Part shown: one piece after another, positions 1 through 64,000 of the stretch
Layout of the letters: every line of letters begins with the position of its first letter
Numbering within the stretch: position 1 is the stretch's first letter
Assembly (NCBI GenBank): GCA_947589025.1
Contig: CANQAY010000006.1
Location: forward strand, 2,755 to 66,754
Source of the DNA: an uncultured Clostridia bacterium
GTDB lineage: Bacteria; Bacillota; Clostridia; Christensenellales; UBA1242
Direction of reading: 5' to 3'
Length of the DNA: 64,000 bases
Notes under the pieces: generated by a model
The model's input: the letters and a program-made list of their open reading frames with translations, nothing else
The model's database searches: none
What the model was told of the DNA's origin: nothing
Made by a program: the position numbers and the translations under genes

Positions 1-24
1 ACAACAATTTGTTTTTGATAATTT

Positions 25-2274
25 TTAAACATTTTTATTCTCCTTTTTATTTAATTTAATAAATTTTAAGCGTAACGCATTAAGCACCACTGTTAAACTG
101 CTTAGCACCATTGCAAGCCCGGCAATCATTGGGTTTATAACCAAACCCACGCCCCTAAACACGCCAACCGCAATTGGCACCATTAATAAATTGTAGAAAA
201 ACGCCCAAAATAAATTCTGCTTAACATTTACAATTGTTTTTTTGCTTATGGTTAAAAAGTTTAAAATTTTTAAAAGGTCATCTTTCATTAAAATAACATC
301 GGCAGAATTCATTGCAATTTCCGTGCCATTGCTAACGCTAAGCCCAACATCGGCACTGGCTAAGGCGGGGCTATCGTTAATGCCATCCCCACACATAATA
401 ACAATTTTATTTTCTTGTTTTAATTGTTTAATAATGTTGGCTTTTTCTTTTGGCATAACGCCCGCAAACACCCGCTTAATGCCCAATTGCTTTGCAAAAA
501 TTGTGGCAGTGTTAACGTTATCCCCCGTAAGCATAAATGTTTCTATATGTTGTTTGTTTAAGTTTAAAATTAGTTGTTTGGCGTTAGCTTTAAGCAGATC
601 GCTAACCCCAAACAACGCACCAACTTGCCCATCAATTGCCAAATAAACTATGCTGTTGCCCAAGCTGGATAATTGCTTTTCTTGTTCGGTATATTCATTT
701 TTAATTTTTAACTTTGCCAACAATTTTGCGTTGCCCATTGCAACTTGCATATTTTTAATTTTGCCCACAACACCAAGCCCGTTTAATGTTTTAAAATTTT
801 CCACTTTTAAAAGCTTTAATTTTTGCTCTTGCGCCCTCTCTTTAAACGCGTTTGCAATAGGGTGAGACGATAAACTTTCCATCGAACAAGCATAAGTTAA
901 TATTTGCCGTTCGGTTAATTTGTTAAATTTTAAAATTTTTGCAATTTTTAGTTTGCCCAAAGTTAACGTGCCAGTTTTATCAAACACCACCGCTTTTGCT
1001 TTGTTTGCAAGCTCTAAAGATTCACTTTTTTTAACTAAAATTCCGTTTTTTGCGCTTAACCCCACACTAACCACTATGGCAAGCGGAGTTGCAAGCCCAA
1101 GTGAACATGGGCACGCCACCACCAAAACGGTTACAAATGTGTTTAACGCCGTGTTAAAGCCAAACCCAGCAATTAAATATGCAACAAAGCTAATTATTGC
1201 CACGGCAATTATAGATGGAACAAACACCGCACTAACCTTATCCGCCACCTTTGCAATTGGCATTTTTGTGTTAGAGGCTTCCACCACCAGGTTAACAATT
1301 TCACTAATTGTTGAATTTTTGCCTATGCGCTCGGCAACATATTCAATATATCCATCAAAATTATAGCTGCCCGCAATAACATTATCCCCTACTTGTTTGC
1401 TGTTTGGCTTACTTTCCCCAGTAATAAAGCTTTCGTCTAAATGGGCGTTGCCCAAAACAATTTTGCCATCAACGGCAATTTTTTCACCCGCCCGGCAAAT
1501 AACAATATCGCCTTGCTTAATTTCGTCTATGCTAACAAGTTTTTCGCCCCCATTTTGCTTTATTATGGCTTGATTTGGGGTTATTTGCACCAATTCTTTA
1601 ATTGCTTGCGTGGTTTTATTTTTGCTTAGGCCATCAATAAATCTGCCAAGTTTAATAAAATACACAATAACGGCACAACTTTCAAAATATAAGCTGTTTA
1701 CATATGCGTGCGCGCCGCGGCAAACCATAACAAACGAAAAGATGCTATAACCAAAACTTGCCAAAACGCCCAAGCACACCAAACTGTTCATATTTGGATG
1801 CAATTTAAACAACGCTTTTATGCCGGACACAAAAATATCTAGCCCATAAAACAAAAATGGAATGGTTAACACAAGCAAGGTTATTGCATAGCTTAAACTT
1901 GCTGAATGCATGTTTAAAAATGATGGAATGGGCAGGTTGATCATTGCGCCCATAGAAATATATAACAAAACGGCCGTTAACACGCCAAAAATTATAAGCA
2001 AAATTTTGTTGGTTTTAATTTTTTTTGCTTCACTATTAAACTTATAAATTCCCGTGCTTTTATAGCCCGATTGTTTAATAAAATTTTCTATTTGCTTTAT
2101 GTTTAAAACTTGCTCGTCATATTCAATGGTGGCATTTGCCATAACAAGGTTTACATTTGCACTTAAAATGCCATTTTGTTTGCTTAAATGCTTTGTTATT
2201 GCGTTAGAGCAAGCCACACATGTCATTCCGCTAATGCCCAATGTTATTTTTTTCATATTAATAATATACCACAA
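25..2274 (-). CDS. copA: Heavy-metal (Cu+/Ag+ type) P1B-type ATPase
   Basis: 749-aa ORF with HMA motif GMTCVACSNAI, membrane CPC motif (ACPCSLGLATP), DKTGTLT phosphorylation site and GDGINDSPAL hinge. The likely true start is the internal ATG at 2256 (MKKITLG). Confidence 0.93.
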   Translation of the reverse strand: MWYIINMKKITLGISGMTCVACSNAITKHLSKQNGILSANVNLVMANATIEYDEQVLNIKQIENFIKQSGYKSTGIYKFNSEAKKIKTNKILLIIFGVLTAVLLYISMGAMINLPIPSFLNMHSASLSYAITLLVLTIPFLFYGLDIFVSGIKALFKLHPNMNSLVCLGVLASFGYSIFSFVMVCRGAHAYVNSLYFESCAVIVYFIKLGRFIDGLSKNKTTQAIKELVQITPNQAIIKQNGGEKLVSIDEIKQGDIVICRAGEKIAVDGKIVLGNAHLDESFITGESKPNSKQVGDNVIAGSYNFDGYIEYVAERIGKNSTISEIVNLVVEASNTKMPIAKVADKVSAVFVPSIIAVAIISFVAYLIAGFGFNTALNTFVTVLVVACPCSLGLATPLAIVVSVGLSAKNGILVKKSESLELANKAKAVVFDKTGTLTLGKLKIAKILKFNKLTERQILTYACSMESLSSHPIANAFKERAQEQKLKLLKVENFKTLNGLGVVGKIKNMQVAMGNAKLLAKLKIKNEYTEQEKQLSSLGNSIVYLAIDGQVGALFGVSDLLKANAKQLILNLNKQHIETFMLTGDNVNTATIFAKQLGIKRVFAGVMPKEKANIIKQLKQENKIVIMCGDGINDSPALASADVGLSVSNGTEIAMNSADVILMKDDLLKILNFLTISKKTIVNVKQNLFWAFFYNLLMVPIAVGVFRGVGLVINPMIAGLAMVLSSLTVVLNALRLKFIKLNKKENKNV
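2257..2271 (-). promoter_or_regulatory. Extended -10 promoter placed for a leaderless copA start
   Basis: The minus strand reads TGgTATATT, then 6 nt (attaat), then ATG at 2256. No Shine-Dalgarno is present. Confidence 0.5.
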
Positions 2275-2299
2275 ATTAATGTTAAATCAAACTAATTAA

Positions 2300-2330
2300 T
2301 GAAATATAAAAAATTGCTAAAATAGCAATT
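2300..2330 (-). terminator. Intrinsic terminator after the MscS gene
   Basis: An 8-bp stem AATTGCTA/TAGCAATT (2312-2319 with 2323-2330) has a 3-nt loop and is followed on the minus strand by a U-rich tract. Confidence 0.55.
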
Positions 2331-2331
2331 T

Positions 2332-3285
2332 TTATTTTTTATCTTTAGATTTTTTTTCACGTTTTGGCTTGGTTATAGAGGTAAACATCTCTTTTAACTT
2401 ATGCTCATGCTCTTCTTCCCTAACCTTTTCCACCCTGGCAGGAAGGCCCTTGCCTGCAACTGGCATTTTAACAACATCGGTGCGCTCACGCATTTCAATT
2501 TGATTAAATGGAACAGAAATGTTGTTGCGTTTAAACTCGTTATAAACATTTTCAACCACATAATAGTAAACATCCCAATAATCTGCGTTATCACACCAGC
2601 AGTTAGAAAAGAAATCTAGGCTGCTAGAATTTAAAGTTTTTAAGCGGCAGAAAGGTGCTGGGTCTAAATAAACTCTGCCGTCACTCTTCATAACATCGGT
2701 TACAATTTTCTTAACCAATTCAACATCACTTTCGTAGGCAACTGAAAAGGTAAAATCTACCCTACGTTTTGGGTAAGCGCCCAAGTTAACAACATTATTG
2801 TTAATTATGCTTGTGTTTGGCAAAGTTATGCGCCTATTGTCTAGCGAAATAAGGGTTGTAAACATAAAATTAATGTCGGTTATGCTGCCCTCAACACCGT
2901 TAACAACAATATAGTCGCCCTTCTTGAACATATGGCTTGAAATAATAATAATTCCGTTTGCCACGTTTGCAATTGCATTTTGAAGTGCCATACCAACAGC
3001 CAGTATAACAGCACTTAATGCGGTTAACAAACCAGTAATTTCCACCCCAACATGGTTTAACAAAATTAAAATTAAAACTAGCCACAACACAAATTTTAAA
3101 ATTGTGCATAAAAATTGCTGTGCAATTTTTTCCATTTTGGTTTTGCTTAAAACCTTTTTTAATGTTGACATAATAACTTTAATTAAAATAATGCCAACAA
3201 TTAAAATGGCGAAGAAGAATACAATATTCCAAATATTATTTTTAAAAAAATTGACAATATTGTTCCAAATTTCGTTCCAATTCAT
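2332..3285 (-). CDS. Mechanosensitive ion channel family protein (MscS-like)
   Basis: 317 aa with N-terminal TM helices followed by an MscS-type beta domain (GDYIVVNGVEGSITDINFMFTTL, RRITLPN). GGAGGT Shine-Dalgarno upstream. Confidence 0.8.
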   Translation of the reverse strand: MNWNEIWNNIVNFFKNNIWNIVFFFAILIVGIILIKVIMSTLKKVLSKTKMEKIAQQFLCTILKFVLWLVLILILLNHVGVEITGLLTALSAVILAVGMALQNAIANVANGIIIISSHMFKKGDYIVVNGVEGSITDINFMFTTLISLDNRRITLPNTSIINNNVVNLGAYPKRRVDFTFSVAYESDVELVKKIVTDVMKSDGRVYLDPAPFCRLKTLNSSSLDFFSNCWCDNADYWDVYYYVVENVYNEFKRNNISVPFNQIEMRERTDVVKMPVAGKGLPARVEKVREEEHEHKLKEMFTSITKPKREKKSKDKK

Positions 3286-3377
3286 AATAAACCTCCAAAT
3301 TATTACAAAAAAATTTTAGCAATATGCAAAACAAATGTCAAATAAAAATTAAAAATTTTTAAAAAAAATAAATCCCG

Positions 3378-4442
3378 TTAAGGATTTAATTTTATAATTT
3401 CGCCGTTATCTAAAACTTTTAGCGATGAATCGGCAAACTTTTTATATTTTGAATTTTCATCCACAATTGAAAATATTGTTACATTGCCATGTTTTTTTGT
3501 GGCTTTGGCAAGGCTTAAAAGCATTTTGGCTTGTTGCACAAAATCGGCACTTTCGGTTAGGGTGGTTAAATCATCAATAACAACTGCCACATTTTTTTTG
3601 CTTTCAATTAGCCTTTTAATGCGCTCTATTGCCAAATTTAAAATTTGATTAACATATTCGGTTTTATCGGTAAGTTTGGCAACAAAGCAATCGGCATTCT
3701 TAAGTTGTTCTAAATAAATTAAATTTTTATCCAGCATGGCAATATTAATGTAAATTTTTGTGTTATTTGTGCAATTATTTAGCAAATTTATTGCGGTTTT
3801 AGAGTTTGTGTTGCTGTTGGCGCCATAAATATAAACATTTTCACCCATCAACAAATTTAGGTTTAAATTAGCAAATTCCAACTTTTTTTCGGGCAAAATT
3901 GAAGCAATTTTGTTAAAATCTGCCCTAGATTTTTCAAATTTATTAATTGGTGTGCCGTTTATGTTAAGCACTTTTTTAATAACAAGCTGCCTATCTTGCA
4001 TTTGAAGTTCGCAAATGGCATAATCCCCCGTTTTAATGGGCGAAATAAAGCAAACTTCACTAGGAATATAATAGCAAGTGTAGCCCGCATTTTTATATTG
4101 CCACAACACGGCAGAATTGCGATTTATAATTTCTACATAGCCATCAACAACATTAACCTCGCTGTTATTATCAAACACCATTGCGGGTTGGCTAAACACC
4201 AAATTTCTAAAATCGTCTATTGAATGTTTAGGTTGGCTATCCATAAATGCAATTTCGTTATTTTTAGGGGGCCTACCCTGCCTTTTTAAAGAAAAATTTG
4301 GTTGAGCAACGCCGTTTTTAATATCATTAATTTCACTAATGATTTGAGCTTTGGTTTTGCTGGTTGGAGATTTTACGCCAATTTTGCGTGCAAAATCTCG
4401 CAAAGCAAAAATGCTAAGTTCGTTTAAATCTTCATTTTCCAC
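3378..4442 (-). CDS. Rho-like protein with degenerate ATPase motifs
   Basis: GTG start with an AGGAGGT SD. By remembered alignment to E. coli Rho, the protein is collinear with the Rho N-terminal helix bundle, the CSD-like RNA-binding region and the RecA-like core. Walker A reads GANSNTNSKT instead of PPKAGKT, and the C-terminus is short (354 aa). Confidence 0.6.
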   Translation of the reverse strand: MENEDLNELSIFALRDFARKIGVKSPTSKTKAQIISEINDIKNGVAQPNFSLKRQGRPPKNNEIAFMDSQPKHSIDDFRNLVFSQPAMVFDNNSEVNVVDGYVEIINRNSAVLWQYKNAGYTCYYIPSEVCFISPIKTGDYAICELQMQDRQLVIKKVLNINGTPINKFEKSRADFNKIASILPEKKLEFANLNLNLLMGENVYIYGANSNTNSKTAINLLNNCTNNTKIYINIAMLDKNLIYLEQLKNADCFVAKLTDKTEYVNQILNLAIERIKRLIESKKNVAVVIDDLTTLTESADFVQQAKMLLSLAKATKKHGNVTIFSIVDENSKYKKFADSSLKVLDNGEIIKLNP

Positions 4443-4467
4443 AAGGCACCTCCTTTTGTTTAGGTAG

Positions 4468-4496
4468 AGTATAGCACATTCGACAAATATTGTAAA
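4468..4496 (-). promoter_or_regulatory. Promoter of the Rho-like gene
   Basis: The minus strand has TTTACA (4491-4496), a 17-nt spacer, and TGcTATACT (-10 at 4468-4473). Confidence 0.55.
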
Positions 4497-4584
4497 GTTT
4501 TTTGTACAAATTTCGACCTTTTTTTAAAAAATTATAAAAAGCCCATAAAAAAATGAAAAAAACACCATTAAAATAGTGTTTGTT

Positions 4585-4932
4585 TTAGGCTGTTATGCCA
4601 AGGCTAACCATAATAGCTACGTCCACTTTTTTCATTGTGTTTTCGTCAATGGAACAGATTTTTTCTTTAAGCCTGCGCTTATCCAGTGTGCGTATTTGCT
4701 CCAAAAGCACAACGCTATCTTTCATTAAATTGAATTTATCTTTATTTAGTTCTATGTGGGTGGGCAATTTTGCCTTAGTCAGTTGGCTGGTTATGGCGGC
4801 AATAATTACGGTTGGGCTAAACTTGTTGCCCACATCATTTTGCACCACCAAAACTGGGCGCACACCGCCCTGCTCGCTGCCCACAACCGGGCTTAAATCT
4901 GCATAAAATATATCGCCACGAACAACTTCCAT
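4585..4932 (-). CDS. mazF: Type II toxin endoribonuclease MazF/NdoA (PemK family)
   Basis: 115 aa, nearly collinear with B. subtilis NdoA ([48 protein letters not shown]). Confidence 0.92.
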
Positions 4933-5123
4933 TATTCTCCTTTCAAGTAATGCAATGTAACTAGGAAATCATCAACCCCCTCATAGTCTTTTAAAATTTC
5001 GTTTATTGCCAAGTTGTATTCACTATCAGTATATGCCCGAGTGTCGAATTTTGGCATTTTGGGGCGAATAATTTTATCTATTTTTGCCAGATATTTTATA
5101 TACGCATTAACTTCTTCGTCCAT
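4932..5123 (-). CDS. Small protein translationally coupled to mazF; candidate non-canonical antitoxin
   Basis: 63-aa ORF whose TAA stop overlaps the mazF ATG (TAATG). It sits in the antitoxin position, but I see no RHH/MazE-like motif. Confidence 0.35.
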
Positions 5124-5146
5124 AATGTTCTCCCTTTATAAAGTTT

Positions 5147-5587
5147 TTAAACTTTGGCAAGCAATTTTTTAAGTTTTTCGTAAAATTCGTCCTGCATTTT
5201 CTTAAATTCGGCAACAAGCGCAACAAGTTCTTCGTTTTTAACTTTGCAATCTTTTTCCACTTTAATGGTGTCAATAATGCCCATAACCGTGCCGGAAATC
5301 ATCATTTCAACTATGTGGCGCGGGGTGGAATCCATCCAAAGTGACATATAAAGCATGGCGGTTTGTTTGGCCTTTTTAAAAAAACTGTTTTCTTTGACAT
5401 CAATCTCTCTATTAACTGCCAAAACATCGCACTTTTGGCTGAATTTTTCATACATGTCAAACTGCTTTTTAAATTGCTTTTTAAGGTCCTCGTTTTTAAG
5501 TTTTTTTAGCACCTTATCAATTGCAAGCATGCCGATAGTTGCATCCTGATAAACTCGGTTTAAAAGTTTTTCTTCGTTCTTTTCCAT
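5147..5587 (-). CDS. Hypothetical protein, predicted helical
   Basis: 146-aa ORF with a GGAGGA SD and ATG start. First gene of the putative three-gene unit that ends with mazF. No family recognised. Confidence 0.45.
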   Translation of the reverse strand: MEKNEEKLLNRVYQDATIGMLAIDKVLKKLKNEDLKKQFKKQFDMYEKFSQKCDVLAVNREIDVKENSFFKKAKQTAMLYMSLWMDSTPRHIVEMMISGTVMGIIDTIKVEKDCKVKNEELVALVAEFKKMQDEFYEKLKKLLAKV

Positions 5588-5663
5588 AGTTCCTCCGTTG
5601 TTAGTTTTAGTTAAAAAAAAATAATTATGCGTGCAATTAAGAATAAAAATTTTTAAAATTTTA

Positions 5664-5691
5664 TTGACAAATTATTTTTTTGTTATATAAT
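5664..5691 (+). promoter_or_regulatory. tyrS leader promoter
   Basis: TTGACA (5664-5669), 16-nt spacer, TATAAT (5686-5691). Confidence 0.65.
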
Positions 5692-5711
5692 AAATAATGT
5701 AAGGAGCAAAA

Positions 5712-5759
5712 ATGATAATTTTATTTGCAAACACTTCATATTATTACTACTACATCTAG
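5712..5759 (+). CDS. tyrS leader peptide MIILFANTSYYYYYI
   Basis: AAGGAG (5701-5706) lies 5 nt before the ATG. The 15 codons include five consecutive Tyr codons (TAT TAT TAC TAC TAC, 5739-5753) and end with a TAG stop at 5757-5759. Confidence 0.7.
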   Translation: MIILFANTSYYYYYI

Positions 5760-5761
5760 AC

Positions 5762-5822
5762 CGCTATATGTAGGAGTTTTGTTTGCAGCATAATAAATTT
5801 ATTAAACCTCTGCCATATAGCG
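5762..5822 (+). promoter_or_regulatory. Candidate antiterminator helix (segments A:B) of the tyrS attenuator
   Basis: CGCTATATG (5762-5770) pairs with CATATAGCG (5814-5822). The 3' arm overlaps the 5' arm of terminator 1. Confidence 0.6.
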
Positions 5823-5850
5823 AATTTGCTTGTGGCAGTTTTTATTTATT
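5810..5850 (+). terminator. tyrS attenuator terminator 1
   Basis: Stem 5810-5821 with 5828-5838 (11 bp, one bulge) is followed by TTTTTATTTATT. Confidence 0.7.
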
Positions 5851-5885
5851 CTGCCACATGTAACCCGCTTGTGGCAGATTTTTTG
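5851..5885 (+). terminator. tyrS attenuator terminator 2
   Basis: Stem CTGCCACA (5851-5858) with TGTGGCAG (5870-5877) is followed by ATTTTTTG. Its 5' arm can alternatively pair with the 3' arm of terminator 1 (5831-5838). Confidence 0.65.
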
Positions 5886-5900
5886 TTAAAAGGAGTTTGT

Positions 5901-5951
5901 ATGATATTATTTATAAAAACGTACGCCCTTATGGGCGTTAAAACAATTTGA
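5901..5951 (+). CDS. Second mini-ORF MILFIKTYALMGVKTI between the attenuator and tyrS
   Basis: AAAAGGAG (5888-5895) lies 5 nt before the ATG. The SD and N-terminus resemble the first leader ORF. A hairpin ACGCCC/GGGCGT (5923-5938) lies inside it. Confidence 0.4.
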   Translation: MILFIKTYALMGVKTI

Positions 5952-5991
5952 AAACTATACAAAAATATTTATAATTAAAAAGGAGAAAAAA

Positions 5992-7233
5992 ATGGAATTT
6001 AAAAATAATGCTTTTGAGCAGTTAGCAAAGCGTGGATTTGTTTTTCAAACCACACATTTAGAAGAAACTAAAAAGGCTTTAAAATCTGGGCCTATAACTT
6101 TTTACATTGGTATTGACCCGACAGCGGATGATTTGCATATTGGGCATTTCTTTGGTTTGCAAATGGCAAGAATTTTGCAAGATTGCGGGCACAGATGTAT
6201 TGTGCTTGTTGGTGGTGCAACTGCCCTTATTGGCGACCCAACTAATAAAACAGATATGAGGAAAATGCTTTCTAAAGAAGAGGTCGCAAGAAACGCCCGA
6301 GAAATTTCTAGCATAATTAAGCGTTTTGTGCGTGTAGATGGCGATAACCCTGCCATAGTTGTGGATAATGCCGATTGGCTTAAATCAATTAGTTACATTG
6401 ATTTTTTGCGTGATGTTGGCGTGCATTTTAATGTAAATGAAATGTTGGCAAAAGATTTATACAAAAATAGGCTAATGAAAGGCGGCTTAACTTTTATGGA
6501 AATGGGATACATGCTTATGCAGTCGTTTGATTTTGTGCATTTAAATGATAAATTTGGTTGCATCCTTCAAATTGGCGGCTCGGACCAATGGGGAAATATC
6601 TGCGGAGGCGTTGAACTTTCACGCAAAATGAATTTTAAGGACGGCGCGCCAAGACCTCTTATGATGGGGTTAACCTGCCCGCTTTTAACAAATGCAGATG
6701 GCATTAAAATGGGCAAAACAGAAAAAGGCACACTTTGGGTGTCCCGAGAAAAAACTTCCGCTTTTGAATTTTTTCAACATTTTGTAAACTGCTTGGATGC
6801 GGATGTTGAAAGATTGTTAAAATTTTTTACCAAATTAGATGTTGATGAAATTAAAAAGATGTGCCGGGAAGATATTGTAAAAGCAAAAAAACGCATGGCT
6901 TTTGAAGTAACAAAACTTGTGCACGGTGAAGAAGAAGCATTAAAAGCACAAGAAGCCGCCATTAAACTTTTTGAAAATAAGGATTTAGAAAATGAAAATA
7001 TGCCAATAGAAGAAATTAAAGTTGACGATAAAATTAACATAGTTGAATTTTTATCAAAACTATCCATAATAAAATCAAAAAGTGAAGCCCGCCGTTTAAT
7101 TGAACAAGGCGGAATTAGCATTAACAACAAAAAAGTGCAAAACGAAAATGAAATTGTTAATATAAAAAATCAAAATTCACTAATCGTCAAAAAAGGTAAA
7201 AAATGTTTTGTAAGGGTTATTATAAAAAAATAA
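5992..7233 (+). CDS. tyrS: Tyrosine--tRNA ligase
   Basis: 413 aa with a HIGH-type motif (DLHIGHF), a KMSKS-type motif (KMGKT) and a C-terminal S4-like domain. AGGAG SD. Confidence 0.96.
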   Translation: MEFKNNAFEQLAKRGFVFQTTHLEETKKALKSGPITFYIGIDPTADDLHIGHFFGLQMARILQDCGHRCIVLVGGATALIGDPTNKTDMRKMLSKEEVARNAREISSIIKRFVRVDGDNPAIVVDNADWLKSISYIDFLRDVGVHFNVNEMLAKDLYKNRLMKGGLTFMEMGYMLMQSFDFVHLNDKFGCILQIGGSDQWGNICGGVELSRKMNFKDGAPRPLMMGLTCPLLTNADGIKMGKTEKGTLWVSREKTSAFEFFQHFVNCLDADVERLLKFFTKLDVDEIKKMCREDIVKAKKRMAFEVTKLVHGEEEALKAQEAAIKLFENKDLENENMPIEEIKVDDKINIVEFLSKLSIIKSKSEARRLIEQGGISINNKKVQNENEIVNIKNQNSLIVKKGKKCFVRVIIKK

Positions 7234-7254
7234 GCACAACTGTGCTTATTTTTT
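7232..7254. terminator. Bidirectional terminator between tyrS and the convergent permease gene
   Basis: Stem AAGCAC/GTGCTT with an AACT loop, flanked by an A-run and a T-run. Confidence 0.6.
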
Positions 7255-8233
7255 AAATAAAGTTTAATGCGTAGCCCAATATTAAACTTGGAATTATTAG
7301 CATGGATATTATAAATATATTTTCTTTAACATTTTTGTTTTGTTTAAGCAATATTATAAGCCCCAGCCCTGCGTTTACGCAAAGGCCGGCACACAGTGCG
7401 CCAAACGACAGCCCGCCAACTAAAAACAATTCGGTTAATGCAACGCTTGATGCGCAATTTGGGATTAAGCCTATTAAAATTGCCAAAAGCGGCTGAATAT
7501 ATATGCTATTTTTTAAAAATGTTTGCAGGGCAGCTTCACCAATCCAAACTTCGGTAATTAAGCCAAATAACACGTTAACTATCAATATAAAGGCAGAAAT
7601 TTTTAAGCAATGCAGCAGTGGGTGTAACCAATCAAACGATTTTGTTTTAACATGGTGGTGGCAGCAGCCATCCATAATTTCTTGTTCAACTTCGTGCTCG
7701 TGGTCATGCTCATCAACATCATTTTTTGTTAAATTTTTATTGCTATTTGTTAATTTTGAAGCGTTTTTTTCATCATTTTTGGTTAAATTTTCTTTATTTT
7801 TTAAATTTTGTTTGTCATTTTTATTTTTAAAAATTAATTTGTAAAGCCAAATGGATAGATAGCCCACGCTTATGCCAATTGCAATTTTTACGCCAATTAA
7901 AGCAAACAGCCAAGGAATGCTTTTAGGGTTGGAAAACATTAACGGCAAGGCTTCGTCACTAGTGGCAAGGTAAACCGCTATTAGCGCGCCAATTGATATT
8001 GCTTTTTTGGTGTAAAGGTCGGTAGACACAACTGAAAACCCGCATTGAGGTATGCAGCCAACAACCGCGCCAACAACCGGGCTGGCTTTGCCCTTTAGCC
8101 ATTTGTTGTTTTGCAGCTTTACAGCAAATTTAAATTCAATTAATTCAATTAAATAATAAACAACAAAAAGAATGGGCAAAATTTTTGCCGTATCTATAAG
8201 CGCATGAAATAAAACATCCCAAACTTGTTGCAT
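7253..8233 (-). CDS. Putative 10-TM metal transporter (ArsP_2/DUF2899-like permease)
   Basis: 326-aa polytopic membrane protein with paired motifs GCIPQCGFSVV and IPNCASSVALTELF and a central His/Cys-rich loop (DEHDHEHEVEQEIMDGCCHHH). Family assignment is from memory. Confidence 0.55.
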   Translation of the reverse strand: MQQVWDVLFHALIDTAKILPILFVVYYLIELIEFKFAVKLQNNKWLKGKASPVVGAVVGCIPQCGFSVVSTDLYTKKAISIGALIAVYLATSDEALPLMFSNPKSIPWLFALIGVKIAIGISVGYLSIWLYKLIFKNKNDKQNLKNKENLTKNDEKNASKLTNSNKNLTKNDVDEHDHEHEVEQEIMDGCCHHHVKTKSFDWLHPLLHCLKISAFILIVNVLFGLITEVWIGEAALQTFLKNSIYIQPLLAILIGLIPNCASSVALTELFLVGGLSFGALCAGLCVNAGLGLIILLKQNKNVKENIFIISMLIIPSLILGYALNFI

Positions 8234-8241
8234 ATTACTCC

Positions 8242-8325
8242 TTATTTAATAATGCCACATTGATAGCAAAAGCTAAACACAACAACAATAATGGCAAAAA
8301 TTAATAACCACTTAATCCATTTCAT
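8242..8325 (-). CDS. 27-aa hydrophobic mini-protein MKWIKWLLIFAIIVVVFSFCYQCGIIK
   Basis: The ORF ends 8 nt before the permease ATG, with the permease GGAG SD in between. It is preceded by TGtTATAAT plus 6 nt. Confidence 0.3.
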   Translation of the reverse strand: MKWIKWLLIFAIIVVVFSFCYQCGIIK

Positions 8326-8340
8326 GGTGGTATTATAACA
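8326..8340 (-). promoter_or_regulatory. Extended -10 box placed for a leaderless start
   Basis: The minus strand reads TGtTATAAT, then accacc (6 nt), then ATG at 8325. Confidence 0.4.
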
Positions 8341-8395
8341 AAATTTAAACAAAAAAACAATAGTTTATCAACAATTAAATTTTAAATGTTTATAA

Positions 8396-8902
8396 TTAAA
8401 TAAATCGGCAGCAAAAGCAGGCAATTATGGCACAAGCAACATTGCAAATTAGCGCTATGGGTATTGTTAGCAATGTCTTTTTAACATGAGTTGAGGCAAA
8501 ATAAATGCTGCTAACATAAAAAATTGTGTCGCTGCTGCCCATAATTACGCTTGCACACTTGCCTATGTAACTATCCACGCCGTAGCGCGCAAAAATATCA
8601 CGTAACAACACGTATGCGGCGTTTGAACTGAACGGGCGGATTAATGTAAGTTCACAAATTTCTGGCGGAATGCCCACCGCCCTAAAAACAGGTGCTAAAA
8701 TGTTGCATAAATAGCCGCTTATGCCGCTATTTCTAAACAATTCAACCGCAACAAACATTGCAATAATAAATGGCATAAGCGATGCCATAAGTGGCAGCAC
8801 ACCTTTTGCCCCGTTAACAAAGCCGGTGTAGGCATCCACCCCTTTTATTAATGCATAAATCATAACAAAGGCAATTAAAATTGGAATAAATAAATCAGCC
8901 AT
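8396..8902 (-). CDS. spmB: Spore maturation protein B-like (nucleoside-recognition/Gate domain membrane protein)
   Basis: Membrane protein adjacent to spmA. The likely start is the MADLFIPIL Met at 8902, which overlaps the spmA stop by 8 nt. Confidence 0.7.
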   Translation of the reverse strand: MADLFIPILIAFVMIYALIKGVDAYTGFVNGAKGVLPLMASLMPFIIAMFVAVELFRNSGISGYLCNILAPVFRAVGIPPEICELTLIRPFSSNAAYVLLRDIFARYGVDSYIGKCASVIMGSSDTIFYVSSIYFASTHVKKTLLTIPIALICNVACAIIACFCCRFI

Positions 8903-9458
8903 CTTTCCGCCTTTTATACAGCGCCGCCACCAACAGCACGCCCAAAATGGTTGGAATAAAGGTGGAAACAATGGTTGGCCACAGAATGCAACTTGGACTT
9001 ACGCTGCCAGCGAGCGCGCGCATGCCAATAACTGTGGTTGGCAAAAGTTGAATGCCCGTAGAATTAATTACCACCAGCATAATCATGGCGCGGGTGGCAC
9101 GCTTGTCCCCCTTATCCAACCCCTGCATGGCCTTAATGCCGTAAGGCGTTGCCGCACTGCCAATGCCAATAATGTTAGATGCAATGTTTAAGCAAATGTT
9201 TTTTTCTGTTTCCGCATCCGTTTTGCCAAAAATATATTGCACGGGGCGGCTTAAAATTTTGGATAGTTTATGGCTAAGTTTACAATCGTCCATCACCTGC
9301 ATAATGCCCATCCACACCGCATAAATGCCAATAAATTCAATGCACATAGTTATGCCCATTTTGCTGGCTTCCATCATGGTGCTAACCACCGTGCTAGGCG
9401 AAAAAATGGCCATCATAATTAGGCTGGAAATTAGCATAGCTATCCAAATTTTGCTCAT
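8895..9458 (-). CDS. spmA: Spore maturation protein A-like (nucleoside-recognition/Gate domain membrane protein)
   Basis: 187-aa polytopic protein with the typical spmA-spmB pairing and N-terminus MSKIWIAMLI. Confidence 0.7.
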   Translation of the reverse strand: MSKIWIAMLISSLIMMAIFSPSTVVSTMMEASKMGITMCIEFIGIYAVWMGIMQVMDDCKLSHKLSKILSRPVQYIFGKTDAETEKNICLNIASNIIGIGSAATPYGIKAMQGLDKGDKRATRAMIMLVVINSTGIQLLPTTVIGMRALAGSVSPSCILWPTIVSTFIPTILGVLLVAALYKRRKDG

Positions 9459-9495
9459 AAATAAATTTATGCAAGCAAAGTTAACATTATGTTTA

Positions 9496-9861
9496 TTAAA
9501 CTATGTCTGCCAAAATATAATTTTTAATTAAATAAATAAATTCGTTGCAAGTTGGCTTGCCCTCGCCCGAATAAAAATAGGCTAATTTATCTTTTAATTT
9601 TCTATCCCAAAGGGTGGCAATTAAATTTCTAATGTCTCGTTCAATAGAGCAATCATGTTTGCCATATTTTGAGGCAAGGCCAGGATAAACCTCTCGCGAA
9701 AAAGATTTAATAATCCGTTGTTTATTTATAATTTCATCTAAAATATCTAATAAAAAATAATAGGCCGTATATTTTTTTGTTATACCCAAATCGGTTATTT
9801 TTTTAGTTAAAAAATAATTTTTGGTTACAATTTTGGTATATTCCTCTTCATATTTGTACAT
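9496..9861 (-). CDS. Stand-alone Spo0A C-terminal (DNA-binding) domain-like protein
   Basis: The segment TKKYTAYYFLLDIL...REVYPGLASKYGKHDCSIERDIRNLI resembles the Spo0A_C effector domain. There is no receiver domain. Start taken at MYKYEEE (9861), which has an AAGGGG SD. Confidence 0.55.
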   Translation of the reverse strand: MYKYEEEYTKIVTKNYFLTKKITDLGITKKYTAYYFLLDILDEIINKQRIIKSFSREVYPGLASKYGKHDCSIERDIRNLIATLWDRKLKDKLAYFYSGEGKPTCNEFIYLIKNYILADIV

Positions 9862-9913
9862 TTTTTGCCCCTTACATAACAAAAATAGCACAAATTTTAA
9901 TCAAAGTCAATAC

Positions 9914-9946
9914 TTTTGTACAAAATTATTCCATTTTTGTACAAAA
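9914..9946. promoter_or_regulatory. Two copies of the palindrome TTTTGTACAAAA, 21 bp apart
   Basis: Perfect 12-bp palindromes at 9914-9925 and 9935-9946, each followed by T(T/A)AT. They lie just upstream of a TTGACT -35 box (9905-9910) of the Spo0A_C-like gene. Confidence 0.5.
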
Positions 9947-10003
9947 TAATACATTTTTTAACAAAATAGTAAAAAACAGGGTTTTTAAGCCCTGTTTTTA
10001 ATA

Positions 10004-12157
10004 TTAATCAATACCCTTCATTGTTAAGGAAATGCGCTTTTTGGTTAGGTCAACAGATAAAATTTTAACTTTTACGCGCTGGCCCACTTTAAGTACTTCG
10101 CTTGGGTGGGAGATGTAACTATCGCTAATTTGAGAGATATGCACAAGGCCATCCTGATGCACGCCAATATCCACAAATGCGCCAAAGTCAATAACATTGC
10201 GCACTGTGCCATCCAGCACCATATCTGGCTTTAAATCTTCCATGGAAAGGATGTCGCTTCTAAGCTCAGGCAGTGGCATATCCTCACGCACATCGCGGCC
10301 GGGCTTTAAAAGTTCTTTAACAATATCTTGCAAGGTTGGCACACCCACGCCAATGGCATCTGCCACTTTTTGCTCGCCTTTCTTATCAATAAGGGTTGGC
10401 AGCATACTAAGTTCACCCGCCTTAATTTGTTCGTCAGTTAGGTTAAACAATTTAAGCAGTTTTTCAACGGCTGGATAACTTTCTGGGTGCACAGCAGTGT
10501 TATCCAAAATGTTTTTGCCATCGGTAATGCGTAAGAAGCCGGCGCACTGCTCATAAGCCTTTGGGCCCATCTTTTTAACTTTTAAAAGTTCTTCTCTATT
10601 ATCAATATGCTTAACTTGGCTGCGGTAATCCACAATATTTTCCGCAAGGCTACCCGATATGCCGGAAACATAAGAAAGCAGGCTAACAGATGCAGTGTTA
10701 AGGTCCACCCCCACGCTGTTAACGCAATCTTCCACCGTGTTGGTTAGCACTTCAGTAAGGCGGTTTTGTGGCATATCGTGCTGATATTGCCCCACGCCAA
10801 TGGATTTAACATCAATTTTAATAAGTTCGGCAAGCGGGTCTTGTAATCTGCGGGCAATGGAAACCGCGCTGCGCAAATTAACATCGTAATCTGGAAACTC
10901 TTTAGCGGCAAGTTTAGAAGCACTGTAAACGGAAGCGCCTGCCTCATTAACCATGGCGTAACTAACCTTGCGCGGGCAGGTTTTAATAAGATCCGCCACC
11001 AAAATTTCACTTTCCTTACTTGCTGTGCCGTTGCCAATGGCAATAATGTCCACATTATTTTTAACAATCATGTCAGTCAACTTTTTCTTTGCTTCTTCCA
11101 CCCTATTTTGTGGTGGAGTTGGGTGAACAACGGCAGTGTCAAGCACGTCACCTTTAACATCAATAACTGCAATTTTGCAGCCGTTGTAATAGCCTGGGTC
11201 GTAACCCATAATAACGTTATTTTTAAGTGGAGCCTGCAAAAGAAGCGGCTTTAAATTAACTTCAAACATTTTAATGGCCTGCTCGTTTGCTCGGTCAGTT
11301 AGCGCAGTGCGGCACTCCCGCTCTAGCGATGGGAACAGCAGCCTATCGTAACTGTCGGCAATTGTTTCCTCCATAATGGTGTTGGTAAATTCGTTATCCT
11401 TTTTATATGCCTTTTCAATTTCAGTAACGGTAAGTTTTGGGTTAATTTCAATGTCAACTTTAAGGCATTTTTCCTTTTCCCCACGGTTTAGCGCAAGTAT
11501 GCGGTGGCTTGGTATTTTAGATACTTCACCTTTAAAATCTTTATAATTTTCATATGTTTTATTCTCGTCTGCCTTTTCATCCCACGCTGACACAATGTTT
11601 GCCTTTTTGGCAATAATTTCACGCAGGGTTTTGCGCAGATTTGCATCGTCACTAATGCGCTCGGCAATAATATCCTTTGCGCCGGCAATTGCCTCGATGG
11701 CATCTTTAACGCCCTTTTCTTCACTAACATATGCAGCGGCAAGCACATTAACTGGCTCGGTTAAATTTTGCGCCAAAATTATGTCGGCAAGCGGCTCCAA
11801 CCCTTTGGCAATGGCCACTGTGGCACGTGTTTTGCGTTTTGGCTTATATGGCCTATAAATATCTTCCACTTCGGTTAAGGTGAGTGCATTTTCAAGCGCC
11901 AAAGCAATTTCGTCCGTCCACTTTTCTTGCTCACGGATGACTTTTTCCACCTTTTCCTTTTCTTTATTTAAATTTCTTAAATAGTTTAGTCTATCCGCAA
12001 AATCCCTTAGTACTTGGTCATCACACGCGCCGTGCATCTCTTTACGATAACGCGCAATAAACGGGATTGTGTTGCCCTCGTCAATAAGATTGATAATGTT
12101 TTCAGCATACTGCTCTTTTAAATTAAATTCGTACGCCAACTGTTTTTGTAATTCCAT
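10004..12157 (-). CDS. tex: Tex-like transcription accessory protein with S1 RNA-binding domain
   Basis: 717 aa with a Tex N-terminal region (IPFIARYRKE), a YqgF-like region, HhH motifs and a C-terminal S1 domain (GTVRNVIDFGAFVDIG...GLVHISQ). Confidence 0.93.
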   Translation of the reverse strand: MELQKQLAYEFNLKEQYAENIINLIDEGNTIPFIARYRKEMHGACDDQVLRDFADRLNYLRNLNKEKEKVEKVIREQEKWTDEIALALENALTLTEVEDIYRPYKPKRKTRATVAIAKGLEPLADIILAQNLTEPVNVLAAAYVSEEKGVKDAIEAIAGAKDIIAERISDDANLRKTLREIIAKKANIVSAWDEKADENKTYENYKDFKGEVSKIPSHRILALNRGEKEKCLKVDIEINPKLTVTEIEKAYKKDNEFTNTIMEETIADSYDRLLFPSLERECRTALTDRANEQAIKMFEVNLKPLLLQAPLKNNVIMGYDPGYYNGCKIAVIDVKGDVLDTAVVHPTPPQNRVEEAKKKLTDMIVKNNVDIIAIGNGTASKESEILVADLIKTCPRKVSYAMVNEAGASVYSASKLAAKEFPDYDVNLRSAVSIARRLQDPLAELIKIDVKSIGVGQYQHDMPQNRLTEVLTNTVEDCVNSVGVDLNTASVSLLSYVSGISGSLAENIVDYRSQVKHIDNREELLKVKKMGPKAYEQCAGFLRITDGKNILDNTAVHPESYPAVEKLLKLFNLTDEQIKAGELSMLPTLIDKKGEQKVADAIGVGVPTLQDIVKELLKPGRDVREDMPLPELRSDILSMEDLKPDMVLDGTVRNVIDFGAFVDIGVHQDGLVHISQISDSYISHPSEVLKVGQRVKVKILSVDLTKKRISLTMKGID

Positions 12158-12275
12158 AAATTTTCCTTTTAAACTTGAATATTATAGCAAATAAAATAAA
12201 ATTTTCAAAATAAAAAATAAAAAAATTTCAATTTATTGACAAGCAATGCAAAAAGTAATAAAATGTTTTTAGAGG

Positions 12276-12608
12276 ATGAGTATGATTAGTAAAAAAGATT
12301 ATTTGCAAGATAGAAGCTTAAACATTGAAACGGAAGGCCCTGCGGTTTTGGGGCAGACTATTGTTAACCGCCTTTTAAAAGCCAAAGTTGAAATAAATGG
12401 GCGGGTTAAAATTAAAAAATTTGCAACGCTTGGCAAGGTTATTGATTTGGTTAAAGAAGACCAATTAAAAAATGTTAGAAGTTTATATAAAAAGCATAGG
12501 CGCGGCATTATGGACTATTTAGATTTTATTGGTGTTTTGGAATATCTTGGCATTGACAACACGGAAAAAGAAAGGCTTTGCAACGATAGTTGGACTAACG
12601 ATTTATAA
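12276..12608 (+). CDS. Hypothetical protein
   Basis: 110-aa ORF with a GAGGA SD. No family recognised. Confidence 0.45.
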   Translation: MSMISKKDYLQDRSLNIETEGPAVLGQTIVNRLLKAKVEINGRVKIKKFATLGKVIDLVKEDQLKNVRSLYKKHRRGIMDYLDFIGVLEYLGIDNTEKERLCNDSWTNDL

Positions 12609-12611
12609 AAA

Positions 12612-12636
12612 ACTCCGCATTGTGCGGAGTTTTATG
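12612..12636. terminator. Bidirectional terminator
   Basis: Stem ACTCCGCA/TGCGGAGT (12612-12619 with 12623-12630), flanked by an A-run and a T-run, between convergent genes. Confidence 0.7.
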
Positions 12637-12638
12637 TT

Positions 12639-13184
12639 TTATAAGCCTAAAATGCCATTATTTTCATCCAAAATGTCGGCAAACTCAGTTTCAAACTGTG
12701 CCTTTTTCTTAGCTTGTTCATTTTGGCTATCTTGTAAATAGCGCTCGTCTTGCGCCAATTTTGCTTTGTTCTGTTGCAAGCGCCTTATCATGTTGGCAAT
12801 GCCACGGTCTGCGTCAGAAATTTCTATTTTTGTGCTATATGCACGCATTTTTTTGTAAAGTTCATCGCCTAAATTATTTTTTAAAAATTCAATCCATTTT
12901 GCTAAAATTTCATCATGGTCGCAACGCTTTGTTTGAAAAGCGATGTCTTTTGCAGTAAACCTTATAAAATCTGCCGAATTTTTAATAAAAAAGTAATATG
13001 TAACAGTTATTTCAGTTGAAAGAGATCTTGCCAATTCAATTTCAACACGTTTTACTTTTCCGTTTGTTTCTAAATATGGGTTAATTTCGTTAAAGAACTG
13101 CACAAAATTTTCTTGCGGAATTGCCGACATGCCACTTTCTAAAATGTTGCTGTTTTTTAAAAAATTGTCAAAAATAAACTTCAT
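12639..13184 (-). CDS. Hypothetical protein
   Basis: ORF with a GGAGG SD before the ATG at 13184 (MKFIFDNF). No family recognised. Confidence 0.45.
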   Translation of the reverse strand: MKFIFDNFLKNSNILESGMSAIPQENFVQFFNEINPYLETNGKVKRVEIELARSLSTEITVTYYFFIKNSADFIRFTAKDIAFQTKRCDHDEILAKWIEFLKNNLGDELYKKMRAYSTKIEISDADRGIANMIRRLQQNKAKLAQDERYLQDSQNEQAKKKAQFETEFADILDENNGILGL

Positions 13185-13286
13185 ATTTGCCTCCAACTAT
13201 CGCAATTATAACACACAAAATGAGGCTTGTCAATAGCAAAAATTTAAAAACTCCGCATTCGCGGGTTTTTTATTTTTTAAGGTTGA

Positions 13287-13327
13287 GATTGCCACGCGGC
13301 TTGATGGACAAGCCACCTCGCAATGAC
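13287..13327 (+). repeat. GC-rich hairpin repeat (GATTGCC...CTCGCAATGAC family), copy downstream of PFOR
   Basis: Sequence GATTGCCACGCGGCTTGATGGACAAGCCACCTCGCAATGAC. The ends ATTGC/GCAAT and the internal GGCTTG/CAAGCC are self-complementary. Related copies lie at 16868-16990. Confidence 0.6.
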
Positions 13328-13345
13328 ATTGATTAATTGGGTTTT

Positions 13346-16300
13346 TTATTTTTGGTTTTTGTAAGTTTTGCGGCGGGCGGCGGCATCCTGTTCGCTTTTA
13401 TTTAAAAGTTCTTCTTTATTTTGCTTATTAACTTTTTCTAGTATTGCAAAGCGGTTTTCCGTTTCAACATAATCTCTATAATTCATAGTAGGGTCAAAAC
13501 TATCAATTTGCATTGGGGTTTTTAGTGTTGGGTTATATCTAAACAAGGTGTTATATCCGCTTTTTACCGAATTGAAGGCGTGCTGGTTTGCGTAACGCAA
13601 ATCATAACCGTGGCTTATGCATGGCGAATATGCAATAATAACGCTTGGGCCGTTGTAGGCTTCCGCCTCGCTAATTGCCTTAATGCATTGCTCTGGGTTG
13701 GCGCCCAAAGAAACGCACGCAACATACACGTCCTTATATGTCATAAGCATGGAGGCTAAATCCTTCTTTTTTGTGGTTTTGCCGGTTAAATTAAACTTGG
13801 CGGTTGCCCCGCGCGGTGTTGATTTGCTGGTTTGCCCGCCAGTGTTGGAATAAACCTCGCTATCCAGCACCAAAATGTTTACATTTTCCCCGCTGGCAAC
13901 AACATGGTCCAGCCCACCAAAGCCAATGTCGTAAGCCCAGCCATCGCCGCCAATTATCCACACGCTTGGGCTGGTGATTAGCGATAAATTATCAAACAAA
14001 AATTTATCTTTAGCGGCAATTTTATATTTTTTGCTAAACTCTTTAAAGTCAATTAAAAGTTGTTTGTTTTGCTCATGATTTTCAGGCGATTTTAAAAATT
14101 TATCCACCTTTTCTTGAATTAGGCTAGAAAATTGGGTGTTTTTTAGCCTTTCAATAAAGTTTTTGCGCTGGTTTTTCTTAGAAACGGCAATGCCGTAGCC
14201 GAACTCGGCGTTATCTTCAAACAGGCTGTTTGCCCAACTTGGGCCAAAGCCGGATTGGTCCTTAGCGTATGGGCAGGTTGGGTATGTTCCGCCATAAATT
14301 GACGAGCAACCGGTGGCGTTGGCAATAAGCATTCTATCGCCAAACAGTTGGCTAACAAGTTTTATGTAAGGCGTTTCACCACAGCCGGCGCACGCGCCAG
14401 AAAATTCAAAATAAGGCTGTTTAAACTGCACATTTTTAACGCTTAGTTCTTTTGGTGGTGCCAATTTTTTAAGCTGAGCTTGGAAGGTTATGTTGTTAAC
14501 TTCGCGCCCCCTAATTTCGTCCGCATTTTTCATAACAAGGGCTTTAACTGGGCAGGCCTCGGCACACACGCCACAGCCGGTGCAGTTAAGTGTATCTATC
14601 TGTAAATGATAATTCCCCTTGCCCGTTATGCTTTTTTTGTAGGTGTAACCTTCAATAACTTTTTGCTTTTCGCTAAACTTGGCTGGACGGATGGCTGCGT
14701 GTGGGCACATCAATGTGCACCTGCCACACTCAATGCACTTTTCACTTATCCACTCCGGCAAGGTGCTTGCAATGGCGCGTTTTTCAAATTTTGCCGTGTC
14801 GGTTGGCATATGGCCGCTAATTTCAAACTGGCTTACCGCTATGCTGTTGCCCGCCTGCGTGGAGGTTGGCACAATTATTTTGTTGTAATATTCATCCTTT
14901 TCCCCAACCGTTTTTGGCTTGTTGTTTGGGGCGAGTTTCGCGGTGTCTATCTTTAAAATTTTATCTTCCACAACGTCCACTGCGGCGTTGTTTGCGTCCA
15001 GCACTTTTTGGCCTTTTTTAGCGTAAGATTTTTCAATCATTTCTTTAATCTTTTTAACGGCAACATCTTTTGGCAAAAGGCCGGTTACTTCAAACATTGC
15101 GGTTTGCATAATTGTGTTAATTTTTGCACCCAAATTGTGTGCTGTGGCTATTTTGTTGGCGTCAATAGTGTAAACCTTAATGTTTTTATTTTTAATATCT
15201 GCCTGCATTTTATCTGGCATAATTTCGCTTAAACGTGCCTCGTCCATGCTGCAATTGATAAGCAATTTGCCGTCCTTTTTAAGGCAATCAGTTATATCAT
15301 ATTTAGAAACAAACCCCACATTGTTGCACATAACAAAATCCACCTGCGTTGGGTTAAATGGCGCAAATATTGGGAACGAACTAGACCTCATGTGCGAAAT
15401 GGTTAGGCTGCCGGATTTTTTGCTATCGTAATCAAAATAACCTTGCATATAGTTTACGGTTTCTTCACCCAAAATTTTAATGGTGTTTTTAACCGAACTA
15501 ACGCTGCCGTCACTGCCCAGGCCGTAAACGCGCATGGTAAAATTGCTAATTTCGTCCACATATTGTGGCTTAATTTCAAGGCTTGTTTGTGTAAGGTCGT
15601 CATTAATGCCAACGGTAAAAAACTGCTTGCCGTCCTGCACCATATTGTCATAAACGGCAATGGCCATATCGGGCGTAAACTCCTTACCACCCAGGCCAAA
15701 CACGCCAGAAAAACATTTTGCACTAATATCATTTTTTTGCAAAACGGACATAACAATGCTTGTTAATGTGTCAATGCCGTTAACATCCAAATTGCGCTCC
15801 AAAATTGTTATGTTTTTAACACCTTTTGGCAGTTTATTTAAAAATTCTGCTTCGTCAAAAGGTTTTAACATCCTAACCTTTAACACTCCGGCATTTTTTA
15901 GCCCGGGCACTGCCAACTTGCAAACATCCGCACTTGTGCCCATGGTTACAATCACATTTTTTGCGTTAGCATCCCCAAAATATTCAATTGTTTCATATTT
16001 TCTAGTTGTAATTTCCGCCTGCTTATTTAATGCCTCTTTAAAAATTGGCAACACTTTGCTGTATTTAGAAAGTGCCATAACCCTGTTTTGCATAAACACA
16101 TCTGGGTTTTGATTTGTGCCTGCGGCATATGGCTGATGGTTGTTTATTGCGCGGCTTTTAAACGCAGCAAAATCCTGCTCGGATACAATCTTTTTAAGGT
16201 CTTCAAGTTCGGTTACATAAATGGTGGAAAGTTCGTGGCTTGTCCTAAACCCATCAAAAAAGCAAATAAATGGCGTGGAAGATTTTAAACTTGCCAACTC

Positions 16301-16762
16301 ACAAGCAATGGCAAGGTCATTCACTTCCTGCACGTTGGAGCAGCAAACAACATTAAAGCCGGTTTTAAGGCAGGCGTAAATATCGCTGTAATCACAAAAA
16401 ATGTTAAGCGCGTGGGTGGCAAGGCTGCGCGCGGAAACATAAAACACGGCAGGAAGCCCCTCCCCCGCAATTTTGTACATGTTGGGTATCATAAGCAACA
16501 AACCCTGGCTGGAAGTGAACGTTGTAGTTTTGCTGCCAGCAATTAGGCTGCCATGCACCGCGCCTGCAACCCCCGCCTCACTTTGCATTTGGGTTAAAAC
16601 AAGGTTGCTGCCAAAAATGTTTTGCTTGTTTTCGAACACAAATTGGTCACAGTCCTCCGCCATAGGGCTGGACGGCGTAATTGGATATATAACGGCCACC
16701 TCATTAAACATATATGCAATGTTAGCGGCGGCAAAATTTCCATCAACTGTAAGTTTTTTCAT
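13346..16762 (-). CDS. nifJ: Pyruvate:ferredoxin (flavodoxin) oxidoreductase
   Basis: About 1140 aa in a single-chain PFOR layout, with two 4Fe-4S ferredoxin motifs (CIECGRCTLMCPH, CTGCGVCAEACP) and a TPP-binding GDGW motif. Start at MKKLTVDG (16762) with a GGAG SD. Confidence 0.95.
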   Translation of the reverse strand: MKKLTVDGNFAAANIAYMFNEVAVIYPITPSSPMAEDCDQFVFENKQNIFGSNLVLTQMQSEAGVAGAVHGSLIAGSKTTTFTSSQGLLLMIPNMYKIAGEGLPAVFYVSARSLATHALNIFCDYSDIYACLKTGFNVVCCSNVQEVNDLAIACELASLKSSTPFICFFDGFRTSHELSTIYVTELEDLKKIVSEQDFAAFKSRAINNHQPYAAGTNQNPDVFMQNRVMALSKYSKVLPIFKEALNKQAEITTRKYETIEYFGDANAKNVIVTMGTSADVCKLAVPGLKNAGVLKVRMLKPFDEAEFLNKLPKGVKNITILERNLDVNGIDTLTSIVMSVLQKNDISAKCFSGVFGLGGKEFTPDMAIAVYDNMVQDGKQFFTVGINDDLTQTSLEIKPQYVDEISNFTMRVYGLGSDGSVSSVKNTIKILGEETVNYMQGYFDYDSKKSGSLTISHMRSSSFPIFAPFNPTQVDFVMCNNVGFVSKYDITDCLKKDGKLLINCSMDEARLSEIMPDKMQADIKNKNIKVYTIDANKIATAHNLGAKINTIMQTAMFEVTGLLPKDVAVKKIKEMIEKSYAKKGQKVLDANNAAVDVVEDKILKIDTAKLAPNNKPKTVGEKDEYYNKIIVPTSTQAGNSIAVSQFEISGHMPTDTAKFEKRAIASTLPEWISEKCIECGRCTLMCPHAAIRPAKFSEKQKVIEGYTYKKSITGKGNYHLQIDTLNCTGCGVCAEACPVKALVMKNADEIRGREVNNITFQAQLKKLAPPKELSVKNVQFKQPYFEFSGACAGCGETPYIKLVSQLFGDRMLIANATGCSSIYGGTYPTCPYAKDQSGFGPSWANSLFEDNAEFGYGIAVSKKNQRKNFIERLKNTQFSSLIQEKVDKFLKSPENHEQNKQLLIDFKEFSKKYKIAAKDKFLFDNLSLITSPSVWIIGGDGWAYDIGFGGLDHVVASGENVNILVLDSEVYSNTGGQTSKSTPRGATAKFNLTGKTTKKKDLASMLMTYKDVYVACVSLGANPEQCIKAISEAEAYNGPSVIIAYSPCISHGYDLRYANQHAFNSVKSGYNTLFRYNPTLKTPMQIDSFDPTMNYRDYVETENRFAILEKVNKQNKEELLNKSEQDAAARRKTYKNQK

Positions 16763-16867
16763 AAAAACTCCTTTTAATAACATTGTACACCTTTTTGTTT
16801 CATTTTCAAAATAAAATTTAGTTTATTTTATGCGGGCACAAAAAAAGCGCTTTCTAGCGCAATTAAT

Positions 16868-16901
16868 GTCATTCTGAGCGAACGAAGTGAGCGTGAGAAT
16901 C
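16868..16901 (-). repeat. GC-rich repeat, inverted copy
   Basis: GTCATTCTGAGCGAACGAAGTGAGCGTGAGAATC. Its reverse complement, GATTCTCACGC...CTCAGAATGAC, matches the ends of the 13287 copy. Confidence 0.55.
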
Positions 16902-16905
16902 TAAA

Positions 16906-16937
16906 GATTGCCGCGTCGCTATCGCTCCTCGCATGAC
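16906..16937 (+). repeat. GC-rich repeat, direct copy
   Basis: GATTGCCGCGTCGCTATCGCTCCTCGCATGAC shares the GATTGCC...CTCGCA(A)TGAC ends. Confidence 0.55.
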
Positions 16938-16950
16938 AGGGATGAACTAT

Positions 16951-16990
16951 TAATGACATTATTGACCCCTCGTAATGACAGTGAGGGGTT
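16951..16990 (+). repeat. Partial repeat copy plus hairpin
   Basis: Contains AATGACATT and CGTAATGACA end motifs and the hairpin ACCCCTC/GAGGGGT (16965-16971 with 16983-16989). Confidence 0.4.
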
Positions 16991-17059
16991 AAAATTACAT
17001 AGAGGAAATAAGCAAAAGTTTAACTGCGGGGCAAAATATTTTGAAATTACACTTTTTTA

Positions 17060-17074
17060 TGTTACAATTGCCTT
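17060..17074 (+). promoter_or_regulatory. Extended -10 box placed for a leaderless truA start
   Basis: TGtTACAAT (17060-17068), then tgcctt (6 nt), then ATG at 17075. No SD. Confidence 0.5.
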
Positions 17075-17794
17075 ATGAGATATTTAATGATTGTGCAGTA
17101 TGATGGCATAAATTATTCCGGCTGGCAAAGGCAAGAAAAGGCAATTACAATTCAGCAGGTTTTAGAAGAAAAACTGCAAATTTTGTTGCGTCATGAAGTT
17201 AATTGTGTGGCAAGTGGGCGCACGGATGCGGGCGTCTCCGCCTATTTTCAGCCCGTGCATTTTGAAACGGAAAAAGAGCTAACCCCCCAAAAATTTATTT
17301 ATTCACTTAACGGGCTTTTGCCAGAGGACATTAAGGTTTTAAGCCTTGTAAAAACTGAGTTGCACGCGCGCTTTTCCGCTAAAAGAAAAACTTATTTATA
17401 TAAAATGTATTTAAGCAACATAAGTTTGCCGCTTTACGCACGCGCGCTGCAGGTTAACCCGGATGTGGACATTAAACTTATGCAAAAATTTTGTAAACTA
17501 ATTAAGGGCAAACATGATTTTGTGGGGTTTAGGGCCAGCGGCGGAGTTAACGAAAACACTGTGCGCACAATATATTCCGCCCGCCTGGTGCGTGATGGCT
17601 TGTGCCTAAATTTTTACATCACAGGCAACGGTTTTTTATATAAAATGGTGCGCAACATTGTTGGCACGATGCTGGAAATTGGCAAACACAAATTAAATTA
17701 TAATGAAGTTAAGTCCGCCCTATTTAACGGCTACAAAAGCAGGCACACCGCCAAGCCCGAGCACCTTTACTTGCTAAATGTGGAATATAAATAA
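17075..17794 (+). CDS. truA: tRNA pseudouridine(38-40) synthase
   Basis: 239 aa with the YDGxxYxGWQ N-terminus and catalytic GRTDAGVSA motif. Confidence 0.92.
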   Translation: MRYLMIVQYDGINYSGWQRQEKAITIQQVLEEKLQILLRHEVNCVASGRTDAGVSAYFQPVHFETEKELTPQKFIYSLNGLLPEDIKVLSLVKTELHARFSAKRKTYLYKMYLSNISLPLYARALQVNPDVDIKLMQKFCKLIKGKHDFVGFRASGGVNENTVRTIYSARLVRDGLCLNFYITGNGFLYKMVRNIVGTMLEIGKHKLNYNEVKSALFNGYKSRHTAKPEHLYLLNVEYK

Positions 17795-18451
17795 TTATTT
17801 TTTGGCAACAATGTTGTAACTTTTATCTATTAAACTAAAAAGTTTTTGTTTTGGGGTGGCCTTGTTTAAAAGCACGGTTACCCAATATTTTTTGTTCATG
17901 TGATAGGCGGGAAAAATAAATTTGTTATCTGTAAGGCTTAAAATTTCCTCTGGTGGCAATTTTAGGTTAATTACGCTTACTAAGGTTTTATCTTTAAGCC
18001 CAAGCCTATCTGCCCCAACGTCCATAATTAGCGCAAACCACTTTTTGCTTGATGGATTTTTAAAGGTGCAAAAGGTTGGGTATTCCGCCCAAGGAAATTC
18101 TGGCAGAACACCATAGTTATTTTTAATTGTTTCAATAACAATCTCTCGCGTGTTGGTGTTAATAAAGCATTTTTGGCAAACATCTTCAATTTTTTGGCTT
18201 ATTTGCTGGCGCAAACTGTTAACAAATGTGCCATCAAAATCTTTTAAATTAATATTTTCATACATTTCGCCAAAATTAACATCAAAAAGGTCCACTTTAA
18301 ATTCACTATCTGTTAGGCTTATTTGGGCAACAAATTCGCCGTTTTCAATGGGGAAATTAAGCAAAAACACATCATTTTTTGCGCTAAAGCCATATTTTTT
18401 TAATTTTTTCTTATCAATTTCATGAGTTTTTAAAATGTAACTAAAATCCAT
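17795..18451 (-). CDS. MmcQ/YjbR family DNA-binding protein with an N-terminal extension
   Basis: The C-terminal half (PEFPWAEYPTFCTFKNPSSKKWFALIMD...PAYHMNKKYWVTVLL) matches the YjbR fold signature from memory. Start taken at MDFSYIL (18451). Confidence 0.6.
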   Translation of the reverse strand: MDFSYILKTHEIDKKKLKKYGFSAKNDVFLLNFPIENGEFVAQISLTDSEFKVDLFDVNFGEMYENINLKDFDGTFVNSLRQQISQKIEDVCQKCFINTNTREIVIETIKNNYGVLPEFPWAEYPTFCTFKNPSSKKWFALIMDVGADRLGLKDKTLVSVINLKLPPEEILSLTDNKFIFPAYHMNKKYWVTVLLNKATPKQKLFSLIDKSYNIVAKK

Positions 18452-18463
18452 AACCCCATTATA
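18452..18463 (-). promoter_or_regulatory. -10 box placed for a leaderless start
   Basis: The minus strand reads TATAAT, then ggggtt (6 nt), then ATG at 18451. Confidence 0.4.
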
Positions 18464-18517
18464 TATTGTTAACCGCATTAAAGCAAACAAATTGAAATAA
18501 AAAGTTATTAAAAACTA

Positions 18518-18546
18518 TTGACAATTAAACTAAATTTAATTATAAT
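18518..18546 (+). promoter_or_regulatory. rplM-rpsI operon promoter
   Basis: TTGACA (18518-18523), 17-nt spacer, TATAAT (18541-18546). Confidence 0.7.
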
Positions 18547-18552
18547 AACAAA

Positions 18553-18705
18553 GTATTGCTTAAATTAAGCAATTTTTCTACCACACGGAAACTTTGCTTA
18601 ATCGGCCTTTGAACGCGAAATAAAAGGCCCAATAAAGTGGAATTTCTGTCAACAAAGTTGATTGAAAATTCTTGGAAAGAAAATAAATATTAAGGAGAAA
18701 ATTAA
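18553..18705 (+). promoter_or_regulatory. Structured 5' leader of rplM (possible L13-type ribosomal protein leader)
   Basis: Hairpin ATTGCTT/AAGCAAT plus T4 (18555-18577). Nested helices ACTTT/AAAGT (18591-18595 with 18634-18638) and GGCCTTT/AAAGGCC (18604-18610 with 18623-18629). The family is not verified. Confidence 0.35.
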
Positions 18706-19143
18706 ATGAAAACAATTATGGCAAAACCTTCCACTGTTGAAAAAAAGTGGTATATTATAGACGCTGACGGCAAGGTTTTGGGCAGGGTTGCTGCTGAGGC
18801 TGCAATGCTTCTTCGCGGCAAACACAAACCAACCTTTACCCCAAATGTTGACTGTGGCGATAATGTTATTATTATTAATAGTGACAAATTAGTGCTAACT
18901 GGCAGAAAGGCAGAGCAAAAATACTTTAAGCGCTATTCTGGTTATCAATCTGGCTTGCATTTAACACAATACAAGGCAATGATGGCAGAAAAAAGTGACG
19001 TTGCCCTAATGCGCGCAATTAAGGGTATGCTTCCAAAAAATAGTTTGGGCAGAACCATGGCAAAACATGTTCATATTTATAAAGGTGCTGAGCACAATAA
19101 CGCAGCACAAAAACCAGAAGTTTGGAATGGAGGTAAAAATTAA
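18706..19143 (+). CDS. rplM: 50S ribosomal protein L13
   Basis: 145 aa with the typical L13 N-terminus ([16 protein letters not shown]) and an AAGGAG SD. Confidence 0.97.
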
Positions 19144-19916
19144 TGGCAGAAGCAAAGAAAACAACTAAAGCAGCTGAAGAAAAGGAAGTTAAAAAGCCAG
19201 CTAAAAAAGCGGCTGAACCTAAAGCTGAAACCAAAACCGCTGCAACAAAGGCAAAAACAACTAAAGCAAAGGAAGAAACAGTAAAAGCCCCAGCTAAAAA
19301 ACCTGCAACTAAAAAGGCAGAAACTGCTGAAAAGAAACCAGCAGCTAAAGAAACTAAAACAACTGAAAAGAAACCTGTTGCTAAAGAAACTAAAACTGCT
19401 GAAAAACCAGTTAAAGAAACTAAAACTGTTAAAGCCGCAAAAACTGAGGCTAAAACCGAAGTTAAAAAAGAAGAAGTTAAAAAACCAGCAGCTAAAAAGC
19501 CTGCAACTAAAAAAACCGTTAAAGGCAAAGCACAAGAATTTCAAGGCACCGGCAAAAGAAAATGCTCTGTTGCCCGCGTGCGCTTAACCACCGGCACCGG
19601 CAGCATAACTGTTAATGGTGAAACGCTTGACAACTATTTTGATATGGAAACATTAAAAACAGTTGTTAAACAACCACTTGTGTTAACCGACACTTTAACC
19701 AGCGTGGATGTTGTTGCAAACATCTATGGTGGCGGCAAGTCTGGTCAGGCTGGCGCATTAAGGCACGGCATAACCAGGGCTTTAATTGAATTTAGGCCAG
19801 AACTTCGTGCAGAGCTTAAAAAAGCAGGTTTTGTAACCCGTGATGCAAGAAAGAAAGAGCGTAAAAAATATGGTTTGCACAAAGCTCGTAAGGCTCCACA
19901 ATTCAGTAAACGTTAA
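19143..19916 (+). CDS. rpsI: 30S ribosomal protein S9 with a roughly 125-aa Lys/Ala/Thr/Glu/Pro-rich N-terminal extension
   Basis: The C-terminal ~130 aa are canonical S9 (GTGKRK...RKAPQFSKR). The N-terminus consists of degenerate KETKT/EKKPAAK repeats. The start overlaps the rplM stop (TAATG). Confidence 0.93.
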
Positions 19917-19928
19917 AATTTTAACATT

Positions 19929-19956
19929 GAAAAACCCGCATTTCGCGGGTTTTTTT
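19929..19956. terminator. Bidirectional terminator after rpsI
   Basis: Stem CCCGC/GCGGG (19934-19938 with 19944-19948), flanked by an A-run and a T7 tract. Confidence 0.7.
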
Positions 19957-20257
19957 ATGATTTCTTTATAAATTGAATTAAATTATCCTTCCTGTCTTTG
20001 GATAAAGATGTTATTAATTGATAAAGTTCATTATCTCTATCATATGTTCTATAATTTGGCGCAAAAAATTCACTTTCCGAAACTTCTAACGCCGAAATAA
20101 TATCCTCAAAAACAGAAATTGGCAAATTAAAAGGTTTTGCTTCTAATCCATTTATATAATTTTTGCCTTTCCCTATCATCAAACTTAATTCTCGCGCGCT
20201 TAAACCTTTTAAATTTCTAAAATATGTAATTCTATTAATTATTTCATTTAATTCCAT
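19955..20257 (-). CDS. XRE-family helix-turn-helix transcriptional regulator
   Basis: 100 aa with an HTH segment LKGLSARELSLMIGKGKNYINGLE. Confidence 0.7.
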   Translation of the reverse strand: MELNEIINRITYFRNLKGLSARELSLMIGKGKNYINGLEAKPFNLPISVFEDIISALEVSESEFFAPNYRTYDRDNELYQLITSLSKDRKDNLIQFIKKS

Positions 20258-20269
20258 AAATTTATTATA
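20258..20269 (-). promoter_or_regulatory. -10 box placed for a leaderless XRE start
   Basis: The minus strand reads TATAAT (20264-20269), then aaattt (6 nt), then ATG at 20257. Confidence 0.45.
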
Positions 20270-20374
20270 TGTTGAAAAATATTTTTGCTGCCCTATGTCA
20301 CATATTAAATTAATATATTTTATGCATTTTTACTAGGTGTTATCAATTTTGTTTGTGCTTCAAATAAAAATTTA

Positions 20375-20386
20375 TATAATATTTAT
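20375..20386 (+). promoter_or_regulatory. -10 box placed for a leaderless start
   Basis: TATAAT (20375-20380), then atttat (6 nt), then ATG at 20387. Confidence 0.45.
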
Positions 20387-20857
20387 ATGAATTACAATGT
20401 ATCATCATGTAAAACATGTGCTTTATTTGGGCATAGAAAATATGTTCGTTTAGATCAAAATGAATTATATATGGCAGTTCTTGAATTGGTTAAAAGTGGA
20501 GTTTCCACTTTTTATGTTGGCACACATGGAGATTTTGACGCACTAGCCTATTCTACACTGGTTAAAATAAAAAGACAATTTGATATTAAAATCTTTTTGG
20601 TGTTTACAAATGCCCAAATTTTTAAAACTGACAATGGCGTAAAAATTAATGATATTTATCCGGACGCAGAATGTATTTCATTTGAAGTGGAACAATTACA
20701 TTTCAAACAACGCATTATTGAAACCAACAAATATATTGTGAATAAAAGTGACATAGTCCTTTGTTATGTAAATCTTAATGAAATAACAAGTGGTGCTAGA
20801 CGCGCAATTCTTTATGCTATGCACAAAAATTTGCCCGTAATAAATCTTTTTAAATAA
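20387..20857 (+). CDS. SLOG/DUF1273 (YpsA-like) family protein
   Basis: 156 aa. The N-terminal CALFGHRKY and YVGTHGDFD segments resemble the DUF1273 Rossmann-like fold. Assignment is from memory only. Confidence 0.45.
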   Translation: MNYNVSSCKTCALFGHRKYVRLDQNELYMAVLELVKSGVSTFYVGTHGDFDALAYSTLVKIKRQFDIKIFLVFTNAQIFKTDNGVKINDIYPDAECISFEVEQLHFKQRIIETNKYIVNKSDIVLCYVNLNEITSGARRAILYAMHKNLPVINLFK

Positions 20858-21042
20858 AAAGAGAGATGTTTTTTACGCTCGAAACTACAAATCATCTAAG
20901 TTATAAATTGTTTAATATTAATTCACTAAATAATTTAAAACAAATATTGTAATTTTTTAAGAGCATAGAACTATCTCTCTATATGTAAGGGGTTACCTTA
21001 CAATAGTATTTTGTGAGCATTTTTAATATTTATGCATTAAAA

Positions 21043-21462
21043 TTATTTTTTATCCTTTAAAAGCTTAATTAATTCGGTTGCTGTGGTGTTTGCCGGAGCC
21101 GAAATTGTGGCAACATTTTGCATAAATGATTGCATTTTTTTATTAATTTTTGATAAATTTTCACATTCTAATAGCACAATTTTGCTGTTAACAAACAATT
21201 TAAAATGGCTGTTAGATAAAAACATATCGTTAGAAATGCCTATAACGGCGTTGTTTTCTTTAGATAGGCCTTTAAGCAAGTTGGTTTCGGTCTCTTGCAA
21301 AATGTCATCTATTAAATTTAATGGGTTATCGGCCGTTGCAAGCAGATAATCATCAAAATTAGAGTTGGCGTCTATATAATTATATTTAAGCAGTTTAGAT
21401 AACTCTATTGCAAAATTTTTTGCCAAGTTATCGTTTAAACTAACAACTACAATATTTTTCAT
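21043..21462 (-). CDS. Hypothetical protein, shikimate-kinase-like fold with a degenerate P-loop
   Basis: 139 aa. The N-terminus MKNIVVVSLNDNLAKN aligns where kinases carry GxxGxGKS/T, but the Gly and Lys residues are absent. GAGGGGA SD. Confidence 0.4.
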   Translation of the reverse strand: MKNIVVVSLNDNLAKNFAIELSKLLKYNYIDANSNFDDYLLATADNPLNLIDDILQETETNLLKGLSKENNAVIGISNDMFLSNSHFKLFVNSKIVLLECENLSKINKKMQSFMQNVATISAPANTTATELIKLLKDKK

Positions 21463-21517
21463 ATTTCCCCTCTTTATTAGTTTAACAAATAAATTAATAT
21501 ATTACAACTAAAAAATA

Positions 21518-22546
21518 TTATTTGCCTGCATTTTTGCGGCTAAATTTAGCATATTTTATAAAATTTGCCAACAAAATTATAATAATTATAAAGTTAATGC
21601 CCAATATAATATATCTTATTTCTACCGATAATCCCGTTATTGTGTAACTGCCCGTTGCAAGTGCTAAATTGCCATTTTTAACGGTAAAAAGAATGTTGCC
21701 TAAAGCATCCGTTCGCAAAGTTGTTGCCCCAACAAGGGCAAGATTTTCGCAAACAATGTCACTTGGATGTCCGTAATTGTTTGTTCCGCATGAAATTACC
21801 GCATATTTTGGTGTAATCGCCTGTAAAAATGGCAAGCTGGACGACGTTTTGCTGCCATGATGTGCCACTTTTAACACATCGCAATCAAGGTCGTTTGCGT
21901 AAATATTTAAAAGTTCCGCTTCTTTATCACTAGAAATATCGCCCGTAAACAAAAATTTATAATTATTATATGTCAACTTTATAAGCGGGCAACTGTCGTT
22001 TGAATTATCATAACTAATTGGCCCATAAAATTGAAATAAATAATTTGCACCAGCAATAATTTCTTTATCCTTGTTTATAATTTTGTTGATGTTTTGCTTT
22101 CCAATTTCTAGCAATAAATTGTTTGCCTCTTCATTTTCCTCTTTAAAAGGGGAAATATAAACATTTTCAATATCAAAATTTTCAATTAAGCGCCTTGCCC
22201 CGCCAATGTGGTCGGTATCAAAATGCGTTAAAATAAGATAATCTATTTTGTTGCCCCGCTTGTTGTTAAACACGTTTGTTTGCAAATAGTTGGTAAATTG
22301 CACGTTTAAATCCACCGTGCCGGTGTCTATTATTGCAACCTTATCATCGGGCAAATTTATTGCAACCGCATCACCCTGCCCAACTGAAATAAAATGCACT
22401 AAAAGATTGGCATTTTCTACTATGTTATTTTTTAAAAGCATGCTGGATATAAGCGCATTAAAAACAGGGGCAAAAATGCTTGCAACAGATAAAATTGATA
22501 TAAAAATTAAACTTATTATTACATTTTTCTTTAGTTTTTGTTCCAT
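21518..22546 (-). CDS. ComEC/Rec2-related metallo-beta-lactamase domain protein
   Basis: N-terminal TM helix followed by MBL motifs (HFISVGQGDAVAI, ILTHFDTDHIGG, LKVAHHGSKTSSS). It lacks the competence channel domain. Confidence 0.8.
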   Translation of the reverse strand: MEQKLKKNVIISLIFISILSVASIFAPVFNALISSMLLKNNIVENANLLVHFISVGQGDAVAINLPDDKVAIIDTGTVDLNVQFTNYLQTNVFNNKRGNKIDYLILTHFDTDHIGGARRLIENFDIENVYISPFKEENEEANNLLLEIGKQNINKIINKDKEIIAGANYLFQFYGPISYDNSNDSCPLIKLTYNNYKFLFTGDISSDKEAELLNIYANDLDCDVLKVAHHGSKTSSSLPFLQAITPKYAVISCGTNNYGHPSDIVCENLALVGATTLRTDALGNILFTVKNGNLALATGSYTITGLSVEIRYIILGINFIIIIILLANFIKYAKFSRKNAGK

Positions 22547-23337
22547 TATTGCTTTTTATATTTGCCCGCAAAAAGTTTTTTTATTTCGGGCATTGCCTCC
22601 ATTGTGGCTTTGTAGCCTTCTTTAATCATATCATTTTTGCCGTTTATTTTCAACGATTTAAGGCGCTTTAAATTAGGGCAAATAATAATATCGCTACATT
22701 TTATGCCCCTTTTTGAGTTATTAACCATCATAATGCCTATGCTGGTTGTAAATTGGGTTAAAAGTTTTTCGCTATTTGTGCCGCCACCGCGGGTGCAATT
22801 GCAATCTATTGTTACAACAAAATCATACCCGTTATTTTTAAGCACATCGGCAGGAATATTGTTGCTAACTCCACCGTCAATAAGTGTCATATTCCTATAT
22901 TTAACGGGCAAAAACACGCCCGGAATGGCACAACTGCCCGCAATAACTTTAGCTAAATTACCATTGTTAAAATGAATTTCCTTGCCCGTTTTTAAATCTA
23001 CCGCCACGGCAAAATATGGCATGTTAAGGTCTTCAATGCGGGTTACGGGCATAACATTTTCAATTATTTCTTGCAAGCCGTTTAAACTAGATGGCAAAAA
23101 CCCAAGTTTAGAGTGCCTAAAATCCTTATCTTTAATGCCATATGTTAATTTGTACATATCTTCATAACTAAGTCCGCTTGCATAAAGTGCACCAAACAGG
23201 CTGCCCGCACTTGTGCCCGCCACGGCATCAAACTGAATATCGTTATCTTCAAAGGCTTTAAACGCACCCATAAACGAAAATCCGCGAGTTCCACCCCCGC
23301 TTAAACATAGCCCAACTTTAAATTTGCGTTTTTTCAT
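22546..23337 (-). CDS. Patatin-like phospholipase
   Basis: Oxyanion GGGTRG, nucleophile elbow GTSAGS and a catalytic DGG motif. Start taken at MKKRKFKVG (23337). Confidence 0.85.
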   Translation of the reverse strand: MKKRKFKVGLCLSGGGTRGFSFMGAFKAFEDNDIQFDAVAGTSAGSLFGALYASGLSYEDMYKLTYGIKDKDFRHSKLGFLPSSLNGLQEIIENVMPVTRIEDLNMPYFAVAVDLKTGKEIHFNNGNLAKVIAGSCAIPGVFLPVKYRNMTLIDGGVSNNIPADVLKNNGYDFVVTIDCNCTRGGGTNSEKLLTQFTTSIGIMMVNNSKRGIKCSDIIICPNLKRLKSLKINGKNDMIKEGYKATMEAMPEIKKLFAGKYKKQ

Positions 23338-23404
23338 AAAAATTAGTATAAGCAAAAAAACTTAAATTAAACAAAAAATCCCTAAAAATTAGGGATTTTT
23401 GTTA

Positions 23405-24565
23405 TTATTTACCTTCAGAACCATTGCCGTTCTTTTCGCGCAATTTTTCAAGAGTTAACTTAGTGCTTTCAATGTCGGCTTCAATGTTGGCAATTTGATC
23501 TTCCAAAATGTTGTTGGTGTGTTCCAAAATTGGATATCTATCTTTATTTGCATTAATAACTTCTTCGCAATGTTGAACACTTAAACGCAAGCCGTCAAGA
23601 AGTTCAAGTTCGTCAGCAAGCTTTTGAGCCTTTTCTTTGTCGATATCAACATAGTTGTTAACGCCATATAAAGCAACTTTTTGTTTAGCAACAAGTGCTT
23701 CACGCCTTCTTAACTTGGTTTGATTCTTTTCAAGCTCGTTCATCATCTTTTTAAGAGGACGATATTCTTTTTGGTTAATTCTAAATTCACGCCTTGCATT
23801 TTTAAGCCTTTCTTCCAAAACTGCCAAGCGATTTTCACATTCCTCTTCTGTCATATCCAAGGTTACAACAGTGTGAGTAGTTTGTGCTTCGCTTAATTTT
23901 TTGTTTGCTTCAGCAAGTTCAGCTTTAAGCCTTTCAATTTCTTCATTTTGAGCTGGCTCAGTTGCAGGCTCGCTAACTGGCTCTTCAACAGTTTCTTCAG
24001 CTGTTTCAGTAACTGCTTCTTCTGTATTTTCAGTTTCTTCAGTTTCAGTTTGATTTAATAAATCGTCAATGCTGTAAGATTGAAGTTCTTCATTCATTTG
24101 AGGTTCTTCAACATTTTCTCTCTCTTCATCAACAACTTCGTCAGAAATTTCGTCTAACAAGCTATCTAAGTCTACATCTTCATCTTCAGCGGCTTCTTCT
24201 TTAACTTCAGCTTTTTCAGCGTTTTCTTTTAAGTCGTTTTCAATTTTAGCCAAATCTTCATCTTCTTGCTCGTCTAAAGCAACAACAGTTTCGTCTTCTT
24301 CAGATTTTGCCAATTTAGCCTCTTCTTCTGCCTTAGCTTGATTGATTGCTTCAAAATCATATTCTTTATTGGCAGTAGTTTCGTTGTTAAGTTGTTTGTA
24401 TTGAGTATAGTCCAATACTTGACCTTGAGGTTGGGTGTTTTCATTTTTTCTATCATTATCAAACACACCAATAATCATGTGCCCTAGGAAAGCAATAATG
24501 CCACCTACGACAACTACAATAGCAACAATTGCTAATATGCTTACAAAAGCCATCCATGCGTTCAT
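23405..24565 (-). CDS. Membrane-anchored protein with an acidic low-complexity region and a C-terminal coiled coil
   Basis: 386 aa with an N-terminal TM helix, a long E/D-rich stretch and heptad-like C-terminal sequence. AGGAGA SD. Confidence 0.5.
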   Translation of the reverse strand: MNAWMAFVSILAIVAIVVVVGGIIAFLGHMIIGVFDNDRKNENTQPQGQVLDYTQYKQLNNETTANKEYDFEAINQAKAEEEAKLAKSEEDETVVALDEQEDEDLAKIENDLKENAEKAEVKEEAAEDEDVDLDSLLDEISDEVVDEERENVEEPQMNEELQSYSIDDLLNQTETEETENTEEAVTETAEETVEEPVSEPATEPAQNEEIERLKAELAEANKKLSEAQTTHTVVTLDMTEEECENRLAVLEERLKNARREFRINQKEYRPLKKMMNELEKNQTKLRRREALVAKQKVALYGVNNYVDIDKEKAQKLADELELLDGLRLSVQHCEEVINANKDRYPILEHTNNILEDQIANIEADIESTKLTLEKLREKNGNGSEGK

Positions 24566-24700
24566 AATTAAATCTCCTTTTTTAACTGGTTATATTATAC
24601 AGCACTTTTTTTAATTTTTCAATACCTTTTTTAAAAATTTTTTAAAATTTTTCAATTTTTTGCCGTTTTTTTGGCAAAATTTGCTCATTTTTTACCAAAT

Positions 24701-26005
24701 TTAGCAATTTCTTAACCCTTTTGGGTAACAATTTTTGAATTTGGAAGCACTAATTTTGTACCCTCCAAGCGGGCAATTGTTAATTAAAATGGCCCCGTAG
24801 CCGTCAGTTTTTTGATCTTCCAAGGTTTCTCCTCGCAGATATTTTATAACTTTTGGCGAGTGAAAATCTAAATTTATTGTTCTAATAAAATTTTTGCCAA
24901 AGGCAGAAAACAAATTGTGATGAGGCACAACCAATTTATTTTTAACCGCTGCCACCCTAACGCCCAAACTTATGTAATTAACATCTCGTTTTATAAAGTT
25001 CTCATCAATTATATTATATGTAAAATTTTTATAATCATATATATTTAATTTAACATTTGTGTTGTCTTCAACAAATTTTTCTGCCAAAAAATTGCGTTTT
25101 AGTTTTAAATTTGGGGCAGAAAGATGCAAATTTTCCTCATTTTTTTGAAGTAATGCAACAAATTGCCCTTCCCCTTTATTTTGAAAGGGATAAATCCTAA
25201 CCGCTTCTTTTAAGCCAATGCCACGCATAAATGGTGCACTTATGTTTATTAATTTATAGTTGTGTTTTGCCAAAAAGTTTTTAATAACGCCCTCATTCTC
25301 TTCATACGAATAGGTGCAAGTAGAATAAATTAAAAATCCGTTTTGCTTTAAACACTCGTTTGCATTTTCCAAAATTTCTAATTGCCTAACGGCACACATT
25401 TGTGGCAAATTTTCGTTCCATTCGTCAATTACAAGCTGTCCGCGCCTAAACATACCCTCACCGCTGCAAGGGGCATCCACCAAACAAACGTCAAAGCTGT
25501 TGGCATACGCTTGTGCCAAATTTTTTGGGGTGTCGTTAGCAATAATTACGTTTTTAAGGCCCAATCTTTCTACATTTGAATATAAAATTTCGCTTCGCGC
25601 ACGGTTAATTTCGTTAGCAACCACCACGCCATTTGGAACAAGGTTGGCAATTTGAACAGTTTTCCCGCCCGGGGCGGCACACATATCTAAAACATTTTCA
25701 TTTCCTTTAAAATTATGTGCGTTAACCGTAAACATGGCGCTTGGGTCCTGAATATAAAACGCACCGGCGTGATGCAGCGGATGTTTGCCCTTCTTTTCAT
25801 TATCCACATAAAAGCCCGTTTTAACATATTCAATTTTTTCAACATTAAAATCGACAATTTTTAAAAAATCTTCTAATTTAATTTTGTTTTCGTTAACAAA
25901 AATGCCTTTAACTTCAGGTTCGTTAAGGCTTTTTAAAAATTTAGGATAATTTTCTTTTAACATATCCTTCATTCTATTTAAAAATGCACTTGGAAAATTT
26001 AACAT
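24701..26005 (-). CDS. RsmB/RsmF-type rRNA cytosine-C5 methyltransferase (NOL1/NOP2/Sun family)
   Basis: SAM motif DMCAAPGGKT and the catalytic motifs DAPCSGEGMFRR and YSTCT. Confidence 0.85.
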   Translation of the reverse strand: MLNFPSAFLNRMKDMLKENYPKFLKSLNEPEVKGIFVNENKIKLEDFLKIVDFNVEKIEYVKTGFYVDNEKKGKHPLHHAGAFYIQDPSAMFTVNAHNFKGNENVLDMCAAPGGKTVQIANLVPNGVVVANEINRARSEILYSNVERLGLKNVIIANDTPKNLAQAYANSFDVCLVDAPCSGEGMFRRGQLVIDEWNENLPQMCAVRQLEILENANECLKQNGFLIYSTCTYSYEENEGVIKNFLAKHNYKLINISAPFMRGIGLKEAVRIYPFQNKGEGQFVALLQKNEENLHLSAPNLKLKRNFLAEKFVEDNTNVKLNIYDYKNFTYNIIDENFIKRDVNYISLGVRVAAVKNKLVVPHHNLFSAFGKNFIRTINLDFHSPKVIKYLRGETLEDQKTDGYGAILINNCPLGGYKISASKFKNCYPKGLRNC

Positions 26006-26020
26006 ATTTTTATTATAGCA
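26006..26020 (-). promoter_or_regulatory. Extended -10 box placed for a leaderless start
   Basis: The minus strand reads TGcTATAAT, then aaaaat (6 nt), then ATG at 26005. No SD. Confidence 0.5.
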
Positions 26021-26095
26021 AAATATGCAAAAAAACTCTACATTTTGTTGATTTTTTTTGCAATTTTATTTAAACTATTGTTAAGGGGTGATAAT

Positions 26096-26824
26096 ATGAG
26101 GCCATTTGATATTATTAGGCAAAAACGAAGATTTGAAATGTTTAGTGAAAAAACCAAAGACCAAGTGCTTGAACTTAACTCTTTTTTTGGCAAATATAAC
26201 ATGAATTTTGAAGAAAAAATTAAAAAAAGATTTATATATTACGATACTCCAAACAGAGATTTGCAAAAATCTAACATTGTGCTATTTAAAACCATTATTG
26301 GCAATTTTTGCGAGCTTAACATGGCAACCGAAAAAATTAGCAGCACCTCACTTTACACATTGCGCACCAACTATAAGCATTTTAAAACTCCCGCCAAGCC
26401 AATGGATAGGCCATTTAAACATAAAGATTTTTTAATTAACAACTTTAAATCTATGTTTATGTCGTCTATTAATTTTGACCCAGAATTTCTGTTGCAAAAA
26501 CTTGAGCCAATGTATATTTTGGATACCTTAAGTAATGAATACCGCAGTGCAAACATAACTGGCCTTAAAATAACCTATTCGTTTGACAAAGATGTTTACA
26601 CTAATTTAGAAAATAAAATTAAAGCCACCGCACACATTTTAACTATTTATCAGCATAGTGGAGACAACACCGATGCGGATTTTGATGATTTAATAAGCAA
26701 ATTAAGCCGCTATTGCAAAGAACTTACCGCCACAAGCGAAACAAAAATTATGATTGCACGCAAATTAACCAAGCAAAAACCAGTTGAAGTTAAAACAAAA
26801 AAGAGCACTAAAAAACAAAAATAA
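26096..26824 (+). CDS. Hypothetical protein (possibly CYTH-like)
   Basis: Start at MRPFDII (26096) with an AAGGGG SD. The RFIYYDTPNRDL segment is reminiscent of CYTH domains, but this is a weak call. Confidence 0.4.
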   Translation: MRPFDIIRQKRRFEMFSEKTKDQVLELNSFFGKYNMNFEEKIKKRFIYYDTPNRDLQKSNIVLFKTIIGNFCELNMATEKISSTSLYTLRTNYKHFKTPAKPMDRPFKHKDFLINNFKSMFMSSINFDPEFLLQKLEPMYILDTLSNEYRSANITGLKITYSFDKDVYTNLENKIKATAHILTIYQHSGDNTDADFDDLISKLSRYCKELTATSETKIMIARKLTKQKPVEVKTKKSTKKQK

Positions 26825-26847
26825 ATAACAAAAAATAACCGCAAAGG

Positions 26848-28260
26848 TTATTTTTCATTTTCGTCAACTTCAGGCACATCGTTTGCGTCATACACGCCAA
26901 TAAATTCTGCCTTTTCATCGGCTGAAACATTTTTTAGGCTTAATCTGTGCAAATATTCGTTACTGCCAACTGTTAAATAAAAGTATACATAATCTTCATC
27001 AAAATCAAAGCCGTCAGTTTTTAGCCCATCTATTTTTGCAATGGTTATAATGTTAATTTGTGGGTTTGTTTCTGGGTTAAGCGAAAGGTCTATTGCTTTA
27101 ATAACGTTGTTGTTATCATAATATAACATAATGCCATCTTGCTTAAAGCCAAGAACATTTATTGTTGTGGCGTCTTTATCGGTTACATATAATTTTTGAG
27201 TTTGCATTTTGCTAGAATCGTCCACTTCAAAATATTCAATGTAAGAGCCAGAACTATCATTGTTAATGCAAATAACCCTAAATCTATTTGCAAATTTAAC
27301 TAAATGAGTGCTAGAAAAGTTAGAAACATCCCAAATAAAATCGGTTTTTATTTTGCTGTTAACATCGGCGTAAAGCAAATCTTGTGTGCCATCAACTTGG
27401 GTTTCGTAAAAAACTTTGTTTCCGCCAACAAACCTTAATGTAACTGTATTTTCTTCGGTTATAAAATCGGTTGAACTATTGTTAAACACATTATATTTTT
27501 TTATTTCTTTATTATTTTTAACATAAAATATATTTTCACCCAAATTTGATTGAGTGTCCGATTTTAAAATAATGCTTGTTACATCCTCACTAACAGTTTG
27601 AAGGCTGCCCAACTTTTTGTTGCCAACATTTATGCTAACAACACGGTTGGAAATTTTTTGTTTTTTGTTGTTATTATCTAAGTTATCACCTTTTTCGTAA
27701 ACAACCAAATATGTTTCCGCCCCATTGTTAAAAAAGCTAAATTCAACATTGGCATTTGTAACTTCGGAAGTGTAAATTTTTTCCACCCCAGAAGAATTAT
27801 CTAATTTAATGCGGTTAAAATCTACACGCTCACGCGCGTAGTTGCCGGAAGAATCTTCCCCTTGGCAGGCGCTTGTAAAATATAAATAATCCCCAAAAAT
27901 GAATAGCCCCGTAGCCTTAAAGCCACACAATTTGTTGCTTATTGTGCGATAATAACTATCATTCATCAAATCATTTTCGTTTTTATTAATTGTGCCATCA
28001 TCATTTAATTTTGCAACAACAAGCGAGCCAACGCTAAAGGTTTTTTTCTTGTCGGTTTCTGGCATGGTAGAATCATCCACAGCTAGATATCCATTAACAA
28101 AATAAACATAATTGCCCTTTCTAACCACCATGCCGCCATTGCCAATGGTTTGCATGTTGGCTGTTGGGTAATTAAAATCGTCCTTTTTGCCGCAAGCCGT
28201 TAAGCCAATTGTGAACACACACAACAACACACATATTAAAATTTTAGTAAACTTTTTCAT
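26848..28260 (-). CDS. Lipoprotein with beta-propeller-like repeats (DUF5050-like)
   Basis: Signal peptide with lipobox LTAC. The GNGGMVVRKGNYVYFVNGY segment resembles the DUF5050 family. Confidence 0.5.
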   Translation of the reverse strand: MKKFTKILICVLLCVFTIGLTACGKKDDFNYPTANMQTIGNGGMVVRKGNYVYFVNGYLAVDDSTMPETDKKKTFSVGSLVVAKLNDDGTINKNENDLMNDSYYRTISNKLCGFKATGLFIFGDYLYFTSACQGEDSSGNYARERVDFNRIKLDNSSGVEKIYTSEVTNANVEFSFFNNGAETYLVVYEKGDNLDNNNKKQKISNRVVSINVGNKKLGSLQTVSEDVTSIILKSDTQSNLGENIFYVKNNKEIKKYNVFNNSSTDFITEENTVTLRFVGGNKVFYETQVDGTQDLLYADVNSKIKTDFIWDVSNFSSTHLVKFANRFRVICINNDSSGSYIEYFEVDDSSKMQTQKLYVTDKDATTINVLGFKQDGIMLYYDNNNVIKAIDLSLNPETNPQINIITIAKIDGLKTDGFDFDEDYVYFYLTVGSNEYLHRLSLKNVSADEKAEFIGVYDANDVPEVDENEK

Positions 28261-28276
28261 TTTGTCTCCAACAACT

Positions 28277-28292
28277 TATATGTTAACATATA
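28277..28292. promoter_or_regulatory. Perfect 16-bp palindrome TATATGTTAACATATA
   Basis: Read directly from the sequence. It lies 17 nt upstream of the lipoprotein ATG within a divergent intergenic region. Confidence 0.3.
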
Positions 28293-28433
28293 AAAAGATT
28301 TTTGTCAATAAACTTTTAACTATTCTTAATAATAAAAAAAAATAAATTTGGCTTTAAAATTGCCAAAAAATGCATTATGTTGCAATGTTTTATGTTTTTT
28401 TACAATTTTCTTGTAATATGTTAAAAATTCAGT

Positions 28434-28449
28434 TGCTATAATATGTTAT
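28434..28449 (+). promoter_or_regulatory. Extended -10 box close to the start codon
   Basis: TGcTATAAT (28434-28442), then 7 nt, then ATG at 28450. No SD. Confidence 0.4.
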
Positions 28450-29271
28450 ATGAAAAGCAAAACTATTATAATTTCGCCAAATGAAGAAAATAAAACTGCG
28501 CGAGGGATTGTAACGCTTTATGTTGAAGATGAGCTTTTAAAATGCAAAATGAGGCTTTATAACGCGGAAAAACTTAACAAAAATTGCAAATTGGGTGTTT
28601 ATCATAACGAAGAAGTGTTTACGGCAAACTTAATTGAGCGTGAGGGCGTGTATTATAGCTCCCTTGTTGGAGATTTTAACATGGATGCCGACTTTTATTT
28701 GGCAATTATAGACATGCAAAATGCCAACAAAGTGCTGTTTTCTGGAGGCACATATGCGGGCTTTTATTTTAACGACAATTCCGTTTTTAATAGCGACGCG
28801 CAAGAAAACAAAACAGGCGATGAAACGCCTGTTGATAACTTAAACAACTGCCAAAATTGTGAAAATTGCAAATATAAAGAGTATTTTTATGGCGAAAATG
28901 TTAAAACAGCCAACGAAAATGTTAAAACCAATGAAGAGCCGCATCAAGCCAATTTAAATTTATTAGATAGCATTTTGCCACAATTTGATTATATTTTTAA
29001 AAATTATGAAGTTAATGAAGAGCTAACAAAACTAATTGAAAATTCTAAGTTCGTAAAAATGAACGAGGGGGAATATTCGCTTGGTGCAATTTATGAAAAT
29101 GGCCAAATTAAATATATTTGCTATGCGGTGAAAGTGAAATACAACACCCCCGCGCCAGAAGAACTGGGCAAACATTATCAGTGGTTGCCGCTAGATGGCG
29201 CCGACCCTTTGAGTGATGGCTATTACATTGTGTTTCAAGATGCTAAAGATTTAAAAATTATTGAAGTTTAA
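28450..29271 (+). CDS. Hypothetical protein
   Basis: 273-aa ORF with a central Cys cluster NCQNCENCKYKEY. No family recognised. Confidence 0.45.
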   Translation: MKSKTIIISPNEENKTARGIVTLYVEDELLKCKMRLYNAEKLNKNCKLGVYHNEEVFTANLIEREGVYYSSLVGDFNMDADFYLAIIDMQNANKVLFSGGTYAGFYFNDNSVFNSDAQENKTGDETPVDNLNNCQNCENCKYKEYFYGENVKTANENVKTNEEPHQANLNLLDSILPQFDYIFKNYEVNEELTKLIENSKFVKMNEGEYSLGAIYENGQIKYICYAVKVKYNTPAPEELGKHYQWLPLDGADPLSDGYYIVFQDAKDLKIIEV

Positions 29272-29273
29272 AC

Positions 29274-29301
29274 AAAAAAACTCTGTTTACAGAGTTTTTT
29301 T
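29274..29301. terminator. Bidirectional terminator
   Basis: Stem ACTCTG/CAGAGT (29280-29285 with 29290-29295), flanked by A7 and T7 tracts. Confidence 0.7.
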
Positions 29302-30397
29302 AGCCATTTATTGATTTTTCATAAACTTCGTTTGCATCTTGCAGGCAATTTGTTAATTTTTCAATTAATTTATCAACATCCTTTTTAAAAGTTGGGCAAA
29401 GCGCTTCTGCTTGGGCTTGAATGCCAACAATAAATTTTAAATAGCCTTGTGCCAATTCAAACACATTGCCGTTTATGCCCTCTGCTGTTTCAAAGCAAGC
29501 AAATGTTACAAAATTTTTGTTTTTATTATATTTTGAAATGTGATTAACATGATAAATTAACAAATTTATATAATCAAAATTTTCATATAAAGTTATTATG
29601 TTATAATAATTTTTATTATTTTTTAGCTCTTCAATTTTTGGTTCAATGTCAATTAATTTTTTAGAATAAAAATCCGTGTTAAAGGCATTGGTTATTTGGC
29701 ACAAATTGTTATAATTTTCAGCAAAATTTACACCATCATAAATATCGGCATTGTGCAAGTGGTGTTTATCGGTTAACAAATCGGGCTTAATGTAAAGCCT
29801 TGTTTGGCGTTCTAAAATAACGCAATTTCTAAAGCACAACAAATTATCCAAATCGGCATCAAAATTGTAATTTAAATAATAATTTTTAAATTTTATTGCA
29901 CTTTTTAAATATAATTCTTCAGTTAAAACATAATAAAGCGTTAACGCCTCACCGGCATACTGCCTTAGTTTTTTTAATGGCGCAAACTTGTTAATTTTTG
30001 CTTTTATTGAGCGGTTAGATTTGTTAAATTGCATGTAAAGTTTTTGCTCGGCCTCGCGCAATTCGTTTCGCGCAAATTCAATATCTTTAATTTGAGTTTC
30101 TTCAACTATGCAATTTGGCACGTTAAAGGCGGTTTTTTCAACGTTAAATTTTTCACAAAACGCGTTTATGGCACTAACGTATAATTTATAAACAGCTTTG
30201 CAATATTTTCTAAAAAGCTCCCACTCCCAATAATCGGGGCAAGATCTATCAAAACTATCTCGTTTTTGATAGTAATATTTATAATCAAATTCGGGCGGAT
30301 AAACAATTTCGGTTGGCTTGGCAGCGTGGGCATATTCAGGCAAAACATATTCGCCATCTAAATTTTCGCCACTGGAATAATACGCGTGAGTTGACAT
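29300..30397 (-). CDS. Hypothetical protein
   Basis: Start at MSTHAYY (30397) with a GGAGGTG SD. No family recognised. Confidence 0.45.
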   Translation of the reverse strand: MSTHAYYSSGENLDGEYVLPEYAHAAKPTEIVYPPEFDYKYYYQKRDSFDRSCPDYWEWELFRKYCKAVYKLYVSAINAFCEKFNVEKTAFNVPNCIVEETQIKDIEFARNELREAEQKLYMQFNKSNRSIKAKINKFAPLKKLRQYAGEALTLYYVLTEELYLKSAIKFKNYYLNYNFDADLDNLLCFRNCVILERQTRLYIKPDLLTDKHHLHNADIYDGVNFAENYNNLCQITNAFNTDFYSKKLIDIEPKIEELKNNKNYYNIITLYENFDYINLLIYHVNHISKYNKNKNFVTFACFETAEGINGNVFELAQGYLKFIVGIQAQAEALCPTFKKDVDKLIEKLTNCLQDANEVYEKSING

Positions 30398-30454
30398 ATC
30401 CACCTCCAAAAAATTGTCGAAATTTGTATTATTATAACAAAAAAATTAAATTTT

Positions 30455-30622
30455 TCAAGTGTTTTTTAAAATTTTAACATTCACAAGGGTTAAAAATTTG
30501 CAATTAAAAAACGCATTATCCCCAATTACTGCAACCCCTTCCCAAAATTTTTTTGGATTAGAATTTAGCAATTCAATATCTTCCTTCCCCACATCGGTTA
30601 AAACACCATTTTCCTTGTTCAT
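30455..30622 (-). CDS. Small protein containing a single BspA-type leucine-rich-repeat-like segment
   Basis: Start at MNKENG (30622) with an AGGAG SD. The IGDNAFFNCKFLTLVNV segment resembles one LRR unit, so this may be a gene remnant. Confidence 0.3.
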   Translation of the reverse strand: MNKENGVLTDVGKEDIELLNSNPKKFWEGVAVIGDNAFFNCKFLTLVNVKILKNT

Positions 30623-30673
30623 TAGTGCTCCTATATAATATATTGTAACATGTAATGTTAAGTTAATCAATAT

Positions 30674-31756
30674 CTATTTAACAAGTTCGTTTATTCTACC
30701 GCCGCCGTAGCACATGCCATCTTCCGCATATAACACGGCAAACTGACCAATCGTAACTGCCTTTTGCGGCTCAAAAAATTTAAGTTCTATTGTGTGTTCG
30801 TCAATAATATGCACATGAGTTTGTTGGTCCGGCTGGCGGTATCTTAGTTTTACAAAGCAATCAAAATCCTTAGTGGGCGTATCCGCAATCCAATTAAAAT
30901 TAGTGACAATTGTGCCGCGGCTGTAAAGCGCGCTATCGTCCCCCTCGCTAACATAAAGGGTGTTGGTTTTAACATCCTTTTTAACCACAAACCACCTGCC
31001 CTCATGCCCATTTTTGCCGCCAAGGTTAAGCCCTCGGCGTTGGCCTATTGTGTAATACATAACGCCGTCATGCTCACCCACTTTGTTGCCATTTAAATCT
31101 AAAATATTTCCTTTTTTTGCGGGCAAATAGGTTTTTAAAAAGTTTTTAAATTTCCTTTCCCCAATAAAGCAAATGCCGGTGCTATCCTTTTTTTCGGCGG
31201 TGGAAAGGCCAAGTTTTTTGGCAATTTTTCTTACCTCAGTTTTATCTATATCCGCAAGCGGAAACAAAGTTTTTTCAAGTTGAGATTGATTTAATTGATT
31301 TAAAAAATATGTTTGGTCTTTATTTTTATCGGCAGATTTATACAAATAAACTTTGCCGTTTTTATCCACACGCTTGCAATAGTGCCCGGTGGCAATATAG
31401 TCCGCCCCCAACTCCATGGCATGCTTTAAAAATGGGCCAAATTTAATTTCTCGGTTACAAAGCACATCTGGGTTTGGGGTGTAACCCATTGCATATTCAT
31501 CAAGCAAATATTTAAACACGCGCTCGTTATACTCCTTGGCGTAATTCACTGTGTAATATGGTATGCCAATTTTGTTGGCAACGCGCTTAACATCTTCAAA
31601 ATCCGCTTCGGCGGTGCAGTTGCCTTGGGCATCATTTTCCTCCCAATTAAGCATAAAAAGACCAACAACATTGTAACCCTGTTGTTTTAACAAATATGCC
31701 GCAACCGAACTATCCACCCCGCCCGATAGCCCTACAACCACTGTTTTATTTTTCAT
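30674..31756 (-). CDS. mnmA: tRNA 2-thiouridine(34) synthase
   Basis: 360 aa with the PP-loop motif VGLSGGVDSSVAAYLL and typical MnmA length and C-terminal barrel. Confidence 0.95.
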   Translation of the reverse strand: MKNKTVVVGLSGGVDSSVAAYLLKQQGYNVVGLFMLNWEENDAQGNCTAEADFEDVKRVANKIGIPYYTVNYAKEYNERVFKYLLDEYAMGYTPNPDVLCNREIKFGPFLKHAMELGADYIATGHYCKRVDKNGKVYLYKSADKNKDQTYFLNQLNQSQLEKTLFPLADIDKTEVRKIAKKLGLSTAEKKDSTGICFIGERKFKNFLKTYLPAKKGNILDLNGNKVGEHDGVMYYTIGQRRGLNLGGKNGHEGRWFVVKKDVKTNTLYVSEGDDSALYSRGTIVTNFNWIADTPTKDFDCFVKLRYRQPDQQTHVHIIDEHTIELKFFEPQKAVTIGQFAVLYAEDGMCYGGGRINELVK

Positions 31757-31765
31757 AACATCCTT

Positions 31766-32239
31766 TTAAATTTTTGGCAAACTTACCGGAATTTTAAATT
31801 TATTAAAACAAACCTTTGCAATGTCCACAATCCACAACATAATAACAAAGCCCCACACAAGCACCAAAAGGTAAAAAATTTGAAATAGATCCCCTGATGG
31901 GGTGGCTTTAACCACATAACTAAAAACGCCATTTACAATGCCAATTATTGCAAAAATTGTGAAGAAAATGCCCATTTTGTAGCGCCCAACATAATAATAA
32001 TGTGCACCAATAAAACCAAAAAATAAGGTTAAAAGCAACAATTTAACGCGATTTACATCGCTTGGGCAACCCTTTCTTAACAAAACGCGCTCTTTTTCAT
32101 TATTTAAAAGGGCAAATTTGCCCTCGGTATTTGTTGCATGCTCAAATTTTTGATAGTTTAATTGACACCTTGGGCAAACAGCCATCTCTTTAGGAACTTT
32201 AAAGTTGCACCTTGGGCAACGCTTGTTTTCAAATTTCAT
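31766..32239 (-). CDS. Zinc-ribbon plus TM2 domain membrane protein
   Basis: N-terminal CPRCN...CPRCQ zinc ribbon followed by TM2-like helices (FFGFIGAHYYYVGRYKMG). Confidence 0.6.
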   Translation of the reverse strand: MKFENKRCPRCNFKVPKEMAVCPRCQLNYQKFEHATNTEGKFALLNNEKERVLLRKGCPSDVNRVKLLLLTLFFGFIGAHYYYVGRYKMGIFFTIFAIIGIVNGVFSYVVKATPSGDLFQIFYLLVLVWGFVIMLWIVDIAKVCFNKFKIPVSLPKI

Positions 32240-32254
32240 ATGTTAATTATAACA
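32240..32254 (-). promoter_or_regulatory. Extended -10 box placed for a leaderless start
   Basis: The minus strand reads TGtTATAAT, then taacat (6 nt), then ATG at 32239. Confidence 0.5.
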
Positions 32255-32366
32255 CATTATTAACTTTTTGCCAATAGTTTAATAAAAAAAATAAAAAGTT
32301 GAATTTTAACTTGTTTTTTGTGGATTTTTTATTATAAATGTTTTAAAATATAAATAGAGGTAAATT

Positions 32367-32789
32367 ATGTTTATTTTGTCTTGTGACCATGCTGGGTTTG
32401 ACTATGTTCAGCGTTTGATGAAAGATTTTGATTTAAACAAACAAAAATATAAATATTTTGGGCCAAAAACTTTTAATGCGGATGATGATTATCCTGATTT
32501 TGTTGCCCCAGCGGCGGCAGAGGTTGCCAAAAGTAAAAACAACATTGGCATTTTTTTGTGCGGCAGTGGAATTGGCGCCAACATTGTTGCCAACAGGCAA
32601 AAGGGCGTTAGAGCGGTTTGTGCCCTAACTTGCGAAAGCGCATATTGGGCGCGCCATGATGACGACGCAAACGTTTTAACCACGGGCGCAAGGTTTATTA
32701 GCTATAAAAAATTTGTTAAAATTCTTGATGTGTTTTTAACCACAAAATTTGAAGGCGGCAGGCATTTAAGACGAATTAAAAAATATTAA
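32367..32789 (+). CDS. rpiB: Ribose-5-phosphate isomerase B (RpiB/LacA/LacB family)
   Basis: 140 aa with the motifs SCDHAGF and GIFLCGSGIGANIVANRQKGVRA. AGAGGT SD. Confidence 0.88.
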   Translation: MFILSCDHAGFDYVQRLMKDFDLNKQKYKYFGPKTFNADDDYPDFVAPAAAEVAKSKNNIGIFLCGSGIGANIVANRQKGVRAVCALTCESAYWARHDDDANVLTTGARFISYKKFVKILDVFLTTKFEGGRHLRRIKKY

Positions 32790-32815
32790 AAATAGCCATG
32801 CGGCTATTTTTTTAA
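32788..32815. terminator. Bidirectional terminator
   Basis: Stem ATAGCC/GGCTAT (32792-32797 with 32802-32807), flanked by an A-run and a T7 tract. Confidence 0.65.
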
Positions 32816-33726
32816 AACCTTGGCGTGTAAATTGAATTTGCGCTTGTTAGATCTTGCACAAAGGCGTTTTTTAAGCCTAAATTTAGCGCGCAATTTACAA
32901 CGCGTTTATATTCAAGCGGGGTAATTTTTCTATTAATTTCGGGGTAATTTTTTGCTTCGTATCGGGGTTCGTACTGGCTCATTATGCTAACAATTGTGCC
33001 TTCACCCAAATTATCTTTAATAAACTGCAAACATTTTATGCTATCGTCAGTGTTATTTGGCAACACCAAATGCCTAACAATTAACCCGCGCTGCATAACG
33101 CCGTTAACAATTATGTCGTTGGGGGCGTTTTTTTTCATTTGAATTATGCTTTGCATGGCGTTCTCTACATAATTTGGGGCCATGCTATATTTAATTGCCT
33201 TTTCGTTGCTAAAATATTTTAAATCCACCAAATAAATATCCACATAATCTTTAAGCTTTTCAATTGTTGCTGCCCGCTCGTATCCGCTAGAGTTCCACAC
33301 CACTGGGATTTTTGGCTTATATATTTTTAATGCCTCTATAATTTGATTTGTAAAATGCGTTGGGGTTACTAAATTGATGTTAGCTGCGCCCAATTTTTCT
33401 AACTTTTTAAAAATTTTTGCTAGTTTTTTTACACTTATGGTTTTGCCCTTATTTTTGTGGCTTATTGGATAATTTTGACAAAACACACACTTTAAATTGC
33501 AGCCGGCAAAAAAAATTGCACCGCTGCCCTTATTTACGCTTATTATTGGCTCTTCATACTGGTGCAACATAACCTTGCTAACTTTTAATTTATTAAGCCC
33601 ACAAAAGCCTTTAACTTTGGCCCTATCCACCCCGCAACGCCTTGGGCAAATGTTACATTCCACAAAATTAGTGTAAATAATTAAAATTTTTTTGTCAAGA
33701 GCTTGTTCTATTTTAATTAACCACAA
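32812..33726 (-). CDS. Radical SAM protein (PflX-like activating-enzyme family)
   Basis: CxxxCxxC motif GCNLKCVFCQN plus an N-terminal Cys motif CNICPRRCGVDR. The start codon is uncertain (TTG in the ORF track). Confidence 0.75.
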   Translation of the reverse strand: MWLIKIEQALDKKILIIYTNFVECNICPRRCGVDRAKVKGFCGLNKLKVSKVMLHQYEEPIISVNKGSGAIFFAGCNLKCVFCQNYPISHKNKGKTISVKKLAKIFKKLEKLGAANINLVTPTHFTNQIIEALKIYKPKIPVVWNSSGYERAATIEKLKDYVDIYLVDLKYFSNEKAIKYSMAPNYVENAMQSIIQMKKNAPNDIIVNGVMQRGLIVRHLVLPNNTDDSIKCLQFIKDNLGEGTIVSIMSQYEPRYEAKNYPEINRKITPLEYKRVVNCALNLGLKNAFVQDLTSANSIYTPRF

Positions 33727-33750
33727 AATAAAATATTTTGAGGTTTGAAT

Positions 33751-34440
33751 ATGAAAAAGAAAATTTTTGTTTGTTTACTTTTGCTTGTTGCTGTTTTTAG
33801 CTTTACTGCTTGCGGAAAAACAGATGTTAACTTGGCAGATTTTGTTATTGAAGAGCGTTACAACATCTATTCAGGTGCGGATAATAACTATATGGTTACC
33901 TTTTCTAGTGGCATGCGAGAAGAAAATTATGCCCTTGACGGCATAAAAAACAACATGATTGAGTTTGGCATTTTAACAATTTCAAAAATTGACAATACCG
34001 CCATGAAACAGCAAGACTATTCTTACAATATTACAATTGGAGATTTTAACGCCAGCGGCACATTAACAAAAAATGATTATTACAACGGATGCTATTCGGT
34101 GGATGTTAACAAGGCAGCATTAAACAACGAACCTGTTACCGTGAACATAACCGCTAACAATGTTGCTTTTAGCAAAGAGCTTGACAACAACAGCAAAGAT
34201 TTTAGCGTGGATAAATCCGCCGCACTTAACATTGCCAACAGCGAACTTAAAACTGAAGTTAGTGAGCTAACTAAGGATAAAAATAACAAAATTGAGGTGG
34301 TTGTTAAAATAATTAACGACTATTCTACAATGGGCGTAAAAAATTATTATTGGTATGTGGGCGTTATATCAACAAACAACGAAACTATTGGTGTTTTAAT
34401 TGATGCAAACACGGGTGATATTATATCAAAAAAGGTTTAG
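33751..34440 (+). CDS. Lipoprotein, hypothetical
   Basis: Start at MKKKIFV with a GAGG SD and lipobox FTAC. The C-terminal ~60 aa look PepSY-like. Confidence 0.5.
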   Translation: MKKKIFVCLLLLVAVFSFTACGKTDVNLADFVIEERYNIYSGADNNYMVTFSSGMREENYALDGIKNNMIEFGILTISKIDNTAMKQQDYSYNITIGDFNASGTLTKNDYYNGCYSVDVNKAALNNEPVTVNITANNVAFSKELDNNSKDFSVDKSAALNIANSELKTEVSELTKDKNNKIEVVVKIINDYSTMGVKNYYWYVGVISTNNETIGVLIDANTGDIISKKV

Positions 34441-34441
34441 C

Positions 34442-34897
34442 TTAGCTAAACTTTTTTAATTTGTTAATAACCCATTTGTATTGATCTGCCAACTCGTAAA
34501 TATCAATAAATGCCTCATCAATTTCCTTCATGTTAAGAATGGTGAGCGCGCTGGCAACCAAATTAACATCGTTAAATTTAATAAACTTTAAATTATACTC
34601 ATCTATTGTAAGTTTAAAGTTTAATTTTTGAGAGATGGCCTCCCCCGCAATAGAAGAAAAAAAATCAAAAAACATGTTTTTGTAATTGTAAGCGCACCTA
34701 ATGCCAATGGCATCGCAAAGCTTTGCCACACACACTTCTTTAATTTTTTCCGTCAATTTTTCGGCATAATAAATTGAATGCGAAAAATTTAAATAGTTGT
34801 TTAATCTAGTTAAAATTTCATTTTCACTATTTACAATGTCGTTTTTAGAATAAATTGAAAGTTCCACGAAACGAAGTTTAACATTGTTTTTGTACAA
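34442..34897 (-). CDS. Hypothetical protein
   Basis: 151-aa ORF with an uncertain TTG start and no SD. A TTTTGTACAAAA palindrome overlaps the start (34888-34899). Confidence 0.35.
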   Translation of the reverse strand: MYKNNVKLRFVELSIYSKNDIVNSENEILTRLNNYLNFSHSIYYAEKLTEKIKEVCVAKLCDAIGIRCAYNYKNMFFDFFSSIAGEAISQKLNFKLTIDEYNLKFIKFNDVNLVASALTILNMKEIDEAFIDIYELADQYKWVINKLKKFS

Positions 34898-34922
34898 AAG
34901 TCAAACATTTTTTACAAAAATA

Positions 34923-35258
34923 TTAAAAATTTGACACTTTTGTTAAACTTTCGCGTTCAAACTTAAGTTTCATCTGCTTATATTTGTCGGATAAATCGAA
35001 TATGTACTTTTGTTGTGCCTCTTTTGAAAGGCTGTTGTAATATTTTCTATCTATAAGTTCTTGAATTGGGTTTATAACAATTTCGTCTCGCATTAAAAGT
35101 TTTTTAACCCTTTCATATAGGTCTTGTTCTTCGTTTGTAAAAGACGCTTTTGCGTAAGGCAGCTGTTCAAAAATAGATTTTTCTTTGTTAAAATTTTTCA
35201 TTCTACTTTTGGCGTCCTTTGCCAAAAAATAAAGTTTGCCTTTTATCTTTTTTCTCAT
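34923..35258 (-). CDS. Hypothetical protein
   Basis: 111-aa basic protein with a GGGGGAA SD. No family recognised. Confidence 0.45.
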   Translation of the reverse strand: MRKKIKGKLYFLAKDAKSRMKNFNKEKSIFEQLPYAKASFTNEEQDLYERVKKLLMRDEIVINPIQELIDRKYYNSLSKEAQQKYIFDLSDKYKQMKLKFERESLTKVSNF

Positions 35259-35358
35259 AATTCCCCCTAATTAAAAGGATAACCCTATGCAAAAATGATA
35301 GCAAACTTTTTTGTGTGTTTATTTTGTCTTATTTTATATTATTTTGTCTTAAATTCTG

Positions 35359-36114
35359 TTATTGTTTGTTAGATTTCTTTTTGTTTTTACCAAACAATTG
35401 GTCCAAAATTTCATCAATTTTTTCTTTATAACGTATGCTTAAATAAAATAATATTGCCATAACAATTAAAATTACGCCCCACACGGCAAGCCCCCAACCG
35501 TGGAACGGAATTATTGCCCCACTGCCAAAGAAAACGGTGCAGGCAATGCCAAGGCCGCGCGCCAGCACATTCGTCCACAAAAAGAATGGGAATGTCATGT
35601 TAGTAAGCCCTGCAATTACGCACAAAATGTCATCTGGAAACATAGGGAAAAGCATCATAAGGAAAAACAAATATTTTCCGCCGCTTATTTTTTTAATCCA
35701 CTTTTCTGCCGTCTCTTTGCCTATTAGCCAATTTAAAAATTTGCGCCCCGCTTTGCGGCCGATAAAAAACATAATTATGCTGCCCACCATAACCGCCACA
35801 AAACTCATAATAAACGCCGGCCACCTGCCAAATATAACCGCGCCGGCAACAGTTACAAAAAATGCGGGTATTTGCAGCACGGTGGTTTGCAAAATTTGAA
35901 ACAATATAAACACAATAAAACTAAACGCGCCGCCTTTAAGCACAATGGCACGGATTTTTTCTATTGAATTAACTTTTTCCCACAAATTGGTGGCACGCAA
36001 AATTAAAAAAACTATTAAACACACAATTGCCACAACAAAAAGCACAAGAATTAGGCGCATAATCTTGCCGTGCGTGGTTTTTGTGTCAAATAGTTTTTTA
36101 ATTTTTTCTTTCAT
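35359..36114 (-). CDS. TVP38/TMEM64 (DedA-related) family membrane protein
   Basis: 251-aa polytopic protein with the typical FPMFPDDILCVIAGLT segment. Confidence 0.7.
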   Translation of the reverse strand: MKEKIKKLFDTKTTHGKIMRLILVLFVVAIVCLIVFLILRATNLWEKVNSIEKIRAIVLKGGAFSFIVFILFQILQTTVLQIPAFFVTVAGAVIFGRWPAFIMSFVAVMVGSIIMFFIGRKAGRKFLNWLIGKETAEKWIKKISGGKYLFFLMMLFPMFPDDILCVIAGLTNMTFPFFLWTNVLARGLGIACTVFFGSGAIIPFHGWGLAVWGVILIVMAILFYLSIRYKEKIDEILDQLFGKNKKKSNKQ

Positions 36115-36176
36115 ATATTATTGTATTATTATTTTATTTAAAATTTAATTAAAAATACAATAAATGCTCATTTTTG

Positions 36177-37586
36177 TCATCTAACAACATCTATTTTTAA
36201 AAGATTTGTGCAACCAAGTTGTTTTGGCGTGCCACAGGTTATAACAATAGTGTCATTAGGCTTGGCAAAGCCGTGTTTTTTAACCAGTTCGCCCGCAATT
36301 TTAAACATATCGTCAGTTGAATTATACACGCGCGTTAAAACTGGCTTAACGCCCCAAAATAATTCTAGCTGCCTAAACACCTTTTCGTTAGGTGTGGCGC
36401 CCACAATAATGGTGGCTGGACGGAACTTGCTAACCATAATTGCGGTAAGCCCGGTGGTGGTAAAGCCAACAATTGCCTTGGTTTGCTGCAAAAAGCTGGC
36501 GTTAACCGCGCTGTGGGACACAACATCGGTGGTGTTTTTAAGTTTGTTTTGATTGGAACAAAAGTTTTTATAATAATTAATGTGCCTTTCCGTTTCCGCA
36601 CACACGTTAGACATGGTTTTAACTGCCTCAACTGGGTATTTGCCCATGGCAGTTTCACCCGATAGCATAACGGCGCCAGAGCCATCGTAAACCGCGTTAG
36701 CAACATCGCTAACCTCGGCACGCGTGGCGCGGTTGTTGGTTATCATGCTTTCCAACATTTCGGTTGCCGTTATTGTTGCCTTGCCCATGGCGGTTGCCTT
36801 TTTTATTATGGTTTTTTGAAGTTCTGGCAACTTTTCCATTGGCATTTCCACGCCCAAATCTCCACGCGCAACCATAACTGCGTCGCTCTCTATAATAATT
36901 TCATCCAAATTTTTAACCCCAAGTGCAGATTCAATTTTTGAAATTATTTTAATATCCCCACCATTTTGGGCAATAAAGTTTTTAAGATCTAACACATCTT
37001 GCCTGCTGTTAACAAAACTTGCCGCCACAAAATCTACATCATTTTTTATGCCCCACAAAATGTCCGCTTTATCCGCCGCGTTTAAATATGGCGTGTTAAA
37101 TTTAACGCCGGGCAAAAACAGGCTTTTACGGTTGGCTATAACGCCCGAGTTTAATGCCTTAGTTATAACATCTTTGCCCTTAACTTCAAGCACATTAAAT
37201 TTAATTAGCCCGTTAACAGCCAAAATTTTGTTGCCGGGCTTTATGCTTTTAACAATGGCCGGCTCGTTTAAACTAACAACCTCATTGTTGCCTTCAACAT
37301 CGCGCGCGGTAAAAGTAAAAATTTGCCCACGCTTAATTAAGGCACTGCCACCCTTAAATGTTTTAACGCGAATTTCCGGCCCGCGCGTATCAATCATTAC
37401 TGGCAGCGGAATATTTAATTCCTTCCTGGCGCGCTTAACGTTTTTAATAATTTCATCCATATCTGGCTGCTTAGCGTGGGATAAATTTATCCTCACCATG
37501 TTAAGCCCACCAACGCACATTGCCTTTAATGTTTCATATTTCATGCAACTAGGGCCAATTGTTGCCACAACTTTTGTTTTTTTCAT
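36177..37586 (-). CDS. pyk: Pyruvate kinase
   Basis: 469 aa with KIVATIGP-type N-terminus (KVVATIGPS), MVARGDLGVE and the typical domain order. GGGGAGA SD. Confidence 0.95.
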   Translation of the reverse strand: MKKTKVVATIGPSCMKYETLKAMCVGGLNMVRINLSHAKQPDMDEIIKNVKRARKELNIPLPVMIDTRGPEIRVKTFKGGSALIKRGQIFTFTARDVEGNNEVVSLNEPAIVKSIKPGNKILAVNGLIKFNVLEVKGKDVITKALNSGVIANRKSLFLPGVKFNTPYLNAADKADILWGIKNDVDFVAASFVNSRQDVLDLKNFIAQNGGDIKIISKIESALGVKNLDEIIIESDAVMVARGDLGVEMPMEKLPELQKTIIKKATAMGKATITATEMLESMITNNRATRAEVSDVANAVYDGSGAVMLSGETAMGKYPVEAVKTMSNVCAETERHINYYKNFCSNQNKLKNTTDVVSHSAVNASFLQQTKAIVGFTTTGLTAIMVSKFRPATIIVGATPNEKVFRQLELFWGVKPVLTRVYNSTDDMFKIAGELVKKHGFAKPNDTIVITCGTPKQLGCTNLLKIDVVR

Positions 37587-37683
37587 TTTCTCCCCTCTAT
37601 AAAGTTAATTATATCAAAAACTAACTTATTTAAAAAACATTTTAAATATTTTTGCTGGAAATTAATTATTTTTTATAAATCTA

Positions 37684-37711
37684 TTGAAAATTTTTTAATT
37701 TTTGATATAAT
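37684..37711 (+). promoter_or_regulatory. Promoter of the structured RNA upstream of ssrA
   Basis: TTGAAA (37684-37689), 16-nt spacer, extended -10 TGaTATAAT (37703-37711). Confidence 0.6.
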
Positions 37712-37717
37712 TATATT

Positions 37718-38200
37718 GTAGCAATTAATAATGATAGCCTTTGTGCGGCACGATAAATCATCCAAGTCGCGTTTTAAGAGTTAACGCAGTGCTCTAAAAT
37801 TTAACGAGGCCCACGCAAAACAATTTATTTGTTTTGTGGTGTAAAGGAACGAACAAATCTAGGCTTATGTTTGCAACGCTTTGCAAACTAACAAAGATGC
37901 ATCACCTTTAAATTTGACCTTTTTAATAAGGAAAAGGAGTAATGAGGGAAAAACAGCCTATTGGGGCCCCCACAAGAACTTGCTCGGGGTCCCCATAAGA
38001 AAATCTTTCGAAATGGGGTGAGTCGCAGTGGGGAGCGCAGCCCGCAAGTGCCAATCGAACAAGGGCAGATACTTCTGCACGGTGAGATATTAACTTGCTA
38101 GGGCGAGCATGTTCCCTCATAGAAGCGGTGCAAACAAATAACAAGTTAACGTTTGCGCCGTGCAACAAGCAAACTAACATAAATGCAGTTTGCACCGCAG
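37718..38200 (+). ncRNA. Unclassified structured RNA (about 480 nt) directly upstream of tmRNA
   Basis: The G+C content is higher than the surroundings and there is no credible ORF. Many strong helices are present. Examples are 37942-37950 with 38112-38120 (9 bp), 37962-37970 with 37986-37995 (GGGGCCCC stem), 38125-38135 with 38188-38198 (11 bp), hairpin 37869-37888, and 37814-37823 with 37829-37838. Strand inferred from the promoter and from continuity with ssrA. Confidence 0.5.
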
Positions 38201-38557
38201 GGGGATGAATTAGTTTCGACTATCAAATTATTTGTTTATACGCATGCCGAGCGACATCTCGTTAAACATGTGTTCGTTTGCTCGAACTTAAATAAACGCT
38301 AAAAACGAAAATAAACTTGCTTACGCTGCCTAGTTGCACGTAGCCGTCGGTTTAATGGTACCGATACATTAAAATCTGGCGTCGATTATCGGTTAACGCC
38401 AACATTTATTGCCTAGTGAATGTTGGTGTAAACATAGGCTAGCCAAATTAAAGTGTTAATGTTAGTTTAGTTTGGCGAAAATAGTCATTAACTAAGCATG
38501 TAGTGTATGGGCAATTACTTTGGTAGGACAGGGGTGCAACTCCCCTCATCTCCACCA
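38201..38557 (+). ncRNA. ssrA: Transfer-messenger RNA (tmRNA)
   Basis: The 5' end GGGGAUG pairs with the 3' CAUCUCC-ACCA, including a G3:U pair. A T-arm is present (GGGG-UGCAACU-CCCC). The tag reading frame GCT AAA AAC GAA AAT AAA CTT GCT TAC GCT GCC TAG (38298-38333) encodes AKNENKLAYAA. Confidence 0.9.
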
Positions 38558-38560
38558 AAC

Positions 38561-38592
38561 AAAAAAGCAGTCGCATGACTGCTTTATTTATA
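38561..38592. terminator. Terminator after ssrA (bidirectional)
   Basis: Stem GCAGTC/GACTGC (38567-38572 with 38577-38582), flanked by an A-run and TTTATTTAT. Confidence 0.7.
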
Positions 38593-39522
38593 TTCAAACT
38601 CCAATTCTGTTTTGCGGTCGTAAATTTCGCCTTGAGGGGTATCTAACATTGACTTTGGTGTGGATTTGCGGGCATAACAATAGTTGCAGCTGTGGCGGCA
38701 GGTATCGTAGCGACCAATGTCAATTGCTGGCATGCAACCGCAAAACTTACGCTGACCGTCAACTTTGTTGTTTTTGTGTTTCACGGTTATGTTTTCATCT
38801 TTAAATTTTTCGGTTAAAAGCGCTTCAAAAATTGCACCATCTATACATTTGCTTGGCAAAATGTTGTATTTACTCCAATCTCCACTTTCCGCGCACGCTT
38901 CAATTTGTATAACGTTTTTGCTTGCAATTTGTGAAAATTTTGCTAAAATTTCATTTTTTTGTTGTAAATTCGGTGCAAAAACGGTTTTTGAACATCCTTT
39001 ATAACTTTCAATTACAAAACTTATTTTGCAATGCTTTGTATAACCCTTTAATTGCTCGCACAAATATGTAAATTGTTTAATATGCCAATCTACATCAATT
39101 CCATTTGTCAGCAAAATTGGGTCATAACGCCATATTACAGGGCAAAATTTTGTTAGTTCTTTAAATGTTTCAATTCGTTCATTTAGTGTTGGCAATCCGC
39201 CTTCAATATTTTGCGGATAAGCGTTTAAGGTGAACAAAAAATAGTATTTATAATCTTTAATTTTTTCTAATTTATTTAACATCGGCTTTGGGTTTTTTGA
39301 CCAAAACACAATGCCCTCAATGTTGCCTTCTGTTTCAACTTTTTTATCGCCCAATAAATTATATTCAACGCTTTTAATTTTAAATGGTTTAAGTTCAATT
39401 TTTGCAATTTTACTTGGGTTAATTGGATTAGGAACAAGCACAAAACCCTCATCTAGTTGCTTAAAAAACCAATCACTATAAAACGCAGGAATATCTGTCC
39501 GCCTAGAAACGCTTAAAATCAT
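38584..39522 (-). CDS. DUF1848 domain-containing protein
   Basis: 312 aa with N-terminus ILSVSRRTDIPAFYSDWF and a C-terminal Cys cluster CGCMPAIDIGRYDTCRHSCNYCYA. Family assignment is from memory. Confidence 0.65.
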   Translation of the reverse strand: MILSVSRRTDIPAFYSDWFFKQLDEGFVLVPNPINPSKIAKIELKPFKIKSVEYNLLGDKKVETEGNIEGIVFWSKNPKPMLNKLEKIKDYKYYFLFTLNAYPQNIEGGLPTLNERIETFKELTKFCPVIWRYDPILLTNGIDVDWHIKQFTYLCEQLKGYTKHCKISFVIESYKGCSKTVFAPNLQQKNEILAKFSQIASKNVIQIEACAESGDWSKYNILPSKCIDGAIFEALLTEKFKDENITVKHKNNKVDGQRKFCGCMPAIDIGRYDTCRHSCNYCYARKSTPKSMLDTPQGEIYDRKTELEFEYK

Positions 39523-40172
39523 TATCTTACTCCATAAATTATTATACCTCTTCCGTCCAAAATGTCAAACTTTTTAAACTTAAAAGCCGGCTTTAATTTA
39601 TTTATTAATTTATCTATAAAATCTTGTTCTTCTTTTGGCATGTGATAATTGCTGTTAATCGTATAATCGCAAATTAAATAAAAATTATCCTGATGTTGTA
39701 AAGCCTCTAGCAATTCTTTCTCCAAATTAGAATTGTTAGAAATTGTAAATAAAGAGTTGAAGAAACAAACGACTAAATTTTGTTGTTTACCTTGTAACAT
39801 ATATGTTCCAACATCATATTTTATGGTTTTGGGTAATTTGGGTTCAAAATTTTTATAAGCATCGGTTTTTTTAATAGCCCAATCACAATCATCAACACCC
39901 CAATATTTAACATTCTCAAAAACTTCACTTGCACCAATGTAATCCAAACCAAGCCCACAGCCGAAAGAAAATATAGTTGGTATCTTAGTGCCAATATGAT
40001 TTTTCAATTCGGCAAAACTTTCTTTATTCTTTTCGTAGTTCTTTTCTGCGTATTCTTTTAAATAATTTAAGTTAGAACATAAGTTATCGTAATCCAAGTG
40101 CCCGGCACAATCTTTTTTGCAATGTTCACAAGATGGAAATTTATAATTCTTCCATAAATTTTCAATTTTCAT
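39522..40172 (-). CDS. Putative class I SAM-dependent methyltransferase
   Basis: 216 aa with a motif I-like FSFGCGLGLD and an N-terminal Cys-rich segment. Its stop overlaps the DUF1848 start. AGGAGA SD. Confidence 0.45.
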   Translation of the reverse strand: MKIENLWKNYKFPSCEHCKKDCAGHLDYDNLCSNLNYLKEYAEKNYEKNKESFAELKNHIGTKIPTIFSFGCGLGLDYIGASEVFENVKYWGVDDCDWAIKKTDAYKNFEPKLPKTIKYDVGTYMLQGKQQNLVVCFFNSLFTISNNSNLEKELLEALQHQDNFYLICDYTINSNYHMPKEEQDFIDKLINKLKPAFKFKKFDILDGRGIIIYGVR

Positions 40173-40206
40173 ACTTTCTCCTTTTATAGCCCCAAATGCA
40201 CATTAT

Positions 40207-40237
40207 GAAAAAGTTGAAGAATATTCTTCAACTTTTA
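40207..40237. terminator. Bidirectional terminator-like palindrome
   Basis: Stem GTTGAAGA/TCTTCAAC (40213-40220 with 40225-40232) with an ATAT loop, flanked by an A-run and a T-run. Confidence 0.55.
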
Positions 40238-40350
40238 TCATTTTTATAAGGAACTCTCCGTCTTTATTATAACAATTCCACTTGACTTTTTAGCCAAAAC
40301 ATGTCAAAATAAAAGCAACTTAGAGAACTTTTGTTCCACCAAGAGTAAAT

Positions 40351-40384
40351 AAAACGAACGCAATAAGTTCGTTTTATTTTATTT
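40351..40384 (+). terminator. Orphan intrinsic terminator
   Basis: A 9-bp stem AAAACGAAC/GTTCGTTTT (40351-40359 with 40367-40375) is followed by ATTTTATTT. There is no upstream plus-strand CDS. Confidence 0.5.
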
Positions 40385-40534
40385 GAATGGCTGCTTTAAA
40401 ATTTGCAAAATTGATAATGTATTATTGGCAGAATTGAAATGGCGAAATTTTTGATTTAAAATATTTTTGCTACAAAACATAAATTGTTCGATTTTTAAAA
40501 AAATATGTGCTATAATTATTTAACAGGAGATAAT

Positions 40535-41245
40535 ATGAGAAAACCTATTGTGGGAATAGTGGCTAAAAACATTGACATTTCAGATAATGATGGCAACTGG
40601 CCTAATCAAACAACAACTAGTTATGTGCGTTTTGCCGTTTTAGATTTGGGTGGTGTTGCAATTGGAATTTTGCCAACAAATCGCACATTGAAATTTAATG
40701 ATGATGATAGTGGCAAAAATAAAAACAATTTAACCAAAATTGAACAAAAGGATTTGATACAGCAATTAAAACTGGTGGATGGAATTGTGTTGCAAGGCGG
40801 CATGAATAGCGATTTTTATGAAGAATTTATTGCCCAATATTGTTGGGAAAATGACATTCCGTTGCTAGGTATATGCGCAGGCTTTAACAATGTGGTGCGC
40901 GGCCTTGGTGGAACAACCACTAATAAAATAAATAAAGCGTTGCACCTTCGTGCAAACACAGTTAAAAATGCACATGAAATAAAAATTGAAAAAAACTCAT
41001 TATTATATTCATTGGTTAAACAAGATAAATTGAATGTAAATTCAATACATTCATGGGTGGCAAAAGATGTTAAAAAACTTACACCAAGTGCGTATGCGCC
41101 CGATGGTGTAATAGAAGCCGTGGAAGATAAACATAAAAATTTTTATCTTGCTTTAAAATTCCATCCGGAATTGGATTATGACAATCCAGCCTACAAAAAA
41201 ATTTTTAAAGGTTTTATAGAACATATAAAAAAGACTATTTCCTAG
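40535..41245 (+). CDS. Gamma-glutamyl hydrolase-type class I glutamine amidotransferase (peptidase C26 family)
   Basis: Nucleophile elbow GICAGFN and an HPE triad segment (KFHPEL). Start at MRKPIVG with an AGGAG SD. Confidence 0.8.
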   Translation: MRKPIVGIVAKNIDISDNDGNWPNQTTTSYVRFAVLDLGGVAIGILPTNRTLKFNDDDSGKNKNNLTKIEQKDLIQQLKLVDGIVLQGGMNSDFYEEFIAQYCWENDIPLLGICAGFNNVVRGLGGTTTNKINKALHLRANTVKNAHEIKIEKNSLLYSLVKQDKLNVNSIHSWVAKDVKKLTPSAYAPDGVIEAVEDKHKNFYLALKFHPELDYDNPAYKKIFKGFIEHIKKTIS

Positions 41246-41780
41246 TCTTTTTTATTCCTAACTCATTATAATCACGTGGAATTGCGAACTTCGTTCCGTG
41301 CTCAAATTCCTCAACTTCGTCTTTGGTAAACACATTTTTTTCCATATAAATTATTAAATCGTCAAAGGTGTGTTTTTCTATGCCATTTTTCTTGGCAAAA
41401 CGATTAACAAATTTTAAATAATTTTGTGTGTCTTTATTTTGGCATGCCCGTTTTATTTTGTATTCCAACAAAGGAAACTCTTTTTTTGAAATTATTTTGT
41501 TTTTATACATATAGCAAACATAAGATAAATATGCAAACAATTTATCTATTTTAACCTCGGTTTGGCTTTGAGGAAAGTTTTCATCATACCAATTGCCATG
41601 ATAATCCAAAATTGTCATAGCCTCAATCAAATCTTCATCAAAACGAATTTTATCAATAACTTCTTTAAAAAATTCTGCCCTTTTAATTTTATTTCCGTTG
41701 CCAAATTGAATAATGCTAAAAATAAATGTAAATATACCTACAATGGCCACAACAATTGACACAATAACAGACGTATCCAT
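41235..41780 (-). CDS. Hypothetical membrane-anchored protein
   Basis: Start at MDTSVIV (41780) with a GGAGGGG SD. One N-terminal TM helix. No family recognised. Confidence 0.45.
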   Translation of the reverse strand: MDTSVIVSIVVAIVGIFTFIFSIIQFGNGNKIKRAEFFKEVIDKIRFDEDLIEAMTILDYHGNWYDENFPQSQTEVKIDKLFAYLSYVCYMYKNKIISKKEFPLLEYKIKRACQNKDTQNYLKFVNRFAKKNGIEKHTFDDLIIYMEKNVFTKDEVEEFEHGTKFAIPRDYNELGIKKTRK

Positions 41781-41885
41781 AACCCCTCCAAAAATATGAT
41801 AACACAAAATGAAAGAAAAGCATACCAAATTTAACTAAATTAAAAAATTTTTATGAAATTCGTTTTGCATTACACCCGCTCCACC

Positions 41886-41915
41886 AAAAAAGGCAGCAAC
41901 AAGGCTGCTTTTTGT
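41886..41915. terminator. Terminator hairpin preceded by a CTCCACCA motif
   Basis: Stem GCAGC/GCTGC (41893-41897 with 41904-41908), flanked by an A-run and T5. GCTCCACCAAAAAA lies at 41878-41891. Confidence 0.5.
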
Positions 41916-41942
41916 TTGGGTTGCTTTATTGTGTGGGCAGGG

Positions 41943-41971
41943 TTGACAAATTAATTTTATTGTGCTATATT
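41943..41971 (+). promoter_or_regulatory. Promoter upstream of the HEPN-like gene
   Basis: TTGACA (41943-41948), 17-nt spacer, TGcTATATT (-10 at 41966-41971). Confidence 0.55.
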
Positions 41972-42170
41972 TATTTTGTGGCCCGCTGTTTACAGCCACT
42001 TTAAAAAAGAATGGATTGCAAAGCAATCTGCTAAACCAGCATTTTGAGATAATATCAAAAGAAATGTAGCGGAACAGAACCTCATTTTATGAGGTTGAAC
42101 CACTCTTGAAAAGCATAATTTCAGTGCAATTCTGAAACAAGGGACAATTGAACTTTACATCTCATAAATT

Positions 42171-43628
42171 ATGGAAAAATTAAAACAATTGGAAGATGAA
42201 ATTAAATATTTTGAAATACTTAATGGTGGGCTTTACACATTAAAAAGCTTTTTAAATGAAGAAGCAATAAACATTAAAAGCTATTTAAAAAGCACTTATA
42301 TGTTGCGAACAGATATGGAGCTTGGCTCAATTGTAAATGCACCAAAAATGCTTTTGCCGTTTATGTATGCATTAATGTTAAGGCAGCTGATAATTGCGTT
42401 AAGGGAGCGAAAGGAATACATTAATTTTGAAAACATAAAAAATAATGAAAAATATCAATCACTTTTAAAAGATATTTTTGGTGAAAATTCGGATATCCCT
42501 TATGACGAAGCCAATTTGGTGTTAACCGAAATTTGCAACCGAATTAGCCATGGTGAAATATATAAAATTTTTAATTATGAAAATTATCAAGCCTTTTTGC
42601 GCAACTCTGCAAAACACGAAAAGCATTATATTATGGGCCCTATTGCCGAGTTAATTTATATTAGCAAACTATCAAATGAAGTTGGTGGTTATTTAAACAT
42701 CCAATCTAAATACACAAGCCGCTTTAAAGAAGAAAATGGGAAAATCGTTCAGCGAGATACACCAAAAACAGTAAGCATTTCAATAGATTACAAAAAGTTG
42801 GATAAATTAATTGCCGTGGTAATGACCAGCTATTTAAAGGAAATAGAGCCTTCGGATAATCAGCACACCGCTGTTTTGCAATTTTATTTAAACGGCATTG
42901 AGCCCATGCCAGTAAGGGTAACTTTGGGCGGAGATCATAATCAAAATGAAGATTTTGAAAAGATTCGTGATCATTACTCCAGCATCAAAGGTTTAAACCC
43001 AAATTATGCGGAAATTGCCGCCCTATTTGGTGCATCGTTAAACCCAATTTTTAAAGTTGTAACATTAGCAAATTTATACATCTCCTTCCCTGAAATATTT
43101 AAAGTTGGCAGCCCGAATGAAATTATTCCGCAAGTTTTTGTTAAATTATATTCCATGGGCATGGACGATATGAACGCAAATGTTGCCGCATATAATTTTG
43201 AAAAAGATAATTTATATAAAGAATTTTTGCTAACCGAACTGGTTTTGCTAATAACAAATTTGGAAAATAAAAAGCTTTATTCCGAACTTGCCTGCACCAG
43301 TTTTATTGAAAATTTAACTGCCGATTTGCTAAATTTGGAACAAGATAAAATAACCGAAAAGCATAAATTAAAAATTATAAAAACAATAAGAAATGCGCTA
43401 ATCCACGGCAGATATGTTAACGGCGTTGAAACAGTTGACCTTTACGACGAAAAGCACCAAAAAAGAGATAAAAACACAAAAGAACAAACTAAAAATATGC
43501 ATTTGAAAAAGGAATTGGAATTTAAATTTGGCCTTAGTGTGGAAGATTTGGAAGATATTAAAGATTTATGCTTGCATGTGCTTATTGATAATTACAAAAA
43601 GGAACTAAATAATTCCAACAACATTTAA
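42171..43628 (+). CDS. Hypothetical protein with two HEPN-like (R/x)NxxxHG motifs
   Basis: 485 aa. The C-terminal IRNALIHGRY fits the HEPN Rx4H motif. The N-terminal ICNRISHGE is a degenerate copy. No SD precedes the annotated ATG. Confidence 0.45.
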   Translation: MEKLKQLEDEIKYFEILNGGLYTLKSFLNEEAINIKSYLKSTYMLRTDMELGSIVNAPKMLLPFMYALMLRQLIIALRERKEYINFENIKNNEKYQSLLKDIFGENSDIPYDEANLVLTEICNRISHGEIYKIFNYENYQAFLRNSAKHEKHYIMGPIAELIYISKLSNEVGGYLNIQSKYTSRFKEENGKIVQRDTPKTVSISIDYKKLDKLIAVVMTSYLKEIEPSDNQHTAVLQFYLNGIEPMPVRVTLGGDHNQNEDFEKIRDHYSSIKGLNPNYAEIAALFGASLNPIFKVVTLANLYISFPEIFKVGSPNEIIPQVFVKLYSMGMDDMNANVAAYNFEKDNLYKEFLLTELVLLITNLENKKLYSELACTSFIENLTADLLNLEQDKITEKHKLKIIKTIRNALIHGRYVNGVETVDLYDEKHQKRDKNTKEQTKNMHLKKELEFKFGLSVEDLEDIKDLCLHVLIDNYKKELNNSNNI

Positions 43629-43640
43629 AAGGAGCAAAAA

Positions 43641-44219
43641 ATGAAGGCGTTAATAATTTTTGGAAGCCCGCGAAAAACCGGAGACACGGCAAATTTATTA
43701 AAAACTTTTTTAAATAATTTTGAAGGCGAGGTGGATTTTGTTAACGCGTTCCCCAATGCGTCTAATAATGGAGTTTCCGCCTGCATCAATTGTGTGGCGT
43801 GCAAACATGCAGATTGTGTTATTAAAGATGATTTTTTTAAAATTTTAAAAGATGATTATGACATTTTGGTTGTTGCAAGCCCAATTTATATGAGCAATTT
43901 GCCCGGGCCAATGTTAAATGTAATTTCAAGGTTCAACTATTTTTTTCATAGTGGCAAAAAGTTAACAAAACAAAAATTGGGTGTGCTTATTTTAACCGGC
44001 GGTGGGCACGGCGCAAAACGAATGCAAGGAAAAACTAATGAAGATTTAGCAATAAGGCAAGCAGAATTTATTTTTGCAAAAACAAACGCCTCATTTTATG
44101 AAGAAAATATGGTGCTATCCTTAAACACGGATAAAACCCCCGCCAAATATGACTATTTAGCACAGCAAAAAATTAAACAAATTGTGCAAAACTTGTACAT
44201 TGTGGCAGGGAAAAAATAA
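43641..44219 (+). CDS. Flavodoxin-like fold NADPH-dependent FMN reductase / iron-sulfur flavoprotein
   Basis: N-terminus MKALIIFGSPRKTGDT and Cys motif CINCVACKHADC. GGAG SD. Confidence 0.75.
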   Translation: MKALIIFGSPRKTGDTANLLKTFLNNFEGEVDFVNAFPNASNNGVSACINCVACKHADCVIKDDFFKILKDDYDILVVASPIYMSNLPGPMLNVISRFNYFFHSGKKLTKQKLGVLILTGGGHGAKRMQGKTNEDLAIRQAEFIFAKTNASFYEENMVLSLNTDKTPAKYDYLAQQKIKQIVQNLYIVAGKK

Positions 44220-44239
44220 AATCACCCTTACGTATGATT

Positions 44240-44680
44240 TTATTTTATCTTTCTATCCAATTCTCGCTGTTTTATTGCCTCACGTTTATCATAAAGTTTT
44301 TTGCCGCGGGCAACGGCAATTTCAACCTTTAAGTTGCTGCCGCTAAAATATGCTTTTGTAGGCACAATTGTTAGGTGCTCGGTTTCAACTTTTTTGCGGA
44401 TTTTTTCAATTTCGTCCCCATGCAAAAGTAGTTTTCTATCCCGCCTAGTTTTATCCTCCCCGCGGGCAAAATTAAAGGAATTTTCATATTCCTTAATGTA
44501 ACTATTCCTTAAAAAGCACTCGCCCTTTTTAATGTAGCCATAGCAATCCACAATTGAAAAATGCCCGGCGCGTACCGATTTAATTTCATCGCCGGTTAGC
44601 ACAATGCCTGCTTCGTAACTATCCAAAAGTTCGTATTCGAACCTGGCGCGCTTATTTTCCGCCACCAATTTGTTTTGCAT
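44240..44680 (-). CDS. smpB: SsrA-binding protein
   Basis: Motifs NKRARFEY and GTEIKS-like (GDEIKSVR), with a basic C-terminal tail. Start at MQNKLVAEN (44680). Confidence 0.93.
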   Translation of the reverse strand: MQNKLVAENKRARFEYELLDSYEAGIVLTGDEIKSVRAGHFSIVDCYGYIKKGECFLRNSYIKEYENSFNFARGEDKTRRDRKLLLHGDEIEKIRKKVETEHLTIVPTKAYFSGSNLKVEIAVARGKKLYDKREAIKQRELDRKIK

Positions 44681-44695
44681 AGTAATAATATAGCA
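44681..44695 (-). promoter_or_regulatory. Extended -10 box placed for a leaderless smpB start
   Basis: The minus strand reads TGcTATATT, then attact (6 nt), then ATG at 44680. Confidence 0.5.
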
Positions 44696-44753
44696 CAAAA
44701 TTTTTAAATTTTAAATAGTTTTTTAAAAGATTTTAATAAAAAAGGAAATGTAT

Positions 44754-47030
44754 TTATTTCCTTTTCCGTTTAGATTTATAAAAATCTTTAGCCGAGTTTT
44801 TAGATTTTTTGCCTGATTTTTTTATTTTTTTGCCAATTTTTGTGGCAATTTTTTTATTTTTTAATAAATTTTTGCTGTTTTCTTTTTTATCCCACGCGTT
44901 TTTGTTAGCCTTATTTTTGTTAACAATAAAGTTTTTTAGCGGTTTTTCCACCCCTGCCAAATCAAAATCTATTTGCCTAGCCAAGGTGTTAACATTTGAA
45001 ACAACCACGCGCACGCTATCCCCAATTGTGTAGTGGTGAGATTTGCCATAGATGGTCATTTTATCTTCATCATAAATATATTCGTCTAGCGGCAGATAGT
45101 CGGTTTTTATCATGCCTTCAATGCCGTTATCCAGTTCCACAAAAATGCCAAACTCCTGCACGCCTGAAATAATGCCATCAAACTCCTCACCCAAAAACTT
45201 TTGCATATAAACCGCTTTTTTATAATCATCCACCGCGCGCTCTGCCTCATCGGCAATTTTTTCCGTGTCGCTTGCCTGAATGCTTGCCCTTTCCACCGTG
45301 TCGGTAAAATGTGCTTTAACTTCCGCCTTTGGCGTGCCGGCAAGCACGCTTTTAATTATGCGGTGAATTAATAAATCGGGGTATCTTCTAATTGGGCTGG
45401 TAAAATGGCAATAGTGCGTCAGCGCCAAGCCAAAATGCCCAAGGCAGGTTGGTGCGTAACGCGCCTTCATCATTGTGCGCAAAATTAAGTATGACAAAAT
45501 CTTTTCTTTTGGCGTGCCAGCAATTTTATCCACAATCTGCTGATATGCGGCAGGTTGATCGCCATTAAGTTTTAAATTGTTTGCAACGCCCAAATTTGTT
45601 AAAAGTTCACTTAGGCGCAAAACTTTTTCGCTATCCGGTTTTTCATGCACACGATAAACAAACGGCAAATTGCCCGCCCATTTTGCCACAATTTCATTGG
45701 CTTTAACCATAAAACTTTCAATAAGTTCGTGAGCCTCGTCCTGCACGCGCTTTTCAATTGTAACAATTTCCCCTGCTGCGTTTTCCAAAATAAATGGCTC
45801 GGGCAAATTAAAGCGAATTTCACCCTGCTTTAACCTATCCGCCTTAAATTTGTTTGCAATGTCGCGCATGGTTAAAATGTCCTTATACAGGTCGGCATAT
45901 TTTTCAATAACAAGCGTGTCCCCTTCAAAAATTTTGGTTATTTCAGTGTACGTCATGCGGTGTTTGCTTTTAATAACGCTTTCAACAATGGCAGAATTCT
46001 TTACATTATATGCCTTATCCAGCTCCATTTTAACAGTTAAGGTTAGCCTATATTCATTTTCATTTAACGAGCATATGCCGTTTGAAAGTTCTTTTGGCAG
46101 CATTGGTATAACATGGTTTGGAAAATACACACTTGTGCCCCGCCTGTAAGCCTCTTTATCCAGCGCGCTGTTCTCTTTAACATAGTGCGAAACATCCGCA
46201 ATGTGCACATACAAAACCACGCCGTTTGCGTTGCGCGTAAGAGAAATTGCATCGTCAAAATCGCGTGCATCCTCACCATCAATTGTAAAGGCGTTATGGC
46301 TGGTGTAATCTGCACGGCTTTTTTTATATTTGCTATAATCTACAAATTTTTCAATGTTTTTAGTTTCGTTAATTGTTTGTTTTTCAAATTCGTCTTTAAG
46401 TTTGTAAGAGCGGATGATTGAAAGTTGCTCGGCCTTCATTGTGTTGGCCTGACCAAGCACCTCCACTACCCTGCCCGTTAATGTTTTACTATCCAAACTT
46501 GAGGGGTTAATTTCCACATAAACTTTATCGTTATTATGAGCGCCGCGGGCATCATTTTTGTAAATGCGCACTTGCGGCAATTTAACATCGTCGGGGAAAA
46601 CAACATTTTTATTTTTGCCCTCCACAAAAGTGCCCACCAAGTGTGTGGTGTTTCTTTTAATAACTTTAACAATTTTGGCCTCTATGTCCGTTTCCGTTCG
46701 CATGTTGGTTATTTCCGCCAGCACGTCGTCACCATCAAAGGCGCCGTTAATGGCGTAGGACGGGATAAATAAATCTGGCCTGCCCTCCACTGAGGCAAAG
46801 CCAAAACCCTTTTTGTTTAGCGTAAGCCTAGCTTTAATGTAACCCCTATCGCGAGAAATAGAAATTCTGCCCCTATCATCCACAAAAAGAGTGCCATCGT
46901 CAATCAATTGCTGCACTTCAGTTTTAATATCTTTAATGCTAAGGTTGGTTAATTTTTTAATTTCTTTACAAATAGTTTCAAAATTTAAATAAATTAATTG
47001 GTTATCTCGTATAAGTTTAATGTAATCCAT
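44754..47030 (-). CDS. rnr: Ribonuclease R
   Basis: 758 aa with cold-shock-like domains, an RNB catalytic domain (DFDDAISL), a C-terminal S1 domain and a Lys-rich tail. Confidence 0.95.
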   Translation of the reverse strand: MDYIKLIRDNQLIYLNFETICKEIKKLTNLSIKDIKTEVQQLIDDGTLFVDDRGRISISRDRGYIKARLTLNKKGFGFASVEGRPDLFIPSYAINGAFDGDDVLAEITNMRTETDIEAKIVKVIKRNTTHLVGTFVEGKNKNVVFPDDVKLPQVRIYKNDARGAHNNDKVYVEINPSSLDSKTLTGRVVEVLGQANTMKAEQLSIIRSYKLKDEFEKQTINETKNIEKFVDYSKYKKSRADYTSHNAFTIDGEDARDFDDAISLTRNANGVVLYVHIADVSHYVKENSALDKEAYRRGTSVYFPNHVIPMLPKELSNGICSLNENEYRLTLTVKMELDKAYNVKNSAIVESVIKSKHRMTYTEITKIFEGDTLVIEKYADLYKDILTMRDIANKFKADRLKQGEIRFNLPEPFILENAAGEIVTIEKRVQDEAHELIESFMVKANEIVAKWAGNLPFVYRVHEKPDSEKVLRLSELLTNLGVANNLKLNGDQPAAYQQIVDKIAGTPKEKILSYLILRTMMKARYAPTCLGHFGLALTHYCHFTSPIRRYPDLLIHRIIKSVLAGTPKAEVKAHFTDTVERASIQASDTEKIADEAERAVDDYKKAVYMQKFLGEEFDGIISGVQEFGIFVELDNGIEGMIKTDYLPLDEYIYDEDKMTIYGKSHHYTIGDSVRVVVSNVNTLARQIDFDLAGVEKPLKNFIVNKNKANKNAWDKKENSKNLLKNKKIATKIGKKIKKSGKKSKNSAKDFYKSKRKRK

Positions 47031-47046
47031 AAAAAATATTTTATCA
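47031..47046 (-). promoter_or_regulatory. Extended -10 box close to the rnr start
   Basis: The minus strand reads TGaTAAAAT, then 7 nt, then ATG at 47030. No SD. Confidence 0.4.
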
Positions 47047-47101
47047 CATTTTTGGCGTTTAGTAAAATGTTTTTAAACAATAAAAAAGCGCCGTGCGGCA
47101 C

Positions 47102-47404
47102 TTAAAATAATGTTTGAATTTTAAGAAGAACAAAATAAATTATGCTAAGCAGTGCAACAACGCCCAAAACAATCCAAATCAAACGCGTAATGCGCCCTTC
47201 CCTAGAGCCAGATTTGTTTTGAGAATAATAACTATCTTGATTGCCGGTTATAACGTTGTTTGTTTCACTATCCCCAGTTATTTGCATAAACACAAGCACA
47301 ATTAAAACAATTGCCAAAATTGCCAAAATAACTAAACATATGCGTTCCAAAATAGGGAAACTGGTGCTAATCCATTCAGGCACAACGGCCAAAAGTGTGT
47401 TCAT
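47102..47404 (-). CDS. secG: Probable preprotein translocase subunit SecG
   Basis: Small two-TM protein with a central Gly/Ser/Asn-rich loop, at the conserved position upstream of rnr-smpB. GGAGGA SD at MNTLLAV. Confidence 0.55.
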   Translation of the reverse strand: MNTLLAVVPEWISTSFPILERICLVILAILAIVLIVLVFMQITGDSETNNVITGNQDSYYSQNKSGSREGRITRLIWIVLGVVALLSIIYFVLLKIQTLF

Positions 47405-47481
47405 AATTCCTCCAAAATACATTTATATTAAATAACTACAGCATTATATCATAAAAAACTAAATTTTTCAAGCCTTTTTTG

Positions 47482-47703
47482 TTATTTTCTTATATAGGTT
47501 AAAAATACCAGCACGGCAATTAACAAAATTGCCAAAATAATATAGCTTAATTTTTCAAAATGCTTTTGCGTGCCATTATAAATTTTAAAAAATTTAACAA
47601 TTAAAATTAAAATAACGGCAACCAACAAAAGCCAAATTGTTACAAACACTAAATTATTAAGCCCTTGAATGAAATTTACAAATTGATAATATAATGATTT
47701 CAT
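47482..47703 (-). CDS. Small membrane protein, hypothetical
   Basis: Two predicted TM helices. Start at MKSLYYQ (47703). Confidence 0.4.
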   Translation of the reverse strand: MKSLYYQFVNFIQGLNNLVFVTIWLLLVAVILILIVKFFKIYNGTQKHFEKLSYIILAILLIAVLVFLTYIRK

Positions 47704-47767
47704 TTTAATTCCTTTAAACACAAATATTTTAGCATTTTATGGGCAATTTGTCAATATAAACGTGCAA

Positions 47768-49240
47768 TTATTTCAAAATTAGGCTGTTGCCTTCAAAATA
47801 CTTATATTTATTTAGTTCCATCAAATCTAATAATGTTGGCGCAACATCTTTTAAACCGCCCAATTTTTTCATGTTATATTTTTTGTTGCCAACTGCCACG
47901 CAAAAAACTTTGTTAAGTGTGTGTGCCATATGTGGCTGCCCACTGGCAGTGCGCATTTGCTCGGCGTTGCCATGGTCGGCAGTAATTAAAACAACATAAT
48001 CTTTTTTAATTGCCGCATTTAACACTTTTTTAAGGCATTTATCCAAATATTCTAGCCCTTTTACCGTGGCATCGTAATCCCCAGTGTGGCCAAGCATATC
48101 TGGGTTAGAAAAGTTAACAATAATTGCGTTATAGTTGCGATTTATTGCGGTTATGGTTTCATTGGCAATTTCTTTAGCACGCATTTTTGGGGTTTGGGCA
48201 AAATTTTCCACTTTATATGACGGCACATGCACGCGGTCTTCCCTATCAAAAGGCTCTTCCACCCCGCCATTAAAAAAGTAGGTTACATGCGCGTATTTAG
48301 TGCTTTCGCTTATTTTTATTTGGCTTAAATTTAGGCTAGATAGATGCTCGCTTAAAGTGTGCTTTACAACCGAAGCAGGATAAAGCTGCACAGTTTTGCT
48401 TGTGCCAACGCTTGCCATTGTTACCATTGTTGCACCCAATTGCTCGCTCATTTTAACAATTTGGCGCAGCCTATCTTCCCTAAAATTAAAGAAGAGCAAA
48501 ACATCTTTTGCGCCCACTAAAAATTTTGCATTTGTTTTTATGTGAACAGGCAACACAAACTGATCGTTGTTAGTTTTATGTTGCTCTTTTAAATAGTTTT
48601 CAATTTCAGTTTCAGCTATTTCGCCTTGATTTATAAACATTGCGTCATAAGCCTTTTTAGTGCGGTCTAGGTTAGATTCCCTATCCATTGCATAACCGCG
48701 GCCGGAAATGCTTGCAATGTGGCAATTTTTAATGTTTTTTATTTTTTGTTTAACCAATTTTAAATATTTTAAACTTTCATACGGCTCGGTGTCTCTGCCG
48801 TCGGTTATTAAATGCAAAAAAATGTTTTGGGCCTTATCTTTTGCCATATCAATAACTTCAAACGCATGATAAATGTTACTGTGCACATTTTTATCACTCA
48901 TCATGCCAATTAAATGCAAATTTGCTTTGTTTGTGCTTAAAGTTTTTAAAATTTTAAGCAATTTTGCGTTCTTTTTAAAATTTCCATTTAAAACATCGTC
49001 ATGAATTTTTTTTGCAGTGGAGGGTTCAATCCTCCCCGCGCCAATTGTCAAATGCCCAACTTCGCTTCCGCCCAACTCACCTTTAAAAATGCCAACAGCT
49101 TCGCCGCTAGTTTCCAAAAGTGAATGCGGCATTGCTTTAAGCTGATTTAGTGTTGGCGTTTTGGCATTGTTAACCGCATTATATGCATCTGGCTTGCCCT
49201 CGCCATATCCATCCAAAATTATAAGCAATCCGTTTTTCAT
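47768..49240 (-). CDS. gpmI: 2,3-bisphosphoglycerate-independent phosphoglycerate mutase
   Basis: 490 aa with the N-terminal LIILDGYGEG segment, the catalytic Ser region, and C-terminal ITADHGNAE. Confidence 0.95.
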   Translation of the reverse strand: MKNGLLIILDGYGEGKPDAYNAVNNAKTPTLNQLKAMPHSLLETSGEAVGIFKGELGGSEVGHLTIGAGRIEPSTAKKIHDDVLNGNFKKNAKLLKILKTLSTNKANLHLIGMMSDKNVHSNIYHAFEVIDMAKDKAQNIFLHLITDGRDTEPYESLKYLKLVKQKIKNIKNCHIASISGRGYAMDRESNLDRTKKAYDAMFINQGEIAETEIENYLKEQHKTNNDQFVLPVHIKTNAKFLVGAKDVLLFFNFREDRLRQIVKMSEQLGATMVTMASVGTSKTVQLYPASVVKHTLSEHLSSLNLSQIKISESTKYAHVTYFFNGGVEEPFDREDRVHVPSYKVENFAQTPKMRAKEIANETITAINRNYNAIIVNFSNPDMLGHTGDYDATVKGLEYLDKCLKKVLNAAIKKDYVVLITADHGNAEQMRTASGQPHMAHTLNKVFCVAVGNKKYNMKKLGGLKDVAPTLLDLMELNKYKYFEGNSLILK

Positions 49241-49933
49241 TTAAACCCCCATTATAAGTTTGCAAAATTTGTTTGTGTCAAGCGATAATCCGCCCACCAA
49301 AAAGCCATCGATTTCCGCCGTTTTTAATTGTAAAAAATTGTTATCGTTAACGCTGCCGCCGTACAAAATTTTAGGGCTAAAGCCCAACGCGTTTGCCTCG
49401 GCTTTAATTGTTTTTATTTTATTGTTAATGTGCTTAATTGTTGGCACTTGCCCGCTGCCTATTGCCCAAACAGGCTCGTATGCAAAAATAATTTTGCTGC
49501 CCGGTTGCAGATATTTTAAAGCGGATTTAACCTGATTTTTAACCGCGCTAGATTTATCTTGCTTTGTTGCCTCACCAACGCAAATTATTGGAATAATTTT
49601 ATTTTCACAAGCACTTTTAACCTTTTTTGCAATCATTTCGCCCGTTTCGCCAATTGCGCGCCTTTCACTATGCCCAATTATGCAATATTTAACATTAAAT
49701 TCTTTTAACATATACGCGCCAATTTGACCGGTAGATTTATTATTGCCAACAATGGAAATATCTTGCGCGCCCAAACAAACATTTTTGTTTTTAATGTTTA
49801 AATTGCTTAGATAAACAAAAGGTGGGCACAAAACTACATTTGTGCCCTTAATTTTTAATTTTTCATATGTTTCATTCAATTTCAAGAAAAAGTTTTTGTT
49901 TCCATTCATCTTGAAATTAGCAACAACTAACAT
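49241..49933 (-). CDS. tpiA: Triose-phosphate isomerase
   Basis: Motifs ANFKMN, IIGHSERR, AYEPVWAIGSG and GGSV. Confidence 0.93.
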   Translation of the reverse strand: MLVVANFKMNGNKNFFLKLNETYEKLKIKGTNVVLCPPFVYLSNLNIKNKNVCLGAQDISIVGNNKSTGQIGAYMLKEFNVKYCIIGHSERRAIGETGEMIAKKVKSACENKIIPIICVGEATKQDKSSAVKNQVKSALKYLQPGSKIIFAYEPVWAIGSGQVPTIKHINNKIKTIKAEANALGFSPKILYGGSVNDNNFLQLKTAEIDGFLVGGLSLDTNKFCKLIMGV

Positions 49934-49941
49934 AAAAACCC

Positions 49942-51123
49942 CTAAACATCTTCAATTAAATCAATACAAGGTAATTTTTTACCCTGCAAAAGCATTAAAC
50001 TTGCCCCGCCGCCGGTGGATATGTGGCTAACGCGTTTGCTTACGCCAATTGATTGAATTGCCGCAATGCTATCTCCTCCGCCGATAATTGAAACACCTTT
50101 GTTTTTAGCAACATATTTTGCAATTTTGTTTGTGCCGCGTTTAAATTTTTCATATTCATAAACGCCAAGTGGCCCATTCCAAACAATGGTGCGGGCTTTT
50201 TTAATAACCTTTTTAAAACATTTAATGGTTTTAGGGCCAATATCCATGCCCTGATAATTATCCGCAATAAACCCACTGCTAAACTTTTTGGTTTCGGCAT
50301 CTTCGCTAAATTCTTTTGCACAAACATTATCTATTGGCAAAATAATTTTAACGCCCTTTTCCTTTGCTTTGTCTAAAATATCAGAAGCCAACTTTAATTT
50401 AGTGTTGTCTATAATAGACATGCCAACATTGCCACCTATTGCTTTTATAAAGGTATAAGCCATACCGCCACCTATAAGGATAGTATCCACTTTGTTTAGC
50501 AAATTGTCAATAACTGGCAATTTATCTGCAATTTTTGCCCCACCTAAAATTGCAACAAAAGGATGCTCTGGATTATTTAAAACTTTATCAAACATTAAAA
50601 GCTCTTGCTCTACCAAAAAGCCGCAAACGGCAGGAATTAATTTTGCAACGCCATATGTAGAAGCATGCTTTCTGTGTGCTGTGGCAAAAGCGTCTAACAC
50701 AAAAATATCGGCAAGGGAGGCAAGCTTTTTAGCAAAAGCCTCGTTGTTTGCTTCTTCTTGTTTGTAAAAACGGATATTTTCCAACATTAGAATGTCACCA
50801 TTCTGCATGTTTTTTACCAATTCTTGTGTGGACTTATCCATAATATCTTCTGCAAAAGAAATTGATTTATCTAAAAGTTTGGATAGCCTTGCCAACACTG
50901 GGCGCAAGGATAGTTTAGAATCCACCACGCCATTTGGTCTGCCCAAATGAGAGCACAAAATTATTTTTGCGCCATGCTCCACCAAATAATTGATTGTTGG
51001 CAAAGTGGCAGTAATGCGTGTGTCATCAACAATTTTTAATTCGTTATTTATAGGAACATTGTAGTCAACTCGAACAAGCACTCGCTTGCCTGTAACATCA
51101 ACATCTCTAATTGTTTTTTTCAT
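49942..51123 (-). CDS. pgk: Phosphoglycerate kinase
   Basis: 393 aa with VRVDYNVP, SHLGRP and GGGDS motifs. GGAGA SD. Confidence 0.96.
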   Translation of the reverse strand: MKKTIRDVDVTGKRVLVRVDYNVPINNELKIVDDTRITATLPTINYLVEHGAKIILCSHLGRPNGVVDSKLSLRPVLARLSKLLDKSISFAEDIMDKSTQELVKNMQNGDILMLENIRFYKQEEANNEAFAKKLASLADIFVLDAFATAHRKHASTYGVAKLIPAVCGFLVEQELLMFDKVLNNPEHPFVAILGGAKIADKLPVIDNLLNKVDTILIGGGMAYTFIKAIGGNVGMSIIDNTKLKLASDILDKAKEKGVKIILPIDNVCAKEFSEDAETKKFSSGFIADNYQGMDIGPKTIKCFKKVIKKARTIVWNGPLGVYEYEKFKRGTNKIAKYVAKNKGVSIIGGGDSIAAIQSIGVSKRVSHISTGGGASLMLLQGKKLPCIDLIEDV

Positions 51124-51283
51124 AATTTCTCCAATAAAAATTTATATTTTTAAAATTTAGGGCAAGGTATATTTCACCTACTATAGTATTGTTATTGTAA
51201 CATATAAAATTTTTATTTCAAACTAATTTATGCCAAATTTTTAAATTTTTTTATTTAGTTAATTAAAAAAGAACATTAAAATG

Positions 51284-51796
51284 TTAAATGTTAATGGTGT
51301 TTATTTTGTTAAACCTTCTTATTAATTTTTTGTTTTTAACAAATGTGGTGCCAAATTTATCACAAAAAATATAAAGTTTTTTTATAGAGCAATTTTTTAA
51401 TTGCGGCACTATTTTTTTTGAAGATAAAACAATTTTGTTTTTATTAAAATAATTTGTGAACTCGTCACCCACAATAAATGTGTTATTTTTTATGTGAATT
51501 TCTTGCCCGGTTTTTACTGGGGACAAATGAAGTTTATCTCCATTTGTGTAAATTATGGCTTTTGTTTTGCTGTTTCTAAATATTTTATAAATTCCTGCCA
51601 CAACAACACAATTTAATTTGCGTGCCAAATTTAACAACTCTTTGGTTACAATGGCGGGGCCAACAAGTTCGTTTTTAACATCGTAATCGTATATAATGCC
51701 GTAGTTAAAAATTAGCAAATCACAATTTTTAAGTTTGCAAAAAAAATTTAAATAAAACGATTTATAACTGCCGCCTGCAACGCAAATAATTTTCAT
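51284..51796 (-). CDS. Hypothetical protein
   Basis: 170-aa ORF. TACAAT lies 5 nt before the ATG and there is no SD. No family recognised. Confidence 0.4.
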   Translation of the reverse strand: MKIICVAGGSYKSFYLNFFCKLKNCDLLIFNYGIIYDYDVKNELVGPAIVTKELLNLARKLNCVVVAGIYKIFRNSKTKAIIYTNGDKLHLSPVKTGQEIHIKNNTFIVGDEFTNYFNKNKIVLSSKKIVPQLKNCSIKKLYIFCDKFGTTFVKNKKLIRRFNKINTINI

Positions 51797-51837
51797 ACAG
51801 CATTGTATGAAGTTTTAACATTTTTGTTTAACTATAT

Positions 51838-51912
51838 GGGGGCTTTTGCCCGCTTTTTAAGCGGGCAATGGCGCCGCGGCGCCATAACGCCCGGCAGGGC
51901 GTTAAAGCCCCT
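51838..51912. other. GC-rich perfect four-way junction (cloverleaf-shaped) element
   Basis: The outer stem GGGGCTTT (51839-51846) pairs with AAAGCCCC (51904-51911). It encloses three hairpins: GCCCGC/GCGGGC (51848-51853 with 51861-51866), ATGGCGC/GCGCCAT (51868-51874 with 51879-51885) and AACGCCC/GGGCGTT (51886-51892 with 51897-51903). Confidence 0.55.
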
Positions 51913-51913
51913 G

Positions 51914-52228
51914 CTAAATGCAATCTACACTTGCATCAAGCACTTGTTCAATTGAATTGTTTTTTATGTAATAAATTATGTTTTTGCCGTTTCTATCTGC
52001 CGCCACAATGTTTAATGATTTTAATATTTTTAATTGATGGCTTATTGTGGTTTGATTTTGATTTAGTATTAGCGAAATATCCCCAACGCACAACGCTTTT
52101 ATTGATAATAGTATAATAATTTTAAGCCGGGTGTCGTCGCTAAACGCGTAAAAAAATGTGGTTAGGCTTTTTATGTTGTTTTTTGTGGGCATAAGTTTTT
52201 TTAATAAATATTCGTCTTTAATTTCCAT
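51914..52228 (-). CDS. ArsR/SmtB family transcriptional regulator
   Basis: Winged HTH segment FSDDTRLKIIILLSIKALCVGDISLILNQNQTTISHQLKILK. Start taken at MEIKDEY (52228). Confidence 0.8.
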   Translation of the reverse strand: MEIKDEYLLKKLMPTKNNIKSLTTFFYAFSDDTRLKIIILLSIKALCVGDISLILNQNQTTISHQLKILKSLNIVAADRNGKNIIYYIKNNSIEQVLDASVDCI

Positions 52229-52240
52229 AAAAAAATTATA
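52229..52240 (-). promoter_or_regulatory. -10 box placed for a leaderless ArsR start
   Basis: The minus strand reads TATAAT (52235-52240), then tttttt (6 nt), then ATG at 52228. Confidence 0.45.
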
Positions 52241-52331
52241 AATAATTAAAAATTTACAAAAAAGTTTTAACAAAAACGAATTTTGTTGAATAAATAGATT
52301 TAACAAAGGATTTTAAGAAAGGAGCAAGAAA

Positions 52332-52517
52332 ATGAACACAACCGCATTATACATTTTATTTGCAATTTTAATTTCGGTAATTGCACAAGCCACTAACACC
52401 AATCTTGCCAACAACACCTCATTTTTGCTTTTACTTTTGCTTGCACTTGGTGCATATGGCACACAAGGTGGCAGAGACAATTGCTATGTTTACGGCCAGC
52501 AGCGAAGCTTCATTTAA
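52332..52517 (+). CDS. Small membrane protein, hypothetical
   Basis: 61 aa with two hydrophobic segments and an AAGGAG SD. Divergent from the ArsR gene and followed by a terminator. Confidence 0.4.
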   Translation: MNTTALYILFAILISVIAQATNTNLANNTSFLLLLLLALGAYGTQGGRDNCYVYGQQRSFI

Positions 52518-52546
52518 AAAAGGGCTTTTGCCCTTTTATTTTTTAT
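52516..52546. terminator. Bidirectional terminator
   Basis: Stem AAGGGC/GCCCTT (52520-52525 with 52530-52535) with a TTTT loop, flanked by an A-run and a T-run. Confidence 0.7.
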
Positions 52547-54104
52547 TTAATTTATAATTCATTTTTTTATTTTTAAATATTTTACTATCCATAATTTTTA
52601 AATTTTTATCAATTAAAGGTTTAAATTCCATCTGTTTAAGAACATCTTTTTGCAAATCAATGTTGGGCGCAATTTCGGTTAACATTAAACCTTTATTTGT
52701 AAGTTTAAACACGGCACGCTCGGTTACATAAACAATTTCCTGTTTATTTTTTAACGCATTTTTTGCGGAGAATGTTATTTGTTGCACATGTTTTACAAAT
52801 TTTTTAATTTTGCCCTCTGCACTAATTTTTAGCCCGCCATTTACCGTTTTAACGGCCAATCCGCTTGAAGTGAAAGTGCCCATAAACACAATTTTTTTGG
52901 CGGTTTGCGTAATGTTAATAAATCCGCCCGGGCCGGTTACGCGCTTGCCAAATTTAGAAACATTAACATTGCCCTCGCTATCAGTTTCTGCCATGCCCAA
53001 AATTGCCATATCTAACATGCCGCCATCATATAAATCGAACATTGAAGCATCGCCAATAATAGAATCGGCATTATGTGCCACACCAAATGCTACGCCGTTT
53101 TGCGCAACTCCGCCCGTTATGCCCGTTTCAATTGAAAGGGTTATATCTTGCACACAGCCCTCTTCATTGCAAACGTTTGCAACCAATTCTGGCATGCCAA
53201 CACCAAGGTTAACAAGCACGCCTTTTTTAAGTTCTTGCATGGCGCGCCTAGCACAAATTTTGCGCTCGCTTAATTCAACCGGTTTAATATCTTCTAACTT
53301 AATGCGAGATTTACCCACCAAACTTGGCGTGTGCTTTGGCACATTGTAATCCCCTTTAGATAAATCCGGTTTAGCAACCACAACATAGTCCACCAACACG
53401 GAAGGGATAAGCACATCTTTTGCTTTTAACTTGCCATATTCCACAACTTTTTCCACCTGAACAATTACGATGCCGCCGCAGTTATGAGCTGCCGCTGCAA
53501 GTTGAAATTGCTCACCAATAATTGGCTCCCATTCAAGTGAAATGTTGCCTTTTGTGTCGGCATAACTTGCCTTAATAATTGCCACATCAACCGGGAAAGC
53601 TTTGTAATATAAATATTCTTTATTGTCAATATTAACCAAACTTACAATTGGCGGAAGTTGTTTTGCCTTTTCATTTTCACACGCGGCTTCAATGCGTGGG
53701 TCAACAAAAGTGTTTAAGCCAATTGGCGTTATAATGCCCGGCTTGTTTGAAGCGCTGGCGCGCAGCAAATGAGTGTAAACACCAAGCGGCAAGCCAAATG
53801 CCGGAAATTTATTTTCACCAATTGCCATGCCAAATTTTTTGCCCATGCCAAGGTGGGCGCACATTGCTTTTGCCACCATGCCGTCCTGTGCCAGGCAGTT
53901 CATGCCAACATCTTCATAAGTTAAATTGCCGGGAGATATGCCGGCGCAAACAGTTAAATTTTTAGGGTGATGAGATTTTAAAAATTGTTGTTGCATGGCT
54001 ATTAACACCGCATCGGGCGAGCCGCTGCCACCCGAACCACTTACCCCAACTGTGGAATTATCTTTAATTAATTTTGCCACTTCACACGCAGAAACAATTT
54101 TCAT
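52536..54104 (-). CDS. Acyl-CoA:acetate/3-ketoacid CoA-transferase family protein
   Basis: About 520 aa as a fused alpha/beta CoA-transferase, with the N-terminal GVSGSGGSGSPDA segment. Start at MKIVSACE (54104) with a GGAGGGG SD. Confidence 0.8.
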   Translation of the reverse strand: MKIVSACEVAKLIKDNSTVGVSGSGGSGSPDAVLIAMQQQFLKSHHPKNLTVCAGISPGNLTYEDVGMNCLAQDGMVAKAMCAHLGMGKKFGMAIGENKFPAFGLPLGVYTHLLRASASNKPGIITPIGLNTFVDPRIEAACENEKAKQLPPIVSLVNIDNKEYLYYKAFPVDVAIIKASYADTKGNISLEWEPIIGEQFQLAAAAHNCGGIVIVQVEKVVEYGKLKAKDVLIPSVLVDYVVVAKPDLSKGDYNVPKHTPSLVGKSRIKLEDIKPVELSERKICARRAMQELKKGVLVNLGVGMPELVANVCNEEGCVQDITLSIETGITGGVAQNGVAFGVAHNADSIIGDASMFDLYDGGMLDMAILGMAETDSEGNVNVSKFGKRVTGPGGFINITQTAKKIVFMGTFTSSGLAVKTVNGGLKISAEGKIKKFVKHVQQITFSAKNALKNKQEIVYVTERAVFKLTNKGLMLTEIAPNIDLQKDVLKQMEFKPLIDKNLKIMDSKIFKNKKMNYKLNKK

Positions 54105-54167
54105 TTTTACCCCTCCTAAAAATATATTAACCTTTTTAAAAATAAAAATCAAACAAAATTAGCAAAA

Positions 54168-54197
54168 TAAAAAACTGCCAAAAGGCAGTTTTTATTT
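54168..54197. terminator. Bidirectional terminator
   Basis: Stem ACTGCC/GGCAGT (54174-54179 with 54184-54189) with an AAAA loop, flanked by an A-run and a T-run. Confidence 0.7.
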
Positions 54198-55674
54198 ATT
54201 TTTTAGTGGTTTTCTTAGTTGTTGTTTTTGTTTGAGTTGGCTTTTTTGTTGTTGTTCTGCTTGCTGCAGGCTTTGTTGTTTTGCTTGCAGTTGTTTTTGT
54301 TGCAGGTTTTGCGGTTGTTTTGGTTGTGGTTTTTGCAACTGTTTTAGGCTGAGTGCCTTCAACGTCAACTGTTTGCATAGTTGTGTCTGGCACGGAAACT
54401 ACGCCAACATTTTCAACCTGAACTTTTTTCTTTCTTAACACAAATTTATCCATTAAGAATTTAACAATGCAACCAAGCACAATTGAAACTGCGGCAACAA
54501 CAAAGAACACTTCTGCCCAAGAGTAAGGAGCTTCTGGGTTTTGGCCTCTAATTTCAACATAGAAATAGATGAAAGGCATATGCAACATATAAATATATAA
54601 TGAAGCACCACCTAAATAGCCAAACACTTTTGCGGTGTATTTGTTATTTAAAAGTTGAGTTATAAAATCTTTTTCCAACAAAGTTAAGCCAACAAGCAAA
54701 ATGCAAAGCAAGTGAACTAACCATCTGGTTAAAGTGCCACCGCCGTCATTGTTTGTTATGCTGTATGGACCAGAAATCCAAGTAGGGTTAATTGTGTAAA
54801 TTACTAAAACTGTTGCAACAAAAATGTATAAAATTGTTAACATAATTTTAGTAAATGTGTTAAATTTTAGTGTTTTTAGTTTTTCAACAGCGTAATAAAT
54901 TAGCACGCCGCCGCACATACCTAAGAACACGAATAATAAGCCATTGTTAAAGCCAATTACGGCATCAGTTACTGGTGTGCCAATAACAGATTTGGTTGCG
55001 GCATTTTGAACACCAAAAGTTGACCAAGCAACTTGGCTTGCCCTTGTGCCGTTCCAAGCCCACCAGCCGCCTAAGAACACGAATGTTAATGGAGCAATGA
55101 AACCTGCAAATAGGTCTTCATTTTTGCACATTAACCAATAAATAATGTAGCTGCTAATTAATAAGCCAGAGATGAACCACATTGCACCATTAGCTTGGCT
55201 GTAAGCCGCACCAAAGCCTGCGGAATATAACCCTAAAAATTCCCACAAGCCATTGAATGTTGAAAATAATGCGTGCAAGAATGTTTCACCATTGAAAATA
55301 GCAACCGAGGTAATGCCAAGCAAAATGCCAAGTGCTAAAACTGGCAACAATGCTTTCATTCTATCCCAGATGTATTCCCAAGCTCTTCCACTTGCTTTCC
55401 TTTGAGCATATTCTGGGTTTGCTTGCAAACGCTTAAAGTGTTTAACAAGGAAATAACCAGCTGTTAAGGTGAAAACAAATAGAATTTCGCCTGCGCCAGC
55501 CATCCAATTTGCGGCAACCAAAGCTTTAGGCATTGTGCGAGGAAGAATTGTGCCAATGTGATAACCGGTTATGGCAATAGCAAAGAAGAAACGCCAAAAT
55601 TCAATTGCAAAATTTCTCTTTTTGCTTGTTGCAACCGTTTGAACGGGTTGCGAAACAGTGTTTTCTTTTGTCAT
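54196..55674 (-). CDS. Acyltransferase family 3 membrane protein with a Thr/Lys-rich C-terminal tail
   Basis: 492-aa polytopic protein with the typical acyltransferase-3 N-terminus (RNFAIEFWRFFFAIAITGYH). The last ~60 aa are T/K/A/P-rich. Confidence 0.7.
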   Translation of the reverse strand: MTKENTVSQPVQTVATSKKRNFAIEFWRFFFAIAITGYHIGTILPRTMPKALVAANWMAGAGEILFVFTLTAGYFLVKHFKRLQANPEYAQRKASGRAWEYIWDRMKALLPVLALGILLGITSVAIFNGETFLHALFSTFNGLWEFLGLYSAGFGAAYSQANGAMWFISGLLISSYIIYWLMCKNEDLFAGFIAPLTFVFLGGWWAWNGTRASQVAWSTFGVQNAATKSVIGTPVTDAVIGFNNGLLFVFLGMCGGVLIYYAVEKLKTLKFNTFTKIMLTILYIFVATVLVIYTINPTWISGPYSITNNDGGGTLTRWLVHLLCILLVGLTLLEKDFITQLLNNKYTAKVFGYLGGASLYIYMLHMPFIYFYVEIRGQNPEAPYSWAEVFFVVAAVSIVLGCIVKFLMDKFVLRKKKVQVENVGVVSVPDTTMQTVDVEGTQPKTVAKTTTKTTAKPATKTTASKTTKPAASRTTTKKPTQTKTTTKKTTKK

Positions 55675-55746
55675 TTTACCCCCTTTTAACCAACCAAGAA
55701 AACTGTTAGCTATTTTAATTATGTAACACTAAAAATTTATAGTCAA

Positions 55747-56286
55747 TTATTTTTTAACCTTTTTGTTTAAAATATTTTCGGCAAAATTTAAAAATTCATA
55801 ATAAATTTTTTCAGTTGTGCATGCTTTTTTAATTAGCACCACAAATTCATCTTTAAAAATAAAATAAACATTTTCGGGCGTAATTTTAACGGCGGTTAGA
55901 TCGGTTTTTTTGTAACTATTTGCTCCCAAAACCTTTTCTTTAATTAAAAATGTTTCGGTTAAAACATCATTTTCAAGCTTAATTTTAATTTTTGTAACAT
56001 CTTTTAAATTGGCATAATAAAATTCTTTTTGTTTATCCAAAACGCGGCTAAGCATAACTTTATCTATTAAAAAATAGCAAGCCAAAAGCCCCACACTAAT
56101 TATGCCAACATACCAATAGTTAGATTTTGTTATTATAGCGCCAATTGATGCCATAACGCCAATAATTGTAAAAAATATTAAAAGTAAACCAACAATGTTA
56201 GTTTTTCGCTTATTTTTTAAAATAAATAAATGTTTTGTTGCATTTAAATTATCTTCAAGCGAATAATTATAAACACATTCTACCAT
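55747..56286 (-). CDS. Hypothetical membrane protein (YcxB-like)
   Basis: 179 aa with two central TM helices followed by a soluble C-terminal domain. Weak family guess. Confidence 0.4.
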   Translation of the reverse strand: MVECVYNYSLEDNLNATKHLFILKNKRKTNIVGLLLIFFTIIGVMASIGAIITKSNYWYVGIISVGLLACYFLIDKVMLSRVLDKQKEFYYANLKDVTKIKIKLENDVLTETFLIKEKVLGANSYKKTDLTAVKITPENVYFIFKDEFVVLIKKACTTEKIYYEFLNFAENILNKKVKK

Positions 56287-56301
56287 ATTTTTAATTTAGC
56301 A
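56287..56301 (-). promoter_or_regulatory. Extended -10 box placed for a leaderless start
   Basis: The minus strand reads TGcTAAATT, then aaaaat (6 nt), then ATG at 56286. Confidence 0.45.
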
Positions 56302-56357
56302 CAAATTATAAAAAAAACAAAACAAAAAAGCACATTTGTGTGTGCTTTTAAATTTTA

Positions 56358-57356
56358 TTAAAGTAAGCCCATTGCAAATTTTGCACTTTTTAGCGTCTCT
56401 TCTGCCACAATTGCTGCCTTTTTTGCGCCATGCTCGGCAATATAATACAATCTATCTAAATTGTTCATGTAATATTCGTATCTTTCTCTAATTGGCCTTA
56501 CAACCGAAATAACGGCCTGGGTTGCGCGGCTTTTTAATGCACCATAATTTTGGCCCGATAGTGATGCCACAACCTTTTCAATTGGCACATTTTCGCAAGC
56601 GGAAATTATTGTAAGCAAATTGCTAACCCCCGGCTGATTTTTTTCATCAAATTTAATTTTGCCAAAGCTATCAGTAACGGCGCGCCTAATTTTGCGTGTA
56701 ATAGCCTCGTCACTATCTTCTAAAAAAATTATATTATTTGGGTCGTCATCCGTTTTGCCCATTTTTTGGGTTGGGTCAATTAGCCCCTTAATGCGCGCGC
56801 CCACCTTTGGCACAACGGCCTTTGGAATAACAAATGTTTCCCCAAACCTATGGTTAAAGCGCGTGGCAATATCCCGCGTTAGTTCAACGTGCTGAACTTG
56901 GTCTTCCCCCACGGGCACGATGTTGGTGTTATACAATAAAATATCTGCCGCCATAAGCACTGGGTAAGTGAACAGTGCAGTGGTTACATTTATGCCTTTA
57001 GCGGATTTATCTTTAAACTGCGTCATGCGGCTTGCCTCACCCATCATGGTGTTGCAATTTAATAGCCAACATAGTTCGGCGTGCTGCCTAACCTGAGATT
57101 GCACATAAATTACAGATTTTTTAGGGTCCAACCCGCAGGCCAAAAACATGGCAAGCTGCTTTAATGTGCGTTCTTTAACCAAGTCGGCATCCATATCCAC
57201 AGTGTGGGCGTGCAAATTGGCAATGCAAAAATAACAAGAATATTTATCCTGCAACGGAATCCAATTTTTAATTGCGCCCAAATAATTGCCCAATGTTAAA
57301 AGCCCGGTTGGCTTTGTTGCGCTATATAAAACTTCTTTTTCTTTTATTAATTTCAT
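56358..57356 (-). CDS. trpS: Tryptophan--tRNA ligase
   Basis: Class I motifs (TGLLTLGNYLGA HIGH region; KMGKT KMSKS-type). Start taken at MKLIKEKEV (57356) by comparison with known TrpS N-termini. Confidence 0.93.
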   Translation of the reverse strand: MKLIKEKEVLYSATKPTGLLTLGNYLGAIKNWIPLQDKYSCYFCIANLHAHTVDMDADLVKERTLKQLAMFLACGLDPKKSVIYVQSQVRQHAELCWLLNCNTMMGEASRMTQFKDKSAKGINVTTALFTYPVLMAADILLYNTNIVPVGEDQVQHVELTRDIATRFNHRFGETFVIPKAVVPKVGARIKGLIDPTQKMGKTDDDPNNIIFLEDSDEAITRKIRRAVTDSFGKIKFDEKNQPGVSNLLTIISACENVPIEKVVASLSGQNYGALKSRATQAVISVVRPIRERYEYYMNNLDRLYYIAEHGAKKAAIVAEETLKSAKFAMGLL

Positions 57357-57371
57357 AATTAAATTATAGCA
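57357..57371 (-). promoter_or_regulatory. Extended -10 box placed for a leaderless trpS start
   Basis: The minus strand has TTGTGT (57386-57391), a 17-nt spacer, TGcTATAAT, then ttaatt (6 nt), then ATG at 57356. No SD. Confidence 0.5.
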
Positions 57372-57396
57372 CAATAAAAATTTTAACACAACAAAA

Positions 57397-57432
57397 TTAG
57401 TTTAACTTCGTTTTTCTATAAATTAAACCCAT
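57397..57432 (-). CDS. Mini-ORF MGLIYRKTKLN downstream of the trpS-upstream terminator
   Basis: A strong AAGGAGG SD lies 6 nt before the ATG at 57432, with a TAA stop at 57397-57399. Confidence 0.3.
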   Translation of the reverse strand: MGLIYRKTKLN

Positions 57433-57510
57433 AATTTCCTCCTTTTTGGTTAATTAAATTTTGTTAATATAAACATTAATTTAATTTTTGTTTTACATTA
57501 ACCCTCCCCA

Positions 57511-57548
57511 CGAAAAGAAAAAGACTTTTCGATTACTCAAAAAGTCTT
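57511..57548 (-). terminator. Intrinsic terminator in the trpS upstream region
   Basis: Minus-strand stem AAGACUUUU/AAAAGUCUU (57540-57548 with 57521-57529) has a 10-nt loop and is followed by UUUCUUUU. Confidence 0.7.
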
Positions 57549-57632
57549 GTTAATGCGTAACACTCCACCAAGCGGGCAAATGCCGAATTGACGCCGGGCG
57601 GACACCAGAAAGGTGAAACTACTCCCTTTTAT
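57549..57632 (-). ncRNA. GC-rich structured RNA upstream of trpS (unclassified leader or sRNA; T-box-like features not confirmed)
   Basis: It lies between a promoter and a terminator. Contains AGGGAGUAG, CUGGUG and UUGGUGGAGUG. An 11-bp helix GUAG-UUUCACC with GGUGGAG-(UG)-UUAC encloses a 41-nt C/G-rich segment. Confidence 0.45.
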
Positions 57633-57638
57633 GCCGTT

Positions 57639-57667
57639 ATTATTTGATATAATTTTTACCTTGTCAA
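57639..57667 (-). promoter_or_regulatory. Promoter of the trpS-upstream RNA
   Basis: The minus strand has TTGACA (57662-57667), a 17-nt spacer and AATAAT (57639-57644). Confidence 0.5.
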
Positions 57668-57751
57668 CACTTTTTTAAAAAATTTTTTAAAGCAAAATTA
57701 ACTTATATAAGTATACAAAACTTAAATTTTTCAGCAAAACAATTTTAAGCA

Positions 57752-57780
57752 CAAAAAAATTCCGCATTTGCGGAATTTTT
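57752..57780 (-). terminator. Terminator after tuf
   Basis: Stem ATTCCGC/GCGGAAT (57759-57765 with 57770-57776) is followed on the minus strand by U7. Confidence 0.8.
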
Positions 57781-57781
57781 A

Positions 57782-58987
57782 CTAGCCAACGATTTCAGAA
57801 ACTACGCCTGAGCCAACAGTTCTGCCGCCTTCACGGATAGCGAACCTCATACCCTTTTCAACTGCGATAGGGTGAATTAATTCAACTTCCATGGAAACGT
57901 TATCACCTGGCATAACCATTTCAACGCCTTCTGGCAATTTAATTGAGCCAGTGATATCAGTTGTACGAACATAGAATTGAGGGCGATAGCCGTTAAAGAA
58001 TGCAGTATGACGGCCACCTTCTTCTTTCTTTAAAACGTAAACTTCTGCTTTAAACTTGGTGTGTGGAGTGATTGAACCTGGTTTTGCAAGAACTTGACCA
58101 CGTTCAATTTCTGTTCTTTGGATACCACGAAGCAATAAGCCGGCGTTATCACCAGAACGTGCTTCGTCAAGTGATTTACGGAACATTTCAATACCAGTAA
58201 TAACAACTTTACGGGTAGGTTTAATACCAACAAGTTCAACTTCTTCGTTAAGTTTAACAACACCACGCTCTACTCTACCAGTAGCAACAGTGCCACGGCC
58301 GGTGATAGAGAACACGTCTTCAACTGGCATTAAGAAAGGTTTTTCAGTATCACGAACTGGGTCTGGGATATAACTATCAACAGCATCCATAAGTTCTTTA
58401 ATGCAAGCGCAAGCAGGGTCATCAATTTTGCCTGCAGAAGCAGCTTCCAAAGCCTTTAATGCGCTACCGCGGATAATAGGAATAGTGTCGCCAGGGAATT
58501 CATATTTATTTAACAATTCCCTAACTTCCATTTCAACCAAATCCAAAATTTCAGGGTCGTCAACTTGGTCTACCTTATTTAAGAAAACAACAATGTAAGG
58601 AACGCCTACTTGACGAGCAAGCAAAATGTGTTCTTTAGTTTGAGGCATTGGGCCATCAGTTGCAGCAACAACTAGAATAGCGCCATCCATTTGAGCGGCA
58701 CCTGTAATCATGTTTTTAACGTAGTCTGCGTGTCCTGGGCAGTCTACGTGCGCATAGTGACGTTTTTCAGTTTCATATTCAATGTGTGAAGTGTTAATTG
58801 TAATACCACGAGCCCTTTCCTCTGGGGTATTATCAATTTCGGCATAACCTTTACTGTCTGCCTTAAAGCCTTTTTTGCCTAGCCATACGTTGATGGCTGC
58901 GGTTAAGGTTGTTTTACCGTGGTCAACGTGACCGATAGTACCAATATTAACATGTGGTTTGGTTCTATCAAATTTAGCTTTTGCCAT
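57782..58987 (-). CDS. tuf: Elongation factor Tu
   Basis: 401 aa starting [32 protein letters not shown], with DCPGH and NKVD G-motifs. Confidence 0.98.
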
Positions 58988-59110
58988 AATTTAAAATCTC
59001 CTTTATAATTTATATTTTATATTTTAATTTAAAAGTTAAACATAGTCAAGCAAATTTAAACCTATTTTTTAACTTTATATTGTTTTTTTATTTTAACTTT
59101 AGCCTAAATG

Positions 59111-61195
59111 TTAATTTTCAGTTAACTTTTTTCTATCGCCAATAATTTTTTCGGCAACGTTTCTTGGGCATTCTGCGTAATGGTCAAACAACATTTGGAA
59201 TGTGCCGCGGCCCTGAGTTGTGCCACGCAAATCGGTTGAATAACCAAACATTTCGCTTAATGGAACTTCGGCATGAATAATTGTGCTGCCGTATTTTGTT
59301 TCGGTGCCGGTTGGCACGCCGCGGCGAGATGTTAAGCCGCCCAACACTGCACCAAGATATTCATCTGGCACGTTAACTTCAATTTTCATAATAGGTTCAA
59401 GCAACACTGGGTCTGCCTTTTTCATAGCCTCTTTAAATGCTAAAGAGCCGGCAATTTTAAACGCCATTTCGCTTGAATCGACATCGTGGTAAGAGCCATC
59501 AAAAACTGTAACTTTAAAGTCAATAGTTTCATACCCTGCCACAACGCCAGATTTTTTAGCCTCTTTAATACCAGCATCAATTGGTGGAATAAATTCTTTA
59601 GGGATTGCACCACCAACAACTGTGCTTTCAAACACATAGCCGGAATCACGTGGCAAAGGCTCCATTTTAATTTTACAATGCCCGTACTGACCGCGGCCGC
59701 CGGATTGTTTAATATATTTGCCTTCCGCTTCAACGGCTTTACGAATAGTTTCTTTATATGCAACTTGTGGCTTACCAACATTAACTTCAACGTTAAATTC
59801 GCGGCGCATTCTATCAACAAGAATATCTAGATGCAACTCGCCCATACCGGCAATAATTGTTTGGCCGGTTTGGTCGTCCGTGTAAGATTTAAATGTTGGG
59901 TCTTCTTCCATAAGTTTTGCAATGGCAATGCCCATTTTTTCTTGTGCCTGTTTATCTTTTGGTTCAATTGCCTGCTCAATAACCGGCTTCATGAACTCCA
60001 TTTCTTCCAAAATAATTGGGTGGTTTTCATCACAAAGGGTGTCACCCGTGCCGGTGTTCTTTAAACCAACAACGGCGCAAATATCCCCCGCCAAAACTTC
60101 TGGAATATCTGTTCTTTCATTGGCGTGCATGTGAAGCAAACGACCAATACGCTCTTTTTTATCCTTAGTGGAATTTAAAACATAGCTGCCCGCACTTAAT
60201 TTGCCGCTGTAAACACGAATAAATGTTATACGGCCAACATAAGGGTCGGTTGCAATTTTAAATGCCAAAGCGGCAAAAGGCTCGTTATCGTTATTATTAC
60301 GTTCAACATGGCTGCCATCTGCCAACTTGCCTTTAATTGGCGGCACGTCAACTGGGCTTGGCATATAGTCAACAACTGCATCCAAAAGCTCTTGTATGCC
60401 CTTATTTTTAGCAGCTGTTCCGCAAAGCACTGGGAACATTTTTAACTCACAAGTGGCTTTACGAATGCCTTTTTTAATTTCGTCCATGCTAAGTTCCTCA
60501 CCTGCAAAGAATTTTTCAAGCAAGGCATCGTCAGTTTCAGCAACTGATTCAATCATTTTTTGCCTATATTCTTGGCATTGTGCAAGCATGTCAGCGGGGA
60601 TTTCTTCTTCCCTATAATCTTTGCCTAAATCGTCATAGAAAACGTAGGCTTTCATTTTAACAAGGTCCACAATGCCTTTAAAAGTTTCAGCTTCGCCAAT
60701 AGGCAACTGAATTGGCACAGCGTTTGCGCCTAGCACCTCACGTATGCTTTTAACTGCTTTTAAAAAGTTTGCATCGTTAATGTCCATCTTGTTAATAAAG
60801 CAAAGCCTTGGAACATTAAACTTGCTTGCCTGACGCCAAACATTTTCACTTTGTGCTTGCACGCCGGCACGCGCGCTGAAAAGTGCCACTGCGCCATCCA
60901 AAACTTTAAGTGAGCGCTCTACTTCAACAGTAAAATCCACGTGGCCGGGAGTATCAATAATGTTGATGGTGCAATCTTGCCATTTACAAGTTGTGCAGGC
61001 AGAGGTGATTGTAATACCACGCTCTTGCTCTTGCGCCATCCAGTCCATAGTTGCTTCACCATCGTGCACTTCACCGATTTTGTGGTTAATGCCAGTGTAA
61101 AACAAAATACGCTCGGTTGTTGTGGTTTTACCGGTATCAATGTGCGCCATAATACCAATATTTCTAACTTTTTGTAACGGAACTGTTCTCGCCAT
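59111..61195 (-). CDS. fusA: Elongation factor G
   Basis: 694 aa with [22 protein letters not shown] and NKMD motifs. Confidence 0.98.
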
Positions 61196-61210
61196 AAATT
61201 TCCCCCTAAA

Positions 61211-61681
61211 TTACCAGCGGAAGTGAGCAAAGGCTTTGTTCGCTTCTGCTTGTCTGTGCATATCATCGCGGCGTTTAATTGCGCCACCAGCCTGGTTAAA
61301 TGCGTCCACTATTTCGGCAGAAAGTTTGTTTTCCATGCCGCGCTCGTTGCGCTTGCGGGCAAACATAACCAGCCATCTTATTGCAAGTGTTTGTTGACGG
61401 TCGGCACTAACTTCCATTGGCACTTGATAGTTAGCCCCACCCACACGCCTAGCTTTAGTTTCTAGCTTAGGCTTAATATTTTCAATTGCTGTTGTTAAAA
61501 CGTTAAGAGGTTCGTCCTTTAACTTTTCGCCAGCGGTTTGCATTGCACTGTAAACAATTGTTTGAGCAATGCCCTTTTTGCCATCTAACATAACTTGGTT
61601 AACAAGTTTTGTAACCAAAATTGAATTATATAGTGGATCTGGCAAAACTTCTCTTTTAACAGCCTGATTTCTTCTAGACAT
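61211..61681 (-). CDS. rpsG: 30S ribosomal protein S7
   Basis: 156 aa with the typical [17 protein letters not shown]-terminus, in str operon order. Confidence 0.97.
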
Positions 61682-61717
61682 ATAATTCTCCTTATAAAAT
61701 TTTATTTAAATTAATTA

Positions 61718-62089
61718 TTACTTAGGGCGCTTAGCGCCATATTTAGAACGACCTTGTTTGCGTTTTTGCACAGCAGCGGTATCTAGCGCACCACGAACAA
61801 CATGATAACGCACACCTGGCAAATCAGGCACACGGCCGCCACGCACCAAAACTACATTGTGTTCTTGCAAGTTGTGGCCTTCACCTGGAATGTAACAAGT
61901 GGTTTCCTTTTTATTGGAAAGGCGAACACGACATATTTTACGCAAAGCAGAGTTTGGTTTTTTAGGTGTAGTGGTGGTAACAGTTAAACAAACGCCACGT
62001 TTTTGTGGGCATTTATCTAGCAAAATTGATTGGCTTTTAGAAACCTGTTTTTCTCTACCCTTTTTAACCAACTGATTAATTGTAGGCAT
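61718..62089 (-). CDS. rpsL: 30S ribosomal protein S12
   Basis: 123 aa with [12 protein letters not shown] and [10 protein letters not shown] motifs. AAGGAGG SD. Confidence 0.97.
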
Positions 62090-62224
62090 AATTCCTCCTT
62101 AAAAAATTTTAAAAATCAACCCATCGTTGCAAGCCGCCAACAAATTTTGCCCAGCCGCAACTACCCTATTGCTACAATATAGGGCTCTGTTATGACAAAC
62201 AGCATTTTGTACTATAACGAATTT

Positions 62225-62253
62225 ATTATATTAAATAAAAAAATAATTGTCAA
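62225..62253 (-). promoter_or_regulatory. str operon promoter
   Basis: The minus strand has consensus TTGACA (62248-62253), a 17-nt spacer and TATAAT (62225-62230). This predicts a ~128-nt 5' UTR with three hairpins. Confidence 0.7.
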
Positions 62254-62319
62254 TAGATTTTGCTGAAATATTTAACAAAATTTTATAATAAATTTGTTGG
62301 TTTATTGTTAAAAACAAAA

Positions 62320-62346
62320 ACAAAAAAACAGCATTAAACTGCTGCT
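62320..62346 (-). terminator. Terminator after tilS
   Basis: Minus-strand stem CAGCA/UGCUG (62340-62344 with 62329-62333) is followed by U7. Confidence 0.65.
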
Positions 62347-62357
62347 TTTATAAATTA

Positions 62358-63701
62358 TTAAAATAAATCCTTTTCATAATTAATTTTATAAAATTGCTTT
62401 GTTGTGTCGGTAACTTTTAATTCGTCTGCAATTTCAACATCTGCCACCAACAAAATTTTATTGTCAACTGCAAGCACAGGGATGGTATCCCTCATGCGTT
62501 GTGGAATTTTTTTATCTATAAAATAATCTTTAAGTTTTTTGCTGCCATTTAGCCCAAGCGGAGCAAATGTATCCCCTTCTTGCCTAAAGCGCCAAACTGC
62601 ATCGGCTGGCAGTTTTTCAGCATCAATAATGTGCTGATGCATTTTAGGTTCGGTTTTAACCTTGCTTGAAGTGGCACGAATAATGCCATAATCTGCAATT
62701 TTTAGTTTGCCGCTTCTAAATTGATATTCACCAACCAATTCGCGTTTTTTAATTGCACCTATTGTTAAATAGTCATACTCCTTGCAAACTTTAATTTTAA
62801 AAGGAAGGCTAATTATGTTGCCGTTTTTAGCTTCCAAAGCAAATTCACGCACCATGTTAATATGTTTGCTTTCAATATCTTGGCTAACAAATTTTTTAAA
62901 CACGCGCATTAAAATGCGGTTAACAATAACTTCGTCCTGATAAAAATATGAAAGTGGCACTTTAACTAAATCTTTAGTTTCAATTATTGTGCCCATTGCA
63001 ATTTGTTTGTTAATATAATCGTCATCCTTAGCGCAAAGGGATGCAAATTTAACAATGTTGCGGTCGGTCGATTTAAATTGTTTTCTTAATGTTGGCATAA
63101 CCACATTGCGAATGTAGTTGCGCGAATATGTGTTATCTTTATTAGTTTCGTCTTCAACATATTCAAGGCTAAACTCGTCAATATATGCCATAATGTTTTC
63201 ACGCGGGGTGTTTAACAGTGGGCGAATATAAATGCCATCACGCACAGGCTCCATGCCGCGGGCACCATTTAGGCCGCTGCCACGAAGGATGTTTAACAGC
63301 ACGGTTTCGGCTTGGTCATAAAGATGATGTGCAAGCGCAATTTTATCCACAAGGCCTTTTTTAATAAGTGTATCAAACACGCCATAACGCACTTTGCGGG
63401 CAGCTTGCTCTAGGGTAAGTTTTTCTTCCTTAGCAACTTTTAAAGATTCACCTTTAAATTTATAAGCCCTAATTTTATTTTCTTTGCAAAATTGCATAAC
63501 AAAATCAACATCTAAAGCACTGTTGTCTCTAATGCCATGGTCAACAGTGACGGCAACCACTTCGCAATCCAACTCACCTTTAATTGAATTTAAATAGTGC
63601 AACAAGGCAATGCTATCTCGCCCGCCAGAACATGCAACGCCAATAACTTCGCCCGGTTTAATCATATTATTTTTTCTAATGTAATCTATAACTTGTTCCA
63701 T
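62358..63701 (-). CDS. tilS: tRNA(Ile)-lysidine synthase
   Basis: 447 aa with the PP-loop motif VACSGGRDSIALLH. AGGAGA SD. Confidence 0.92.
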   Translation of the reverse strand: MEQVIDYIRKNNMIKPGEVIGVACSGGRDSIALLHYLNSIKGELDCEVVAVTVDHGIRDNSALDVDFVMQFCKENKIRAYKFKGESLKVAKEEKLTLEQAARKVRYGVFDTLIKKGLVDKIALAHHLYDQAETVLLNILRGSGLNGARGMEPVRDGIYIRPLLNTPRENIMAYIDEFSLEYVEDETNKDNTYSRNYIRNVVMPTLRKQFKSTDRNIVKFASLCAKDDDYINKQIAMGTIIETKDLVKVPLSYFYQDEVIVNRILMRVFKKFVSQDIESKHINMVREFALEAKNGNIISLPFKIKVCKEYDYLTIGAIKKRELVGEYQFRSGKLKIADYGIIRATSSKVKTEPKMHQHIIDAEKLPADAVWRFRQEGDTFAPLGLNGSKKLKDYFIDKKIPQRMRDTIPVLAVDNKILLVADVEIADELKVTDTTKQFYKINYEKDLF

Positions 63702-63823
63702 AACTTTCTCCTGCGCTAATTATACAACAAAATGCAAAAAATTGCAATAGCTTATTAAAAATTAGTTAATTTTTTTTAATTTTTAATGAATTTTTTGCAA
63801 TTTTTGAAAATTTTTTAAAATTT

Positions 63824-64000
63824 TTATTTAGATATGGTTTTTAAATATGTGCGGGCAACAAGCACAGTCATATCATCTTTTGCCGACATGCCGCTTAGCC
63901 GCAAGGCTTCGTTTAAAATGCTTTCCGCAATCGTTTGCGGATTGGTGGAAACAAGTTTGGAAACATATTCAATAACATTTTCTTGGCTTAAAAAGGCGTC
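63824..64000 (-). CDS. C-terminal fragment of a PP2C-type (SpoIIE-like) phosphatase, truncated by the window edge
   Basis: Own translation of the minus strand gives ...LRLSGMSAKDDMTVLVARTYLKTISK with a stop at 63824-63826. The DDMTVLVA ending is typical of SpoIIE/PP2C domains, and spoIIE lies upstream of tilS in Bacillus. Confidence 0.5.
   Translation of the reverse strand, partial: DAFLSQENVIEYVSKLVSTNPQTIAESILNEALRLSGMSAKDDMTVLVARTYLKTISK

Follow-up and report, generated by a model that had tools for sequence, protein, structure and literature searches.

A tyrosine-codon leader peptide and two chained terminators upstream of tyrS in uncultured gut Clostridia: a probable ribosome-mediated attenuator

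In the trp attenuator of E. coli and the his attenuator of Salmonella and E. coli, the regulatory codons lie in a 1:2 hairpin, which has a U-run and causes a pause; the structures that follow are a 2:3 antiterminator and a 3:4 terminator. In his, the alternatives are linked into a chain as well. A comparable arrangement stands before a synthetase operon in pheST of E. coli (pheM leader peptide), where a short ORF with a run of cognate codons is followed by alternative antiterminator and terminator hairpins, and where only a single terminator is known. The tyrS gene of B. subtilis is T-box-regulated, and a T-box senses by the binding of uncharged tRNA to RNA rather than by a ribosome. For leader-peptide attenuation of this kind, pheST is the gamma-proteobacterial example (PMC1262725), and classical leader-peptide attenuators of trpS and leuS in Streptomyces were predicted by comparative genomics (Seliverstov et al. 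2005, PMC1262725). In 2005 no synthetase gene of the Firmicutes was known to use classical attenuation (PMC1262725). The later additions for this group are only His leaders (PMC2965389, PMC9413887), namely one that in the Bacillus cereus group precedes a hisS paralogue and hisZ (Naville & Gautheret 2010, PMC2965389), and those of Peptostreptococcaceae and Erysipelotrichales (PMC9413887). No description of a tyrosine-codon leader peptide or of tyrS attenuation was found in the literature, and no Rfam family was found for such a leader peptide.

The element described here lies in the genome of an uncultured gut Clostridia bacterium, within a 64-kb stretch of DNA that was analysed as a whole (the window). 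It combines a mini-gene of 15 codons, five of them for tyrosine, with two terminators that could be switched, and is located 5' of the gene for tyrosyl-tRNA synthetase (Table 1). Of the parts by which a classical attenuator is recognized, it has a leader ORF with a Shine-Dalgarno (SD) sequence, a run of cognate codons, a predicted terminator and a mutually exclusive antiterminator. The layout is that of pheST, although pheST has Phe codons, belongs to a proteobacterium and shows no sequence or covariance-model similarity to the tyrS leader. Like the predicted attenuators of Streptomyces trpS and leuS it precedes a synthetase gene in a Gram-positive, whereas those are actinobacterial, GC-rich and built on Trp or Leu codons. 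The His leaders of Firmicutes are likewise leader-peptide attenuators where T-boxes are usual. However, they carry His codons, they target a HisRS paralogue or biosynthesis genes and not housekeeping tyrS, and neither tandem chained terminators nor a second mini-ORF has been described for them. The trp and his attenuators follow the same logic; compared with them, the tyrS leader has a chain in which C:D connects two full terminators, B:C and D:E, and an extra helix in which sequence 3' of segment A pairs with the first half of the ORF. With the B. subtilis type of tyrS T-box this leader would share the gene, the signal (charging of tRNA-Tyr) and the output (antitermination in the 5' leader), but not the sensor. 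The element is very probably a real ribosome-mediated (leader-peptide) transcription attenuator that tunes P1-driven tyrS transcription to the supply of charged tRNA-Tyr, and its composition suggests that tyrS is regulated by tyrosine.

Table 1. Features of the tyrS leader and the following gene (positions are those of the window)
Feature	Position	Strand	Description
Promoter P1	5664–5691	+	-35 TTGACA 5664–5669, 16-nt spacer, -10 TATAAT 5686–5691; 12/12
Shine-Dalgarno of ORF1	5701–5706	+	AAGGAG, 5 nt before ATG
Leader ORF1	5712–5759	+	ATG 5712, TAG 5757–5759; encodes MIILFANTSYYYYYI
Helix P0	5713–5804	+	ORF1 codons 1–8 (5713–5733) with 5780–5804; encloses hairpin 1:2; MFE fold
Hairpin 1:2	5746–5777	+	last Tyr codons and stop (5746–5759) with 5764–5777, then UUUUGUUU; -9.1 kcal/mol
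Antiterminator 1 (A:B)	5762–5822	+	5762–5770 with 5814–5822, plus GGAG 5773–5776 with 5808–5811; -17.4 kcal/mol
Terminator 1 (T1, B:C)	5810–5849	+	hairpin 5810–5838 and U-tract TTTTTATTTATT; -15.0 kcal/mol, z -4.2
Antiterminator 2 (C:D)	5826–5863	+	5831–5838 with 5851–5858, extended by 5826–5829 with 5860–5863
Terminator 2 (T2, D:E)	5850–5884	+	hairpin 5850–5878 (5850–5858 with 5870–5878), then TTTTTTG; -16.3 kcal/mol, z -5.5
ORF2 (second mini-ORF)	5890–5951	+	AAGGAG 5890–5895, ATG 5901, TGA 5949–5951; encodes MILFIKTYALMGVKTI
GC hairpin	5923–5938	+	ACGCCC-TTAT-GGGCGT; -11.1 kcal/mol; starts within the ORF2 Tyr codon; no U-tract after it
Promoter-like site P2	5948–5975	+	TTGAAA, 16-nt spacer, TATAAT; 11/12; 4 nt before the tyrS SD
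tyrS	5992–7233	+	SD AAGGAG 5980–5985; ATG 5992, stop at 7233; 413 aa

P1 is the top promoter-like site in a promoter scan of 4500–7500, and its transcripts would be expected to start at ~5697–5699, ~14 nt 5' of ORF1. The pattern TTGnnn-16..18-TAnnnT, 17–25 nt 5' of the leader ATG, recurs in 31 of 33 sequences (the window and 32 relatives), and an SD-like motif precedes the leader ORF in all 33. The Tyr codons of ORF1 (TAT TAT TAC TAC TAC, 5739–5753) are separated from the stop by one codon. As a pattern, TAYTAYTAYTAYTAY has a single match in the 64-kb window and none in 100 shuffles, and a search of the whole window for other intergenic, SD-bearing ORFs with homo-codon runs returned none besides ORF1. 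Among relatives the consensus is M-K-N-L-F-A-x-x-S-YYYYY-I/K-stop, with the Tyr run appearing as YYYYY, YYYCY, YYGYY, YYCYY or YHYYY. ORF1 is presumably translated, and the ribosome would stall on its Tyr codons. The promoter, the AAGGAG motif, ORF1 and its five Tyr codons had been listed in an earlier note on this DNA, and direct reading of the sequence confirms them at these coordinates. The downstream gene, taken there to be tyrS, scores 403.9 bits against the TIGR00234 equivalog (cutoff 113.8), and its product contains the Pfam domains tRNA-synt_1b, SYY_C-terminal and S4. Domain scans that covered roughly half of the larger ORFs in the 64-kb window revealed no other synthetase gene.

Folding reproduces the pairings A:B, B:C, C:D and D:E and both U-tract terminators, as they had been proposed from the letters of the sequence. 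A repeat search recovers the same arms independently of folding, with the arms of hairpin 1:2 among them. The earlier description of a five-segment device is correct in that the five segments are real, but there are at least six, as segment A also has a partner in the Tyr codons, with which it forms a trp-like 1:2 hairpin. This hairpin would act as an anti-antiterminator and is probably a pause hairpin as well. A:B and T1 are mutually exclusive, with 5814–5822 common to both, and the T1 stem is formed by 5810–5817/5831–5838 plus 5819–5822/5827–5830. T1 and T2 are both missing from a simple terminator scan because its loop limit is 3–8 nt; transcription is predicted to terminate at each. The P0 duplex is kept among relatives (mean -12.4 kcal/mol, mean z -3.7) with partners that vary by species, such as TTTGCA/TGCAAA, TTTCGCA/TGCGA.AAA and TTTACACT/AGTGTAAA. 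Hairpin 1:2, helix P0, ORF2 with the hairpin at 5923–5938 and the P2-like site are all features that the earlier note did not contain.

Across 32 sequences the proportion of paired cells is 92.7% for 1:2 (12–50% in slid controls), 87.2% for A:B, 94.9% for T1, 91.3% for C:D and 90.3% for T2, so that the five helices are 87–95% paired compared with 12–64% in slid controls, a comparison that favours the tested structure, since one member of the alignment was its source. Each of the five helices has between two and six pairs with compensatory changes on both sides (four in A:B, five in C:D and six in T2), a covariation resting on few events because the sequences are closely related (TyrRS 72–87% identical) and conservation of the helix arms is high. 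For T2, none of 500 shuffles reaches the observed values. The distance from the stop codon to segment A is 2–4 nt in 30 of 33 sequences (the window and 32 relatives).

The order promoter-SD-ORF(YYYYY)-A-B-C-D-E before tyrS is found in 33 of 35 evaluable species-level relatives, which are Christensenellales-like gut MAGs. Presence of the Tyr run and the alternative helices in related genomes had been set beforehand as a test of the attenuator, and both are present in these 33, always before tyrS. The element also occurs on five metagenome contigs, and tyrS is next in all four that are long enough. Its place is always directly 5' of tyrS, in the same orientation, despite differing flanks. A tblastn search with the flanking genes of the window against all 50 related loci gave no match, and the neighbouring tRNA genes vary between loci.

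In the proposed mechanism, a ribosome would load at once on ORF1 and read towards the five Tyr codons. With Tyr-tRNA plentiful, it would reach the stop codon and cover segment A, allowing B:C (T1) to form, and transcripts that leak through T1 would encounter D:E (T2). With Tyr-tRNA scarce, a stall at Tyr codons 1–4 would occupy the Tyr-codon strand of 1:2 and leave A free to pair with B before C is made, blocking T1. The free C could then capture the emerging D, so that D:E would be delayed or prevented and the polymerase would continue into tyrS. When ORF1 is not translated, its 5' half and the Tyr codons would pair around A (P0 and 1:2), and termination would be favoured.

Folding of the window with the ribosome footprint masked depends on ribosome position in the manner required at T1. 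With the ribosome stalled at Tyr1–4, A:B forms and T1 is absent; T1 forms with no ribosome, with the ribosome at Tyr5 or with the ribosome at the stop codon. When the RNA extends through segment B, A:B is the MFE structure in 32/32 sequences with a stalled ribosome versus 0/32 with the ribosome at the stop, which reproduces the masking logic of the earlier note at this terminator. Once the full T1 sequence is present, A:B stays the MFE structure under a stalled ribosome in only 13/32, and the model therefore needs kinetic trapping. An equilibrium-only model, which gives antitermination in just these 13, was set aside in favour of the co-transcriptional test through segment B. The mean energies of terminator and antiterminator are about equal (-16.0 vs -16.5 kcal/mol), and this near-equality likewise implies that the switch is kinetic. 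With no ribosome and RNA through B, 1:2 is the MFE structure in 12/32 and A:B in 18/32, so default termination is not thermodynamically guaranteed. The claim that stalling disables both terminators holds for T1 in the masked folds but is not established for T2, where three states (A:B+C:D, A:B+D:E and B:E+C:D) differ by ≤1.3 kcal/mol.

Since these states are isoenergetic, T2 may terminate in both conditions, and its relief becomes a kinetic question. It is possible, if somewhat unlikely, that only T1 is ribosome-regulated and that T2 is a duplicated constitutive back-up, which would cut readthrough by a fixed factor in both states and leave C:D as a by-product of duplication. The isoenergetic competing states fit such a role, as do the direct repeats formed by B/D and C/E (one 94%, the other 90%), from which the complementarity of C and D would arise automatically. 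Simple one-terminator versions of the element also exist, in L016 and L049, and show that the core unit could work as a classical 1:2/2:3/3:4 device. However, independent hairpins could drift apart, yet the arms change together: in L017 a shared CTACCA/TGGTAG change extends across B, C, D and E, and in L019 a CCGyCA/TGGCGG change is common to B, C and D. The T2 stem of L031, L032 and L035 is altered in sequence, yet its 5' arm (D) is still complementary to C. Relief of T2 through C:D is plausible because the four arms co-vary together.

The region between T2 and tyrS contains a second mini-ORF. The SD and ATG of ORF2 are kept in 33/35 relatives, and its only invariant codons are Tyr-Ala (TAYGCCC). 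The GC hairpin that begins within it is found in 34/35 relatives as assessed by per-sequence folds, with loops of 3–8 nt, variable stem extensions and a mean z of -3.7. RNAalifold on the T2-to-tyrS alignment returned no structure, the variant hairpins being out of register. The palindrome was also considered as a protein operator, which was rejected because loop length and stem extensions vary, and as a minus-strand terminator, flagged by the terminator scan on the minus strand only. The latter was rejected as well; no gene reads towards 5923–5938, and the flanks vary. The -10-like TAnAAT of P2 is nearly invariant in 35 sequences and is preceded by TGn in most of them, and it is kept in L030, where the attenuator is absent. 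From the putative P2, basal transcription of tyrS may begin past the attenuator, and a site of this kind could render much of tyrS expression attenuator-independent. P2 lies downstream of 5885, beyond which transcript starts had been set in the earlier note as evidence against the attenuator, but it complements the attenuator model and does not refute it.

These downstream features allow a more elaborate version of the leader-peptide attenuator to be put forward tentatively, as a somewhat unlikely two-tier device. One stall would be relayed via 1:2, A:B, B:C, C:D and D:E and would switch both terminators, escaping transcripts would meet a separate checkpoint in ORF2, with its one invariant Tyr codon at the base of the conserved GC hairpin, and the proximal promoter would supply a basal level of this essential enzyme. 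The checkpoint might, for example, involve stall-dependent protection or stabilisation of tyrS mRNA, or ribosome loading that keeps the polymerase coupled.

It is very unlikely that the ORF1 transcript, with its end at T1 or T2, represents a small gene in its own right, either an sRNA or a Tyr-rich micro-peptide acting in trans, with tyrS as a neighbour by chance that it does not regulate. Such a gene would have its own strong promoter, SD and terminators, and trans-acting attenuator-derived RNAs and leader peptides are described in Sinorhizobium (PMC6614838, PMC7298713). The conserved N-terminus of the peptide (MKNLFA) might also point to a function of its own, but the co-varying helix P0 explains this conservation at the RNA level. 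The constant position directly upstream of tyrS on the same strand, amid varying flanks, is difficult to reconcile with chance, as is the match between the amino acid of the codon run and the gene. The antiterminator alternatives are moreover conserved, 2–4 nt after the stop codon, and a role in trans could add to control in cis but does not replace it.

The T-box model (RF00230) gave no match at the gathering score in the whole window or in the 50 related loci, and none even at E ≤ 10 in 5400–6200, in keeping with the absence of a T-box asserted in the earlier note. In a cmscan of 5400–6200 at E ≤ 10 the curated Rfam leader-peptide families (Trp, His, Phe, Thr, Leu etc.) had no match, and only chance-level snoRNA, miRNA and sRNA matches far below gathering scores appeared. 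Curated RNA families were rejected as an account of the leader; those found in the window and loci were tmRNA, tRNAs, one SAM riboswitch and one antisense-RNA match, all elsewhere. TRAP-type attenuation, as outlined in PMC3064811, involves ~9–11 (G/U)AG triplets with 2–3 nt spacers bound by an RNA-binding protein, and this leader has only five contiguous in-frame UAY triplets in a conserved translatable ORF. A TRAP-like protein or uncharged tRNA-Tyr that attaches directly to the UAY repeats, or elsewhere in the leader, and selects between the alternative helices, as in a cryptic or degenerate T-box-like element, is a most improbable sensor. A binding motif made of UAY repeats is conceivable in principle, and T-boxes control tyrS in many Bacillota (a general statement in PMC1262725), but the ~190-nt leader has neither Stem I nor a T-box sequence or model match, its triplets follow one another without gaps in the frame of an ORF with conserved SD, start and stop, and the fixed 2–4 nt from stop to A matters only for a ribosome sensor.

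As a ribosome-mediated attenuator, this AT-rich and highly conserved element would provide, in ~190 nt, a compact test of one stall relayed through two terminators, and it could act as a sensor of tRNA-Tyr charging. The region also holds two conserved mini-ORFs that are left out by gene callers for these MAGs. Tyrosine would join the short list of amino acids sensed by leader peptide, and a synthetase gene with a housekeeping role, often under T-box control in Bacillota, would be governed by a proteobacterial-style leader peptide in a whole uncultured lineage of gut Clostridia.

The tyrS gene is very probably preceded by a ribosome-mediated attenuator that responds to Tyr-tRNA. The gene product carries Pfam tRNA-synt_1b, SYY C-terminal and S4 domains. 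A promoter, a Shine-Dalgarno (SD) sequence, a 15-codon leader ORF (ORF1) and five Tyr codons, as proposed in the earlier note, are all read directly from the sequence at the positions tabulated. The promoter is the only 12/12 promoter-like site within 4500-7500. A search of the 64 kb window gives a single run of five TAY codons, and 100 shuffles give none. The next gene upstream (5147-5587) is transcribed divergently, and transcription therefore does not read through into the leader from that side. No T-box had been seen before tyrS, and the Rfam scan agrees: at gathering score the window contains only a tmRNA match, 5400-6200 gives only chance-level matches at E<=10, and no T-box turns up in any of the 50 related loci.

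Coordinates of the tyrS leader and of other annotated features in the window
Feature	Position	Strand	Evidence or remark
Leader promoter	TTGACA 5664-5669, 16-nt spacer, TATAAT 5686-5691	+	12/12 match
Leader SD AAGGAG	5701-5706	+	sequence
ORF1, 15 codons, MIILFANTSYYYYYI	ATG 5712 to TAG 5757-5759	+	Tyr codons 5739-5753
Antiterminator 1 (A:B)	5762-5770 with 5814-5822	+	folding, -17.4 kcal/mol
Terminator 1 (T1, B:C) hairpin	5810-5838, then TTTTTATTTATT	+	folding, -15.0 kcal/mol, z -4.2
Antiterminator 2 (C:D)	5831-5838 with 5851-5858	+	folding
Terminator 2 (T2, D:E) hairpin	5850-5878, then TTTTTT	+	folding, -16.3 kcal/mol, z -5.5
ORF2, MILFIKTYALMGVKTI	SD AAGGAG 5890-5895; ATG 5901 to TGA 5951	+	directly after T2
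GC hairpin	5923-5938	+	-11.1 kcal/mol; in 34/35 sequences
Promoter-like site	TTGAAA 5948-5953, 16-nt spacer, TATAAT 5970-5975	+	11/12 match
tyrS	5992-7233	+	TIGR00234 equivalog, 403.9 bits, cutoff 113.8
PemK/MazF-family toxin gene	4585-4932	-	E 2.9e-36
63-aa ORF overlapping toxin start	4932-5123	-	no family match
131-aa protein, Spo0A C-terminal DNA-binding domain only	9496-9891	-	E 2.6e-19
tmRNA gene, tag peptide AKNENKLAYAA	38201-38557	+	152 bits; only RNA-family match in window

The four helices claimed for the leader (A:B, B:C, C:D and D:E) are each recovered by folding, and the entire leader (5698-5995) is much more stable than its shuffles (z -5.65). An independent repeat search finds identical inverted repeats and identifies B/D and C/E as direct repeats. 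A simple terminator scan lists neither T1 nor T2, solely because it limits loops to 3-8 nt. In an alignment of 32 sequences, one member of which supplied the tested structure, the proportion of paired cells is 92.7% for 1:2 (a hairpin described below), 87.2% for A:B, 94.9% for T1, 91.3% for C:D and 90.3% for T2, with 2, 4, 2, 5 and 6 pairs, respectively, changed on both sides; slid helices, used as controls, pair at 12-64%. For T2, every observed measure is out of reach of all shuffles. The close relationship among the sequences and the strong conservation of the arms keep the number of covariation events small. One example is found in L024 and L043, where A (GCTGTATG) and B (CATACAGC) compensate each other.

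Folding also reveals two pairings that were not part of the original description. In the 1:2 hairpin, the end of the Tyr run together with the stop codon (5746-5759) pairs with 5764-5777, which overlaps segment A (-9.1 kcal/mol); a conserved UUUU follows directly. This hairpin probably corresponds to the 1:2 pause/protector hairpin of trp. Further 5', codons 1-8 of ORF1 (5713-5733) pair with 5780-5804. This duplex is retained in relatives (mean -12.4 kcal/mol, mean z -3.7), its pairing sequences vary, and it accounts for the conservation of a peptide N-terminus that has no presumed function.

The position of the ribosome determines the predicted fold at T1. When the window RNA is folded to the T1 U-tract with a 29-nt ribosome footprint blocked, an A site on any of Tyr1-4 gives A:B and no T1; T1 forms with no ribosome, or with the ribosome on Tyr5 or at the stop codon. 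With RNA ending after segment B, taken as the decision point, A:B is the minimum free energy (MFE) structure in 32/32 aligned sequences under a stalled ribosome versus 0/32 when the ribosome has reached the stop codon, which bears out the logic first proposed for this terminator. Once C is included, A:B remains the MFE under stalling in just 13/32. The antiterminator and terminator are about equal in mean stability (-16.5 and -16.0 kcal/mol), so the order of synthesis must set the outcome, as it does in trp. Without a ribosome the MFE is A:B in 18/32 and 1:2 in 12/32; a default-off state is therefore supported kinetically, since 1:2 is synthesised first, and not thermodynamically.

The earlier note had stalling disable both terminators. 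The folds support this for T1; for T2 it is plausible only kinetically, because with RNA through E and a stalled ribosome three states lie within 1.3 kcal/mol: A:B+C:D with E free (-41.6), A:B+D:E (-41.8) and B:E+C:D (-42.9 kcal/mol). The B:E state would likewise place a paired E beside the U-tract. Capture of D by C ahead of E synthesis would block D:E. The best argument for functional cross-pairing is evolutionary. T1 and T2 stems are altered together in L017 (CTACCA/TGGTAG jointly in B, C, D and E) and L019 (CCGyCA/TGGCGG in B, C and D), and in L031, L032 and L035 the T2 stem differs, yet its 5' arm is complementary to C. On balance, co-regulation of T2 through C:D is slightly more likely than not. 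Two loci have one-terminator attenuators (L016:1343-1550 and L049:7940-8170), which makes the second terminator an elaboration and suggests that the double terminator may have arisen by duplication. L016 also lacks ORF2 and the GC hairpin.

A TyrRS protein scan with one genome per species yields 45 loci, all from uncultured gut Clostridia (labelled Christensenellales, Ca. Onthoplasma, Ca. Caccovivens and Ca. Caccosoma). Among 39 close relatives (TyrRS identity 65-87%), 35 have sufficient upstream sequence and 33 of these carry the leader ORF, so that the Tyr run and its paired helices do extend to related genomes as predicted. The usual peptide is M-K-N-L-F-A-x-x-S-YYYYY-I/K-stop, with the run varying as YYYCY, YYGYY, YYCYY, YHYYY and YYWWTY. 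The order of parts is constant among carriers (promoter, SD, ORF, then A to E), and the conserved segments are A GCTATATGTAG, B CTGyCATATAGC, C TGTGGCAG with a T-run, D CTGCCAC, and E TGGCAG with A and T6. Counting the window and 32 relatives, the promoter is recognisable in 31/33, the SD is present in 33/33, and in 30/33 the distance from the stop codon to segment A is 2-4 nt. Searching metagenome contigs for the exact pattern adds five copies, with tyrS next in all four that have downstream sequence. The window's flanking genes are absent from all 50 loci and the neighbouring tRNA genes vary, indicating that the element travels with tyrS alone. Both leader and T-box are absent from the six distant TyrRS loci (47-55% identity). 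In one relative (L031:2164-2211) the leader, MTTILTSNLYYWWTY, mixes Tyr and Trp codons upstream of a TyrRS homologue.

The region between T2 and tyrS is also conserved. ORF2 is found in 33/35 sequences with a strong SD, and the starts of the two ORFs are alike (75% over 20 nt). Its only invariant codons, Tyr-Ala (TAYGCCC), form the 5' arm of the GC hairpin. This hairpin has no U-tract, and its variable loops (3-8 nt) and stem extensions rule out a protein operator and point to an RNA element. Possible roles for ORF2 and the hairpin include stall-dependent mRNA protection, 5' stabilisation after processing, and ribosome loading behind polymerase. The promoter-like site lies ~10 nt past the hairpin and 4 nt before the tyrS SD; its -10-like element is near-invariant and preceded by TGn in most relatives (TGnTAnAAT). 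It may be a proximal promoter for basal tyrS expression bypassing the attenuator, which fits L030, where the attenuator is lost and the hairpin and promoter-like site are kept. A start from this site would, however, coincide with the tyrS SD. In two relatives, L006 (2280-2500) and L034 (1817-2036), a ~75-aa ORF (MKKNVEITL...) separates the promoter-like site from tyrS, which puts the leader ahead of a unit of two genes.

Elsewhere in the window, the gene pair at 4585-5123 resembles a type II toxin-antitoxin system. A 354-aa protein (3378-4442, minus strand) has no Pfam match and only weak, partial similarity to the transcription terminator Rho (41 bits, cutoff 509), and could be a Rho-like protein that has diverged or degenerated. 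The Spo0A-type protein lacks a receiver domain and adjoins ORFs resembling spore-maturation (SpmA/B-like) membrane proteins, one of which matches the Pfam nucleoside-recognition Gate domain.

The tyrS leader follows the same logic as the trp, his, pheA and pheST attenuators. Among synthetase genes, gamma-proteobacterial pheST is a known case with a leader peptide. The study that predicted leader-peptide attenuators ahead of Streptomyces trpS and leuS stated that Firmicutes had no known example (PMC1262725). Firmicutes leader peptides reported since then belong to a hisS paralogue and hisZ in bacilli (PMC2965389), to his operons of three lineages (PMC9413887) and to ilv of S. aureus (PMC5794164). 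Full-text literature searches found neither a Tyr-codon leader nor a tyrS attenuator, and Rfam 15 has no family matching the leader; the element is thus filed as an addition to the known class. Unusual for that class are the two chain-linked terminators, the extra 5' helix, the second mini-ORF and the proximal promoter-like site. The tyrS leader is a clean, well-conserved and apparently undescribed element. It overturns nothing and broadens a textbook mechanism to cover another amino acid, another gene and another lineage.

Follow-up and report, generated by a model that had tools for sequence, protein, structure and literature searches.

Pre-tmRNA leaders are usually only a few nucleotides long, as is the short leader of the Escherichia coli precursor, and have drawn little attention. 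We know of no pre-tmRNA that is not cleaved by RNase P, an enzyme whose substrates usually carry a single-stranded leader. Sporadic helix-closed inserts are familiar from 23S rRNA, where the so-called intervening sequences are cut by RNase III and are tolerated because processing discards them. Among the structured interspersed repeats, bcr1 is a transcribed repeat of ~155 bp displaying compensatory changes (PMC3184786), and one report mentions RPE repeats within the genes for tmRNA and RNase P RNA of Rickettsia (citing Ogata 2002) as well as RPE copies that can be read in frame (PMC2229807). In this work, we characterized the region upstream of the tmRNA gene in a 64-kb stretch of DNA (hereafter the window). 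Two kinds of features appear to be combined there, the leader of a tmRNA precursor and an interspersed repeat with a structured fold, both of which are already known as kinds; this particular repeat family is undescribed.

The tmRNA gene (ssrA) lies at 38201-38557 on the + strand, with the tag peptide AKNENKLAYAA (ARAGORN), and is recognized by Rfam model RF00023 with 152.4 bits (E = 5e-60; gathering score, 47); this interval alone combines RF00023 membership with a tag frame. The pyruvate kinase gene (pyk) occupies 36177-37586 on the - strand, divergent from ssrA. Between both genes, the extended -10 promoter listed in the first-pass annotation is indeed present at 37684-37711 on the + strand (TTGAAA, 13 nt, then TGATATAAT; that is, TTGAAA and TATAAT spaced by 16 nt, with TG upstream), agrees with the consensus at 11 of 12 positions, and was the sole + strand promoter-like site returned by a promoter scan of 37400-38800. 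An intrinsic terminator of the ssrA transcript follows at 38564-38585 on the + strand (9-bp stem, then a T-rich tail), and a site scan from the -10 box to the tmRNA returned neither a + strand terminator-like site nor a second promoter, bearing out the initial observation that no terminator separates the region from ssrA. The region thus stretches without interruption from the ssrA promoter to the mature 5' end, the place of a pre-tmRNA 5' leader, and, since it lacks a terminator before ssrA, it must be read as a giant one, which is one of the two options offered in the first-pass annotation.

The relatives retrieved via pyk all stem from rabbit, goat and chicken, as uncultured gut Clostridia or Candidatus Onthoplasma-like MAGs. 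The divergent pyk/ssrA layout and the promoter TTGAAA-N13-TGnTATAAT are kept in six of them, at very different distances from the tmRNA: the -10 box is followed by 8 nt in L004 (pyk identity to the window, 67%), 10 nt in L001 (81%), 64 nt in L061 (71%), 129 nt in L072 (70%), 145 nt in L003 (72%) and 215 nt in L002 (81%), the corresponding distance in the window being 489 nt. Because six relatives have the same promoter at varying distances from the tmRNA, the promoter belongs to ssrA; the first-pass annotation had assigned it to the region itself, although in some relatives it stands 8-10 nt from the tmRNA. Likewise, since the distance varies from 8 to 215 nt among the relatives, the leader is labile and lineage-specific. 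The orthologous ssrA loci of these relatives do not carry the large structured RNA of ~480 nt that had been proposed, and the homologues and covariation sought for it were found for parts of the leader. Judged from the sequences, the 480 nt appear to be a leader that has expanded in front of the tmRNA, conserved only in parts and never as a unit.

With ordinary pre-tmRNA leaders, that of the window shares a dedicated ssrA promoter, the tRNA-like 5'/3' end and, presumably, its being discarded down to the mature G1, and L001 and L004 display exactly such a short layout. It differs from them in its length of ~485 nt, in being structured up to position -3, and in containing blocks conserved like the tmRNA. 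A literature search on long pre-tmRNA leaders returned nothing specific.

The G+C enrichment described initially was confirmed: the whole leader (489 nt) has a G+C content of 0.43, with values of 0.42-0.53 in windows across 37875-38174, vs 0.15-0.26 in the flanking spacer. So was the abundance of strong helices, as the + strand of the leader folds with an MFE of -150.1 kcal/mol (z = -4.26), vs z = -2.47 for the - strand. The full-leader MFE structure contains the 9-bp long-range helix 37942-50/38112-20, the GCAGA/UCUGC hairpin at 38065-78 and the tetraloop hairpin at 37869-88, all three of which had been recognized beforehand. The claim of an 11-bp helix 38125-35/38188-98 stood in part: it is a perfect inverted repeat and forms in the MFE structure of the module folded alone; in the full-leader MFE, 38125-35 pairs instead with the alternative partner 38150-60. 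The helix stops 2 nt (AG) short of the tmRNA G38201, as stated earlier. Both internal module duplications that had been pointed out are real.

No family of Rfam 15 matched the leader or the other copies of the element described below at gathering score, the families covered including RNase P, 6S, SRP, group I/II introns, OLE, GOLLD, ROOL, HEARO, raiA and self-cleaving ribozymes, so that the earlier failure to assign the region to RNase P, 6S, SRP or group I/II introns agrees with the model search. At E <= 10, the three copies gave only chance-level matches to eukaryotic miRNA, lncRNA and snoRNA families and weak ones to bacterial sRNA or leader families, all of them sub-gathering. The leader resembles OLE, GOLLD, ROOL, HEARO and raiA in being G+C-rich and highly structured within an A+T-rich genome and in having no coding capacity; it differs from these RNAs in the lack of a covariance match to them at E <= 10, in not being conserved as a unit, and in its occurrence in one species so far.

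The leader can be divided into several segments, all on the + strand. Segment A (37718-37810; MFE structure) comprises 5' hairpins including GCGGC/GUCGC and GAGU..GCUC. It is conserved in L060 (pyk identity, 97%), where GUCGC is replaced by GCCGU opposite GCGGC; a G.U and a G-C pair trade places through this change, and the pairing survives on the + strand only. The motif TTTTAAGAGTTAACGCAGTGCTC of segment A is common to the window and L002. Segment B (37838-37912) is an internal paralogue of the leader hairpin module, recognized by similarity to block 3 and to L072; it holds the 8-bp tetraloop hairpin 37869-37888 and is missing from L002. A small hairpin, CCUUUUU/GAAAAGG, followed by AAGGAG, lies at 37917-37941 just 5' of the element (MFE structure). 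Finally, the hairpin module adjoining the tmRNA (block 3, 38125-38198) is built of the 11-bp base helix, within which lies a GUUUGC/GCAAAC hairpin, and folds in isolation with z = -4.46.

In the comparison with L002, the conserved blocks are 37772-37798, 37917-37958 (block 2) and 38113-38198 (block 3), with identities of 39/42 for block 2 and 82/86 for block 3, next to 326/357 for the tmRNA and 86/163 (53%) at pyk fourfold-degenerate sites. The blocks shared with L002 are considered to be under constraint because their identity far exceeds that of these pyk sites, and the conservation of blocks 2 and 3, at or above that of the tmRNA, speaks for a function of at least some of the leader, against its being baggage throughout. 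Two pieces are missing from L002, namely ~118 nt (37799-37916) and ~145-150 nt within the 37942/38120 helix. Mutual similarity links block 3 to segment B and both of them to the final ~75 nt of the leader of L072, none of 2000 shuffles reaching the score in any of the three comparisons, and the inner helix of block 3 changes from GUUUGC/GCAAAC to GUUUGU/ACAAAC in L072, a compensatory change. From this homology it follows that an ancestral tmRNA-adjacent leader hairpin exists in several lineages; L001 and L004 appear to have lost it, and in the lineage of the window it appears to have undergone a partial duplication.

Two further relations between leader and tmRNA were considered and rejected. 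A degenerate tandem tmRNA copy was suggested by collinear matches to the tmRNA 3' end, yet 47/300 and 276/300 shuffles reach the score. A leader-tmRNA pairing of AAACUAACA (37885, 38171) with UGUUAGUUU (38460) is lost in L072 on reading of its sequence, and the AAACUAACA/UGUUAGUUU complementarity was treated as chance for that reason.

The G+C-rich core of the leader is a copy (W) of a dispersed structured element of 179 nt, located at 37942-38120 on the + strand and closed by the helix 37942-50/38112-20. As DNA searches failed, the translation of the antisense 90-aa ORF was used as a probe for annotated homologous DNA, which led to two further copies: copy S, via P0121, on four identical contigs (L067-L070) from four samples, and copy T, via P0122 in a profile search, on contig L071. 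Copy S sits between a gene for a 338-aa protein and a polysaccharide deacetylase gene, and copy T directly after rpsR, behind two terminators and ahead of another; neither is near a tmRNA. The element is therefore present at three loci, a minimum given that copies were found only where gene callers had predicted the antisense ORF, and its flanks are unrelated, as is characteristic of interspersed repeats. Similarity is confined to a core of 80-120 nt (W/S, 96% over 81 nt; W/T, 91% over 98 nt), and a covariance model (R1) scores the three copies at 126-133 bits. One contig with copy S (L070) and the contig with the exact pyk of the window (L059) come from the same sample and have similar coverage, and the same holds in another shared sample for L069 (copy S) and L071 (copy T). 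A single species is thus the probable owner of W, S and T.

Single-sequence folds of W and S agree on a closing helix, a short CCCC../..GGGG arm with a variable tip, and a long arm. The first of these arms replaces the GGGGCCCC/GGGG-U-CCCC hairpin (also written GGGGCCCC/GGGGUCCCC) that had been drawn there, which neither folding nor comparison supports: both point instead to nested pairings on the + strand, CCCCAC (37968-73)/GUGGGG (38028-33) and CCCCAU (37991-96)/AUGGGG (38013-18). The long irregular arm (38035-38108, + strand) is composed of GC/GC, GCCCGCAAGU/ACUUGC-UA-GGGC, AUC/GAU, tandem GA/GA, AC/GU and GCAGA/UCUGC. In the 3' part of the element (75 nt), seven substitutions separate W from T, of which six make three compensated pairs and the seventh falls in a loop; from W to T, the pairs change at 38056/38086 (C-G to U-A), 38059/38083 (A-U to G-C) and 38068/38075 (G-C to A-U), all on the + strand. 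Three or more compensated pairs are expected from seven randomly placed transitions with P ~5e-5. In copy S, a C-to-U change turns a C-G into a U.G pair, which is tolerated on the + strand only. These comparisons indicate that the secondary structure of the element is kept by selection.

Some hallmarks of mobile repeats were recognized. Besides its dispersal, the element displays a presence/absence difference at an orthologous site, as L002 has a 34-nt closing hairpin without the interior; this state was read as an internal deletion because copy T has the same closing helix. The closing helix ATGAGGG../..CCCTCAT is common to W and T and not to S, and ATGAGGGAA/TTCCCTCAT, possible terminal inverted repeats, are present in W and T (two of the three copies); copy S is flanked by two REP-like units whose ends supply its closing pairing, CAATGAC/GTCATTG, and a literature search on the REP-like motif returned nothing specific. 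Neither a clear target-site duplication nor terminal direct repeats were recognized at the copies, the TA flanks of the element being uninformative because the genome is A+T-rich, and no transposase was found among ten ORFs scanned near the leader. Blastn and model R1 revealed no further copies in the 64-kb window or in the loci of the relatives. A phage or plasmid origin was considered and dismissed: blastn with 11-base words against phages and plasmids gave no match, and viral contigs, scanned with four exact patterns and one back-translated sequence, gave none either. JGI metagenomes yielded no match to two exact patterns (block 2 and the duplicated GCAAACTAACA module), neither of which derives from the conserved core. 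A repeat element accounts for the 37942-38120 part of the region that the first-pass annotation had taken for a single RNA, so that one of the refuting conditions set there, an explanation by a mobile element, applies in part.

With the integration of these findings, we favour, with moderate confidence, a composite pre-tmRNA leader that carries a structured interspersed repeat and is presumably removed by RNase P. Transcription would run from the ssrA promoter (37684-37711) for ~840 nt to the terminator at 38564-38585, leader and tmRNA being presumably co-transcribed, and the tRNA-like end of the tmRNA would direct RNase P cleavage at G38201, freeing a leader of ~485 nt. Within it, an older hairpin module of ~75 nt (38125-38198) would have been partly duplicated upstream (37838-37912), and the two module copies would enclose one copy of the G+C-rich, helix-closed element (37942-38120), a structured interspersed repeat of the bcr1/RPE/ERIC kind which is also found at two or more unrelated loci, probably of the same genome. 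The element would be tolerated as a passenger and have no share in what the tmRNA does, the sister species L002 apparently keeping only its closing hairpin. This account builds on the observed promoter identity, leader-length variation, mosaic homologies, dispersed copies and covariation. Conversely, a stable 11-bp helix 0-2 nt from the cleavage site would make an unusual RNase P substrate, the conservation of blocks 2 and 3 against L002 equals or exceeds that of the tmRNA, and the element counts only three copies, with neither a nearby transposase nor a clear target-site duplication, and with possible terminal inverted repeats, in the form of the closing helix, in only two of the three. The composition of the substitutions in sense frame 0, discussed next, is also unpredicted by a pure passenger model.

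Sense frame 0 extends in the window from UUG 37961 to UAG 38101 and in copy T from an AUG over 39 codons, and the frame-0 peptides of W and T both end in ...SGERSPQVPIEQGQ(I/T)LLHGEILTC (a segment of the candidate peptide is also written ...SGERSPQVPIEQGQILLHGEILTC). All six compensatory W/T substitutions, out of the seven in the 3' core, are synonymous in this frame, which may reflect a possible dual constraint or the trace of a coding past. Five of the 22 pairs permit a change that is both compensatory and doubly synonymous, and all three covariations are among them (C(5,3)/C(22,3) = 0.0065, a post hoc statistic from three sequences). Read in the antisense direction, six of the seven are non-synonymous; the antisense 90-aa ORF, regarded as implausible from the beginning, is present and was rejected as a gene both on this account and since its sole relatives are the ORFs across the other two copies. 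The synonymy, the covariations within the doubly permitted pairs, the non-synonymous antisense changes and the AUG-started ORF of copy T would all fit a core that is or was a protein-coding gene of 39-46 aa with a highly structured mRNA, in the style of a type I toxin or of coding palindromic repeats. We regard such a gene as improbable: no start codon or Shine-Dalgarno sequence is conserved among the copies, the frame of the window opens only at UUG 37961, copy T has no RBS-like sequence, in copy S a UAA interrupts the frame and a Pro is replaced by Leu, and a 38-nt length difference puts W and T out of frame with each other upstream of the 3' core. The peptide is hydrophilic, and searches of Pfam, NCBIfam, PHROGs and PDB returned nothing for it; the conserved start with an RBS, the frame intact in all copies and the hydrophobic peptide of type I toxin-like genes are all lacking.

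Other readings assign the core a role as RNA. It might be, perhaps with the whole leader, a functional sRNA that uses the ssrA promoter and RNase P for its expression and maturation, being part of a family of paralogues with a cellular role of their own, possibly tied to ribosome rescue. The structure maintained through compensatory change, G.U pairs that fit the + strand, the better folding of that strand (z = -4.26 vs -2.47), the G+C enrichment within an A+T-rich genome, the sense orientation of all three copies to the downstream gene, the strong terminator after copy T and the tmRNA-like conservation of blocks 2 and 3 agree with it. We nevertheless consider an sRNA unlikely, since the copies have no common promoter, copy T lying behind two terminators without a promoter-like site and copy S having only a weak TTGTCA, 17 nt, TATAAA; moreover, L002 lost the core and kept its tmRNA and the rest of the leader, L001 and L004 are entirely without the leader, and the viral, plasmid and JGI metagenome searches gave no homologue outside one species. 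A more specific proposal, in which 37942-38120 and its paralogues would constitute a new functional RNA class wired into the ssrA unit and made in step with the tmRNA and freed by RNase P, with the tmRNA-adjacent hairpin controlling the rate of RNase P maturation and a possible dual function through the 39-46-aa frame, has in our view a small chance of being correct. The chance is smaller still for a riboswitch-like cis-regulatory domain that would gate tmRNA maturation at ssrA via alternative pairings of block 3. It would explain why the element is in sense orientation upstream of a gene at three of three loci, the junction closed by a P1-like helix, the terminator ~50 nt after copy T and the mutually exclusive GCAAAC/GUUUGC pairings in block 3; yet one gene class with an expression platform is not found across the three loci, the downstream genes being unrelated (tmRNA, polysaccharide deacetylase and a 206-aa protein without known function), promoter-like sites lie between copy T and its downstream gene, a candidate promoter precedes the gene downstream of copy S (read by eye, and not confirmed by the scan), block 3 has no U-tract following it, and the orthologous site of L002 is without the element. 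The least probable reading is the one closest to the first-pass annotation, in which a single ornate RNA of ~480 nt, ancient and belonging to no described class, would be encoded as one unit ahead of ssrA. Strong folding, the lack of an Rfam match and the G+C enrichment had spoken for it; it is already largely refuted, as, of the two relatives with 81% pyk identity, L001 is without a leader and L002 has one of 215 nt from which two large pieces are missing, its pieces differ in history (internal duplication and dispersed repeat), and metagenome, viral, phage and plasmid searches were without match.

For the composite leader favoured here, the closest counterparts are the structured repeats bcr1 (B. 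cereus group Bacillus), RPE (Rickettsia), ERIC, BOX and Correia. The element is like them in its length range of 100-180 nt without a transposase, in its dispersed copies with unrelated flanks and mutually pairing ends and, presumably, in being transcribed within neighbouring units; with bcr1 it also shares a stable RNA fold that compensatory changes maintain (PMC3184786). It differs in having no sequence similarity to any of them, in counting three copies only, the third without the shared closing helix and none with recognized terminal direct repeats, and in forming a junction with one long irregular arm vs a simple cruciform. Unlike the rickettsial RPE, this copy is part of the leader, outside the mature tmRNA. 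As a sporadic helix-closed insert in a stable-RNA transcription unit it also resembles the 23S rRNA intervening sequences; these, however, lie inside the mature RNA, whereas the element is in the leader and its closing helix is only 9 bp long.

Taken together, our results describe a pre-tmRNA leader that has apparently grown to ~485 nt via duplication and the uptake of a structured repeat, which is unusual, and they provide a covariance model (R1) for an undescribed repeat family of poorly known gut Clostridia. The role of the leader is most likely passive. If it is only baggage, it would constitute an example of RNase P processing sheltering a stable-RNA gene from insertions, in parallel to the rickettsial RPE; if the hairpin near the cleavage site or the element proves functional, the locus may represent a case of regulated tmRNA maturation or of a new sRNA derived from the tmRNA precursor.

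Comparison of the dispersed structured domain in its copy within the window's ssrA leader (copy W) with its copy on contig L071 (copy T) revealed that all six of the six compensatory substitutions are also synonymous in one sense frame (0.0065, on a post hoc count), which spans 37961-38101 (+) of the window and 3190-3071 (-) of L071. In the copy carried by L067-L070 (copy S), a stop codon was found within this same frame. Regarding its surroundings, copy T lies between the rpsR double terminator and a further strong terminator (L071 3219-3266 and 2977-3002, -), and no promoter-like site was found ahead of it.

Copy S is flanked by two inverted units of a REP-like hairpin repeat family, which are the source of its closing helix (L067 3245-3300 and 3081-3110, -). 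The base of these hairpins is conserved, as GTCATTGCGAGG...GCG(T/G)GGCAATC or, in the inverse form, ...CTCACAATGAC, and the tip is variable. Units with this conserved base are also present in the window (13280-13330 and 16860-16985, -), where one is located directly past the stop codon of a 1145-aa ORF and approximately three are found upstream of that ORF; further, GTCATTGCGAG, allowing at most one mismatch, occurs twice in the window vs 0.36 occurrences expected by chance.

Within the leader, the duplicated motif AAACUAACA(U) (37885-37893 and 38171-38183) shows complementarity to UGUUAGUUU, which lies in the tmRNA's 3' pseudoknot region (38456-38474); the pairing amounts to 10 bp in the window. 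By reading of the sequence, this pairing is not kept in L072, a related gut Clostridia locus, and therefore the complementarity is probably due to chance. Two independent short-read assemblies break inside the leader: that of the same strain (L059) stops at a point corresponding to window position 37954, and that of a relative with 97% pyk identity (L060) at one corresponding to about 37795. These breaks could be due to low coverage, to strain heterogeneity, or to the repeats and duplications that the leader contains. In the leaderless locus L001, a stretch of ~30 nt with the -35 element (TTTTTATAAATTCTATTGAAAATTTACTAA) is tandemly repeated just upstream of the ssrA promoter (630-760, - strand).

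As for the gene neighbourhood, a gene for RNase R, a known trans-translation partner, with RNB, CSD2 and S1 domains, is located 6 kb from ssrA in the window (44754-47030, -). The sequence just 3' of the tmRNA is different in every relative, with DUF1848 and an unknown gene in the window (38584-40172), a phage-type integrase in L061 (1074-2237), and, in L002 (709-3243), an 844-aa ORF whose C-terminal modules are repeated. This variable DNA fits the usual pattern for islands integrating at ssrA.
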